Source: a virus | Taxonomy: Duplodnaviria > Caudoviricetes | IMG/VR virus record: IMGVR_UViG_3300037423_000689 | Coordinates: 1-35,603 of that record | Length of the DNA stretch: 35,603 nucleotides | Strand: one strand, 5' to 3' | In this document: in pieces, positions 1-35,603 of the stretch | How the letters are laid out: every line of letters begins with the position of its first letter | How positions within the stretch are numbered: the stretch's first letter is position 1 | Notes under the pieces: generated by a model | Databases searched by the model: none | What the model was told of the DNA's origin: nothing | The model's input: only the letters and a program-made list of their open reading frames with translations | Position numbers and translations under genes: made by a program

Positions 1-100
1 ACGCGCGCCCCCCCAAGGCGCACATTTTTCCAATTCAAATGTTGGGTCGGACTGGCTGACTAAGGCCGGAGCAATGCAACGTCGACCTCATAAAACAGCG

Positions 101-116
101 TAGGCGGCTTAGCCTA
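101..116. promoter_or_regulatory. Operator-like palindrome upstream of terS
   Basis: TAGGCGGCTTAGCCTA matches the 16-bp family and ends 10 nt before the terS ATG. Confidence 0.6.
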
Positions 117-126
117 GGAAGTCAAT

Positions 127-513
127 ATGGCCAGACCGAGAACGCCGAAGGCCAAGGCGAAAGTTACTGGCCAGTCTGCTGTTCGCCGCAAGAAATTTGA
201 TGAGCGCGTAGAGCCGAAAGTTGCCGGCGATGTCGGTGAGCCTTTCGTGTGGCTCAACGAGAATGCGCAGAAGGCATGGCGCGAGATTATCGCCGAGGTT
301 CCGTGGCTTAACTCTAGCCATCGTGGGTTCTTGGCAATAGCGGCCAGCATTAGAGGACGAATGATTGCCGGTGAGGAGTGCGGCGTGCAAGCGCTTAATC
401 TCTTGCGCCAGTGTTATGGACAAATGGGGGCTACGCCTGCTGACGCAAGTAAGGCTGGCGTAAAACCGGATGAAGAAAGCGAAGACCCAGCAAACGAGTT
501 CTTCGGCGATTAA
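127..513 (+). CDS. terS: Terminase small subunit (P27-family-like)
   Basis: 128 aa directly upstream of and overlapping terL. Basic N-terminus (MARPRTP), WL...A.KAW motif and a C-terminal G.TPA.R/K-like segment (GATPADASK) as in P27-type TerS. Confidence 0.85.
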   Translation: MARPRTPKAKAKVTGQSAVRRKKFDERVEPKVAGDVGEPFVWLNENAQKAWREIIAEVPWLNSSHRGFLAIAASIRGRMIAGEECGVQALNLLRQCYGQMGATPADASKAGVKPDEESEDPANEFFGD

Positions 514-2428
514 GCTTGACCCGAAGTATCCTAGCGGCCCGGTTGATGGGTATGCTGAGGCTGTGCTGGCAGGCGAAATTGTAGCCGGCCCTCACGTTAG
601 GAATGCATGCCGTCGCCATCGCGACGACAGATTGAACGGACATAAGCGCGGCATCCATTGGGATGAAGCTGCCGCGGAACGCGTGTTCCGCTTCTTTGAG
701 ACGGTACTGAAGCTTAATGGCGGCCAGTTTGAGGGGCGCCCGTTTCTGCTCCACCCGTCGCAGAAATTCATTGTCGGCTCCATTTTCGGCTGGAAGCGCG
801 TCGAATCCGATGGCGCTTTGCTGCGCCGATTTCGTCGCTGCTACATTGAGCAGGGCAAGGGCAACGGGAAGTCTCCGCTGGCCGGTGGCATTGGCCACTA
901 TGGCATGGTTGCGGATGGAGAGGCAGCAGCAGAGATTTACGCCGCGGCCGCCAACAAGGACCAGGCATTTGTTCTATTTCGCGACGCGGTCGCGATGTAT
1001 GAGCAGTCGCCGAAGTTAAAGGCGACACTTACTAAATCGGGTGGCAATCCGGTTTGGAATCTGTCGTACATGAAGAAGCGCAGCTTCTTCCGCCCAATCT
1101 CTCGCGAGGGCGCACACAGCGGGCCGCGCCCATATATCGCCCTGTGCGATGAGATCCATGAGCACCCTGACGGCAAGGTGCTAGAAATGCTAGAGCGCGG
1201 CTTTAAATTCCGCCGCTCACCGCTGCTGTTCATGATTACGAACTCCGGCAGCGATCGCACCACGATCTGTTGGGATGAGCATCAATACGCCGTCAAGGTG
1301 GCTGCAGGAACGCAGACCCCAGACGACGATTTCACCTATGTAGGTGATACTTGGGATGGCAGCGACAGCACATTCAGTTATGTGTGCGCGCTAGACAAGG
1401 ACGATGACCCGTTCTCTGATCCGACTTGCTGGCAGAAGGCAAACCCGCTTTTCGGCGTTACGCTTAAGCATGACTACTTGGCTGGCGTTGTTGCGCAGGC
1501 AAAGGACATTCCGTCGAAGCGCAACGGCATCTTGCGACTGCATTTCTGCGTCTGGACCGAGGCCGATACGTCATGGATACCTCGACCCTTGGTGGAAAAG
1601 GTTATGGCGGATTTCGATCCGTACGAGGATGGGGCCGGCAAGATTGATGCCGCGGGGCTAGACCTTTCCGGCGCCAAAGACTTGACCGCGGCCGCATTTA
1701 TTAGGGAGACCGGCACAAAGCGCGTTACGCGCGCAGACGGCACCGAGGCTGACTTGCCTACTTACGATGCGTGGATTGAGGCGTTTACGCCTTACGATAC
1801 GATGGATGAGCGGTCCAAGGTCGACCATGTGCCTTATCGACTGTGGATGGAGCAAGGGTACATCAATGCACCTCCTGGCGCTCGCGTACGGTACGACCAT
1901 GTTGCTGCACTATTTGCGCGCCTCAATGCTGAGCATGGCATTGGCGTGCTGGCTTATGACCGTTACGTGTTTGATAAGTTTGAGCAGGAACTTGACGAAT
2001 ACGGAGTCGAGCTAAAGACTGTAGCGCATCCGCAAGGCGGCAAGAAGCGCGCCAAGCCAGATGCTGACAAGGTCGAGGAAGCAAAAGCCAACGGCGATGA
2101 TCCGCCGCTTGGATTATGGATGCCTGGATCTATGTCCGCGCTCGAGACTCTTATTCTCGAGGGCCGCATAAGGCTGCGGTCTTCCCCGGTGCTAATGGGC
2201 GCGATTATGGGCACACAAGTTGAGACCGACCCGCTTATGGGCAACCAGTGGCTCAGCAAAAAGAAGTCAACGGTGCGCATCGATCCGGCTGTTGCCTTGT
2301 GCATGGCGGTCGGCGCTGCTGTTGATGGTAAGCCAATAGAAAAAGGCAAGTCTTTTTGGGAAGTCCTTGACCCGGCAGTCGACTACTCATCACCAGCGCC
2401 AATAATGGCTGAGCCGCCACCAATTTAA
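470..2428 (+). CDS. terL: Terminase large subunit
   Basis: Walker A GKGNGKS, Walker B LCDEIHEH, coupling motif ITNSG, RNase H-like nuclease motifs GLDLS and RIDPAVA. The exact start codon is uncertain. Confidence 0.96.
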   Translation: MKKAKTQQTSSSAIKLDPKYPSGPVDGYAEAVLAGEIVAGPHVRNACRRHRDDRLNGHKRGIHWDEAAAERVFRFFETVLKLNGGQFEGRPFLLHPSQKFIVGSIFGWKRVESDGALLRRFRRCYIEQGKGNGKSPLAGGIGHYGMVADGEAAAEIYAAAANKDQAFVLFRDAVAMYEQSPKLKATLTKSGGNPVWNLSYMKKRSFFRPISREGAHSGPRPYIALCDEIHEHPDGKVLEMLERGFKFRRSPLLFMITNSGSDRTTICWDEHQYAVKVAAGTQTPDDDFTYVGDTWDGSDSTFSYVCALDKDDDPFSDPTCWQKANPLFGVTLKHDYLAGVVAQAKDIPSKRNGILRLHFCVWTEADTSWIPRPLVEKVMADFDPYEDGAGKIDAAGLDLSGAKDLTAAAFIRETGTKRVTRADGTEADLPTYDAWIEAFTPYDTMDERSKVDHVPYRLWMEQGYINAPPGARVRYDHVAALFARLNAEHGIGVLAYDRYVFDKFEQELDEYGVELKTVAHPQGGKKRAKPDADKVEEAKANGDDPPLGLWMPGSMSALETLILEGRIRLRSSPVLMGAIMGTQVETDPLMGNQWLSKKKSTVRIDPAVALCMAVGAAVDGKPIEKGKSFWEVLDPAVDYSSPAPIMAEPPPI

Positions 2429-2469
2429 GCCGATTTTGCGGCGATTTTCATAGAAGCGAGAATTGCCGC

Positions 2470-3708
2470 ATGGGCATTTGGGCTAGGCTGTTCGGCCGAG
2501 AGGCCAAGAAGGTCACGTATAGCGCAGAATTCGACTCCTGGTTTGCAAGCAAGGCGACGAAATCAGGCGCATCGGTCGATTGGGACACGGCGCTAGACGT
2601 CACAACTGTGCTTGCTTGCGTTCGCGCCGTAGCTGATGGCGTTGCTCAGGTGCCGCTGCAGATCATGAAAGAGACTGACGGCGGGCACGGAAGTGTGCCG
2701 GCGCCTGAACATCCTCTTTATCCGGTGCTTTTTCGTAAGCCAAACGACTGGCAGACCAGTTTCGGCATGCGTGAGACTATGATTTTCCATCTCATGCTAA
2801 CCGGAAATGCCTTTTTTCTTAAGGTTATGGTCCGCGGCAAGGTCAAGGGGCTTCTACCCCTTGAGCCTGGCAATGTTTCCATAATCAGGAACGATGACTA
2901 TTCGCTTACATACCACGTCACGACTGTAAACGGTCAGTCAATGACTGTGCCGCAGGAGTTGGTGTGGCACGTGCGCGGCCCGTCGTGGAATACGTGGCTC
3001 GGAATGGACGCCACGCGGCGCGCTCGAGAGGCAATCGGCCTCGCGATGGCCACTGAAGCGACCCAGGGCGAGCTTCATGCCAACGGCATGCAAATGTCCG
3101 GCGTGCTTTCGAGCGACCAGAAGATCGATCCTGAAAAATACAAGCAGCTTCAGGCGTGGATTGCCGCCCAAGTAGGTGGTGCAAACAAGCACAAGCCGCT
3201 CGTCATCGATTCCGGCCTGGAGTGGTCTCCAAGGTCGATGACCGGCGTTGATGCGCAGCATCTTGAGACCAGAAAGCACCAGATTGTTGAAATCTGTAGC
3301 GCCTTCAAGGTCTTTCCGCAGATGGTTGGCTTCTCCGACAAGACGTCGACCTTTGCCAGCGCTGAGGCATTCTTTGATGCTCATATAAAGCATACGCTTT
3401 TGCCATGGTGGGAGCGCATCGAGGCGTCGATCAACTGCGATTTGCTTGGCGACGATTTCGACAACGGTTACTGCGCTAAATTCGACTCGTGGGCACTTGA
3501 GCGCGGCGCGACCAAGGACCGCTCAGAGTACTTCACCAAGGCTCTCGGATCCGGTGGCTCGCCGGCATGGATGACGCAAGACGAAGTGCGCGCCAAGGAG
3601 GGTCTAAACCCGATGGGCGGCGACGCTTCACAGCTTCCGAAGCCAACAAATGTGGCGCCCGCAGGCGGCGACAATGGCGGCAAGCCGCCGAAGGGCAACA
3701 ATCAATGA
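2470..3708 (+). CDS. Portal protein, HK97 family
   Basis: 412 aa after terL with V.ACV..IA..VA.VP, KPNDWQT, LTGNAF, HVRG and C-terminal MTQDEVRAKEGL.P motifs. Confidence 0.95.
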   Translation: MGIWARLFGREAKKVTYSAEFDSWFASKATKSGASVDWDTALDVTTVLACVRAVADGVAQVPLQIMKETDGGHGSVPAPEHPLYPVLFRKPNDWQTSFGMRETMIFHLMLTGNAFFLKVMVRGKVKGLLPLEPGNVSIIRNDDYSLTYHVTTVNGQSMTVPQELVWHVRGPSWNTWLGMDATRRAREAIGLAMATEATQGELHANGMQMSGVLSSDQKIDPEKYKQLQAWIAAQVGGANKHKPLVIDSGLEWSPRSMTGVDAQHLETRKHQIVEICSAFKVFPQMVGFSDKTSTFASAEAFFDAHIKHTLLPWWERIEASINCDLLGDDFDNGYCAKFDSWALERGATKDRSEYFTKALGSGGSPAWMTQDEVRAKEGLNPMGGDASQLPKPTNVAPAGGDNGGKPPKGNNQ

Positions 3709-4403
3709 CGATTGAACGCATGTCCGTATCGCTAGGCGAGGTAAAACTTGCTGGCGCAGACGGCGATATGACTTTTTCCGGCTACGGCGCGGTTTTTGGA
3801 AACGTCGACTCCTATGGCGATGTGATCGCCAAGGGCGCATTCAAGAAAACGCTTGCGGACGCCAAAAAGAGCGGCATTTGGCCGGCTATGCTGTCGCAGC
3901 ACGGCGGCATGTTCGGCGAGGACTGCACGCCTATCGGCGTCTGGACCGAGATGCGAGAGGACGATGTTGGCCTTTACGTTGAGGGCAAGCTTGCCAACAC
4001 GGAAAAGGGCAAAGAGGCTTATGAGCTCCTGAAGATGACGCCGCGACCAGCCTATAGCGGCTTGTCGATCGGCTTTCGGGCGGTTGATTGGGCCATGCAG
4101 ACGAAGCCTGAAGAGCCTCGCCGCACGCTCAACGCTGTCGACCTTCTGGAGGTTAGCCTGGTGACGTTCCCGGCTAACACAAAGGCTCGCATAACCAGCG
4201 TCAAGAACGAATTCAATCCGCGAATTGTCGAAGACGGCCTGCGAGAAGCAGGCTTGTCGCGGTCGGATAGCGTGAAAGCTGTCGCGGTCTTCAAAAGCAT
4301 GCTGCTTCGCGACGAAGCAGAGCCGGGAACTGCTCCTCGTGACGAGGATGGGTCGGCAGAACTGCGCTCGCTTGCCGAACGCATTCGGGCGCTCGCCGCA
4401 TAA
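3705..4403 (+). CDS. Prohead protease, HK97 family
   Basis: FSGYGAVFGNVDSYGD, QH (catalytic His region), GLSIGF (catalytic Ser) and LLEVSLVTFPAN. Start set at the ATGA overlap with the portal stop (3705). Confidence 0.94.
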   Translation: MTIERMSVSLGEVKLAGADGDMTFSGYGAVFGNVDSYGDVIAKGAFKKTLADAKKSGIWPAMLSQHGGMFGEDCTPIGVWTEMREDDVGLYVEGKLANTEKGKEAYELLKMTPRPAYSGLSIGFRAVDWAMQTKPEEPRRTLNAVDLLEVSLVTFPANTKARITSVKNEFNPRIVEDGLREAGLSRSDSVKAVAVFKSMLLRDEAEPGTAPRDEDGSAELRSLAERIRALAA

Positions 4404-4444
4404 CGCGGCAGCCTGTCAACAATCCAAATTCACAAGGAAATATC

Positions 4445-5734
4445 ATGTCTGAGAAGACTGCCATTGAGCAGGTCATGACGGCTTTTGAGGAATTCAAGGC
4501 CACCAATGATGCCGCGCTCGCCGAAATCAAGAAGAAGGGTGTTGCTGACCCGGTCGTGACCGAGAAGCTCAGCAAGATCGAAACCGAACTGCAGAAGTTC
4601 GAAGACGCCAATCAGAAGGCGACCGCCGCTCTGCTGGAGGCCAAGAAGGCCGCCGACGAAGAGAAGAAGCACGTTGACGAGATCGAAGAGAAGCTCGCCA
4701 AGCTTGAGCTCCGCGGCGGTTCGCCGGCCGACAAGGCTTCCGAGATGAAGAAGCGCCACGAGTCGTGGGCGCGCGGCGTTGTTTCCGCCAACATCAACGG
4801 CGTTGCCAATCTGACCGCTGATCAGCAGAAGCTGTTCAAGGAAGTCGAGGCCGAATATAAGGCCATGTCGGTCGGCAACGACACGACTGGTGGTTATCTG
4901 GCCCCGATGGAGTACGTTCGCGAGATCATCAAGAGCGTCACGGAAATCAGCCCGGTTCGTTCGCTCGTTCGCGTTCGTTCCACCGCTTCCAAGGCCATCC
5001 TGATCCCGAAGCGTACCGGCCAGTTTGCCGCTCAGTGGGTTGCCGAGCAGGGCACTCGCGCCGAGACGGACGGCCTGCGTTACGGCATGTGGGAAATCCC
5101 GACCCACGAGATGTATGCCCTGATCGATATCAGCGAGCAGAACCTCGAGGACTCGGCGTTCAGCATGGAGGCCGAGATTAGCGGCGAAGCCACCGAGCAG
5201 TTCGCTGTTGCCGAAGGCGCCGCAGTTGTTTCGGGCAACGGCATCGGCAAGCCGGAAGGCTGGATGACCGCTGCCGGCGTTGCGGAGACCGTTTCGGGTA
5301 CCGCTGCGACGATCGCTGACTCGGACGGCCAGGCCAACGGTCTGCTTTCGCTGAAGTACGGCATCAAGACGGCTTACACCCGCAATGCTTCGTGGGCGCT
5401 GAACCGCAGCACGCTCGCTTCGGTGCGCAAGCTGAAGGACGCGCAGAAGAACTACATCTGGATGCCTGGCATTGCGCTCGGCCGCCCGAACACCATTGAT
5501 GGCGACCCCTATGTCGAGGTGCCGGATATGCCGTCCGAGGGCGCGAACGCCTATCCGGTCGCTTACGGCGACTTCGCCAAGGCGTACACGCTGGTTGACC
5601 GCGTTCAGATGTCGATGCTGCGCGACCCGTACACGCAGGCGACTGCGGGTAACATCCGCTTCATCTTCCGCAAGCGTCTTGGCGGCCAGGTCACTCTGGC
5701 GGAAGCCATCCGCAAGCTGAAGTGCTCGGTCTAA
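4445..5734 (+). CDS. Major capsid protein, HK97 fold with N-terminal coiled-coil delta/scaffold domain
   Basis: 429 aa with a charged helical N-terminus, GGYLAP, AQWVAE, G.G.GKP.G, LKD...YIW and YGDF motifs. Strongly biased codon usage and an AAGGA RBS. Confidence 0.96.
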   Translation: MSEKTAIEQVMTAFEEFKATNDAALAEIKKKGVADPVVTEKLSKIETELQKFEDANQKATAALLEAKKAADEEKKHVDEIEEKLAKLELRGGSPADKASEMKKRHESWARGVVSANINGVANLTADQQKLFKEVEAEYKAMSVGNDTTGGYLAPMEYVREIIKSVTEISPVRSLVRVRSTASKAILIPKRTGQFAAQWVAEQGTRAETDGLRYGMWEIPTHEMYALIDISEQNLEDSAFSMEAEISGEATEQFAVAEGAAVVSGNGIGKPEGWMTAAGVAETVSGTAATIADSDGQANGLLSLKYGIKTAYTRNASWALNRSTLASVRKLKDAQKNYIWMPGIALGRPNTIDGDPYVEVPDMPSEGANAYPVAYGDFAKAYTLVDRVQMSMLRDPYTQATAGNIRFIFRKRLGGQVTLAEAIRKLKCSV

Positions 5735-5748
5735 TCTTGGCCATTGGC

Positions 5749-5770
5749 GGGCGGTCCTTAGTGGCCGCCC
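5749..5770 (+). promoter_or_regulatory. GC-rich stem-loop after the capsid gene (possible mRNA stabiliser or attenuator)
   Basis: GGGCGGTC-cttagt-GGCCGCCC with one G-U pair and no U-tract. Confidence 0.4.
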
Positions 5771-5798
5771 AACCCCATTCTGAAAAGGAGTAAGCCAT

Positions 5799-6233
5799 AT
5801 GGCTTCGAAAGACCTTCACAATAACATTGCGCCCAAGCGCGGCATTTCGCCGGTCGCAGCGGCGCAGACCGATAACACCGCGATCGTTTCGCAGATTGTC
5901 GACACGTCCGGTTACTCTTCGGTCGAATTCTTGATCCTGACCGGTTCGCTGGCTGATGCCGACGCGACTTTCACCGTCCTGGTTGAGGATGGCGACGCGT
6001 CAAATCTGTCGGACGCCTCTGCGGTTGCCGACACCTTCCTGCTTGGCACGGAAGTGCTTGCCGGCTTCACCTTCGCCGACGACGACAAGGTGTTCAAGAT
6101 CGGCTATATCGGCCCGAAGCGCTATGTGCGCGTGACCATTACCCCCGCCAACAACACCGGCAACGCCTGCGTCGCGGGCGTCTGGCTGCTTGGCAACGCG
6201 CGCAGTAAGCCTTCGGCTAACCCGCCCGCGTAA
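5799..6233 (+). CDS. Putative capsid decoration/accessory head protein
   Basis: Follows the capsid gene with a strong RBS (AAAGGAG) and capsid-like codon bias. Beta-rich 144 aa with a KRYVR motif. Confidence 0.6.
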   Translation: MASKDLHNNIAPKRGISPVAAAQTDNTAIVSQIVDTSGYSSVEFLILTGSLADADATFTVLVEDGDASNLSDASAVADTFLLGTEVLAGFTFADDDKVFKIGYIGPKRYVRVTITPANNTGNACVAGVWLLGNARSKPSANPPA

Positions 6234-6484
6234 TGGCGTATAAAGTTGTGAGGCCGTTCGCATATTATGCGGACGGCATTCACGCCGTCGAGCTGATTAT
6301 CGGCGACGAGCGTGAGGATTTTGGCTCGTCAACCGATGGCCTTCTCTTCGAAAAGTACATTGAGGAAGCGGCCCCGCTGAATCCTATCGATGATGTCGAT
6401 GAGGCAGTCGCAGTCGAGCCAGAGGTTGGGGCAATGTTTGTGGCCCCTGAAAACCGCGTTGATAATCGCAGACGTAGGAAATAG
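6233..6484 (+). CDS. Hypothetical head-region protein
   Basis: TAATG overlap with the upstream gene; 83 aa with acidic middle and basic C-terminus. Confidence 0.6.
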   Translation: MAYKVVRPFAYYADGIHAVELIIGDEREDFGSSTDGLLFEKYIEEAAPLNPIDDVDEAVAVEPEVGAMFVAPENRVDNRRRRK

Positions 6485-6489
6485 GCGAA

Positions 6490-7077
6490 ATGGCGCTGAA
6501 GTTGATAACTGACGCTTCGGCGCCACTCGTTACAGCGGCAGAGATTAAAAGCCAGGTCCGCGCCGTCGACTTCGATGACGATGATGCCTATCTTGAGTCG
6601 CTAATTGCCGTCGCCGCCAGTCACGTTGACGGACCTGATCCGGCCTGGCTTGGGCGAAGCATAGCGGAGCGCAAGTGGCAATTGATTTTAGACGGCTTTC
6701 CGTCAGATAAGTGCGGCAAGATAGCGCTTCCGCTTCCGCCGCTCCGGTCTGTTGATGCCATTGAGTATGTCGACATCAACGGAACGACGCAGACGATATC
6801 TGATTTTAGGGAGTTTGGCATAGATTCCGTCAACTCTGCCGGTTTCGTGCTGCCGGCATTCGGGTCGACCTGGCCGAACACAAGGCTTGAGCCAGAATCC
6901 GTAAAAATCACGTTTACAGCCGGATACGAGACAACTCCTCCAGTCGTTAAGCACGCAATCATGCTGCTTGTGGCGCAATGGTATGAGCATCGTGAGAACG
7001 CGGCTGAAATCAGCCTGTCGGAGATGCCAAAAGGCGTCGACGCGCTGCTTATGCCACTAAGATTTTGGCCTAGTTAA
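6490..7077 (+). CDS. Head-tail connector (HK97 gp6/SPP1 gp15-like)
   Basis: DDDAYLESLI, LPLPPL.SV..I.Y, FTAGY and KHAIMLLVAQWYEHRE motifs. Confidence 0.88.
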   Translation: MALKLITDASAPLVTAAEIKSQVRAVDFDDDDAYLESLIAVAASHVDGPDPAWLGRSIAERKWQLILDGFPSDKCGKIALPLPPLRSVDAIEYVDINGTTQTISDFREFGIDSVNSAGFVLPAFGSTWPNTRLEPESVKITFTAGYETTPPVVKHAIMLLVAQWYEHRENAAEISLSEMPKGVDALLMPLRFWPS

Positions 7078-7095
7078 AACAAACAGGAGGCCGCA

Positions 7096-7503
7096 TTGAC
7101 GGCACTTACCATCACCGCGGCCAGTGTCCTGGCCGGCGCGAACTCTACGCGCGACAACGGCACCGCTGGTGCCTCTGTGACGGCCGGCCAGGTCGTCTAT
7201 AAGGCGGCGGACAACACCTACAAGCTTGCCGACACCAACGACGCCTCGGCGATCGTGCGCAAGCCGAAAGGTATTGCACTGCATGCCGCCGCTTCCGGCC
7301 AGCCGCTTGCCGTTCTGACTAGCGGCGCCATCACGATTGGCGCGACCGTTACGCCTGGCGTCGCCTATTACCTCGGCGGCACGCCGGGTGCCATTGTGCC
7401 CGTTGGCGACCTGACGACCGGCGACCATCCTGCGTTTATCGGCATGGCCACCAGCGCCACCAGCATCAATGTCGATATTCAGGCGCCCGACGCCGCGCTG
7501 TAA
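7096..7503 (+). CDS. Putative virion structural protein (capsid cement/decoration-like)
   Basis: TTG start after a GGAGG RBS. A/T/G-rich, with AGQVVY...Y.LAD, GIAL and YYL...G.I motifs seen in cement-type proteins. Confidence 0.6.
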   Translation: MTALTITAASVLAGANSTRDNGTAGASVTAGQVVYKAADNTYKLADTNDASAIVRKPKGIALHAAASGQPLAVLTSGAITIGATVTPGVAYYLGGTPGAIVPVGDLTTGDHPAFIGMATSATSINVDIQAPDAAL

Positions 7504-7712
7504 TGTGGGTGCGGTTTAGCCAGCCTTGGGATTATCGCCAGCCGGGATTTACCATTGCGTACCCGGTTGGCGATTTCAACGTGACGCGAGATTGCGCCGA
7601 CAAGGCGACTGCTGCGGGCGTAGCTATTCGGCTGCGCAAGGCCAGCAAGGACGCGACTCCGATAGAAGTGGATCCGCAAGAATGGCCAAGCGAAGCGGCG
7701 CAGGCTCCCTAA
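7503..7712 (+). CDS. Hypothetical protein
   Basis: TAATG-coupled 69 aa ORF (MWVRFSQPWDY...) in the head-completion block. Confidence 0.55.
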   Translation: MWVRFSQPWDYRQPGFTIAYPVGDFNVTRDCADKATAAGVAIRLRKASKDATPIEVDPQEWPSEAAQAP

Positions 7713-8065
7713 ACTGCAAAGTGACGTTTCAGCGGCGCGCGGTGGTGCAGGACGAGTACGGCAACGACGTCACTGGCGACTTTGTCGACGTGTTCACCAT
7801 CTCTGCTCGGCTCGCGCCAATCGCGCCACGCTTGACCTCAGAGACCGTCACAGCGGCGCGCCTCGCATCTCTGCAGCCTTATAATCTCACGGTGCGCGGA
7901 TGCGCGGACACGCGCGCCGTGCGCGCTGACTGGCGCTTCTATGATGCTCGAAAGGGCATCGTAGACGGCAAGCCTGCGCGACTCTGGAACATCAAGACGA
8001 TCATCAACCCGGATGAGCAGGGCGCCTATCTTGAGATGCTATGTGTCGAAGGCGAGGCATCGTAG
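7682..8065 (+). CDS. Head closure / head-tail adaptor (SPP1 gp16-like)
   Basis: AGSL..KVTFQRR....DEYG N-terminal motif and LEMLC C-terminus. Start re-set to ATG 7682. Confidence 0.82.
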   Translation: MAKRSGAGSLNCKVTFQRRAVVQDEYGNDVTGDFVDVFTISARLAPIAPRLTSETVTAARLASLQPYNLTVRGCADTRAVRADWRFYDARKGIVDGKPARLWNIKTIINPDEQGAYLEMLCVEGEAS

Positions 8066-8568
8066 TGGCATTCCAAACCAAGATTATCGGCCGCGAAGCA
8101 TTGCAGCGACGACTTGACGAGTTGGTGCCAGAGGCTACCGCGGCAGCAGCGCAGGCGAAGCTTGAGGTTGCTCGAGAGGCGGCCAGCCGCATTGCATCAA
8201 GGGCACCGACTGGCGCGACCGGAGCGTTGAAAGACAGTATCATCGGTGCGCGGCAGGCCGATATGCCTGGCGCAAAGGCGATTGGCGGCAATCCGTCCAA
8301 GGATCCGGATGCAACCGGTGTCTACGCTGACTTCACATGGAAATTTGTCGAGCATGGAACGGCTCCCCACAAGATAACGGGGCGCAACGGAAACAACCTT
8401 GTGTTTACGGCTAAGGACGGCACGCGCGTCTCCACGCCATCCGTCGACCATCCCGGCTCCCGCGCGCAGCCATTCGTTTTCTACACTTGGAAGGCCATGC
8501 GCAAGGCTGCCAAGGCCAAAATTAGCCGCGCCATAAGCAAAGCAGTCAAGGCTGCTAGCAGCAAGTAA
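8065..8568 (+). CDS. HK97 gp10-family tail completion protein
   Basis: AP...TGALKDSI, FVEHGT and AQPF motifs. GTG start overlaps the upstream TAG. Confidence 0.85.
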   Translation: MAFQTKIIGREALQRRLDELVPEATAAAAQAKLEVAREAASRIASRAPTGATGALKDSIIGARQADMPGAKAIGGNPSKDPDATGVYADFTWKFVEHGTAPHKITGRNGNNLVFTAKDGTRVSTPSVDHPGSRAQPFVFYTWKAMRKAAKAKISRAISKAVKAASSK

Positions 8569-8577
8569 GGAAATGCC

Positions 8578-9006
8578 ATGTCCGCTCCGGCACACGAGCT
8601 CGTCGGCGTAGCGACGGCAAGACTGCGCAACTACACTGCGCTGACAAGCCTGGTTCCGGCCAGCAAGATTTTCTATCGGCCGCCAGCGTCATTCTCGCCG
8701 CCTTATGTGACTGTCGATGACGCCACTACAAGGCGAGCCGACATGCAATGCGTTAGCGGCACGATTGTCGATCTGGCAATCCACGTCTGGACCGACGAAA
8801 GCAATCCGCTTCCGAATACCGGGGGCGCGCTGCAGGACGCCAGGGCAATCGCTTATGAGATTGCCAACGCACTGCATGACTACCCACTAGCACTGCCAAG
8901 CAAGCGGCTAGTGACGCTGGAGCACCGCGGCGAGCGGGTGTTCTATGACCAAGACGGCGTGACTGGCCATGCGGTCATCGACTTCGAAGCGGTAATCGAA
9001 TCCTAG
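8578..9006 (+). CDS. Tail terminator (DUF3168-like)
   Basis: Lies before the tail tube gene. PYVT, IHVW, A..IA.ALH and DGVT.HAV motifs. Confidence 0.82.
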   Translation: MSAPAHELVGVATARLRNYTALTSLVPASKIFYRPPASFSPPYVTVDDATTRRADMQCVSGTIVDLAIHVWTDESNPLPNTGGALQDARAIAYEIANALHDYPLALPSKRLVTLEHRGERVFYDQDGVTGHAVIDFEAVIES

Positions 9007-9045
9007 ACCGCGACCAAACCACAATCCCCTCTATAGGAGCCTAAA

Positions 9046-9480
9046 ATGGCAGTTACTCCCGGCCAGCAGACTGGCCGTCTTTTGCTTATCCAAATCGGTG
9101 ACGGCGGCAGCCCTGAGACCTTCACCAACCTCTGCGGCCTGCAGACGCGCTCTTTCAATATGTCGGCCAACGACGTCGACACCACCATCCCCGACTGCGA
9201 CAATCCCGGCAACACGCCGCAAAAGACTGGCGTTCCCGGCATCAAGAACCGCACCTTTACCGGGTCGGGCAAGTTCGTTGCTGGCGACGCTCAGAACACC
9301 TTTATGGGCTACGTCACTGCCGCTACGGCGTTCAACGCGAAGGTCATCGTCCCCGGTCTCGGAACCTTTACCGGATCCTGGTATGTGACCTCGTTTGAAC
9401 TGACTGGCGAGCAGGAAGGCACCATGGGCTTTAACGGCACCTTCAATGCTGCCGGCGCCCTTTCGTTTGTTGCGGAGTAA
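9046..9480 (+). CDS. Major tail (tube) protein, GTA/TP901-like
   Basis: G..LLIQIGDG..PETF..LCGL, VDTT..DC and F.GSG motifs; RBS AGGAG. Confidence 0.9.
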   Translation: MAVTPGQQTGRLLLIQIGDGGSPETFTNLCGLQTRSFNMSANDVDTTIPDCDNPGNTPQKTGVPGIKNRTFTGSGKFVAGDAQNTFMGYVTAATAFNAKVIVPGLGTFTGSWYVTSFELTGEQEGTMGFNGTFNAAGALSFVAE

Positions 9481-9484
9481 GTGA

Positions 9485-9823
9485 ATGGCATTAGAGGTTA
9501 ACGGCGCGAGAGGGGAAGTCGCACTTAACGTGGGCGGCGTTGACCTCGTAATTGCTGCCACTATGCAGGGCCTTGCCGCGGTCTCCACGCGGCTGGAATG
9601 CAAGTCGCTTGGGGACCTGTTTGTGCGCCTGTCTGGCGTTGAGGTGGCGGCAACCAATGCCGCCATCGAACTGCTGACCGTGCGCGGTGACGCGGCGGCT
9701 GCCGCTGCCAAGCTTAAGCTCAAGCACTTCAAGGCATGCGCCGACGCCTTTGCGCTGGCGCTTTCTCATCATTTCAAGGATGACGAGGGAAACGGCGACG
9801 CCGCTCCGGTGGCGGCGGGATAG
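9485..9823 (+). CDS. Tail assembly chaperone (gpG-like, GTA gp10-like)
   Basis: N.ARGEV N-terminal motif, position between tail tube and tape measure, slippery heptamer near the 3' end. Confidence 0.85.
   Translation: MALEVNGARGEVALNVGGVDLVIAATMQGLAAVSTRLECKSLGDLFVRLSGVEVAATNAAIELLTVRGDAAAAAAKLKLKHFKACADAFALALSHHFKDDEGNGDAAPVAAG
9787..9793 (+). promoter_or_regulatory. Programmed -1 ribosomal frameshift site G GGA AAC
   Basis: In-frame X XXY YYZ heptamer (GAG GGA AAC). The -1 frame is open from here to TAG 10020. Confidence 0.85.
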
Positions 9824-10020
9824 AAAGGCCGTGGCCTTGGCGGGATTGGATGAAGGGCGCGTTTGGCGCCCTTCATTGGACTCCCGAGGTTTTCTGGCGG
9901 TCGACGCTCACCGAGTACATGATGGCGATCGACGGCTTTAACGAGTTGAACGGCGGCGAGAACAAAGATGCCGGGCCGAGCGACGAGGATATGGCTGCGC
10001 TGCTGGAGCGGTACGGTTAG
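9793..10020 (+). CDS. Tail assembly chaperone C-terminal extension (gpT-like), missing from the ORF track
   Basis: The -1 frame reads RRRRSGGGGIERPWPWRDWMKGAFGALHWTPEVFWRSTLTEY...LLERYG*. W.P..FW..T..E is typical of this chaperone family. An in-frame ATG lies at 9850. Confidence 0.8.
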   Translation, partial: RRRRSGGGGIERPWPWRDWMKGAFGALHWTPEVFWRSTLTEYMMAIDGFNELNGGENKDAGPSDEDMAALLERYG

Positions 10021-10271
10021 TTGATGATTGCAGCAGCATCCGCTGCAAACTGCCGATCCAATGATGCGCATCTTTCTACATATTGAGCCGTACCGGCAGC
10101 GCTAAATGGCGCGCCACGAGGTTCGATTCCAAGTTTAAAAAGACGCAAGTCGTTTAGTCTATTTTCGCAAGCGGCTGCGTCGTAATGAATTGCCGGAGGT
10201 TCATTGGCCCCGGCGTAGATAGCGCCTACCGCAATCGCAGTTAGGCATATAGCACCAATCTGCCACTTCAT
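10017..10271 (-). CDS. Antisense moron: small exported/membrane-anchored protein
   Basis: 84 aa with signal-like N-terminus (MKWQIGAICLTAIAVGAIYAGA) and two Cys in the mature part. RBS GAAAGGGG; visibly more AT-rich than its neighbours. Confidence 0.7.
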   Translation of the reverse strand: MKWQIGAICLTAIAVGAIYAGANEPPAIHYDAAACENRLNDLRLFKLGIEPRGAPFSAAGTAQYVERCASLDRQFAADAAAIIN

Positions 10272-10301
10272 TTTATTCCCCTTTCAGTAAGAAGGTTCAA
10301 T

Positions 10302-12653
10302 ATGGCCGATAGAACCGACGACCTTCTTATCTCGGTAAGCACCGACCTTACTACCATCAAAAGACAGCTTAAGCAACTCGGTCAGGACATAGGTCAGACC
10401 ACCTCTGGGATCCAGAAGCAGTTTGACGGACTTGGCAAGGGTATCGATCAGTCGTTGACGCCTATTCAGAAGCGCATCAATGACATGATGGGCATCGCAA
10501 GCACTGGTGCTAAGCCGCTAAAGGAGTGGAAGGGTGCGCTTGCCGACGCCGCAAATGGACTAGATAAGACAAGCCACGCAGCGTCCGGAACAAGCGCCTC
10601 CATGCAGGCGATGCTGCATTCTGTGCGTTCGGTGGGCGAGCAGCTTGCTCTTGGCATATCGCCAACTCAAGCGCTAACCGGTCAGCTTTCGCACTTAAGT
10701 TTTGTCGCCTCGCAGCCAGGCGGTATCACCGCGGCGTTCGGAGAGATAAAAACCAAGGCGCTAGCCATGATTGCGGCCTTTCCCGAGGTTGCAATTGCCG
10801 TTGGTGTTGCCGCAGCTGCGTTCATTGCTTACGAGACTCTCGGTGGCAATAACATAAAGTCACTTGACGAGATACTCAAGACGCACGAAGCCAACATCAA
10901 GAGGCTCGGTGACGCCTACGACGAGGTTGCCGGAAAGCAGCATAAATACGCCTCCGATACGGCAAACACCGTAAATGCCCTCAATGAAAAATCTGTAAAA
11001 GACATAAAGGCCGCGCTGGGCGCCCAACTTAAGGGTGTGCTTGATGACCTTTATAAGACGATCGGTGCAGGCGGCGGCAATCAGGGACCGCTTTCAAAAT
11101 CCCTAATTTCTACATTTGAGCCATTTAGGACTGCAATTGAGAAGCTTGCCGAAGGGGCGAGGAACGGAACTCCTGATGTTAAGGCGTTTCGTGACGAGGT
11201 GACAAACCTCGCAAAAGCAGACCCCAAAAATCTTGACGGCACTCGAGATGTTCTTCTTGGATTGACTGCTGCGGCAGCAGACACGGCTGCGTCGCTTCCT
11301 GTTGTGACTCAGGCGGTGTCCGGAGTTGTCGATACTGTCGCACAGTTTCAGCAGATGGTTGACGGCATTTCGTCAAAGCCACTTCAAAAAGAATTGGAAG
11401 ACCTTTTCGCCAAGGCAAAAGATGGCACGGAAAGTCTTGATGAAATCAACCAAGCTCTAGCCAGACTTGAGCAGGCAAATCCTGACTTCTCGTCAATAAT
11501 CGCATCGATCGGAAAGATTATTATCGCTGCCAGAAACGCCAGCGATGCGGTTAATTCTGTTTATGCTAACAGTGGCGGATCTCCAAATGGAAGGCACGAA
11601 AGCCCGCAACGAGTTCCGGACGGCGTAGAAATACCAATACCGTCCTTCCCGAATAAGGAAGACCTTGGCGCATCTAGCGATAAGGCGGCTGCAGCATATG
11701 CGCGGAAACATAGATTCCATGCACCGAAAATCACCGCCGATGACCAGTTCTCAAACGACCTGCAGGCCATCAAGGACCGCACTGCGGCCCTGAATGAAGA
11801 AATGGCGGCGCTTGGGCTTTCCTACGAGGAGCAAACCAAGCGCAAGACGGCTCTCGACCTCGAGCAGCAGGCGTTGAAGCAAGTCCGCGAGGAAGCCCGA
11901 AAGAAGGGCGACGCGGACTGGCAGAATGCGCAGTTGTCGCCGCAGCAGATCGCGCAGATTGACGCAGTGTCAGAAGCGTACGCGCGGCAAGCCGATGCGC
12001 TCAAGAAGGCGCAGGAGATGCAGCAGCTTCAGCAAGACTTGCTGAAGGGTGCATTTGACGACCTGCGCTCAGCGCTAGACGACGGCAAGCTTGACTGGCA
12101 GGACTTCCAGAAGATCGCGCTCAATGCGCTCGATAAGATCATCGACAAAATAGAGAACGATCTTATCGACAGCATCATGCAGGCCAACTCGGCGAGTGGC
12201 GGCGGTGGTCTTGGCAGCATTCTTAGCTTCCTGACTGGAAGCGGCTCTTCGGGTGCCTTTCCCGCCGCGCCTAGCGGTGGCGGCACTTGGGGCGGTGTCG
12301 GCTTATGGGACACGGGCGGCTATACCGGTCCTGGCGGCAAGAAGGACGTCGCTGGCCTGGTGCACAAGGGCGAGGTGGTTTTCAGCCAGGACGATATCGC
12401 GCGCAACGGCGGCGTGGCTGCCGTCGAGGCACTGCGCCGCGGCAGGGCTATTAGCGCGCCGCAGATGCCGTCGATTAATGCTCCTGCGCGTGGTGGTGAT
12501 ACGAGTGTGACCTTCGCGCCGGTTATATCGGTACAGGGCGGCGGCAACGACGCGGGCGAGCAGGTGACTGCCGCGCTCAAGAAGTTCGATCGCGAGTTTA
12601 CGCCGAAGGTCGTCAAAGCGATCAAGGAAGCTAAGACTAGGGGGATGGTGTAG
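10302..12653 (+). CDS. Tail tape measure protein
   Basis: 783 aa helical A/L/Q-rich protein after the chaperones, with a C-terminal GGYTG.GG....AG.VH.GEVV motif. Confidence 0.92.
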   Translation: MADRTDDLLISVSTDLTTIKRQLKQLGQDIGQTTSGIQKQFDGLGKGIDQSLTPIQKRINDMMGIASTGAKPLKEWKGALADAANGLDKTSHAASGTSASMQAMLHSVRSVGEQLALGISPTQALTGQLSHLSFVASQPGGITAAFGEIKTKALAMIAAFPEVAIAVGVAAAAFIAYETLGGNNIKSLDEILKTHEANIKRLGDAYDEVAGKQHKYASDTANTVNALNEKSVKDIKAALGAQLKGVLDDLYKTIGAGGGNQGPLSKSLISTFEPFRTAIEKLAEGARNGTPDVKAFRDEVTNLAKADPKNLDGTRDVLLGLTAAAADTAASLPVVTQAVSGVVDTVAQFQQMVDGISSKPLQKELEDLFAKAKDGTESLDEINQALARLEQANPDFSSIIASIGKIIIAARNASDAVNSVYANSGGSPNGRHESPQRVPDGVEIPIPSFPNKEDLGASSDKAAAAYARKHRFHAPKITADDQFSNDLQAIKDRTAALNEEMAALGLSYEEQTKRKTALDLEQQALKQVREEARKKGDADWQNAQLSPQQIAQIDAVSEAYARQADALKKAQEMQQLQQDLLKGAFDDLRSALDDGKLDWQDFQKIALNALDKIIDKIENDLIDSIMQANSASGGGGLGSILSFLTGSGSSGAFPAAPSGGGTWGGVGLWDTGGYTGPGGKKDVAGLVHKGEVVFSQDDIARNGGVAAVEALRRGRAISAPQMPSINAPARGGDTSVTFAPVISVQGGGNDAGEQVTAALKKFDREFTPKVVKAIKEAKTRGMV

Positions 12654-13261
12654 TGGCTATAAACCTTCCAGCCGTCCCCTTTCAGGCGTCCTATCCGCAA
12701 CTGGTGGAGTCGGTCTCGGTATCGCGTAGCGGCACGCGCGCGATGTCGTTCGTTGAGTATGCCGACGCATACTGGTCAATCCAGATGAAGACGGTTCCGC
12801 TCAGCGCGGCGCAGCGGTTGCTTGTTGAGGCATTTCGTGACGCTGCCCGCGGCGGTCTAACAACCGTCGCCTATACGCCGCAACATATGTGCGTGCCCAA
12901 AGCCTATTGGGGCGACGCGAGCAACGCGGCGCTCGCCAATGCCGGCAATCTCGTCTCGATCACCGGCAACTCGCTGGTGATTAACAGCGTCGACAACGGC
13001 TTGACGCTTGGACCTGGCGACCTGATTTCGGCGACGACTGGCGGCTATAATGCGCTGTTTCGCGTGCAGACGGGTGGCGTTGCGGCAAGCAACAGCATCA
13101 CCATCACGGTCGAGCCGACTGTGCCTGCATACATCACCGCGGGCGCCGTCATCGCGTTTAAGAATCCGGTCGCCAACATGCGTGTGCTTCCGGGGTCATT
13201 CTCGATCGATGACGGGCTGTTTCCGACTGCGTCTTTCACGCTTGTGGAGATACCTAAGTGA
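12653..13261 (+). CDS. Putative distal tail (Dit-like) protein
   Basis: First gene after the tape measure, TAGTG-coupled, beta-rich 202 aa. Confidence 0.65.
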   Translation: MAINLPAVPFQASYPQLVESVSVSRSGTRAMSFVEYADAYWSIQMKTVPLSAAQRLLVEAFRDAARGGLTTVAYTPQHMCVPKAYWGDASNAALANAGNLVSITGNSLVINSVDNGLTLGPGDLISATTGGYNALFRVQTGGVAASNSITITVEPTVPAYITAGAVIAFKNPVANMRVLPGSFSIDDGLFPTASFTLVEIPK

Positions 13262-13824
13262 GTTTCCCAACGCGCCTGCAAGAGGTGCTTGATGAGGGGC
13301 GGGCAATTATCCGCTCCGGCATCAAGATCGTCTGCACGACGGGCACCTATGGCTTCTGGAACGGCAAAGGCGATATCGTTGTTGATGGCCTGACATATTG
13401 GCCGAACGCGCTGATTACCGTGTCGGAGCCTGTTTATGGTCTAGGCACGGCGGCGTCGACCTTTACGGCGGAGCTCGTCGCGCAGCGCGACTCCGGCCTG
13501 ACGCCTGACAAACTCTTGCTGATTGAAAGCGAGGGCTACAAGGACGCGCCGGTCACGGTCTATGACTTCTACTTTGACCCAGACGACCGCTCGTTCCTGC
13601 ATGCCGAGCCGGGCGCTTACGGCTACATCGATACGGTCGACCATTCGCGCGACGGTGGCGAGTCGAAGTTGATTGCCAACGTGCGCTCAGGAGCGATCGC
13701 AAACCACCGCGACGGCTACCGCACGGCAAGCTACGAGGATCAGCAGTTGGTGTCTGCCGACGACAAGTTTTTCCAGTACGCCAGCAAGGTGAAGCATGAG
13801 AGCTTCGACATCACGTTCGACTAG
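13258..13824 (+). CDS. Minor tail/hub protein (gpL/DUF2163-like)
   Basis: W.G.G.....G..Y N-terminal motif and R.....DQQ.....D.FF.Y C-terminal motif; position in the tail tip block. Confidence 0.7.
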   Translation: MSFPTRLQEVLDEGRAIIRSGIKIVCTTGTYGFWNGKGDIVVDGLTYWPNALITVSEPVYGLGTAASTFTAELVAQRDSGLTPDKLLLIESEGYKDAPVTVYDFYFDPDDRSFLHAEPGAYGYIDTVDHSRDGGESKLIANVRSGAIANHRDGYRTASYEDQQLVSADDKFFQYASKVKHESFDITFD

Positions 13825-13853
13825 CGGCTCAGCCAAGCAACCAAGGACAATGC

Positions 13854-14273
13854 ATGCTTACCCTGAACCGGTTGCCCGATTGGGACCGGCGCCTTGCGCG
13901 CGTGGTCAATGAGCACAGAAAGACGCCAGGCGAGTGGGGAGTTTCCGACTGCCTGCTTACCGTGATGGATGCAGTTGTTGCCGTTACCGGCTTCGACCCC
14001 GCGGAGGATATCCGTGGCGGCAAGTACAGCACGCCGGCAGGCGCTACGAAGATCCTGCTGAAGCGCGGACTGGCTGACGTCGAGGCGGCTCTTGCAAGCC
14101 TGTTCCCGCCCATTGCGCCGCTTATGGCGCAGCGCGGCGACGTTGGCGTCGTGGAGCGCGAGGGCGTGCTTTCGTGCGGCTTTGTCTGTGACCGAGGCTT
14201 TGCTGTGAAGGATGAGCGCGGCCTGTCGTTCGTGCCCCAAACCGAGATCAAGGCGGCCTTTAAGGTCGGCTAG
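13854..14273 (+). CDS. Tail assembly protein, NlpC/P60-like (gpK-like/DUF6950-like)
   Basis: R..DW..RL, WG.SDC and AQRGD motifs. The usual catalytic His is not evident. Confidence 0.75.
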   Translation: MLTLNRLPDWDRRLARVVNEHRKTPGEWGVSDCLLTVMDAVVAVTGFDPAEDIRGGKYSTPAGATKILLKRGLADVEAALASLFPPIAPLMAQRGDVGVVEREGVLSCGFVCDRGFAVKDERGLSFVPQTEIKAAFKVG

Positions 14274-14290
14274 CAGTGATTGGATAGCAT

Positions 14291-17008
14291 ATGGGATTTC
14301 TAGTCCCGATCTTCACGTCCGTGCTTGGCGCGGTCGGGTTGGGCGGCGTTGCGTCGTGGCTCGGCGGGTCGACCATTCTTGCCGGCCTTGCGCGCTTTGG
14401 CCTTGGCCTTGCGGCAAAGTATCTTATCGGCAGTCTTATTCCGCAGCCGAAGCAGCAGGCACAAACCTCGCAGCTTGAAACGGCTTACGGCGAGGACCTG
14501 GCGCGCTCCGTTATCATGGGCAAGGTGGGGACGGCTGGCCATCTGGTCTACCGAAACGCCTACAGCTCCGGCAACCGCAAGATTCAAGACGTCTACATCC
14601 TTTCCAATTTCCGCATCAATGGCGTGACGCGCGTTCGCTACAAGGGCGAATGGCACAACCTTGACCCCGTTGAAGACCCAACCATGGGGCGCAGAATCCT
14701 AGACATCGACTCCAAGATTTGGGTCAAGGTCTATATCGGCACCATGACGCAGACCGCGGACGCCGGTCTAATCGCGCAGGCAAACCCGTCTGGGCGCTGG
14801 ACGACCGACCACCGCGGCGCCGGCATCGCTTACGCGGTGGTGTCTCAGGTTCTTGATCGAGAGCACTTGCAGCAGCCGTGGGAAGCCTTCTTTGAGGTTG
14901 AGGGCGCTCCGCTCTACGACTGGCGCAAGGATAGCTCCATCGGCGGGTCAGGCAGCCATCGCTGGAACGACCAGTCTACGTGGGAGTTCAGCGAAAATCC
15001 GATCCTGATGGCCTACGCGCTCGAGCGTGGCATATTCAACGGCACCGAAATGATGGTTGGCAAGGGAGTCACTGCGTCCCGCCTGCCCATTGCCGAATGG
15101 ACCGTTGCCGCCAACATATGCGACGAGCTCGTTGGCGACCCGCTCGCCAAGCGCTACACGGCCGGCCTTATACCTGCTGCCGGTTCTGGCGTTACGCACG
15201 ACCAGAACATGCAGCCTTTGCTTGAGGCATGCGCCTCGACGTGGGTTGAGGATGCTAGCGGAGAATATCCGATCGTCGGCGCAGCGCAGTCTATCGCGTT
15301 CACATTTACCGACGATGACATCATGGTCGATGAGTCTTTCAGGTTCTCGGTCAAGCGCACCAAGTCGGAACTGATCAACACGCTATCCGGCACGTATTTC
15401 GAGCCGACCAACTTCTATGAGCAGACGCCGTTCGCCGTACGCGTGGATGCCGTTGCACTTGCCGAGGACGGTGAGCGACTTGCGGTCTCGATACCGCTTG
15501 ATGCAGTCAATAGGTCGGTGGTTGCCGACCGCCTGGCTGACATACAGTTCAAGGCAAGCCGCTACCAGGCCAACGGCGAGATTTGCATTCATCCGCGGTT
15601 CCTCGCTGACGCGCAGGTTGGCCGATGGGTGGAGTGGGATTCTGCGTCATTCGGCACGCGCACGTTCCAGATTACGGAAAAGCGACTTGGTCCATTTGGC
15701 GACAAGGCCACGCGCAACATCTACCTGACGCTTCAGGAGGTTAGCGAGAGCATATTTGACAGCACGGCCTACGTTACCGTTCCGGTCGAGGCCGACACGC
15801 CAGGAACTCCGGACTATGCGGCGGCGGCCGCAAACTTCAGGGCTATTCCGGTTCTGCTGCAGGCGCCAAATACGACGACGCAGAAGTCGGCAATACGCTT
15901 TTCGTGGGATGCGTTCGATGACGTGACGGTTACCGCTGTCGACGTCGAGTATCGGCCGCATGCCGTTGCCGTGACTGTATCGATTGCGGATCCTGCCGTC
16001 ATCACATGGCCTTCACACAGCCTGTCGGCCGGCGACATCTTCTATCTCGACACGAGCGGCAATCTGCCTACTGGCTTGACGGCCAATAGCCCGCTTTACG
16101 TCAAGACGGTGCTCAACTCAGCGCAGTTCACTGCGTCGTTGACGCCTGGCGGCGTCGAAATAGCGACGAGCGGTACGCAGGACGGCGTGCACAACGGTTA
16201 TGTGGACAGCATCGTGAAGCGCGCAGAGATGCCGATTCAGGTGCTTACCGTCTCGGAAGGTGTGCTGCCTAACAAGCAGTTCCTCTATCGGCATCGCATC
16301 ATCACTTCGCCGCCGCGGACGACATTCTTTACGAACTGGACGGCGATCAACACGCTTGCCGAAAATTCAGACGTGTCGGTCGGCCTGGCACAACAGCAGC
16401 AGGATGTTATTCAATTCCTGACGAGCGTGTCGGCTAGCCTGCAGGAGATCCGCGATAAGGTCGCTCAAGTGGCGGCGTCTGCGGTCGACGCAGCAGGCCG
16501 TCAGGTGCAGGATAACGCAGTGGCGGTGCGCACCAATCGCGCTAACGCTGCCGCGCTGACTTCGCTTGAGGCAAGCATTACGGAGGTAGACGGTAACGTC
16601 ACTGCGCTTGCTAGCGCGGTTACAGCCGTTCAGGCGTCCGTCGACAATGTGTCGGCCAGCGGTCTGTTCCAGCTTCGCGCAGAGGCCGGAACGGGCGATG
16701 TGGTGTCGCGCATGGTTGCCGAGGTTCGCGCCACGGTGAGCGATGCGTGGGTGTCTGCCGGTTGGGTGATTGAGGCTGGATTCTTGGGCGGCAATCCTGC
16801 CGCGCCTTTCTCAAACTTCGTCATCACCACGGACAAGTTTACGATCACGGACGGCACGAACACAGGCACACCGCTTACGTTCGAAGGCGGCGAAATGAAG
16901 TTGCTTGTCGCTAACATCGGCACCGTGATTGCTGGCTTGCTGAAGTCGCCAGACAACCTTTTCCAGATCACGTTGTCGGACGGCAAAATCGAGTGGTTTG
17001 ATCCGTAA
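14291..17008 (+). CDS. Tail tip / host-specificity protein (gpJ-like central fibre)
   Basis: 905 aa with hydrophobic N-terminus, GIAY, YDWRKDS..GGSG.HR.....TWE.S.NP, W..AAN.CDE, an FN3-like part, a coiled coil and a DUF1983-like C-terminus. Confidence 0.88.
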   Translation: MGFLVPIFTSVLGAVGLGGVASWLGGSTILAGLARFGLGLAAKYLIGSLIPQPKQQAQTSQLETAYGEDLARSVIMGKVGTAGHLVYRNAYSSGNRKIQDVYILSNFRINGVTRVRYKGEWHNLDPVEDPTMGRRILDIDSKIWVKVYIGTMTQTADAGLIAQANPSGRWTTDHRGAGIAYAVVSQVLDREHLQQPWEAFFEVEGAPLYDWRKDSSIGGSGSHRWNDQSTWEFSENPILMAYALERGIFNGTEMMVGKGVTASRLPIAEWTVAANICDELVGDPLAKRYTAGLIPAAGSGVTHDQNMQPLLEACASTWVEDASGEYPIVGAAQSIAFTFTDDDIMVDESFRFSVKRTKSELINTLSGTYFEPTNFYEQTPFAVRVDAVALAEDGERLAVSIPLDAVNRSVVADRLADIQFKASRYQANGEICIHPRFLADAQVGRWVEWDSASFGTRTFQITEKRLGPFGDKATRNIYLTLQEVSESIFDSTAYVTVPVEADTPGTPDYAAAAANFRAIPVLLQAPNTTTQKSAIRFSWDAFDDVTVTAVDVEYRPHAVAVTVSIADPAVITWPSHSLSAGDIFYLDTSGNLPTGLTANSPLYVKTVLNSAQFTASLTPGGVEIATSGTQDGVHNGYVDSIVKRAEMPIQVLTVSEGVLPNKQFLYRHRIITSPPRTTFFTNWTAINTLAENSDVSVGLAQQQQDVIQFLTSVSASLQEIRDKVAQVAASAVDAAGRQVQDNAVAVRTNRANAAALTSLEASITEVDGNVTALASAVTAVQASVDNVSASGLFQLRAEAGTGDVVSRMVAEVRATVSDAWVSAGWVIEAGFLGGNPAAPFSNFVITTDKFTITDGTNTGTPLTFEGGEMKLLVANIGTVIAGLLKSPDNLFQITLSDGKIEWFDP

Positions 17009-17031
17009 GGACGACAGAACTTGGAGCCACA

Positions 17032-17460
17032 ATGGTCGGAATGAACAAGGGCTACCTGAAGACGAGCGGGGGCGCCAAGCGCCTCCGCTTTGTCAAGGAC
17101 GGCTATGACGCCACAGACGAGAGCGTGCCGCCCAACAAGGTTATTTTTGACAGCAACAATATCGCGACGGTGGCGATCCTTGAAACAGGTTCCTACACCT
17201 GGTCGAACTTCACCAACTCCGGACTTACTAAGGTCAGCACATGGGATTACGGATTTGTGCCTCTGTGCATAATCCATTGGCAGTACAATGAGGTTTGGCG
17301 CCGGCCCGCGCTTACCACCACTGAGAGCAGTTATCCGCGTTTTGTGAAGTCGGCGCTAGACGGCCTGTACACGCAATTCTCGCCAATCGATTCGCTCTTT
17401 GGTGGATACATAGTGATGCATTGGACGGCTTTGGCAATTGACGCGCGGGATGGAGCATGA
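17032..17460 (+). CDS. Small tail-associated protein, paralogue 1
   Basis: Contains LRFVKDGYDA.......IFDS; lies between tail tip and tailspike. Confidence 0.65.
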   Translation: MVGMNKGYLKTSGGAKRLRFVKDGYDATDESVPPNKVIFDSNNIATVAILETGSYTWSNFTNSGLTKVSTWDYGFVPLCIIHWQYNEVWRRPALTTTESSYPRFVKSALDGLYTQFSPIDSLFGGYIVMHWTALAIDARDGA

Positions 17461-17921
17461 CAACCAAACGGGGCATCATCCAATTCGCAACCGGCGTCGA
17501 GAAAATACGCATTTCTAAGCCTGGCGTAGATGTTGATGCAGCCACAACGCTCGACTTCCTGTTGCACGAAAGCGCGCTCTATTCGCAGCCATATTACTCG
17601 GCATTCGTTACCTGTCCTTTTGCTGGCTACACGGGCACCAGCATACAGGACCAGACAGTCCACGTTACCGTTCCTGATGTGACAAGCACTCCTGTCATCA
17701 TACTTGAGGTTGTCGATTCAGACAGTCTTATTTCGTTCCCGGCGCAAAAGGGCCTCGGCTCAGGAAGCAGTGGCAGCGGATTCAGCATCAATAATTTCAC
17801 GGTGAGTCATCAGATTATCAGTTCCACGCAGGTAGACGTTCGCTTCTATAAACCCGGCAACAGCAAGAAATCTCCGCAGGGCGCCTACCTGATCCTTATG
17901 AGAAGTCCTGACCTGACATGA
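17457..17921 (+). CDS. Small tail-associated protein, paralogue 2
   Basis: Contains IRISKPGVDV......LLHES; ATGA-coupled. Confidence 0.65.
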   Translation: MTTKRGIIQFATGVEKIRISKPGVDVDAATTLDFLLHESALYSQPYYSAFVTCPFAGYTGTSIQDQTVHVTVPDVTSTPVIILEVVDSDSLISFPAQKGLGSGSSGSGFSINNFTVSHQIISSTQVDVRFYKPGNSKKSPQGAYLILMRSPDLT

Positions 17922-18364
17922 CGAGAGTTCGCATTGACGAAACAGGCATCGCGATTGCCAAAGCCGGTTACGACGTCGACACCGCACCGCTCAACAAAAT
18001 GAACTTCTCGCCGGCTTTTGTGGCGATGCAGTTGGTGCTTAAGGGCATTGTCACAGTAGCCAATTACACCGGCTATATGGACACCTACTATAAGCGGGCG
18101 ACGGTAACGTTTCCGTCTGCATTCGCGAAGCCTCCCATTGTTATGGCTGCAGGGCAGTTTGCAGATGGCGGTGTCGACATAACGAATATTGTCGGCACGT
18201 TTGCGTCAGACAGTAGCGGCATAGCTGCGAACGAGCCGGTTTACCAGATCATAACATCGACAACCGGCTTCGAACTGTACGTCAACAAGTCGAGCTACTT
18301 TCAGAATCCGGCCCGACCCGCTGACTGGCGATATTGGGTCTTCCGCAACACGGTTGAGGACTAG
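17918..18364 (+). CDS. Small tail-associated protein, paralogue 3
   Basis: Contains IAIAKAGYDV......MNFSP; ATGA-coupled. Confidence 0.65.
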   Translation: MTRVRIDETGIAIAKAGYDVDTAPLNKMNFSPAFVAMQLVLKGIVTVANYTGYMDTYYKRATVTFPSAFAKPPIVMAAGQFADGGVDITNIVGTFASDSSGIAANEPVYQIITSTTGFELYVNKSSYFQNPARPADWRYWVFRNTVED

Positions 18365-18409
18365 CGCCCCGCGATACGCCACGCTTAGCGCACCTTCCAA
18401 GGATACCAA

Positions 18410-20767
18410 ATGACCATCTATAACACCGGCACGGTTTCCGTGACGAATGGCAATGCTGTGGTTACGGGCAGCGGCACCGCTTGGGCTGTGTCGCTCGTTA
18501 CGGGCGGCATGTTCTCGAGCGCTGGCGTGTCCGTGCCTATCCTGTCGGTCGACAGCGACACCTCGCTTACGCTGGCTTATGCCTGGCCGGGCACGACTGC
18601 AGCCGGCGCCGTCTATGCGATCGCGCGCGAGAACAGCGAGGCGGCGGATATTGTCGACCTGAACGACAAGCTTAGCCGCGTACTCGTGAACCTGTCGCTC
18701 GCCGGCATTACGCCAGATGCATCGGGAACCATTGCTGAGCGCGACGCGCTTACGCTTGCCGTTGGCGACAAGGGCTTTCTGTTCTTGCATGCCGAGATAG
18801 GCGTGGCGTTCGCCTTCTACCGATGGAACGGCACCGCTTGGGATGGGCCTTTTGCGGTTGCTAATGCTGTTGCTACGGGAGGCGTTAGCAGCATCGTAGC
18901 CGGCAGCAATGTCACCATCGACAACACCAACCCGGCTATTCCTGTTATCAGTGCCACTAGTCCACTGCCAACTCCGGTCGCAAGCACCTTTCTAAAGCGC
19001 AACGCTGGCAACACGGCCTACGACGCCATCACCGCCATCGACTCCACCGATCTCTCATACACACAGACGGGAACGGGAGGCGGCGTGTTCCCGTTGTTTA
19101 CCATCCTTAAGGAGCGCATTCGCGCAGCGCGCTTCGGCGCTGACCCTTCTGCCTCCGCTGCCGTTAACAGGGCCGCCATAAACAACGCAGTTAACGCGGC
19201 CGGCGCTAATGGTGCTCTTATTGAATTGCTATCTGGCCAGTTTGATGTGGACAGTACTGTTATCCCGCTTGCCGCGAACTGCACGATTGCTGGTGAGGGT
19301 GAGGCGACCATCATCCGCACGACATCGGCAACGGCGAACATCTTCGACGTGGCCGCCGCCTTTGTTACCATCCGCGACATCCAGATGGCCGCTTCCGTTA
19401 CTAGATCGGGTGGGAACTTCGTCAATGTCGGGGCAGCAGCGCATCGATTTGAACTGCGCAATTTTCACATGGCAGCTCCCTTTCAGGGAATAGCTATAGT
19501 TAACGGCGTGTCGTCTCCTACCATCCGCGGGGGGAAGATATTCAACACGGTAGCGGCCACCGGAATACCTATCCGCATAGACGGTGGTCTTGACATAACG
19601 CTAGCGGATATTTGCACCGATGCTGCGGGCGGCTCTCAGCCGTTCGCCGGCATCTACATCGACAATGCCGGCGATGTCAGCATTGAGGATTGCCAACTCC
19701 TGCATGCCGGCCAGGCGCTTTATCTAAACCCTGGTGTGGGGCAGACAATCACCTCTGTTTTTGCCAACAACACCTTCTTCGACAACAGTACGCGCGGTCT
19801 CTATGGCAACGCGGCTGGTGGCGCTATCGCCCGCTGCATCTTCGATGAATGCTGGTTCTCCTCGTCCACAAACGAAGGTATCCGCTTGGCGACATCGGCG
19901 GGCGGCACGATCGACGGCATGGATTTCATCAATCCACATATCTTCCTCAATGGCGGAGGCGGCGCTTTCGTCAACGATAGCGGTGTGACCAACGTTTCTT
20001 TCATCAATCCGGCAGTCTGCCAGAACACTGGCGATGGCCTGAAATTCGCCTCGGGAGTCAATAAATACCGTATCATTGGCGGCAAGGTCGGCGACGGGTA
20101 TGGTCTGACCGGCAACACCGGCTATGGCATCAATCTTGTTGGAACGAGCGACAATTTCGAGATTTCCAGCGTCAACCTGTCTGGCAATACCAGTGGGCCG
20201 ATCAATACGACGCTGGCACCGAGCCCAACCGCCATCCTGCGCTCGAACATCGGCGTTCCCCGCATCGTCCCGGATATGCAGATCGCGTCTATCAAGAGCG
20301 CAAAGACAGCCTTGACGAACAGCATCACAACGGAACAGGCAATCTTCACTGCGGCAAATGATACGCTGACGCTGAAGGCGGCCACCACTTATCGCTTCAG
20401 GGCGCGCATTGGGCTGAACACAGGGGCGACGTCACACTCGACCGCGTTTAGCCTGGGTGGCACTGCGACGTTTACCGCATTGGGCTATAGTGCTTCAACG
20501 ACATCGGCGGCACTTGGCGTTATATCCACTCCGCAAATGGTTAGTGGAAGCGGCGCTGGAGCCACAACGCTCTGTGCGGCTTCAACGGCCACGCGTACAG
20601 ACATCCTGATAGAGGGTGAGATGCGCATAAACGCCGCGGGAACGATCATCCCGCAGATATCGTTCTCGGCTGGACCGACCGGTACATGCGAAGTGGACTT
20701 CGACAGCTTCTTCGAAATCTGGGGTGTCGGGCCAAACTCAGCTGATGCCGTGGGTGACTGGTCTTAA
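18410..20767 (+). CDS. Tailspike/tail fibre with pectin-lyase-like beta-helix (putative polysaccharide depolymerase)
   Basis: N-terminal virion anchor (YNTGTVSVTNG..VTGSGTAW), then FGA.......N..AI..A..A and TI.GEG..T.I entry motifs, followed by N/G/I-rich beta-helix rungs and a beta-sandwich-like C-terminus. Confidence 0.85.
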   Translation: MTIYNTGTVSVTNGNAVVTGSGTAWAVSLVTGGMFSSAGVSVPILSVDSDTSLTLAYAWPGTTAAGAVYAIARENSEAADIVDLNDKLSRVLVNLSLAGITPDASGTIAERDALTLAVGDKGFLFLHAEIGVAFAFYRWNGTAWDGPFAVANAVATGGVSSIVAGSNVTIDNTNPAIPVISATSPLPTPVASTFLKRNAGNTAYDAITAIDSTDLSYTQTGTGGGVFPLFTILKERIRAARFGADPSASAAVNRAAINNAVNAAGANGALIELLSGQFDVDSTVIPLAANCTIAGEGEATIIRTTSATANIFDVAAAFVTIRDIQMAASVTRSGGNFVNVGAAAHRFELRNFHMAAPFQGIAIVNGVSSPTIRGGKIFNTVAATGIPIRIDGGLDITLADICTDAAGGSQPFAGIYIDNAGDVSIEDCQLLHAGQALYLNPGVGQTITSVFANNTFFDNSTRGLYGNAAGGAIARCIFDECWFSSSTNEGIRLATSAGGTIDGMDFINPHIFLNGGGGAFVNDSGVTNVSFINPAVCQNTGDGLKFASGVNKYRIIGGKVGDGYGLTGNTGYGINLVGTSDNFEISSVNLSGNTSGPINTTLAPSPTAILRSNIGVPRIVPDMQIASIKSAKTALTNSITTEQAIFTAANDTLTLKAATTYRFRARIGLNTGATSHSTAFSLGGTATFTALGYSASTTSAALGVISTPQMVSGSGAGATTLCAASTATRTDILIEGEMRINAAGTIIPQISFSAGPTGTCEVDFDSFFEIWGVGPNSADAVGDWS

Positions 20768-21579
20768 GGAATGCAAAGAAGGTCAGACACGCAATGGTGA
20801 CTGATTAGATTGGTGTGGATGAAGTGCAGCAATTCAGTCTTCGTATTGATGTGCTTCACCACACCAGCATCGTAAAATTGGATATCTGAAAACAGCGTTT
20901 GAAGGCATTCTAGGAACGCCCGCGGATTCTGGTTTCCGTATGCCAGCAGTGTGAAGCTGTTGAACTCCATGAATACCAGTGGCTGACGTGACTTGATGGT
21001 AGCCATTCCTCCTTCCAATACGCCCCTTTCATGCCCCTCGACATCTATCTTTATGAAGTCGAGTTTTTGTGGAGCGTATTGGGGTGCGATATCGTCAAGT
21101 CTTTGAACGGATACTGTGTGCGTAGTCTCGCCTAGCGACCCATCAATGTTGAGGTGGCTTGCTGTGGCGGACTGCGGATTGTCCGAAAAAGGCAACTCTC
21201 CCTCTGAAGACCCAATAGCTACGTTCACCACCTTGACGTTCTTAAGGTTATTCGCCGCCACTGTGCCCTTCAGGTACCGGAAGGCAACCGGAGATGGCTC
21301 GAAGCTCGTTACCGTGCCATTGGGCGCATGTTTGGCAAGCATGGCGGTAGTGAGACCGATATTCGCCCCGACATCAAAAATAGTAGCATCGCTGCTTAGG
21401 TTCTCTGAAACTACACGTTCCAAAAATGCGTTTTCGTTCGCCTGGCCCTGCAGGTGCTCGAAGTAACCATCAGTAGGGCTTCCGCAAATCTGCACATCAT
21501 GCCCAGCAATGGTAATTGTCTTAGTCGGAAGCGCCTCTTCCGCATCGGGCTGATTCAAAAATCGCTTTAACAAACCCAA
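20764..21579 (-). CDS. FkbM-family SAM-dependent methyltransferase (antisense moron)
   Basis: IFDVGANIG, SFEPSP, V.RLDD and DFIKIDVEG.E..VL.G motifs. TTG start after a GGGAGG RBS. Confidence 0.92.
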   Translation of the reverse strand: MGLLKRFLNQPDAEEALPTKTITIAGHDVQICGSPTDGYFEHLQGQANENAFLERVVSENLSSDATIFDVGANIGLTTAMLAKHAPNGTVTSFEPSPVAFRYLKGTVAANNLKNVKVVNVAIGSSEGELPFSDNPQSATASHLNIDGSLGETTHTVSVQRLDDIAPQYAPQKLDFIKIDVEGHERGVLEGGMATIKSRQPLVFMEFNSFTLLAYGNQNPRAFLECLQTLFSDIQFYDAGVVKHINTKTELLHFIHTNLISHHCVSDLLCIP

Positions 21580-21657
21580 GATTGCCTCCCTGTGGCGCCG
21601 CTGCAGTGGACTACATTAACAGGTTATTGCCGACTCCGCCAGACCAACAGAGACACC

Positions 21658-21867
21658 ATGACCACTCTTGGCAACATCTCCCGCTTGATAAACCGCATGA
21701 CGGGCGGACGCAAGAACCAAACGCTATGCGCTCGCATAGCTGCGTGGCGCGTTGATTGCCGGTTCTGTCGGTTGATGGAGCGTGTAGAACCAAACCACTG
21801 CGCGCGCGAGATGGCGCGGTGGGAACGCCGCGGCATGCACTGTGCGAGGCGGCTGCGATACGGCTAG
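21658..21867 (+). CDS. Hypothetical Cys/His-containing protein preceding the lysis genes
   Basis: N..TGG...QTLCAR......C.FC......PNHC pattern; ATG at 21658. Confidence 0.55.
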   Translation: MTTLGNISRLINRMTGGRKNQTLCARIAAWRVDCRFCRLMERVEPNHCAREMARWERRGMHCARRLRYG

Positions 21868-21885
21868 CCCTAAAAAGGATAATCC

Positions 21886-22143
21886 ATGAAATTGCTACCC
21901 GACGCGCTCGCGCGCGCTTGGGTGCGCATTCGTGCGCACCTGATTCCAGATGTTGAGCATACGCTTAAACGCGCCTGGTCGCTGCGGTTCATTGAGCTCG
22001 CGGCGCTGGTCGACATCATCCTGAACACAGTGCCATCAATGGATTTCCTACCGTGGTGGGCGACGCTCGTGCTGCTTGGCGGTGCGTGGGCGGCACGCCT
22101 CGTTTGGCAGTCTGACAAGGAGGCAGAAGATGCCGATAAATAG
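21886..22143 (+). CDS. Putative holin
   Basis: 85 aa with RAWSLR followed by two hydrophobic segments and a charged C-tail; overlaps the endolysin start; RBS AAAGGA. Confidence 0.7.
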   Translation: MKLLPDALARAWVRIRAHLIPDVEHTLKRAWSLRFIELAALVDIILNTVPSMDFLPWWATLVLLGGAWAARLVWQSDKEAEDADK

Positions 22144-22705
22144 AATTGTCGCAACCAAGCGCGGCAAGGCGGCTATTGCCGCGGTCGTGGCGGCATGCGT
22201 CGGCGGCTACGCAATGCTGCCTGGCGGCGCGCCGGTTGCCGATGACGTGCTTCTGGCGTCAACAGCGCTAGTGCGCCCGTGGGAGGGCCGAGAGCTTCGC
22301 GCCTATCGCGACATCGTAGGCGTCGTCACCATCTGCGATGGCGATACCGAAAACGTGCACATGGGCATGGTCGAGACGCCGGCAGGCTGCGACGCCCGCC
22401 TGCAGAAGCGCCTTACCAAAGACTTCAAGCCCGGCTTGGAGCGGTGCATCGCCAATTACGACGCCAAGCCGCTGTCCTGGCGCGCGATGATGATTTCGCT
22501 TTCCTACAACGTCGGCACGCACGCCGCGTGCAAGTCGCGGGCCGCGGGGTTCGGTCGGCAGGGCAAATATCACGACAGTTGCATCGCGGCTACGGCGTTC
22601 AACAAGGCTGGCGGCAAGATGGTTGCCGGCCTCGTCAAGCGCCGCGAGATGGGCGACGCGCAGCGCATCGGGGAGGCCGAGCTTTGCGTTTCGGGTCTTC
22701 AATGA
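22130..22705 (+). CDS. Endolysin, GH24 lysozyme, probably SAR type
   Basis: Catalytic triad E-x8-D-x5-T (WEGRELRAYRDIVGVVT), SYNVG and GLVKRR. Basic then Ala/Gly-rich weakly hydrophobic N-terminus. Confidence 0.92.
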   Translation: MPINRIVATKRGKAAIAAVVAACVGGYAMLPGGAPVADDVLLASTALVRPWEGRELRAYRDIVGVVTICDGDTENVHMGMVETPAGCDARLQKRLTKDFKPGLERCIANYDAKPLSWRAMMISLSYNVGTHAACKSRAAGFGRQGKYHDSCIAATAFNKAGGKMVAGLVKRREMGDAQRIGEAELCVSGLQ

Positions 22706-22803
22706 TGTGGGTTGGCTACGCGTGCCTGTTGCTCGGCGGAGCACTTGGCGCCGCCGTGTGCGTCAAGGTGATTTCTGGATACGTTAGAGGGATGCCTTCA
22801 TGA
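22702..22803 (+). CDS. Small single-TM peptide (33 aa) inside the lysis cassette
   Basis: MMWVGYACLLLGGALGAAVCVKVISGYVRGMPS, with ATGA overlaps at both ends. Confidence 0.5.
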   Translation: MMWVGYACLLLGGALGAAVCVKVISGYVRGMPS

Positions 22804-23174
22804 ACTGGCTCGACACCGTTACGGGTGGCTACGCCTCGCTGATTAAATACGGCTTGCTCGCCGCGCTTATCGTTGGCGCATTCGGCTACACCTATCATCT
22901 TGGTTCGGCGCACGCGACTGCTACATGGTCGGCCAAGTACGACAAGCGCGAGGCCGACATTGCTAAGGCTACGGCGGCAGAGGCTAGCCGCCAGGCGCAG
23001 GCCAACGCGCTAGCCAAGGCCGCAGAAGCGCGGCGGCTCGCAGAAATGGATGCGGCCAACGCCGCTCTGGAACAGAAAATCAAGGAACTCTCAGATGCAG
23101 CGAACGCTGACCCTGACCGCGATCGCGTTTGCCTGTCTAATGGCAGCGGGATGCGTATCGACTCAGTCCATTAA
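22800..23174 (+). CDS. i-spanin (Rz-like)
   Basis: N-terminal TM, Ala-rich coiled coil and C-terminal Cys. Confidence 0.82.
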   Translation: MNWLDTVTGGYASLIKYGLLAALIVGAFGYTYHLGSAHATATWSAKYDKREADIAKATAAEASRQAQANALAKAAEARRLAEMDAANAALEQKIKELSDAANADPDRDRVCLSNGSGMRIDSVH

Positions 23175-23394
23175 GGTCTTGCCGCCGCCTACGCTGAGCG
23201 AGCCTGACCGCGCGCTGGTTAAGGCGTGCCTTGGGCCTGTGCGCCTGCCGAAAGGCGAACTCAAGCAGGGCGATGTCGAGCGGTTGTGGATCTCCGACCG
23301 CAAGGCGCTGATCGACTGCGGCCGGCGCTTGCGCGGCCTGAAAGAATTCTATGCCGAGCGCGATGCGGCTATCCGCGGAGATGCAAAGAAATGA
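23095..23394 (+). CDS. o-spanin (Rz1-like lipoprotein)
   Basis: Overlaps Rz in another frame. Lipobox MAAG-C, Pro-rich segment and W..DR.AL..C motif. Confidence 0.82.
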   Translation: MQRTLTLTAIAFACLMAAGCVSTQSIKVLPPPTLSEPDRALVKACLGPVRLPKGELKQGDVERLWISDRKALIDCGRRLRGLKEFYAERDAAIRGDAKK

Positions 23395-23696
23395 CGCCTG
23401 AGCAGATCATGGGCGCCATTGCGTTCTTCGTGTTGGTATCCGGCGCGCTGTGGGGCATCTGGTGGCGCATCGAAGGCAAGGTTAAGGGTGCCGAAGATAA
23501 GGCTGATAAGGCGTTGACGCAGATTGCCGACCACCGCCTGCACGTCGCGGAGACCTACATCACCAAGGCCGGAATGCGTGAGGTCAAGGAAGAGATCATG
23601 GACGCCATCCAAGGCGTCAAGGGTGCGGTAGATCACTTGGGCGGCCGCATTGATTCCATGTATAGCGGCCCGCCGAGGCCGCGCGTTTCCAAATAG
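23391..23696 (+). CDS. Membrane-anchored coiled-coil protein (possibly lysis-associated)
   Basis: ATGA-coupled; N-terminal TM followed by L.VAETY..K and a helical region. Confidence 0.65.
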   Translation: MTPEQIMGAIAFFVLVSGALWGIWWRIEGKVKGAEDKADKALTQIADHRLHVAETYITKAGMREVKEEIMDAIQGVKGAVDHLGGRIDSMYSGPPRPRVSK

Positions 23697-23700
23697 TTTC

Positions 23701-23737
23701 AAAGCCCCGTTGCCCTGACCGGCAGCGGGGCTTTTTT
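23701..23737 (+). terminator. Rho-independent terminator ending the late operon
   Basis: AAAGCCCCGTTGCC-ctgacc-GGCAGCGGGGC followed by TTTTTT. Confidence 0.88.
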
Positions 23738-23750
23738 GCGTTCTGCAAAC

Positions 23751-23786
23751 TTGATCCTGTAGGCGTTTTCGCCTATATAATATAAT
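23751..23786 (+). promoter_or_regulatory. Sigma70-like promoter with embedded operator, upstream of HNH
   Basis: TTGATC-N17-TATATA, with TATAAT just downstream; operator TAGGCGTTTTCGCCTA at 23760-23775. Confidence 0.65.
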
Positions 23787-23800
23787 GGAGGATCCCAACC

Positions 23801-24454
23801 GTGCAGACAAGATGTTGCAAAAAATGTCAAACCACAAAGCCGATCGAGGACTTCGGAAAAGATAGCCGACGCGACGATGGGGTTAGCCTTACATGCAAGG
23901 CTTGCGCCAGAGAAAAGCATAGAAACTGGAAAGCCAAAAACCCAGGCTACGCCGCGGCTTGGCGGAAGGCCAACCCAGAAAAACTAGCAAAGCAAAAATC
24001 CGATTGGGCCGCCAGGAATACCGAAAAAGTGCGAGGATGGGTGAATGATTGGCTTTCGAGAAACCGCCAGTGGAAGATAGATTACGAGGCCGCTCGCAGG
24101 GCCGCACCTCGCGCCAAAGTGGACGCGTCTATCTCATCGAGCATCAATCAATGCCTTAAGAATGGATCCAAGTCCGGCAGGTCGTGGGAGTCATTGGTCG
24201 GCTATACGATTGATGAACTCATGTCGCATTTGGAAAAGCAATTCTCGGATGGAATGACGTGGGGGAATTACGGCAAAAACGGATGGGAAATAGATCACAT
24301 AATACCAAAGTCAATCTTCAATTATGAAAGTCCAGAGCACATAGATTTCAAGCGTTGTTGGTCCCTTTCAAATCTGCAGCCGCTTTGGGCTGACGAGAAT
24401 AGAAAGAAATGGGCTACATTTGATGGCGGTTTTCAGCCATCGCTGGCGATTTAG
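23801..24454 (+). CDS. HNH endonuclease with N-terminal CxxC...CxxC
   Basis: CKKC...CKAC, WEIDHIIP and NLQPLW..EN.KK motifs; AT-richer; GGAGG RBS. Confidence 0.88.
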   Translation: MQTRCCKKCQTTKPIEDFGKDSRRDDGVSLTCKACAREKHRNWKAKNPGYAAAWRKANPEKLAKQKSDWAARNTEKVRGWVNDWLSRNRQWKIDYEAARRAAPRAKVDASISSSINQCLKNGSKSGRSWESLVGYTIDELMSHLEKQFSDGMTWGNYGKNGWEIDHIIPKSIFNYESPEHIDFKRCWSLSNLQPLWADENRKKWATFDGGFQPSLAI

Positions 24455-24502
24455 GCGGTTTCGCATATTCTGCTTGACTTGGTAGGCGAAAACGCCTATA
24501 GT
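24452..24502 (+). promoter_or_regulatory. Near-consensus sigma70 promoter with tandem operators driving the accessory operon
   Basis: TTGACT(24474)-N17-TATAGT(24497). Operators TAGGCGGTTTCGCATA (24452-24467) and TAGGCGAAAACGCCTA (24483-24498). Confidence 0.8.
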
Positions 24503-24564
24503 GCTTGTTGAGAGTCGCATACCGCGTTCAATCAAACCACAGCACCACAACCGGAGGACCATCA

Positions 24565-25266
24565 ATGCGCCGCATGCTTGCCGCAACCCTTTTGCTCGCC
24601 GGTACCGCGCTAAGCGCGTGCGCCGTTGATGGCGTCGTCACCAGCGGCGTCCAATCGCAAGTCAAACCAGCAGGATCCTCAGTTCGCATTGAGCTCGTCA
24701 ACGGACTTGGGTCGGGCGTCTATATCGGCAACGGCGTGATTATCACGGCGGCTCATGTGGTGGATAGTGCCATCCGTCCGGTTCTCGAGCGAGACGCAGA
24801 CGGCAAGGCTGCCGTGTTCGGCCCGCCGACCGTCAAGCTTGTCTCGGATCAAGGAGACAAGCAAGACGGCGAAGTCCTCTGGATCAACAAGGACTATGAC
24901 ATTGCCGCTGTGCGCCCGACCAACGAGCGGCGCTTCACGGCTGCCAACCTGGCTTGCCGCGAGCCGGCGTTGGGCGAGGCGCTGATGGCGGAAGGCAACC
25001 CGGTCGGCGTGCAGTTTATCCAGATGCATGGCTATGTGTCAGGCGAGCCGCGGCCTTTCTTGCCCAACTGGAAGTCTGGATTTGTCACCGACATGACCGT
25101 GATTTCGGGCATGAGCGGGGGCGGTATCTATGACGGTACGGGCGACGTTATCGGCATCACGGTCGGAGCATTTGACCCGCACAGCGCGCAGGGGCAGCCA
25201 GCGCAGGGCGGCATGGGCTTTGCCGTTCCGTCGAAGGTGGTCTGCGGCCTGCTTGGGAGGGCGTGA
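24565..25266 (+). CDS. Trypsin-like serine protease, predicted lipoprotein
   Basis: Lipobox LSA-C; TAAHVV (His), DYDIA (Asp), GMSGG (Ser). No PDZ domain. GGAGG RBS; start re-set to ATG 24565. Confidence 0.9.
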   Translation: MRRMLAATLLLAGTALSACAVDGVVTSGVQSQVKPAGSSVRIELVNGLGSGVYIGNGVIITAAHVVDSAIRPVLERDADGKAAVFGPPTVKLVSDQGDKQDGEVLWINKDYDIAAVRPTNERRFTAANLACREPALGEALMAEGNPVGVQFIQMHGYVSGEPRPFLPNWKSGFVTDMTVISGMSGGGIYDGTGDVIGITVGAFDPHSAQGQPAQGGMGFAVPSKVVCGLLGRA

Positions 25267-25457
25267 TGAAAACGCTATTGATCATGACGCTTACGTTGAA
25301 TGCACCGGGCTACTCATTCGATGTGCTTCGATACGAGGTGGCCAACGAGTACCGATGCCAATTGCAGGGCGCATCGTTGGCAAAGGACATCCTTTCCAAG
25401 ATTCCTGGCGTGGCTAGCATTCATTACGAATGCGTTGACAAAGGTTACGGCAAATGA
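25263..25457 (+). CDS. Small exported protein with two Cys
   Basis: MKTLLIMTL hydrophobic N-terminus; coupled to both neighbours. Confidence 0.6.
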   Translation: MMKTLLIMTLTLNAPGYSFDVLRYEVANEYRCQLQGASLAKDILSKIPGVASIHYECVDKGYGK

Positions 25458-25777
25458 GCAACGAAACGATTGATAGCAACAAGTCTGGATCGACAGGCGC
25501 CGGCTTAATCGCCGCTGGATACGCGATCGCTGCATTCCTGACGTTCGGATATGTGTTCAACGAGAACTATGTTGAGCCAACACCTGTAGTTGATTGCGGC
25601 GTTATGCCCAAAGTTATGAGCGGCGATTGGGACGCTTATTGGAACTGCAGGAAGTCCAATATTGAAGCGATAGGCTCGGGAACAACCAAATTCGACGCGG
25701 GGTTTCCTGCAGCCTATGCGGCAGTCTTGTGGCCGCTGTATTGGGGCGCCCACCTCGGAATCAAGGTGACGAAATGA
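25454..25777 (+). CDS. Two-TM membrane protein with a Cys-containing loop
   Basis: TM1 LIAAGYAIAAFLTFGYVF and TM2 AAYAAVLWPLYWG; ATGA overlaps. Confidence 0.7.
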   Translation: MSNETIDSNKSGSTGAGLIAAGYAIAAFLTFGYVFNENYVEPTPVVDCGVMPKVMSGDWDAYWNCRKSNIEAIGSGTTKFDAGFPAAYAAVLWPLYWGAHLGIKVTK

Positions 25778-26265
25778 CCCTCACCGCACGCCTGTTCATC
25801 GTCAACTTTGCCGGCGCCTGCCTTGCCGTATGGGCTTGGTGGAATGGTTCAATACAACAATTCGCAAGGGCTGACTCGTCGCATTTTGGCTTGTTCATCC
25901 TCGCTCTGTTCCTAGCTATCACGGCATCGGCATTCTTTCGCGCCAGAGAGATCGATAGGGCGGCAAGCGCAATCGACCTTAAGCGCGCCAGGATCCGCGC
26001 TGAGCATATCGGGACGGCTGTCGCAGCCATGTTCATGCTCGGCATCATCGGCAATGCCAAAGGACTTATCGCTGGCTTCGACGGCATCAGCGCTGGCTCG
26101 CTTATGACGGCCGAGGGCGGCGCCAAGTTCGCTGCGCAGGTTCTTGCCGGTATCAGTACGACATTTGGTGCAACCGTCATCGGCACGGCGCTTGCGCTGT
26201 GGACGACAGCTAACGCGCAGGCCATCAACACGCGGCTTTCGCTGCGCGAACTGGACGCCATCTGA
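25774..26265 (+). CDS. MotA/TolQ/ExbB proton-channel-like membrane protein
   Basis: Two N-terminal hydrophobic helices, then MLGIIGNAKGLIAGF and AGISTTFGATVIG, matching the LG.LGT..G.I..F and GI..AL..T..G hairpin of the family. Confidence 0.75.
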   Translation: MTLTARLFIVNFAGACLAVWAWWNGSIQQFARADSSHFGLFILALFLAITASAFFRAREIDRAASAIDLKRARIRAEHIGTAVAAMFMLGIIGNAKGLIAGFDGISAGSLMTAEGGAKFAAQVLAGISTTFGATVIGTALALWTTANAQAINTRLSLRELDAI

Positions 26266-26822
26266 TGGTCGGCCAGTTCAAATGGCTCTTTGCCTTTGTC
26301 GACATGCTCTTGTCGCTTGGTGCATTGCTTGCCGGCGCGCTCTATGCGGTGGCGCTCATGGCGCACCCGCCAGCCAAGGACAACCCTGAAGCTATGCCGC
26401 CTCCTGGCAACATAGCCGTGTTCGCGGCTTGGCCGCAGGGTAACATAGACGCTGATTTGTGGTTCAAGTCGCCTGACGACAACTTGCCGGTCGGCTACAG
26501 TCGCAAGGACGGAACAGTATGCGCTTTGCTGCGCGACGATCTCGGTACGACAAACGACAGCAGTCCGATTAACGCTGAGAACGTCTTTTGTCGCGCACTG
26601 CCGGCCGGAGAATACATCGCCAACGTCCACGCCTATTCAGTTCCAGCAGAGGGCGTAACGGTCCACGTAGAGATTGCCATTAACGGCAAGTTGCTGGTGT
26701 CGCGCAACATGGATCTGAAGCCGAAGCAGGAGCGCACCGTTGTGCGGTTCACGCTCGACGCGGCAGGCAATGTGACGGGCAGCAATGAGGTTTATGCGCC
26801 GCTGCGTTCGGCGAACAAGTAG
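26265..26822 (+). CDS. MotB/TolR/ExbD-like single-TM protein with a periplasmic YfaP/DUF2135-like beta domain
   Basis: N-terminal TM with Asp (AFVDML), then W....DADLW...P, L.RDD, N.EN and GEY..NVH.Y. TGATG-coupled to the MotA-like gene. Confidence 0.7.
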   Translation: MVGQFKWLFAFVDMLLSLGALLAGALYAVALMAHPPAKDNPEAMPPPGNIAVFAAWPQGNIDADLWFKSPDDNLPVGYSRKDGTVCALLRDDLGTTNDSSPINAENVFCRALPAGEYIANVHAYSVPAEGVTVHVEIAINGKLLVSRNMDLKPKQERTVVRFTLDAAGNVTGSNEVYAPLRSANK

Positions 26823-26831
26823 GAGGGGACC

Positions 26832-27065
26832 GTGAAGTGGGTGCTCATCATTACGTGGATTACGGTTGGCCACACCAATTTCGCAGGCAGCGGAATCGAG
26901 GTGACAGCCTGGCCGACGCTTGAGGAATGCTTTGCCGTAGGAACGGCAGCGCAGCAGAATTTTCAACGGCTTTACGAGGGCGGCAACTCCGCGAATTTCT
27001 CATGCATTCCGTCCACGGGTAAGGAGCCGACTTGTGGCGGCAGCAAGATGGGGCCGTGCAAATGA
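26832..27065 (+). CDS. Small exported Cys-rich protein
   Basis: GGAGG RBS; MKWVLII...TLEEC...SCIP...C...C. Confidence 0.6.
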   Translation: MKWVLIITWITVGHTNFAGSGIEVTAWPTLEECFAVGTAAQQNFQRLYEGGNSANFSCIPSTGKEPTCGGSKMGPCK

Positions 27066-27163
27066 CCTCCTTCGCATGGGCTTGCGCCGCATTCGCGGTG
27101 TTCCTCTTGGCGGCCTGCTCGTTCAGCGCCTTCGGCCTTTGGTGGATGGGAGAAGTGGAATGA
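27062..27163 (+). CDS. Small hydrophobic peptide (33 aa), not in the ORF track
   Basis: MTSFAWACAAFAVFLLAACSFSAFGLWWMGEVE, with ATGA overlaps at both ends. Confidence 0.5.
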   Translation: MTSFAWACAAFAVFLLAACSFSAFGLWWMGEVE

Positions 27164-27354
27164 AGTTTCCCGTTAGGTGGTTCTTCTATGTGCCGTGTGC
27201 AATCAATCTGGTGCCAGCAGGTTCCCTTGGTTCACATGCGGGGCGCGCGCTCGCCGACGGTGATTTTGCACGCTCGCTAGTCGTACTGTGTGCGGCATCC
27301 CTTTTCGCGGCGAACGCGGCTGCGTGCGGCTTTGTTGCGGGGCGCGAAGAATGA
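27160..27354 (+). CDS. Small membrane protein
   Basis: 64 aa hydrophobic ORF (MKFPVRWFF...), ATGA-coupled. Confidence 0.55.
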   Translation: MKFPVRWFFYVPCAINLVPAGSLGSHAGRALADGDFARSLVVLCAASLFAANAAACGFVAGREE

Positions 27355-27773
27355 CCATTGCATCAACCTGGCTCGCGCTTGCGCTCGCACTGTGTGCCTA
27401 CGCATGGTTCGCTTACCGCACGCCTTACGTGCTGCCTGCGCTCGTGCTTGCTGCCACGGCGGCCATGTGGGTGCCTAGCGGCACGCCGCGCCTTACGACG
27501 CCGCCGCAGGGCAAGTATCAGGTGCTTGGCGCCGACATCGTGGTCGATCAATACATTGACGCGCTGCTTAAGCCGGAAGGCCATCCAGCAATGCTCTACC
27601 GCCTGCCGTACAGCACGGCGCAAGCTAACGCGCTGCAGGCGGCCATGGACGGCGGCAACGGCGTCAAGGCCGAAGTCGGCACGGAAGGCGGCGTTGCTTA
27701 TGACGGCGACCCGCCTGTTTCTGGCGAGGAGAACAAGCAGGCTGAGCAGCCGCAACTGAACGTTGGAGGGTGA
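27351..27773 (+). CDS. Two-TM membrane protein with a soluble domain (P..YRLPY); possible third motor-associated component
   Basis: Two N-terminal TMs, G.P linker, LYRLPYS....AL..A motif and acidic C-terminus. Confidence 0.7.
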   Translation: MTIASTWLALALALCAYAWFAYRTPYVLPALVLAATAAMWVPSGTPRLTTPPQGKYQVLGADIVVDQYIDALLKPEGHPAMLYRLPYSTAQANALQAAMDGGNGVKAEVGTEGGVAYDGDPPVSGEENKQAEQPQLNVGG

Positions 27774-27985
27774 TTATGAAGAACACCATTGGCCAGGTAC
27801 TCTTGTTGGCCGCATTGTTCGTGTTCGGCGTTGGGGTCGGCCAAGCTATTTGGTTCTGGTTCGGGACGCTTGTGCCGTGGTTTTGGCAGCACGAGGGCAA
27901 TCTGTGGCCGGCGCTCTTGCCTCTCGCCATTGTCAGCTTTGCTGTCGGCGCCGCAATGATTGGCACAAAGGAAGAGACGGAATGA
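27770..27985 (+). CDS. Small two-TM membrane protein
   Basis: Two hydrophobic helices; overlaps both neighbours. Confidence 0.6.
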   Translation: MIMKNTIGQVLLLAALFVFGVGVGQAIWFWFGTLVPWFWQHEGNLWPALLPLAIVSFAVGAAMIGTKEETE

Positions 27986-28167
27986 TTGAGTGGCTTAAGG
28001 ATGCGCTTGGCGTCAACAAGTACGCGCTGGTTTGGGATTTCATTGCGGGACGCGGAACACATCTGAAGGGCCGCGAATCTCCACACACCAAGAGGTTCGC
28101 CGAACGCCTGGCTGCCGGGATGAACCGCGATTACGGCGCTGGCACGCATTGGGTCGAGCGCGCATGA
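27982..28167 (+). CDS. Hypothetical protein
   Basis: 61 aa (MIEWLKDALG...), ATGA overlaps at both ends. Confidence 0.6.
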   Translation: MIEWLKDALGVNKYALVWDFIAGRGTHLKGRESPHTKRFAERLAAGMNRDYGAGTHWVERA

Positions 28168-28361
28168 GTATCATTTCAAAGATGGAGACCTGGCACAGGT
28201 ACGCGCTCGCTTTCGTGTTCATCTTTGCCGCCATGCTATTCGACGTAGGTGGATATATCTCTCCGTTTCTTGTCTGCTCCGGAATCGCAGCCCTGTTTCT
28301 AATGATGGCGTTCGACCGCCACCTACAAAGGAATCTGCCCATTGACTCCCGCCACACCTAA
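28164..28361 (+). CDS. Small two-TM membrane protein
   Basis: 65 aa (MSIISKMETW...), hydrophobic hairpin. Confidence 0.55.
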   Translation: MSIISKMETWHRYALAFVFIFAAMLFDVGGYISPFLVCSGIAALFLMMAFDRHLQRNLPIDSRHT

Positions 28362-29631
28362 CGAAACGCTGCTTGCAACACATGCTGCGTATCTAGCCAA
28401 CAATGAAAACCAGACGGCAACCGCCAAGGCGCTCGGCGTATCGCGTGAGACAGTGCAGCGACACTTGCGGCAAGCTGCGGAGCGAGGGCTGATCGGCACC
28501 GAGCCGGTTATGCATGGATTTCGCATAAGCCAAGAAACCGCCGTCTATGACGGCGACGGCAATCTGCGCGCCGAGTTTATCCAGCAGAAGCCGGAACGCG
28601 GCGAAGTCTTTGAGATGCCTGCCGGCCAAAAGATCAAGGGCGTCAGCGCGCTTGTCGATCCGTATGGCCGCGAGATTATCAAGTGGATCAAGACTGACGC
28701 TGACCGCGAGGCGCAACTTGCCGTCATGCGCGCCGTTGTCGACGCGCTCAAGGAGGAAGTTCCGCGCATCGATCCCACTCCGGCGCCGGGATCCACAATT
28801 GGCGAATTGTTGAATCTCTACGCAGTTACCGACGCGCATTTCGGGATGCTGTCCTGGCGCGAGGAGACCGGCGCAGACTACGACCTGCCGATCGCCGAAA
28901 AGCTTCTGCTGGATTGGTTCGCGGCGGCAATCGACCTTGCGCCGCCTGCCGAGACGGCAATCTTTGCGCAGATTGGCGACCTTCTCCACTATGACGGCTT
29001 TGAGTCCAAGACACCAACGAGTGGCCATATCTTGGATGCGGACAGCCGCCTGCCGAAGGTTATCCGGGTCGTCATTCGCACGTTGCGGCGCGTCATCGCC
29101 ATGCTGCTCGAGAAGCACAAGTTTGTGCACGTCATCATGGCCGACGCCAACCACGACCCGGCAAGTGAGGCGTGGCTGCGCGAGATGTTCGCAGCGTTCT
29201 ATGACAACGAGCCGCGCGTGACTGTCGATAGCTCGGCGAGCACCTATTACGGCTACAAGCATGGCGACGTGTCGCTATTCGTCCATCACGGACACAAGCG
29301 CAAGATCGGCAACGTCGATACCGTGTTCGCGGGCAAGTTCCGCGAAATGTACGGCCAGACCAAATTCAGCTATGCGCACCTTGGCCACCTGCACAGCGAC
29401 GAGCTCAAGTCGACAAACCTGATGAAGGTCGAGCGGCACGAAACGCTTGCCGCGGCGGACGCCTATGCGGCCAACGGCGGGTGGCTGTCTGGCCGCTCCG
29501 CGAAGGTCATCACCTACAGCAAGAACCATGGCGAGGTTGCGCGGCTGACGCTCACACCTGGCATGGTTGGCGGATGGCGCACCGCAGCCAACGACAACGA
29601 GCCGAAGGAGATGATGCATGGGGTTGCTTGA
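28342..29631 (+). CDS. HTH-fused calcineurin-like metallophosphoesterase
   Basis: N-terminal HTH (NQTATAKALGVSRETVQRHL) and motifs D.H.G (TDAHFG), GD..H, ANHD, HHGH, GH.H. Confidence 0.85.
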   Translation: MTPATPNETLLATHAAYLANNENQTATAKALGVSRETVQRHLRQAAERGLIGTEPVMHGFRISQETAVYDGDGNLRAEFIQQKPERGEVFEMPAGQKIKGVSALVDPYGREIIKWIKTDADREAQLAVMRAVVDALKEEVPRIDPTPAPGSTIGELLNLYAVTDAHFGMLSWREETGADYDLPIAEKLLLDWFAAAIDLAPPAETAIFAQIGDLLHYDGFESKTPTSGHILDADSRLPKVIRVVIRTLRRVIAMLLEKHKFVHVIMADANHDPASEAWLREMFAAFYDNEPRVTVDSSASTYYGYKHGDVSLFVHHGHKRKIGNVDTVFAGKFREMYGQTKFSYAHLGHLHSDELKSTNLMKVERHETLAAADAYAANGGWLSGRSAKVITYSKNHGEVARLTLTPGMVGGWRTAANDNEPKEMMHGVA

Positions 29632-30454
29632 CGGAATCGCCTTTGAAAAGCTTCGTGAACCAGACCTCCATTGGGACTCCGTAGCCCGCTGCTACGTTGA
29701 GCACGACACAACGGCGCAGGAGACGTTTGGGCCGATGACGCGCGAGGCGTTAGACGCAGCGCCTGTTTTCGTTGGGATAGACCTTGGCGCGCCAGATGGC
29801 GACAAGACGGCTTACTGGCGGGCCGCAAACGACAACCGTACTGGCGACTTCATGCAGACTTGGTCGGCTCGCCAGTTCTGGCCGTTGGACGCTCGGCCCG
29901 ACGAGGTGCATATCGAGGACATCGCGCACAGTTTGAGCCTGCAGTGCCGGTACGCCGGCCACTGCAAGCGCTTCTATTCGGTTGCCGAACATTCCGTGCT
30001 GATAGCCAATTGGATATGGTGGCACGGCTCGGCCGCCGACGCGCTGTGCGGCCTGATGCACGACGCAACCGAAGCCTATTTGGTGGATATGCCGCGCCCC
30101 GTTAAGCGCAGCATGCATGAGTACCGGATGCACGAGGCTGCGCTCTGGAAGGTTATCGCAGCGCGCTACAGCTTGCCGGAAGTCATGCCCGACGTCGTGC
30201 ATGATGCCGACAATCGCATCATCGCCGACGAGCTCGTCAACATGGCACCGATGGCTTGGCACGCAAAGCACAGCGACCCGCTTGGCGTCGAGTTGCAATT
30301 CTGGTCGCCGGAGGAGGCGGAGGCTGCGTTTCTCGAGACGTTCGCAAGTTTGCGGCAGTTGGGTAGGCCATCCACCGACGACCACTACCACGAGCAAGAC
30401 CGCGTGGCGTCTGCGGCTGACCGCGCTTATCAGATGGCGAAGGAGGCGGCGTGA
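29618..30454 (+). CDS. HD-domain phosphohydrolase (YfbR/5'-deoxynucleotidase-like)
   Basis: IEDIAHSLS..CRY.GH, YSVAEHS, HDA.EAY..D and V..AD motifs, preceded by an N-terminal extension. Confidence 0.88.
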   Translation: MGLLDGIAFEKLREPDLHWDSVARCYVEHDTTAQETFGPMTREALDAAPVFVGIDLGAPDGDKTAYWRAANDNRTGDFMQTWSARQFWPLDARPDEVHIEDIAHSLSLQCRYAGHCKRFYSVAEHSVLIANWIWWHGSAADALCGLMHDATEAYLVDMPRPVKRSMHEYRMHEAALWKVIAARYSLPEVMPDVVHDADNRIIADELVNMAPMAWHAKHSDPLGVELQFWSPEEAEAAFLETFASLRQLGRPSTDDHYHEQDRVASAADRAYQMAKEAA

Positions 30455-30675
30455 GCGAAATAATTCCAGACGATATAACGCTGACGGCAAGGCTCGTCAC
30501 CGAAGGCATAGATGGATGGATTGGCTCATTAGTAGGGATGCAGATAATCTCTCGCGCCATCCTGGCAGAACGCAAACGGTGCGCACATGCTGCGGCTTCT
30601 ATCCTCGTTACAAGCAACGCGCTTGCCGTCGATGAGGTCGATAACGTTGGCGCAGCCATAATGGGTGGCGCATGA
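30451..30675 (+). CDS. Hypothetical protein
   Basis: GTGA-coupled with a GGAGG RBS; AILAER.RCA motif. Confidence 0.6.
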   Translation: MSEIIPDDITLTARLVTEGIDGWIGSLVGMQIISRAILAERKRCAHAAASILVTSNALAVDEVDNVGAAIMGGA

Positions 30676-31079
30676 CCACCGACAACTTCGACCCAACGCA
30701 CAAGTTCTATGTCGGCCAGGACGTGGTCTGTGTCGACAACGGATATAGGCCGGAGCAGCGCGTAAGCCTGCCGTGCGAACTGGTGCTTGGCGCCGTTTAT
30801 AAGGTTAGGTGGCTTGGCGTCTTCGTGCACTACCTCGACGGCGAATATCTCGGCATCAAGGTCGAGGGATTGGACCGCGGAGAGGATCCGGAATTCGGCT
30901 ATCACGACTTGCCGTTTCGCGCGTCGCGATTCCGTCCGGTCGTAAACGACCCGCTGGCATCGCTCAAGAATATCGCCGCCGACCCTGACGGCTACAAGCC
31001 TGCGGCACCAAATGGTCCGGTGCGCGATCGCCCAACAAGAGAAGGCGCGCCGAGGCGCAAGGTTAAGGAGGAGGTTTGA
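30672..31079 (+). CDS. Hypothetical protein (SH3-like beta barrel?)
   Basis: F.VGQ.VVCVD...G.VY.V...F.ASRFRP pattern; ATGA-coupled. Confidence 0.65.
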   Translation: MTTDNFDPTHKFYVGQDVVCVDNGYRPEQRVSLPCELVLGAVYKVRWLGVFVHYLDGEYLGIKVEGLDRGEDPEFGYHDLPFRASRFRPVVNDPLASLKNIAADPDGYKPAAPNGPVRDRPTREGAPRRKVKEEV

Positions 31080-31559
31080 ATGGATACTCGCAACGCAGAA
31101 ATTGTGACGCATAAGCACATCTCGCGAGTGCGGGAACTGCTAAATGGTTTCGCCATTGAGATGATCAAGCGCGGCGACCGTCATGATGCTTCCAAGTTTG
31201 AGCTGGTCGAATTAGAGCCGCTTGCCAAGATGCAGGCAATTATCGATGCGGAGGGGCCGGCGCAGTTTGGCACTGAGGAATACAAACGACGCACCGACAT
31301 GCTTGGGGATATGATCACCCACCATCGCGCCAAAAACAGCCATCATCCAGAACACTATCCGCTAGGCGTTGCTGGCATGGACCTATTCGACATCGTTGAA
31401 ATGTTCTTCGATTGGAAGGCTGCAAGCGAGCGGGGCAAGGACTCGTGTATGCGGTTATCTGCTGCCTGCCACAAGTACGACGTGCGCGAGCCACTGCGGT
31501 CCATCTTGTACAATACCGCCGAACGTCTTGGCTATGTGGCCGACGAGGAAGCAGCATGA
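31080..31559 (+). CDS. HD-like His-rich protein (DUF5662-like)
   Basis: H...V, HD.SK, HH...N.HHPEH and EM..DW.AA motifs. Confidence 0.78.
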   Translation: MDTRNAEIVTHKHISRVRELLNGFAIEMIKRGDRHDASKFELVELEPLAKMQAIIDAEGPAQFGTEEYKRRTDMLGDMITHHRAKNSHHPEHYPLGVAGMDLFDIVEMFFDWKAASERGKDSCMRLSAACHKYDVREPLRSILYNTAERLGYVADEEAA

Positions 31560-32185
31560 CCGCGCTTGCCTATTCACCTTGGGGCGGACACGACCTAGCC
31601 GCCAACGATAACCGGCCGATGCTCGGCAGGCCAATAATGATCGGCCTCACCGGCAAGCGTAACGTCGGCAAGTCGACTGTCGCCAACCTCTTGGAGCAGG
31701 AATTTGGCTTTGCCAGGATCCACGCCTTCGAAGGCGGCAAGGAGGCTTCCCGCGCATGGTTCCAGTATGTCACCGGCGACCCGGTCATTGCCGAGGACAT
31801 GGTCTACGGCATGCTTAAGGACAAGCCGTCGTCATTGTTGCCATGCGGACAATCGCCGCGCTTCTTTATGGAGAAGTTCGGCCACTTCATGGGCGCGACG
31901 ATGGGCGTTGATTGGACACTCGGAATGGAGATTGCGCTAACCCGTAAGCGCAATCCGCGCGCTCCGATCGTGGTAGAGTCGGTCGTGTACGAGTCTGGCT
32001 GGTTTCAGGCTCAGGGCGGGCGCGTGGTGCGCTTGGAGCGGCCGGGGCATGAAGGGCCGGCCGGCGTTGAGAGCGATGCTGTGCAGGCCGCTGTGGCGGC
32101 TGACGTTACTATTTCCGCGTCAACGGTCGGAGAGCTTGAGCGTGAGGCCAGACGGATGGTGCAGCAGATGATGGGCGGAGCCTAG
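31556..32185 (+). CDS. Deoxynucleoside monophosphate kinase-like P-loop protein
   Basis: IGLTGKRNVGKST, K......G.SPR..M..FG and GG.VVRL.RP motifs. Start re-set to ATG 31556. Confidence 0.85.
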   Translation: MTALAYSPWGGHDLAANDNRPMLGRPIMIGLTGKRNVGKSTVANLLEQEFGFARIHAFEGGKEASRAWFQYVTGDPVIAEDMVYGMLKDKPSSLLPCGQSPRFFMEKFGHFMGATMGVDWTLGMEIALTRKRNPRAPIVVESVVYESGWFQAQGGRVVRLERPGHEGPAGVESDAVQAAVAADVTISASTVGELEREARRMVQQMMGGA

Positions 32186-32218
32186 TCCGAACCGCTATAC
32201 ATTTTTCAGACACTTCTT

Positions 32219-32247
32219 ATAGCCCGCACTAGGCGGGCTATTTTTTT
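32219..32247 (+). terminator. Rho-independent terminator where the two gene arms converge
   Basis: ATAGCCCGC-actag-GCGGGCTAT followed by TTTTTT. Confidence 0.8.
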
Positions 32248-32645
32248 GCCTTCTGCGCAGCCTTTGACTCTACCCACTCACCGGTAACGGGATCGCGCCT
32301 GCGTCGCCGCTTCTTCTCGCCGGCAGGCGCGGCTCGCCCACCAACCAACGACTCCGCTGTCGGCGCGCGCAGGATCATGCTAGGCACAAACATGCCGTCG
32401 CCGCGGCTAAAGCCTTGCGCTACGCGCTCCGGCAGCAGTCCGTTGTCGTGAAGCCATTTGACGTCGGCAACGACGCGCTCGACGCGCTCGCCAGCCTCAG
32501 CGGCAAGCGCTTCCTTGGCTTTGATTTCTTCGGCTCGAGCCTTTTCGGCGATGGCCATGTCGATCTCGTTGCGGCGCCGCTCGAGTTCGGCAACGCTTAG
32601 GTCCAAAAGCTCTGGACGCAGTTTCTTAACGTCGGTAACGGCCAT
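32238..32645 (-). CDS. H-NS-like/nucleoid-associated-like protein (atypical)
   Basis: N-terminal L..LS..EL......I...I coiled coil; basic C-terminus RRRRRDPVTGEW; GAGG RBS. Confidence 0.5.
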   Translation of the reverse strand: MAVTDVKKLRPELLDLSVAELERRRNEIDMAIAEKARAEEIKAKEALAAEAGERVERVVADVKWLHDNGLLPERVAQGFSRGDGMFVPSMILRAPTAESLVGGRAAPAGEKKRRRRRDPVTGEWVESKAAQKAKK

Positions 32646-32704
32646 GCATTTGTCCCTCGATTAATGCATGGCCTATACGCTAGCGACTGGCGTGCCGCAA
32701 GAGT

Positions 32705-33034
32705 CTACCTCCTGGCTGGACACATAGCCGTGCGAAACAGCGCGCAGCCCATACACGGCTCGCTGCCTGGCACTACGTCGACCAGAACGTCGGCAAGCAT
32801 CATCCTGTCACCGACAGGATCCACCAAGGCGTATGACCTGGCGACATACACCTCTCGTCCTTTGCTTGTACGCGCTCTATCGACCACAAGCGACGGCATC
32901 GCCTGGTCTTTATGCGATATGCACTGTCCGAGTTCAAAACGCCATTCCTTCCTCGTTTGAATGGCGATCGGCTCGGTCTCCAAGAACACCGCTACTGCAG
33001 AACCGGTAGCGGACGGCCGCATCATTTCAGTCAT
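32705..33034 (-). CDS. Hypothetical protein with C-terminal CxxC...C
   Basis: ATG 33034 with AAGGA upstream; FELGQ.I.H.....SLV..R pattern. Confidence 0.6.
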   Translation of the reverse strand: MTEMMRPSATGSAVAVFLETEPIAIQTRKEWRFELGQCISHKDQAMPSLVVDRARTSKGREVYVARSYALVDPVGDRMMLADVLVDVVPGSEPCMGCALFRTAMCPARR

Positions 33035-33485
33035 AATTCCCAAACCCACTTCCTTAAGGTGTGACGGTCCCTTTCTTTTTCGGCGCAGTGCGCCAGTTCT
33101 GAATCTCAATGCTTCGTCGCCCTGCCGTCGTACCTTGCGGCAAGCCGGGAGTTGATATCTCGTTGGAAGACGAGCCGATGGCTTTTGGCCGAAGCTTGGA
33201 CATGGCGCACCGCTCCCGGCCGAAGGCCAGGTGATACGCCGCCGCCAAGCAGGCGCACATTTCGGCGCCCTTTCGCGCCTATTCCAATCAGGGTTATCAA
33301 GCCCGAACGCACACTGTTATATTTCCCTAATGCGCGCAAGTGCTAATTGGTAGGACCAACAGAAAAATAACGGAACATTTCTGGTGGTAAATGACATGTT
33401 ACAATGTTCGCGCTCCCGTTTAGTGGAGCAACTTATTGGGTTATTAATGTGGGCTAATATTAGCGAGTGCTGTGTATAGTTCGCG

Positions 33486-34124
33486 CTATACCCGTCGCGC
33501 GGCAATCTCACTCATCATTGCTTTATGCGCTTCAATGTCGGCCGCGGCAAGCCTGGCTGGTAGCTGTGCGGGCCGCGCTGGTAGAACAATGTCGTCGGCT
33601 GTCTGCGCAACTGCCTTGACAAGATCCAGCGCGCTTTGCCGCCCAATGAGCTCAGCGTATACGGCCGCAAGAAGCTCCGCGTCAAGCAGCGCGCCGTGCT
33701 TGGTGCGGCGGGTATTGTCGATGCCATAACGCCGGCAGAGCGCGTCGAGCGAGCATGGCGAGCCGGGGTGTTTGGCTCGAGCCATCGCCAGGCTGTCTAT
33801 AAAGGGATTGGGGAGAGGTTCGCCGAACGCCGCAGCAAGGAATCCAGCGTCAAACGACGCGTTATGCGCAACGATCTGGCTGTCCGCCAGGAAGTCTTTT
33901 AACGAGCCGGCAATTGCAGCAAACGGCGGCTTGTCGGCCAGGAATGCGTCCGTCAGGCCGTGAACGTCCGTAGCCTCCTGCGGCACAGGAATGCCGGGAT
34001 TGATGTAGGCGTGAAATGTGCGCCGCGGCGACAGGTCGATAATCTCGACGGCGCCGACTTCGACCAGGCGGTCGCGCTTGAAATCGAAGCCGGTTGTTTC
34101 CGTGTCTAGGACGACGTGGCGCAT
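33486..34124 (-). CDS. dnaQ: DNA polymerase III epsilon-like 3'-5' exonuclease
   Basis: ExoI LDTETTG, ExoII AHNASFD, SLDALC.RY.ID and ExoIII HGALLDA motifs. Confidence 0.93.
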   Translation of the reverse strand: MRHVVLDTETTGFDFKRDRLVEVGAVEIIDLSPRRTFHAYINPGIPVPQEATDVHGLTDAFLADKPPFAAIAGSLKDFLADSQIVAHNASFDAGFLAAAFGEPLPNPFIDSLAMARAKHPGSPCSLDALCRRYGIDNTRRTKHGALLDAELLAAVYAELIGRQSALDLVKAVAQTADDIVLPARPAQLPARLAAADIEAHKAMMSEIAARRV

Positions 34125-34297
34125 TTATCGCATGCCCGCTCCACCATCTCGCGCGTGATGAGTTCGTTTTCGATCGCCACGTTTCCGTACACAAAACTTA
34201 TGGCTTGTTCGCGCTCCATAACGGCTTGCCGCTCGCGCGGCATTGACCTGAACGCAGCAATCGCATCTTGCAGGAGTTTTTCTATATCATACTCCAT
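34106..34297 (-). CDS. Hypothetical protein
   Basis: GGGAAG RBS; M......M...Q.ISF.YGN...EN..IT.EMV pattern. Confidence 0.6.
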   Translation of the reverse strand: MEYDIEKLLQDAIAAFRSMPRERQAVMEREQAISFVYGNVAIENELITREMVERACDKCATSS

Positions 34298-34317
34298 CAC
34301 TTCCCTCCGAGCGCCAG

Positions 34318-34563
34318 TCACGGCGTTTCTCCCGCATGCGGTGGTTGTTGGGTGGGGTGGAGGGCGGCGCGACCAGCTGCTGGATGAGTACCGGCAGCGA
34401 TTTCGTTCATGACCGTCAGGCTTGGCATTGCCAGCCAGACCTCAAGAGGGTGGCAGCCGACCATCGAGGCTGTAAGCTGCGCTGCCCTCACGGCATCGAG
34501 TTGGAAACCGCTGTCCCGGCAGACGCGAACGAAAAGCGTTTGTGTCGTCTCTCGCTTTGTCAT
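34318..34563 (-). CDS. Hypothetical protein
   Basis: AGGAG RBS, 81 aa, in the minus-strand gene run. Confidence 0.6.
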   Translation of the reverse strand: MTKRETTQTLFVRVCRDSGFQLDAVRAAQLTASMVGCHPLEVWLAMPSLTVMNEIAAGTHPAAGRAALHPTQQPPHAGETP

Positions 34564-34587
34564 CTGCGTATTCTCCTATTTCCCAGA

Positions 34588-34863
34588 TCAGGCCGGAGCC
34601 GTCTTGCTTGGGAGGGGTGGGTGTGTGTAGGCACCCGCGAGGATCGCCATGTTTCGGATTTCCGCAGCGATAGCCTCGGCCGTCTCGGCAATTGTCGTCA
34701 GTTCGCAGACTTCGAAGTCTGGGTCGCCTTGGTATCCGACGGCGTTGAGCAGTTCGGAGTTTGCCTGCCTGCGCTTTGCGCGGAGGAGAGATTGGCGAGC
34801 CTTGGATGAAACGCCATCCGCAATCCTGGCCGCTTCCTCAAGGCATTCGACTGCGCTGTTCAT
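34588..34863 (-). CDS. Hypothetical protein
   Basis: AAGGAGAG RBS before ATG 34863; LEEAARIAD...IAAEIR pattern common in phage early genes. Confidence 0.62.
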   Translation of the reverse strand: MNSAVECLEEAARIADGVSSKARQSLLRAKRRQANSELLNAVGYQGDPDFEVCELTTIAETAEAIAAEIRNMAILAGAYTHPPLPSKTAPA

Positions 34864-34915
34864 TCTTCTCTCCTTGCTGACCATCGGCCCGAGGGCGATG
34901 CGTGGGGTGATGGGG

Positions 34916-35164
34916 TTAGCGGATTTCCATGACCCGCACCGCCAACTGGCGCGGCGTCTTATGCTTACGAGGAGCAGCGGCGCGCAGCTTGAGTTCATCG
35001 GCGATCATCCAAACTGCTTCGCCCATGTCGTAGGCAGTGATCAGGCGGTCGCTGAAAACTTCGACGGTTTCGACCGGGAGGCCAGCGCGCTCAGCAACCG
35101 ATGACTTGAAGAACACGAAAGGCATCGTCTCTTTTGTCGCGGTGTCGTGGGCCGAGGTGTTCAT
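34916..35164 (-). CDS. Hypothetical protein, first gene after the leftward operator-controlled promoter
   Basis: AGGAG RBS, 82 aa. Confidence 0.62.
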   Translation of the reverse strand: MNTSAHDTATKETMPFVFFKSSVAERAGLPVETVEVFSDRLITAYDMGEAVWMIADELKLRAAAPRKHKTPRQLAVRVMEIR

Positions 35165-35189
35165 GTGTCCGTCTCCTGTTGTTGAGACC

Positions 35190-35255
35190 GTTTTAGGCTA
35201 AAGCGCCTATAGAGTCAACAGGAAAAATGCGAAACCGCCTAGGCGATAACGCCAT
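35190..35255 (-). promoter_or_regulatory. Leftward sigma70-like promoter with operator cluster
   Basis: Minus strand TTGACT(35218-35213)-N17-TAAAAC. Operators TAGGCTAAAGCGCCTA (35194-35209), AATGCGAAACCGCCTA (35226-35241) and TAGGCGATAACGCCAT (35240-35255). Confidence 0.72.
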
Positions 35256-35277
35256 CAGTAACGCGCCATAACGCTGC

Positions 35278-35601
35278 CTAGGCGGCGGATGCGATCGGCG
35301 CAGGATTCTGCAGCATGAGCGGCTGCCTCTGCCTGGCGACAACTTTGGGAAACTGAGTGCACGCATAATCGAACGCCGACTGCGCTTCAGGCCAACCGAA
35401 CCCTCTCACATAAAAGCCCGAGTTTGACGCACCCCGCGTGTCTACGGAGTTGTCCCACCAATAGAAGGCATACCAGAAAGCTAAGCCGCCACATGTCCAA
35501 AAGACCTTGCCGTCGTATCGGTCTGGTCTCCGGCCGTTCCTCAGAAGCCCGCTGTCCATTAGGCTATCAGACCACGGGATATCCGGCAGGTCGCGCTTGG
35601 C
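35278..35601 (-). CDS. Hypothetical Trp-rich protein, possibly 5'-truncated by the window edge
   Basis: The frame stays open upstream of ATG 35559 to the end of the window; WWD.S.D.RG.SNS.F motif. Confidence 0.6.
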   Translation of the reverse strand, partial: AKRDLPDIPWSDSLMDSGLLRNGRRPDRYDGKVFWTCGGLAFWYAFYWWDNSVDTRGASNSGFYVRGFGWPEAQSAFDYACTQFPKVVARQRQPLMLQNPAPIASAA

Positions 35602-35603
35602 AT

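Follow-up and report, generated by a model that had tools for sequence, protein, structure and literature searches.

Here, we describe a module of three genes, designated A, B, and C, on the plus strand of a 35,603-nt viral DNA sequence (IMG/VR record IMGVR_UViG_3300037423_000689; hereafter the window) belonging to a phage of root-nodule-type bacteria. The trio would encode one small inner-membrane ion motor of the MotAB/ExbBD/TolQR/ZorAB kind, and the overall reading that we tentatively favor is that of an ion-driven envelope motor of the lytic phase, likely excluding rival phages. Gene A (25774-26265) encodes a 163-aa protein with the channel-hairpin motifs MLGIIGNAKGLIAGF and AGISTTFGATVIG, and its TGA overlaps the ATG of gene B at position 26265. 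Gene B (26265-26822; 185 aa) carries AFVDML with Asp13, followed by DADLW, LLRDD, NAEN, and GEYIANVHAY, and gene C (27351-27773; 140 aa) carries PAMLYRLPY. A preliminary description, made from the sequence alone, had given these motifs and coordinates, and all of them are present in the sequence. Comparison with two relatives yielded dN/dS values of about 0.30-0.35 for A, 0.11-0.26 for B, and 0.14-0.16 for C, indicating that purifying selection acts on all three genes.

The operon is headed by a promoter-like site and operator-like palindromes (24452-24502, plus strand), recognized by sequence pattern with shuffle controls. Its first gene (24565-25266, plus strand) encodes a trypsin-like serine protease (Pfam Trypsin_2, E = 8.7e-18) with a lipoprotein-type signal, LSAC, as read from the sequence. 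Close relatives of the protease occur in 20 of 240 loci searched; it accompanies the trio in temperate phages of rhizobia and is not a universal partner. Two small variable filler ORFs on the same strand (25263-25457 and 25454-25777, together spanning 25263-25777) have no family matches and are absent or differently placed in relatives. Three more plus-strand ORFs, also small and variable (26832-27065, 27062-27163, and 27160-27354), separate B from C; this segment (26832-27354) is an insertion in the window, as B and C adjoin directly in most relatives. A look-up of sequencing runs for expression listed no RNA; the 11 runs returned were of DNA, sampled from soil or rhizosphere, and 8 of these were marked as possible sources.

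C co-occurs with A and B almost without exception. Among viral loci, A was found in 76/76 and C in 74/76; virus-only profiles detected A in 78 and C in 75 of 80 genome loci; and all 42 metagenome loci with enough flanking sequence on either side, which had not contributed to the profiles, contained the complete trio. The genes thus occur together elsewhere, in unrelated phages, bacterial genomes, and metagenomes, and C, which the preliminary description had placed shortly downstream, belongs to the module. No further conserved neighbor was found in the 80 genome loci. The family is large, with at least 1,065 clusters for B at 50% identity and E ≤ 1e-30, and its cultured carriers include the temperate phage 16-3 (p038/p040/p042; 22.6-24.5 kb), the large phage P10VF (191-193), and the bacteria Azospirillum, Thiobacillus, and Mesorhizobium; another large phage, RHph_I1_18, also has it. 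The trio of 16-3 lies in a region termed 'silent' in the accessible text of PMC10460002, which is consistent with an accessory role. The idea of a machine peculiar to phages found no support in this survey, since the same trio forms a stand-alone operon in many bacterial chromosomes.

By profile comparison, A is a homolog of MotA, ExbB, TolQ, and ZorA that carries the channel hairpin. The A protein of the window alone matched PF01618 at E = 0.038, short of the cut-off, and 40 of 51 aligned relatives matched at E ≤ 0.01. A profile of these relatives matched ZorA, MotA, TolQ, PomA, and ExbB chains (best E 7e-8), the top matches being the ZorA-ZorB structures 8vvn, 8qyh, and 8qyd (E 7e-8 to 5e-6). 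The proposed homology of A and B to the subunits of 5:2 ion motors is supported, with A matching solved members and B an adjacent single-TM protein with a conserved Asp; none of 102 A members matched PHROGs. Hydropathy gave four hydrophobic segments (1-19, 37-55, 82-100, and 123-141), a MotA-like topology minus the large cytoplasmic domain, in which helices 2 and 3 are joined by some 25 residues; A appears to be a minimal member of the family. The span from D34 to G93 is shorter in phages (medians of 55 and 52) than in chromosomes (median of 91), and a C-terminal extension of at least 50 aa was seen in 1 of 231 A frames (52 aa). N94 aligns with ExbB T148, TolQ T145, and MotA T209, and T134 with ExbB T181 and TolQ T178. 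Of 195 homologs, 178 have T at position 94 and 15 have N, as does the window; at position 134, which is T in the window, 173 have T, 19 have S, and 3 have A.

B has a single predicted TM helix (14-32, by hydropathy), a Pro-rich linker, and a periplasmic beta-sandwich. The conservation of Asp13 proposed earlier was confirmed: the residue is D in 65/65, 53/53, and 189/195 sequences of three alignments, the last with 6 gaps, and is substituted in none. In the accessible text on Zorya, the equivalent ZorB change, D26N, abolishes the system (PMC11946911). The model of B (pLDDT 89) places the sandwich at residues 49-174, and a TerD-like fold of this head is supported by structural comparison (Z 9.6, rmsd 3.9, 131 aligned residues for PDB 2qz7, and Z 9.0 for 2kxt; next unrelated fold, Z 6.3; Foldseek E 3e-4, TM 0.47). 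Unlike TerD, B is membrane-anchored and periplasmic, shares 8-12% identity, gave no match to TerD by sequence profile, and occurs away from any ter operon. D62, D64, D91, D92, E105, N120, and T158 are invariant, and the D62/D64, D91/D92, and E105 groups parallel, as a pattern rather than a residue-level alignment, the 3+2+1 spacing of the TerD Ca1 site (residues 40-42, 78-79, and 89 in the available part of PMC8779313). The acidic head is probably Ca2+-binding. It had previously been likened to YfaP/DUF2135; none of 53 members matched DUF2135 (PF09906) at E ≤ 0.01 and TerD is the supported fold, but an ESM Atlas neighbor of B (score 0.84), 21% of whose members carry DUF2135, keeps that likeness as a lead. 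ExbD families were matched by 0/53 members, and the 14 PHROGs matches among 102 members were all to two unnamed families.

C comprises two N-terminal helices, a small OB-like barrel (residues 52-119), and a Pro-rich tail, as judged from its model, its alignment, and its co-occurrence with A and B. Of the two TM segments proposed for it, the first passed the hydropathy threshold and the second corresponds to a helix of the model (27-40). The best match of the barrel was eIF5A (Z 7.2, rmsd 2.6, 63 aligned), under the tool's reliability level of 8, and a Foldseek search with C gave no clear match. The tail contains F-x3-P and an unsubstituted Lys, K129. C-terminal extensions of at least 50 aa occurred in 4 of 231 C frames, all of them 67-aa low-complexity tails, and a fusion of C to a cell-wall enzyme was not found among proteins of 407-2000 aa, a weak test given that the 250-400 aa range lay outside it.

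The module shares features with several known systems and differs from each of these. Like TolQ-TolR-TolA and ExbB-ExbD-TonB, it has three adjacent inner-membrane genes, a channel hairpin in which both Thr-ring positions align (N94/T134), and a single-TM partner with a conserved Asp. However, A has four hydrophobic segments rather than three and a W at the TolQ P187 position, B has a TerD-like head in place of the ExbD/TolR periplasmic domain, and C lacks the SHLS-type helix, long linker, and C-domain of TonB/TolA; no tolB, pal, or TonB-dependent receptor gene was among the conserved neighbors in 80 genome loci. ZorA-ZorB share the TM Asp and a link to phage biology as well as the top profile matches, whereas the trio is encoded by a probably lytic operon of the phage, its A has no cytoplasmic tail (163 aa vs. 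400-700 aa in ZorA), its B has no OmpA-type peptidoglycan-binding domain, and its loci lack ZorC/D/E. With MotA-MotB and PomA-PomB, the trio has in common a four-TM A subunit, the position of the GT motif, and an Asp in the B helix, but not the torque-generating cytoplasmic domain of A or the plug and OmpA-like domain of B, and the scheme in the accessible text of PMC12505986 would class it as a non-flagellar 'generic ion transporter'. The TolQ-like proteins paired with transpore-helix-vWA proteins, so far as the available portion of PMC12204202 describes them, likewise combine a predicted TolQ-like pentamer with a helix that bears an Asp and to which a non-canonical periplasmic domain is directly fused; there, the domain is vWA rather than TerD-like and the pairs are heterologous, while the trio has a single B gene and an obligate C and is common in phages.

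The membrane core, consisting of the A hairpin and the B helix, is hypervariable in temperate rhizobial phages and appears uncoupled from the B head in sequence comparisons. Across 17 loci, identities of hairpin and helix co-varied (rho 0.87), compared with rho 0.14 for the B helix and its own head. At head identities of 0.55-0.75, hairpin and helix identities were 0.40/0.29 in these phages; the corresponding values were 0.59/0.63 for chromosomes and 0.67/0.67 for large phages, whose clade does not show core hypervariability. Since the hairpin adjoins the helix in the DNA, linkage alone could yield the co-variation, and relaxed constraint could be the cause of the hypervariability. Inter-chain covariation in 220 paired loci (effective number, 146) gave top B-C, A-B, and A-C scores at or below partner-swapped controls; this test lacked power, because the expected A-B pair also failed.

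The timing of expression can be approached through the promoter. A site reading TTGACT-17-TATAGT lies at 24474-24502, and the palindrome TAGGCG-N4-CGCCTA sits between its -35 and -10 hexamers at 24483-24498 and recurs at 24452-24467; the number of promoters in the region is at chance level (5 vs. 5.6). With ≤2 mismatches allowed, the operator pattern, derived from the window itself, was matched 12 times, against an expectation of 1.55 and a maximum of 5 in shuffles. In a complete relative, it flanks the gene for a CI-like repressor. When compared with a control in five relatives, it was in clear excess in two (14 vs. 6 and 13 vs. 3), the others giving 2 vs. 1, 4 vs. 5, and 10 vs. 7, and it occurs in the promoter upstream of the trio in 7 of 33 other loci examined. 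No repressor or integrase gene was found before the window ends; relatives are temperate, as indicated by an integrase in G001 and by provirus records. The C-operator spacing of 16-3 (ACAA-N4/6-TTGT) was absent near the 16-3 trio, including its upstream promoter-like site, and in the window. Since the operon promoter carries a repressor-type operator, the trio is likely silent in lysogens and switched on after infection or induction. Its occurrence in the large phages P10VF and RHph_I1_18 fits expression in the lytic phase.

We propose that the phage makes the motor early in lytic growth. Very probably, by analogy with the family, five A subunits would surround two B helices, and ions passing by way of Asp13 would rotate the ring against the B dimer. 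From the anatomy, the output of the motor would lie in the membrane or periplasm, given that phage A is almost devoid of a cytoplasmic domain and that an OmpA-type wall anchor is absent from B. The anatomy of C makes it a reasonably good candidate for a TonB/TolA-like transducer, whose Pro-rich, Lys-bearing tail would dock on the acidic, probably Ca2+-binding head of B; a complex prediction with three A, two B, and C as partner gave a score of 0.02 (mark, 0.32), which is evidence neither way. The motor may then act on the envelope of the infected cell to keep further phages out, with the hypervariable core keeping the motor of each phage allele-specific. Exclusion of co-infecting phages is the part of which we are least sure, and we offer it as a guarded possibility. 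Against the proposal, the large-phage clade lacks core hypervariability, and some of its records place the trio with late genes, between tail sheath and tube (L036 and L037) or next to endolysin and spanin (L052).

A second possibility, which we consider rather unlikely, is that the trio is an auxiliary copy of a host envelope-maintenance motor that repeats in the infected cell its role in chromosomes, a Tol-like job on the periplasm or on a lipoprotein of the outer membrane, and keeps the cell intact and energized until lysis. Relatives of B were detected in 55 out of 401 genomes of Alphaproteobacteria, many of only 1.3-2 Mb, where the trio neighbors mreC, mreD, PBP2, RodA, glyQ, relA, and rnhA; such company among housekeeping genes suggests that the ancestral job was probably not phage exclusion. 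In 9 of 18 loci with these neighbors, the gene after C encodes a predicted lipoprotein, reminiscent of the lipoprotein protease at the head of the operon in the phage, and in large phages the trio lies near Hsp20 and peptide deformylase. However, the lipoprotein was found in none of 240 other loci searched, and maintenance leaves both the joint hypervariability of the core and the T/N toggling in temperate rhizobial phages unexplained. Searches for PDB sequence relatives of this lipoprotein, B, and C returned none.

It is quite unlikely that the motor, or an ion leak through it, helps to time lysis or disrupt the outer membrane. In the window, 16-3, and X2_25, the lysis genes do lie just upstream of the trio, which in L052 adjoins endolysin and spanin genes, but in the window a terminator-like hairpin (23701-23734) and a distinct promoter with the operator set the trio apart from the lysis genes, which already supply an endolysin and Rz-like spanins. 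Other phages keep the trio among replication genes.

The GN at position 94 had been read as fitting altered ion use or a dominant-negative decoy; in the latter case, the Tol, Ton, Mot, or Zorya complexes of the host would be jammed by incorporating A or B. The N at the first position of the Thr ring would suit a decoy, as would the divergence of the core, and motors of this kind can be crippled when residues of the ring are lost, as with ZorA T147A/S184A, although single ring mutants of Zorya stayed active against one phage (both from the accessible text of PMC11946911). Nevertheless, position 94 has switched between T and N at least six times among close rhizobial phages, including relatives 65% identical, while Asp13, the Gly pattern, and T134/S are kept; moreover, A and the B helix change as a matched pair and all three genes stay together. 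We consider interference of this kind very improbable and reject the decoy reading of GN; altered ion use peculiar to this phage is likewise not supported by GN.

Least probable is a lysogenic moron, in which the prophage expresses the trio to exclude superinfecting phages: morons usually lie downstream of the lysis cassette with their own promoter, as the trio does, and the relatives are temperate, but the operator between -35 and -10, shared with the promoters that flank the repressor, makes the earlier suggestion of superinfection exclusion from the lysogen less likely, and large phages carry the trio too.

To our knowledge, the 5:2 ion motors known in detail (Mot, Ton, Tol, and Zorya) are cellular machines. 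B and C are unnamed in Pfam, NCBIfam, and PADLOC (all tested members fell far under NCBIfam cut-offs, and B and C matched no PADLOC model, 0/14 proteins), and the partner architecture differs from that of known motors. A literature search of titles and abstract starts, with subscription papers mostly outside it, found no description of the trio, in keeping with the earlier suggestion of an undescribed system. A bolder, improbable version of the lytic-phase exclusion reading is that the trio constitutes a class of its own among 5:2 rotary motors, the fifth, with three subunits and a TerD-like head that senses calcium, captured by phages more than once and run lytically as an envelope machine, in which the core of temperate rhizobial phages would be a diversifying cassette for self/non-self specificity between phages, a phage-side counterpart of Zorya. 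If the proposed working is true, phages would build their own envelope machines driven by ion-motive force, and the smallest A subunits would define a minimal motor. The family is carried by temperate phages, large phages, and small-genome bacteria, and the presence of the trio in cultured phages and bacteria makes it directly testable.

The putative three-gene motor module of the window phage is a real observation. Its genes A (25774-26265, 163 aa), B (26265-26822, 185 aa) and C (27351-27773, 140 aa), all on the (+) strand, form one unit, and the motifs and coordinates assigned to them in the preliminary description were all correct when rechecked. For each of A, B and C, dN/dS is well below 1. 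Among 76 viral loci with B (the window's included), A was found in 76 and C in 74 by profiles iterated over those same loci; of the two loci without C, L043 ends directly past B, and the truncation of L033 falls at the point where C stands in its sister L032. In independent tests, virus-only profiles found A in 78 and C in 75 of the best 80 of 446 genome loci, and A and C were both present in 42/42 metagenome loci that extended far enough on either side of B, the other 38 of the 80 metagenome loci being too short to score. No conserved neighbour besides the trio genes was found in the closest 80 of the 446 genome loci. The B family comprises at least 1,065 clusters (E≤1e-30), with matches in 55/401 genomes sampled from the class of genome G009. 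Cultured-phage matches (29 records, duplicates included) were all rhizobial, and A, B and C were confirmed in the four phages checked (16-3, P10VF, RHph_I1_18 and RHph_N3_19). A tree of 102 concatenated trios contained large-phage, temperate alphaproteobacterial phage and chromosomal groups, with eight viral/genome label changes; since it is quick and unrooted and its genome sample biased, we claim no direction of transfer. Some bacterial genomes carry two B copies (G007, G010, G095, G272, G309 and G402), and locus L155 has two whole trios 7 kb apart. Loci L296, L297 and L298 hold distant A and B pairs with a longer A and a third gene of 340-350 aa that did not match the C profile, possibly a sister system.

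The features of A and of the aspartate in B place the trio within the MotA/TolQ/ExbB superfamily. Window A by itself matched PF01618 only at E 0.038, but 40/51 A relatives matched at E≤0.01, and an A-family profile matched solved chains of ZorA (7e-8), MotA (2e-7) and TolQ (3e-7), as well as PomA and ExbB. Hydropathy gives A four hydrophobic segments. Its loop is short, the stretch from D34 to G93 having medians of 55 and 52 in two phage sets vs. 91 in chromosomes. B has a single TM helix, whose Asp13 was free of substitution in 65/65 sequences and retained in 189/195 of a larger set, the other six being gaps. The predicted structure of B (pLDDT 89) includes a beta-sandwich that resembles TerD (Foldseek E 3e-4; Z 9.6 and 9.0, next fold 6.3), and its invariant D62, D64, D91, D92 and E105 parallel the TerD Ca1 site described in PMC8779313, as a pattern rather than a residue alignment. 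N94 of A, where most relatives read GT, aligns with T145 of TolQ, T148 of ExbB and T209 of MotA, and T134 with T178 of TolQ and T181 of ExbB (E. coli genes). This first-Thr site is N in 12/60 viral and 2/76 genome sequences, with at least six switches, all of them confined to temperate phages of one clade; T is found in the relatives closest to the window, at 65% identity. GN had been proposed as a possible mark of a decoy; because the site toggles within that clade while the second Thr, the glycines and Asp13 all persist, GN instead reads as a probably tolerated polar swap.

In a set of 17 loci from temperate rhizobial phages, the A hairpin and the B helix had correlated pairwise identities (rho 0.87, partial 0.81), a co-variation to which linkage contributes and in which locus pairs are non-independent, whereas helix and periplasmic head of the same B were uncoupled (rho 0.14); B head vs. 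C helices gave 0.58. P0008, for example, is 96% identical in the B helix and 80% in the head, and P0013 14% and 87%. With head identity matched, core identity (A hairpin plus B helix) was 0.40/0.29 in temperate rhizobial, 0.59/0.63 in chromosomal (50 loci, after six rows were dropped, five outside the main group or duplicates and one truncated) and 0.67/0.67 in large-phage loci (30). Thus A and the B helix act as a matched pair that can be exchanged, the breakpoints lying in the B linker. Relaxed constraint might also account for the core divergence in temperate rhizobial phages.

MotAB, ExbBD, TolQR and ZorAB are motors in which five A-type subunits surround a pair of B-type helices, rotation being powered by ions that pass the Asp. 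By analogy, the trio would very likely operate like a Ton/Tol-type motor, with a ring of five A around the helices of two B and ions passing Asp13 to turn it. Its output would be periplasmic, since A has no cytoplasmic domain or tail. Operon position and near-obligate co-occurrence make C the likely transducer, which would touch B physically. The predicted structure of C (pLDDT 85) begins with two helices, followed by a small, tentatively OB-like barrel (best Z 7.2, against eIF5A and below the reliability level of 8). Its tail is rich in Pro and carries a Lys conserved in 189/189 non-gap rows of 220. A predicted lipoprotein gene (230-260 aa) follows C in 9 of 18 further genome regions, mostly from small genomes (L281-L285 and L290-L293; e.g., L292:7192-7983); its product had no match in Pfam and PDB searches and is possibly the outer-membrane target of the cellular motor. 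The trio lacks the features that define Tol, Ton, Zorya or flagellar stators. For Zorya, PMC11946911 shows ZorB D26 and the T147/S184 pair to be required; the nearest oddity described is a TolQ-like and helix-vWA pair (PMC12204202), and the abstract and first part of the discussion of PMC12505986 do not name the trio. Within limited literature coverage, we found no published description of it. The window phage adds the T/N toggle, the mosaic core and operator evidence together with a complete relative, G001.

The window, a 35.6-kb virus record estimated as 57% complete, runs from terminase, portal, capsid and tail through endolysin and Rz-like spanins to the accessory operon. From this gene order, the Mesorhizobium proteins and rhizobial phages among its named relatives, an HTH_3 repressor-like gene (E 7e-14) and a weakly matching integrase-like gene (E 2e-4) in G001, and two further relatives that are provirus records, we infer a temperate rhizobial siphophage. 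Upstream of the protease-A-B-C operon lies a promoter-like site, TTGACT-17-TATAGT (24474-24502, (+)), though such sites number no more than chance predicts. Its spacer is filled by the palindrome TAGGCG-N4-CGCCTA, which occurs again at 24452. This pattern, picked from the window itself, matched there 12 times vs. 1.55 expected (≤2 mismatches), and the same architecture recurs at a leftward promoter near 35218. Operator-like copies precede the terminase small subunit gene (101-116) and an HNH gene (23760-23775) and lie at the accessory operon (24452-24498) and at the leftward promoter (35194-35255); several operons, a late one among them, thus seem to share a regulator. In G001, palindrome clusters flank the repressor-like gene on both sides within promoter spacers. 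The palindrome was clearly above control in 2/5 relatives and upstream of the trio in 7/33 other loci examined; 16-3 lacks its annotated C operator at the trio, which is flanked there by the lysis genes and attP, in the region called 'silent' in PMC10460002. In the window phage, the operon is probably repressed in the lysogen.

For the phage trio, we tentatively place the exclusion of rival phages in lytic growth first, ahead of envelope maintenance, lysis, decoy and lysogenic moron, in that order. Envelope maintenance is only somewhat less likely; in its favour, the 18 further genome regions, drawn mostly from small genomes, hold the trio amid the housekeeping genes mreC, mreD, PBP2, RodA, glyQ, relA and rnhA. 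A lysis role is quite improbable. In some uncultured contigs the neighbours are endolysin and spanin (in L052 the trio lies 3' of both), ribonucleotide reductase, or tail sheath and tube; in the myovirus-like L036, L037 and L054 the trio sits at ~3530-5020 inside the tail region, between the sheath and tube genes in the first two. A decoy, with Asp13 retained, is very doubtful, and a moron serving the lysogen, from an operon probably repressed there, least credible of all.

The first gene of the operon encodes a trypsin-like protease with a lipoprotein-type signal (24565-25266, (+)), close relatives of which lie near the trio in 20/240 loci, chiefly in temperate rhizobial phages. The HNH/endonuclease VII-like gene (23699-24454) separates a terminator-like hairpin from the operon promoter. 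It is preceded by a near copy of that promoter and operator (23750-23777 vs. 24473-24500) and might have inserted here, duplicating the site. A methyltransferase-like gene (phrog_8156; 20764-21579, (-)) between the tail fibre and lysis genes, a candidate moron, occupies the position of immX in 16-3. A DnaQ-like DNA polymerase exonuclease subunit (33486-34124, (-)) is encoded within the leftward operon. Finally, an HTH and phosphoesterase ('DNA repair exonuclease') gene lies at 28342-29631, and L001 (6441-8345) encodes these same N-terminal 50 aa attached to another catalytic domain.
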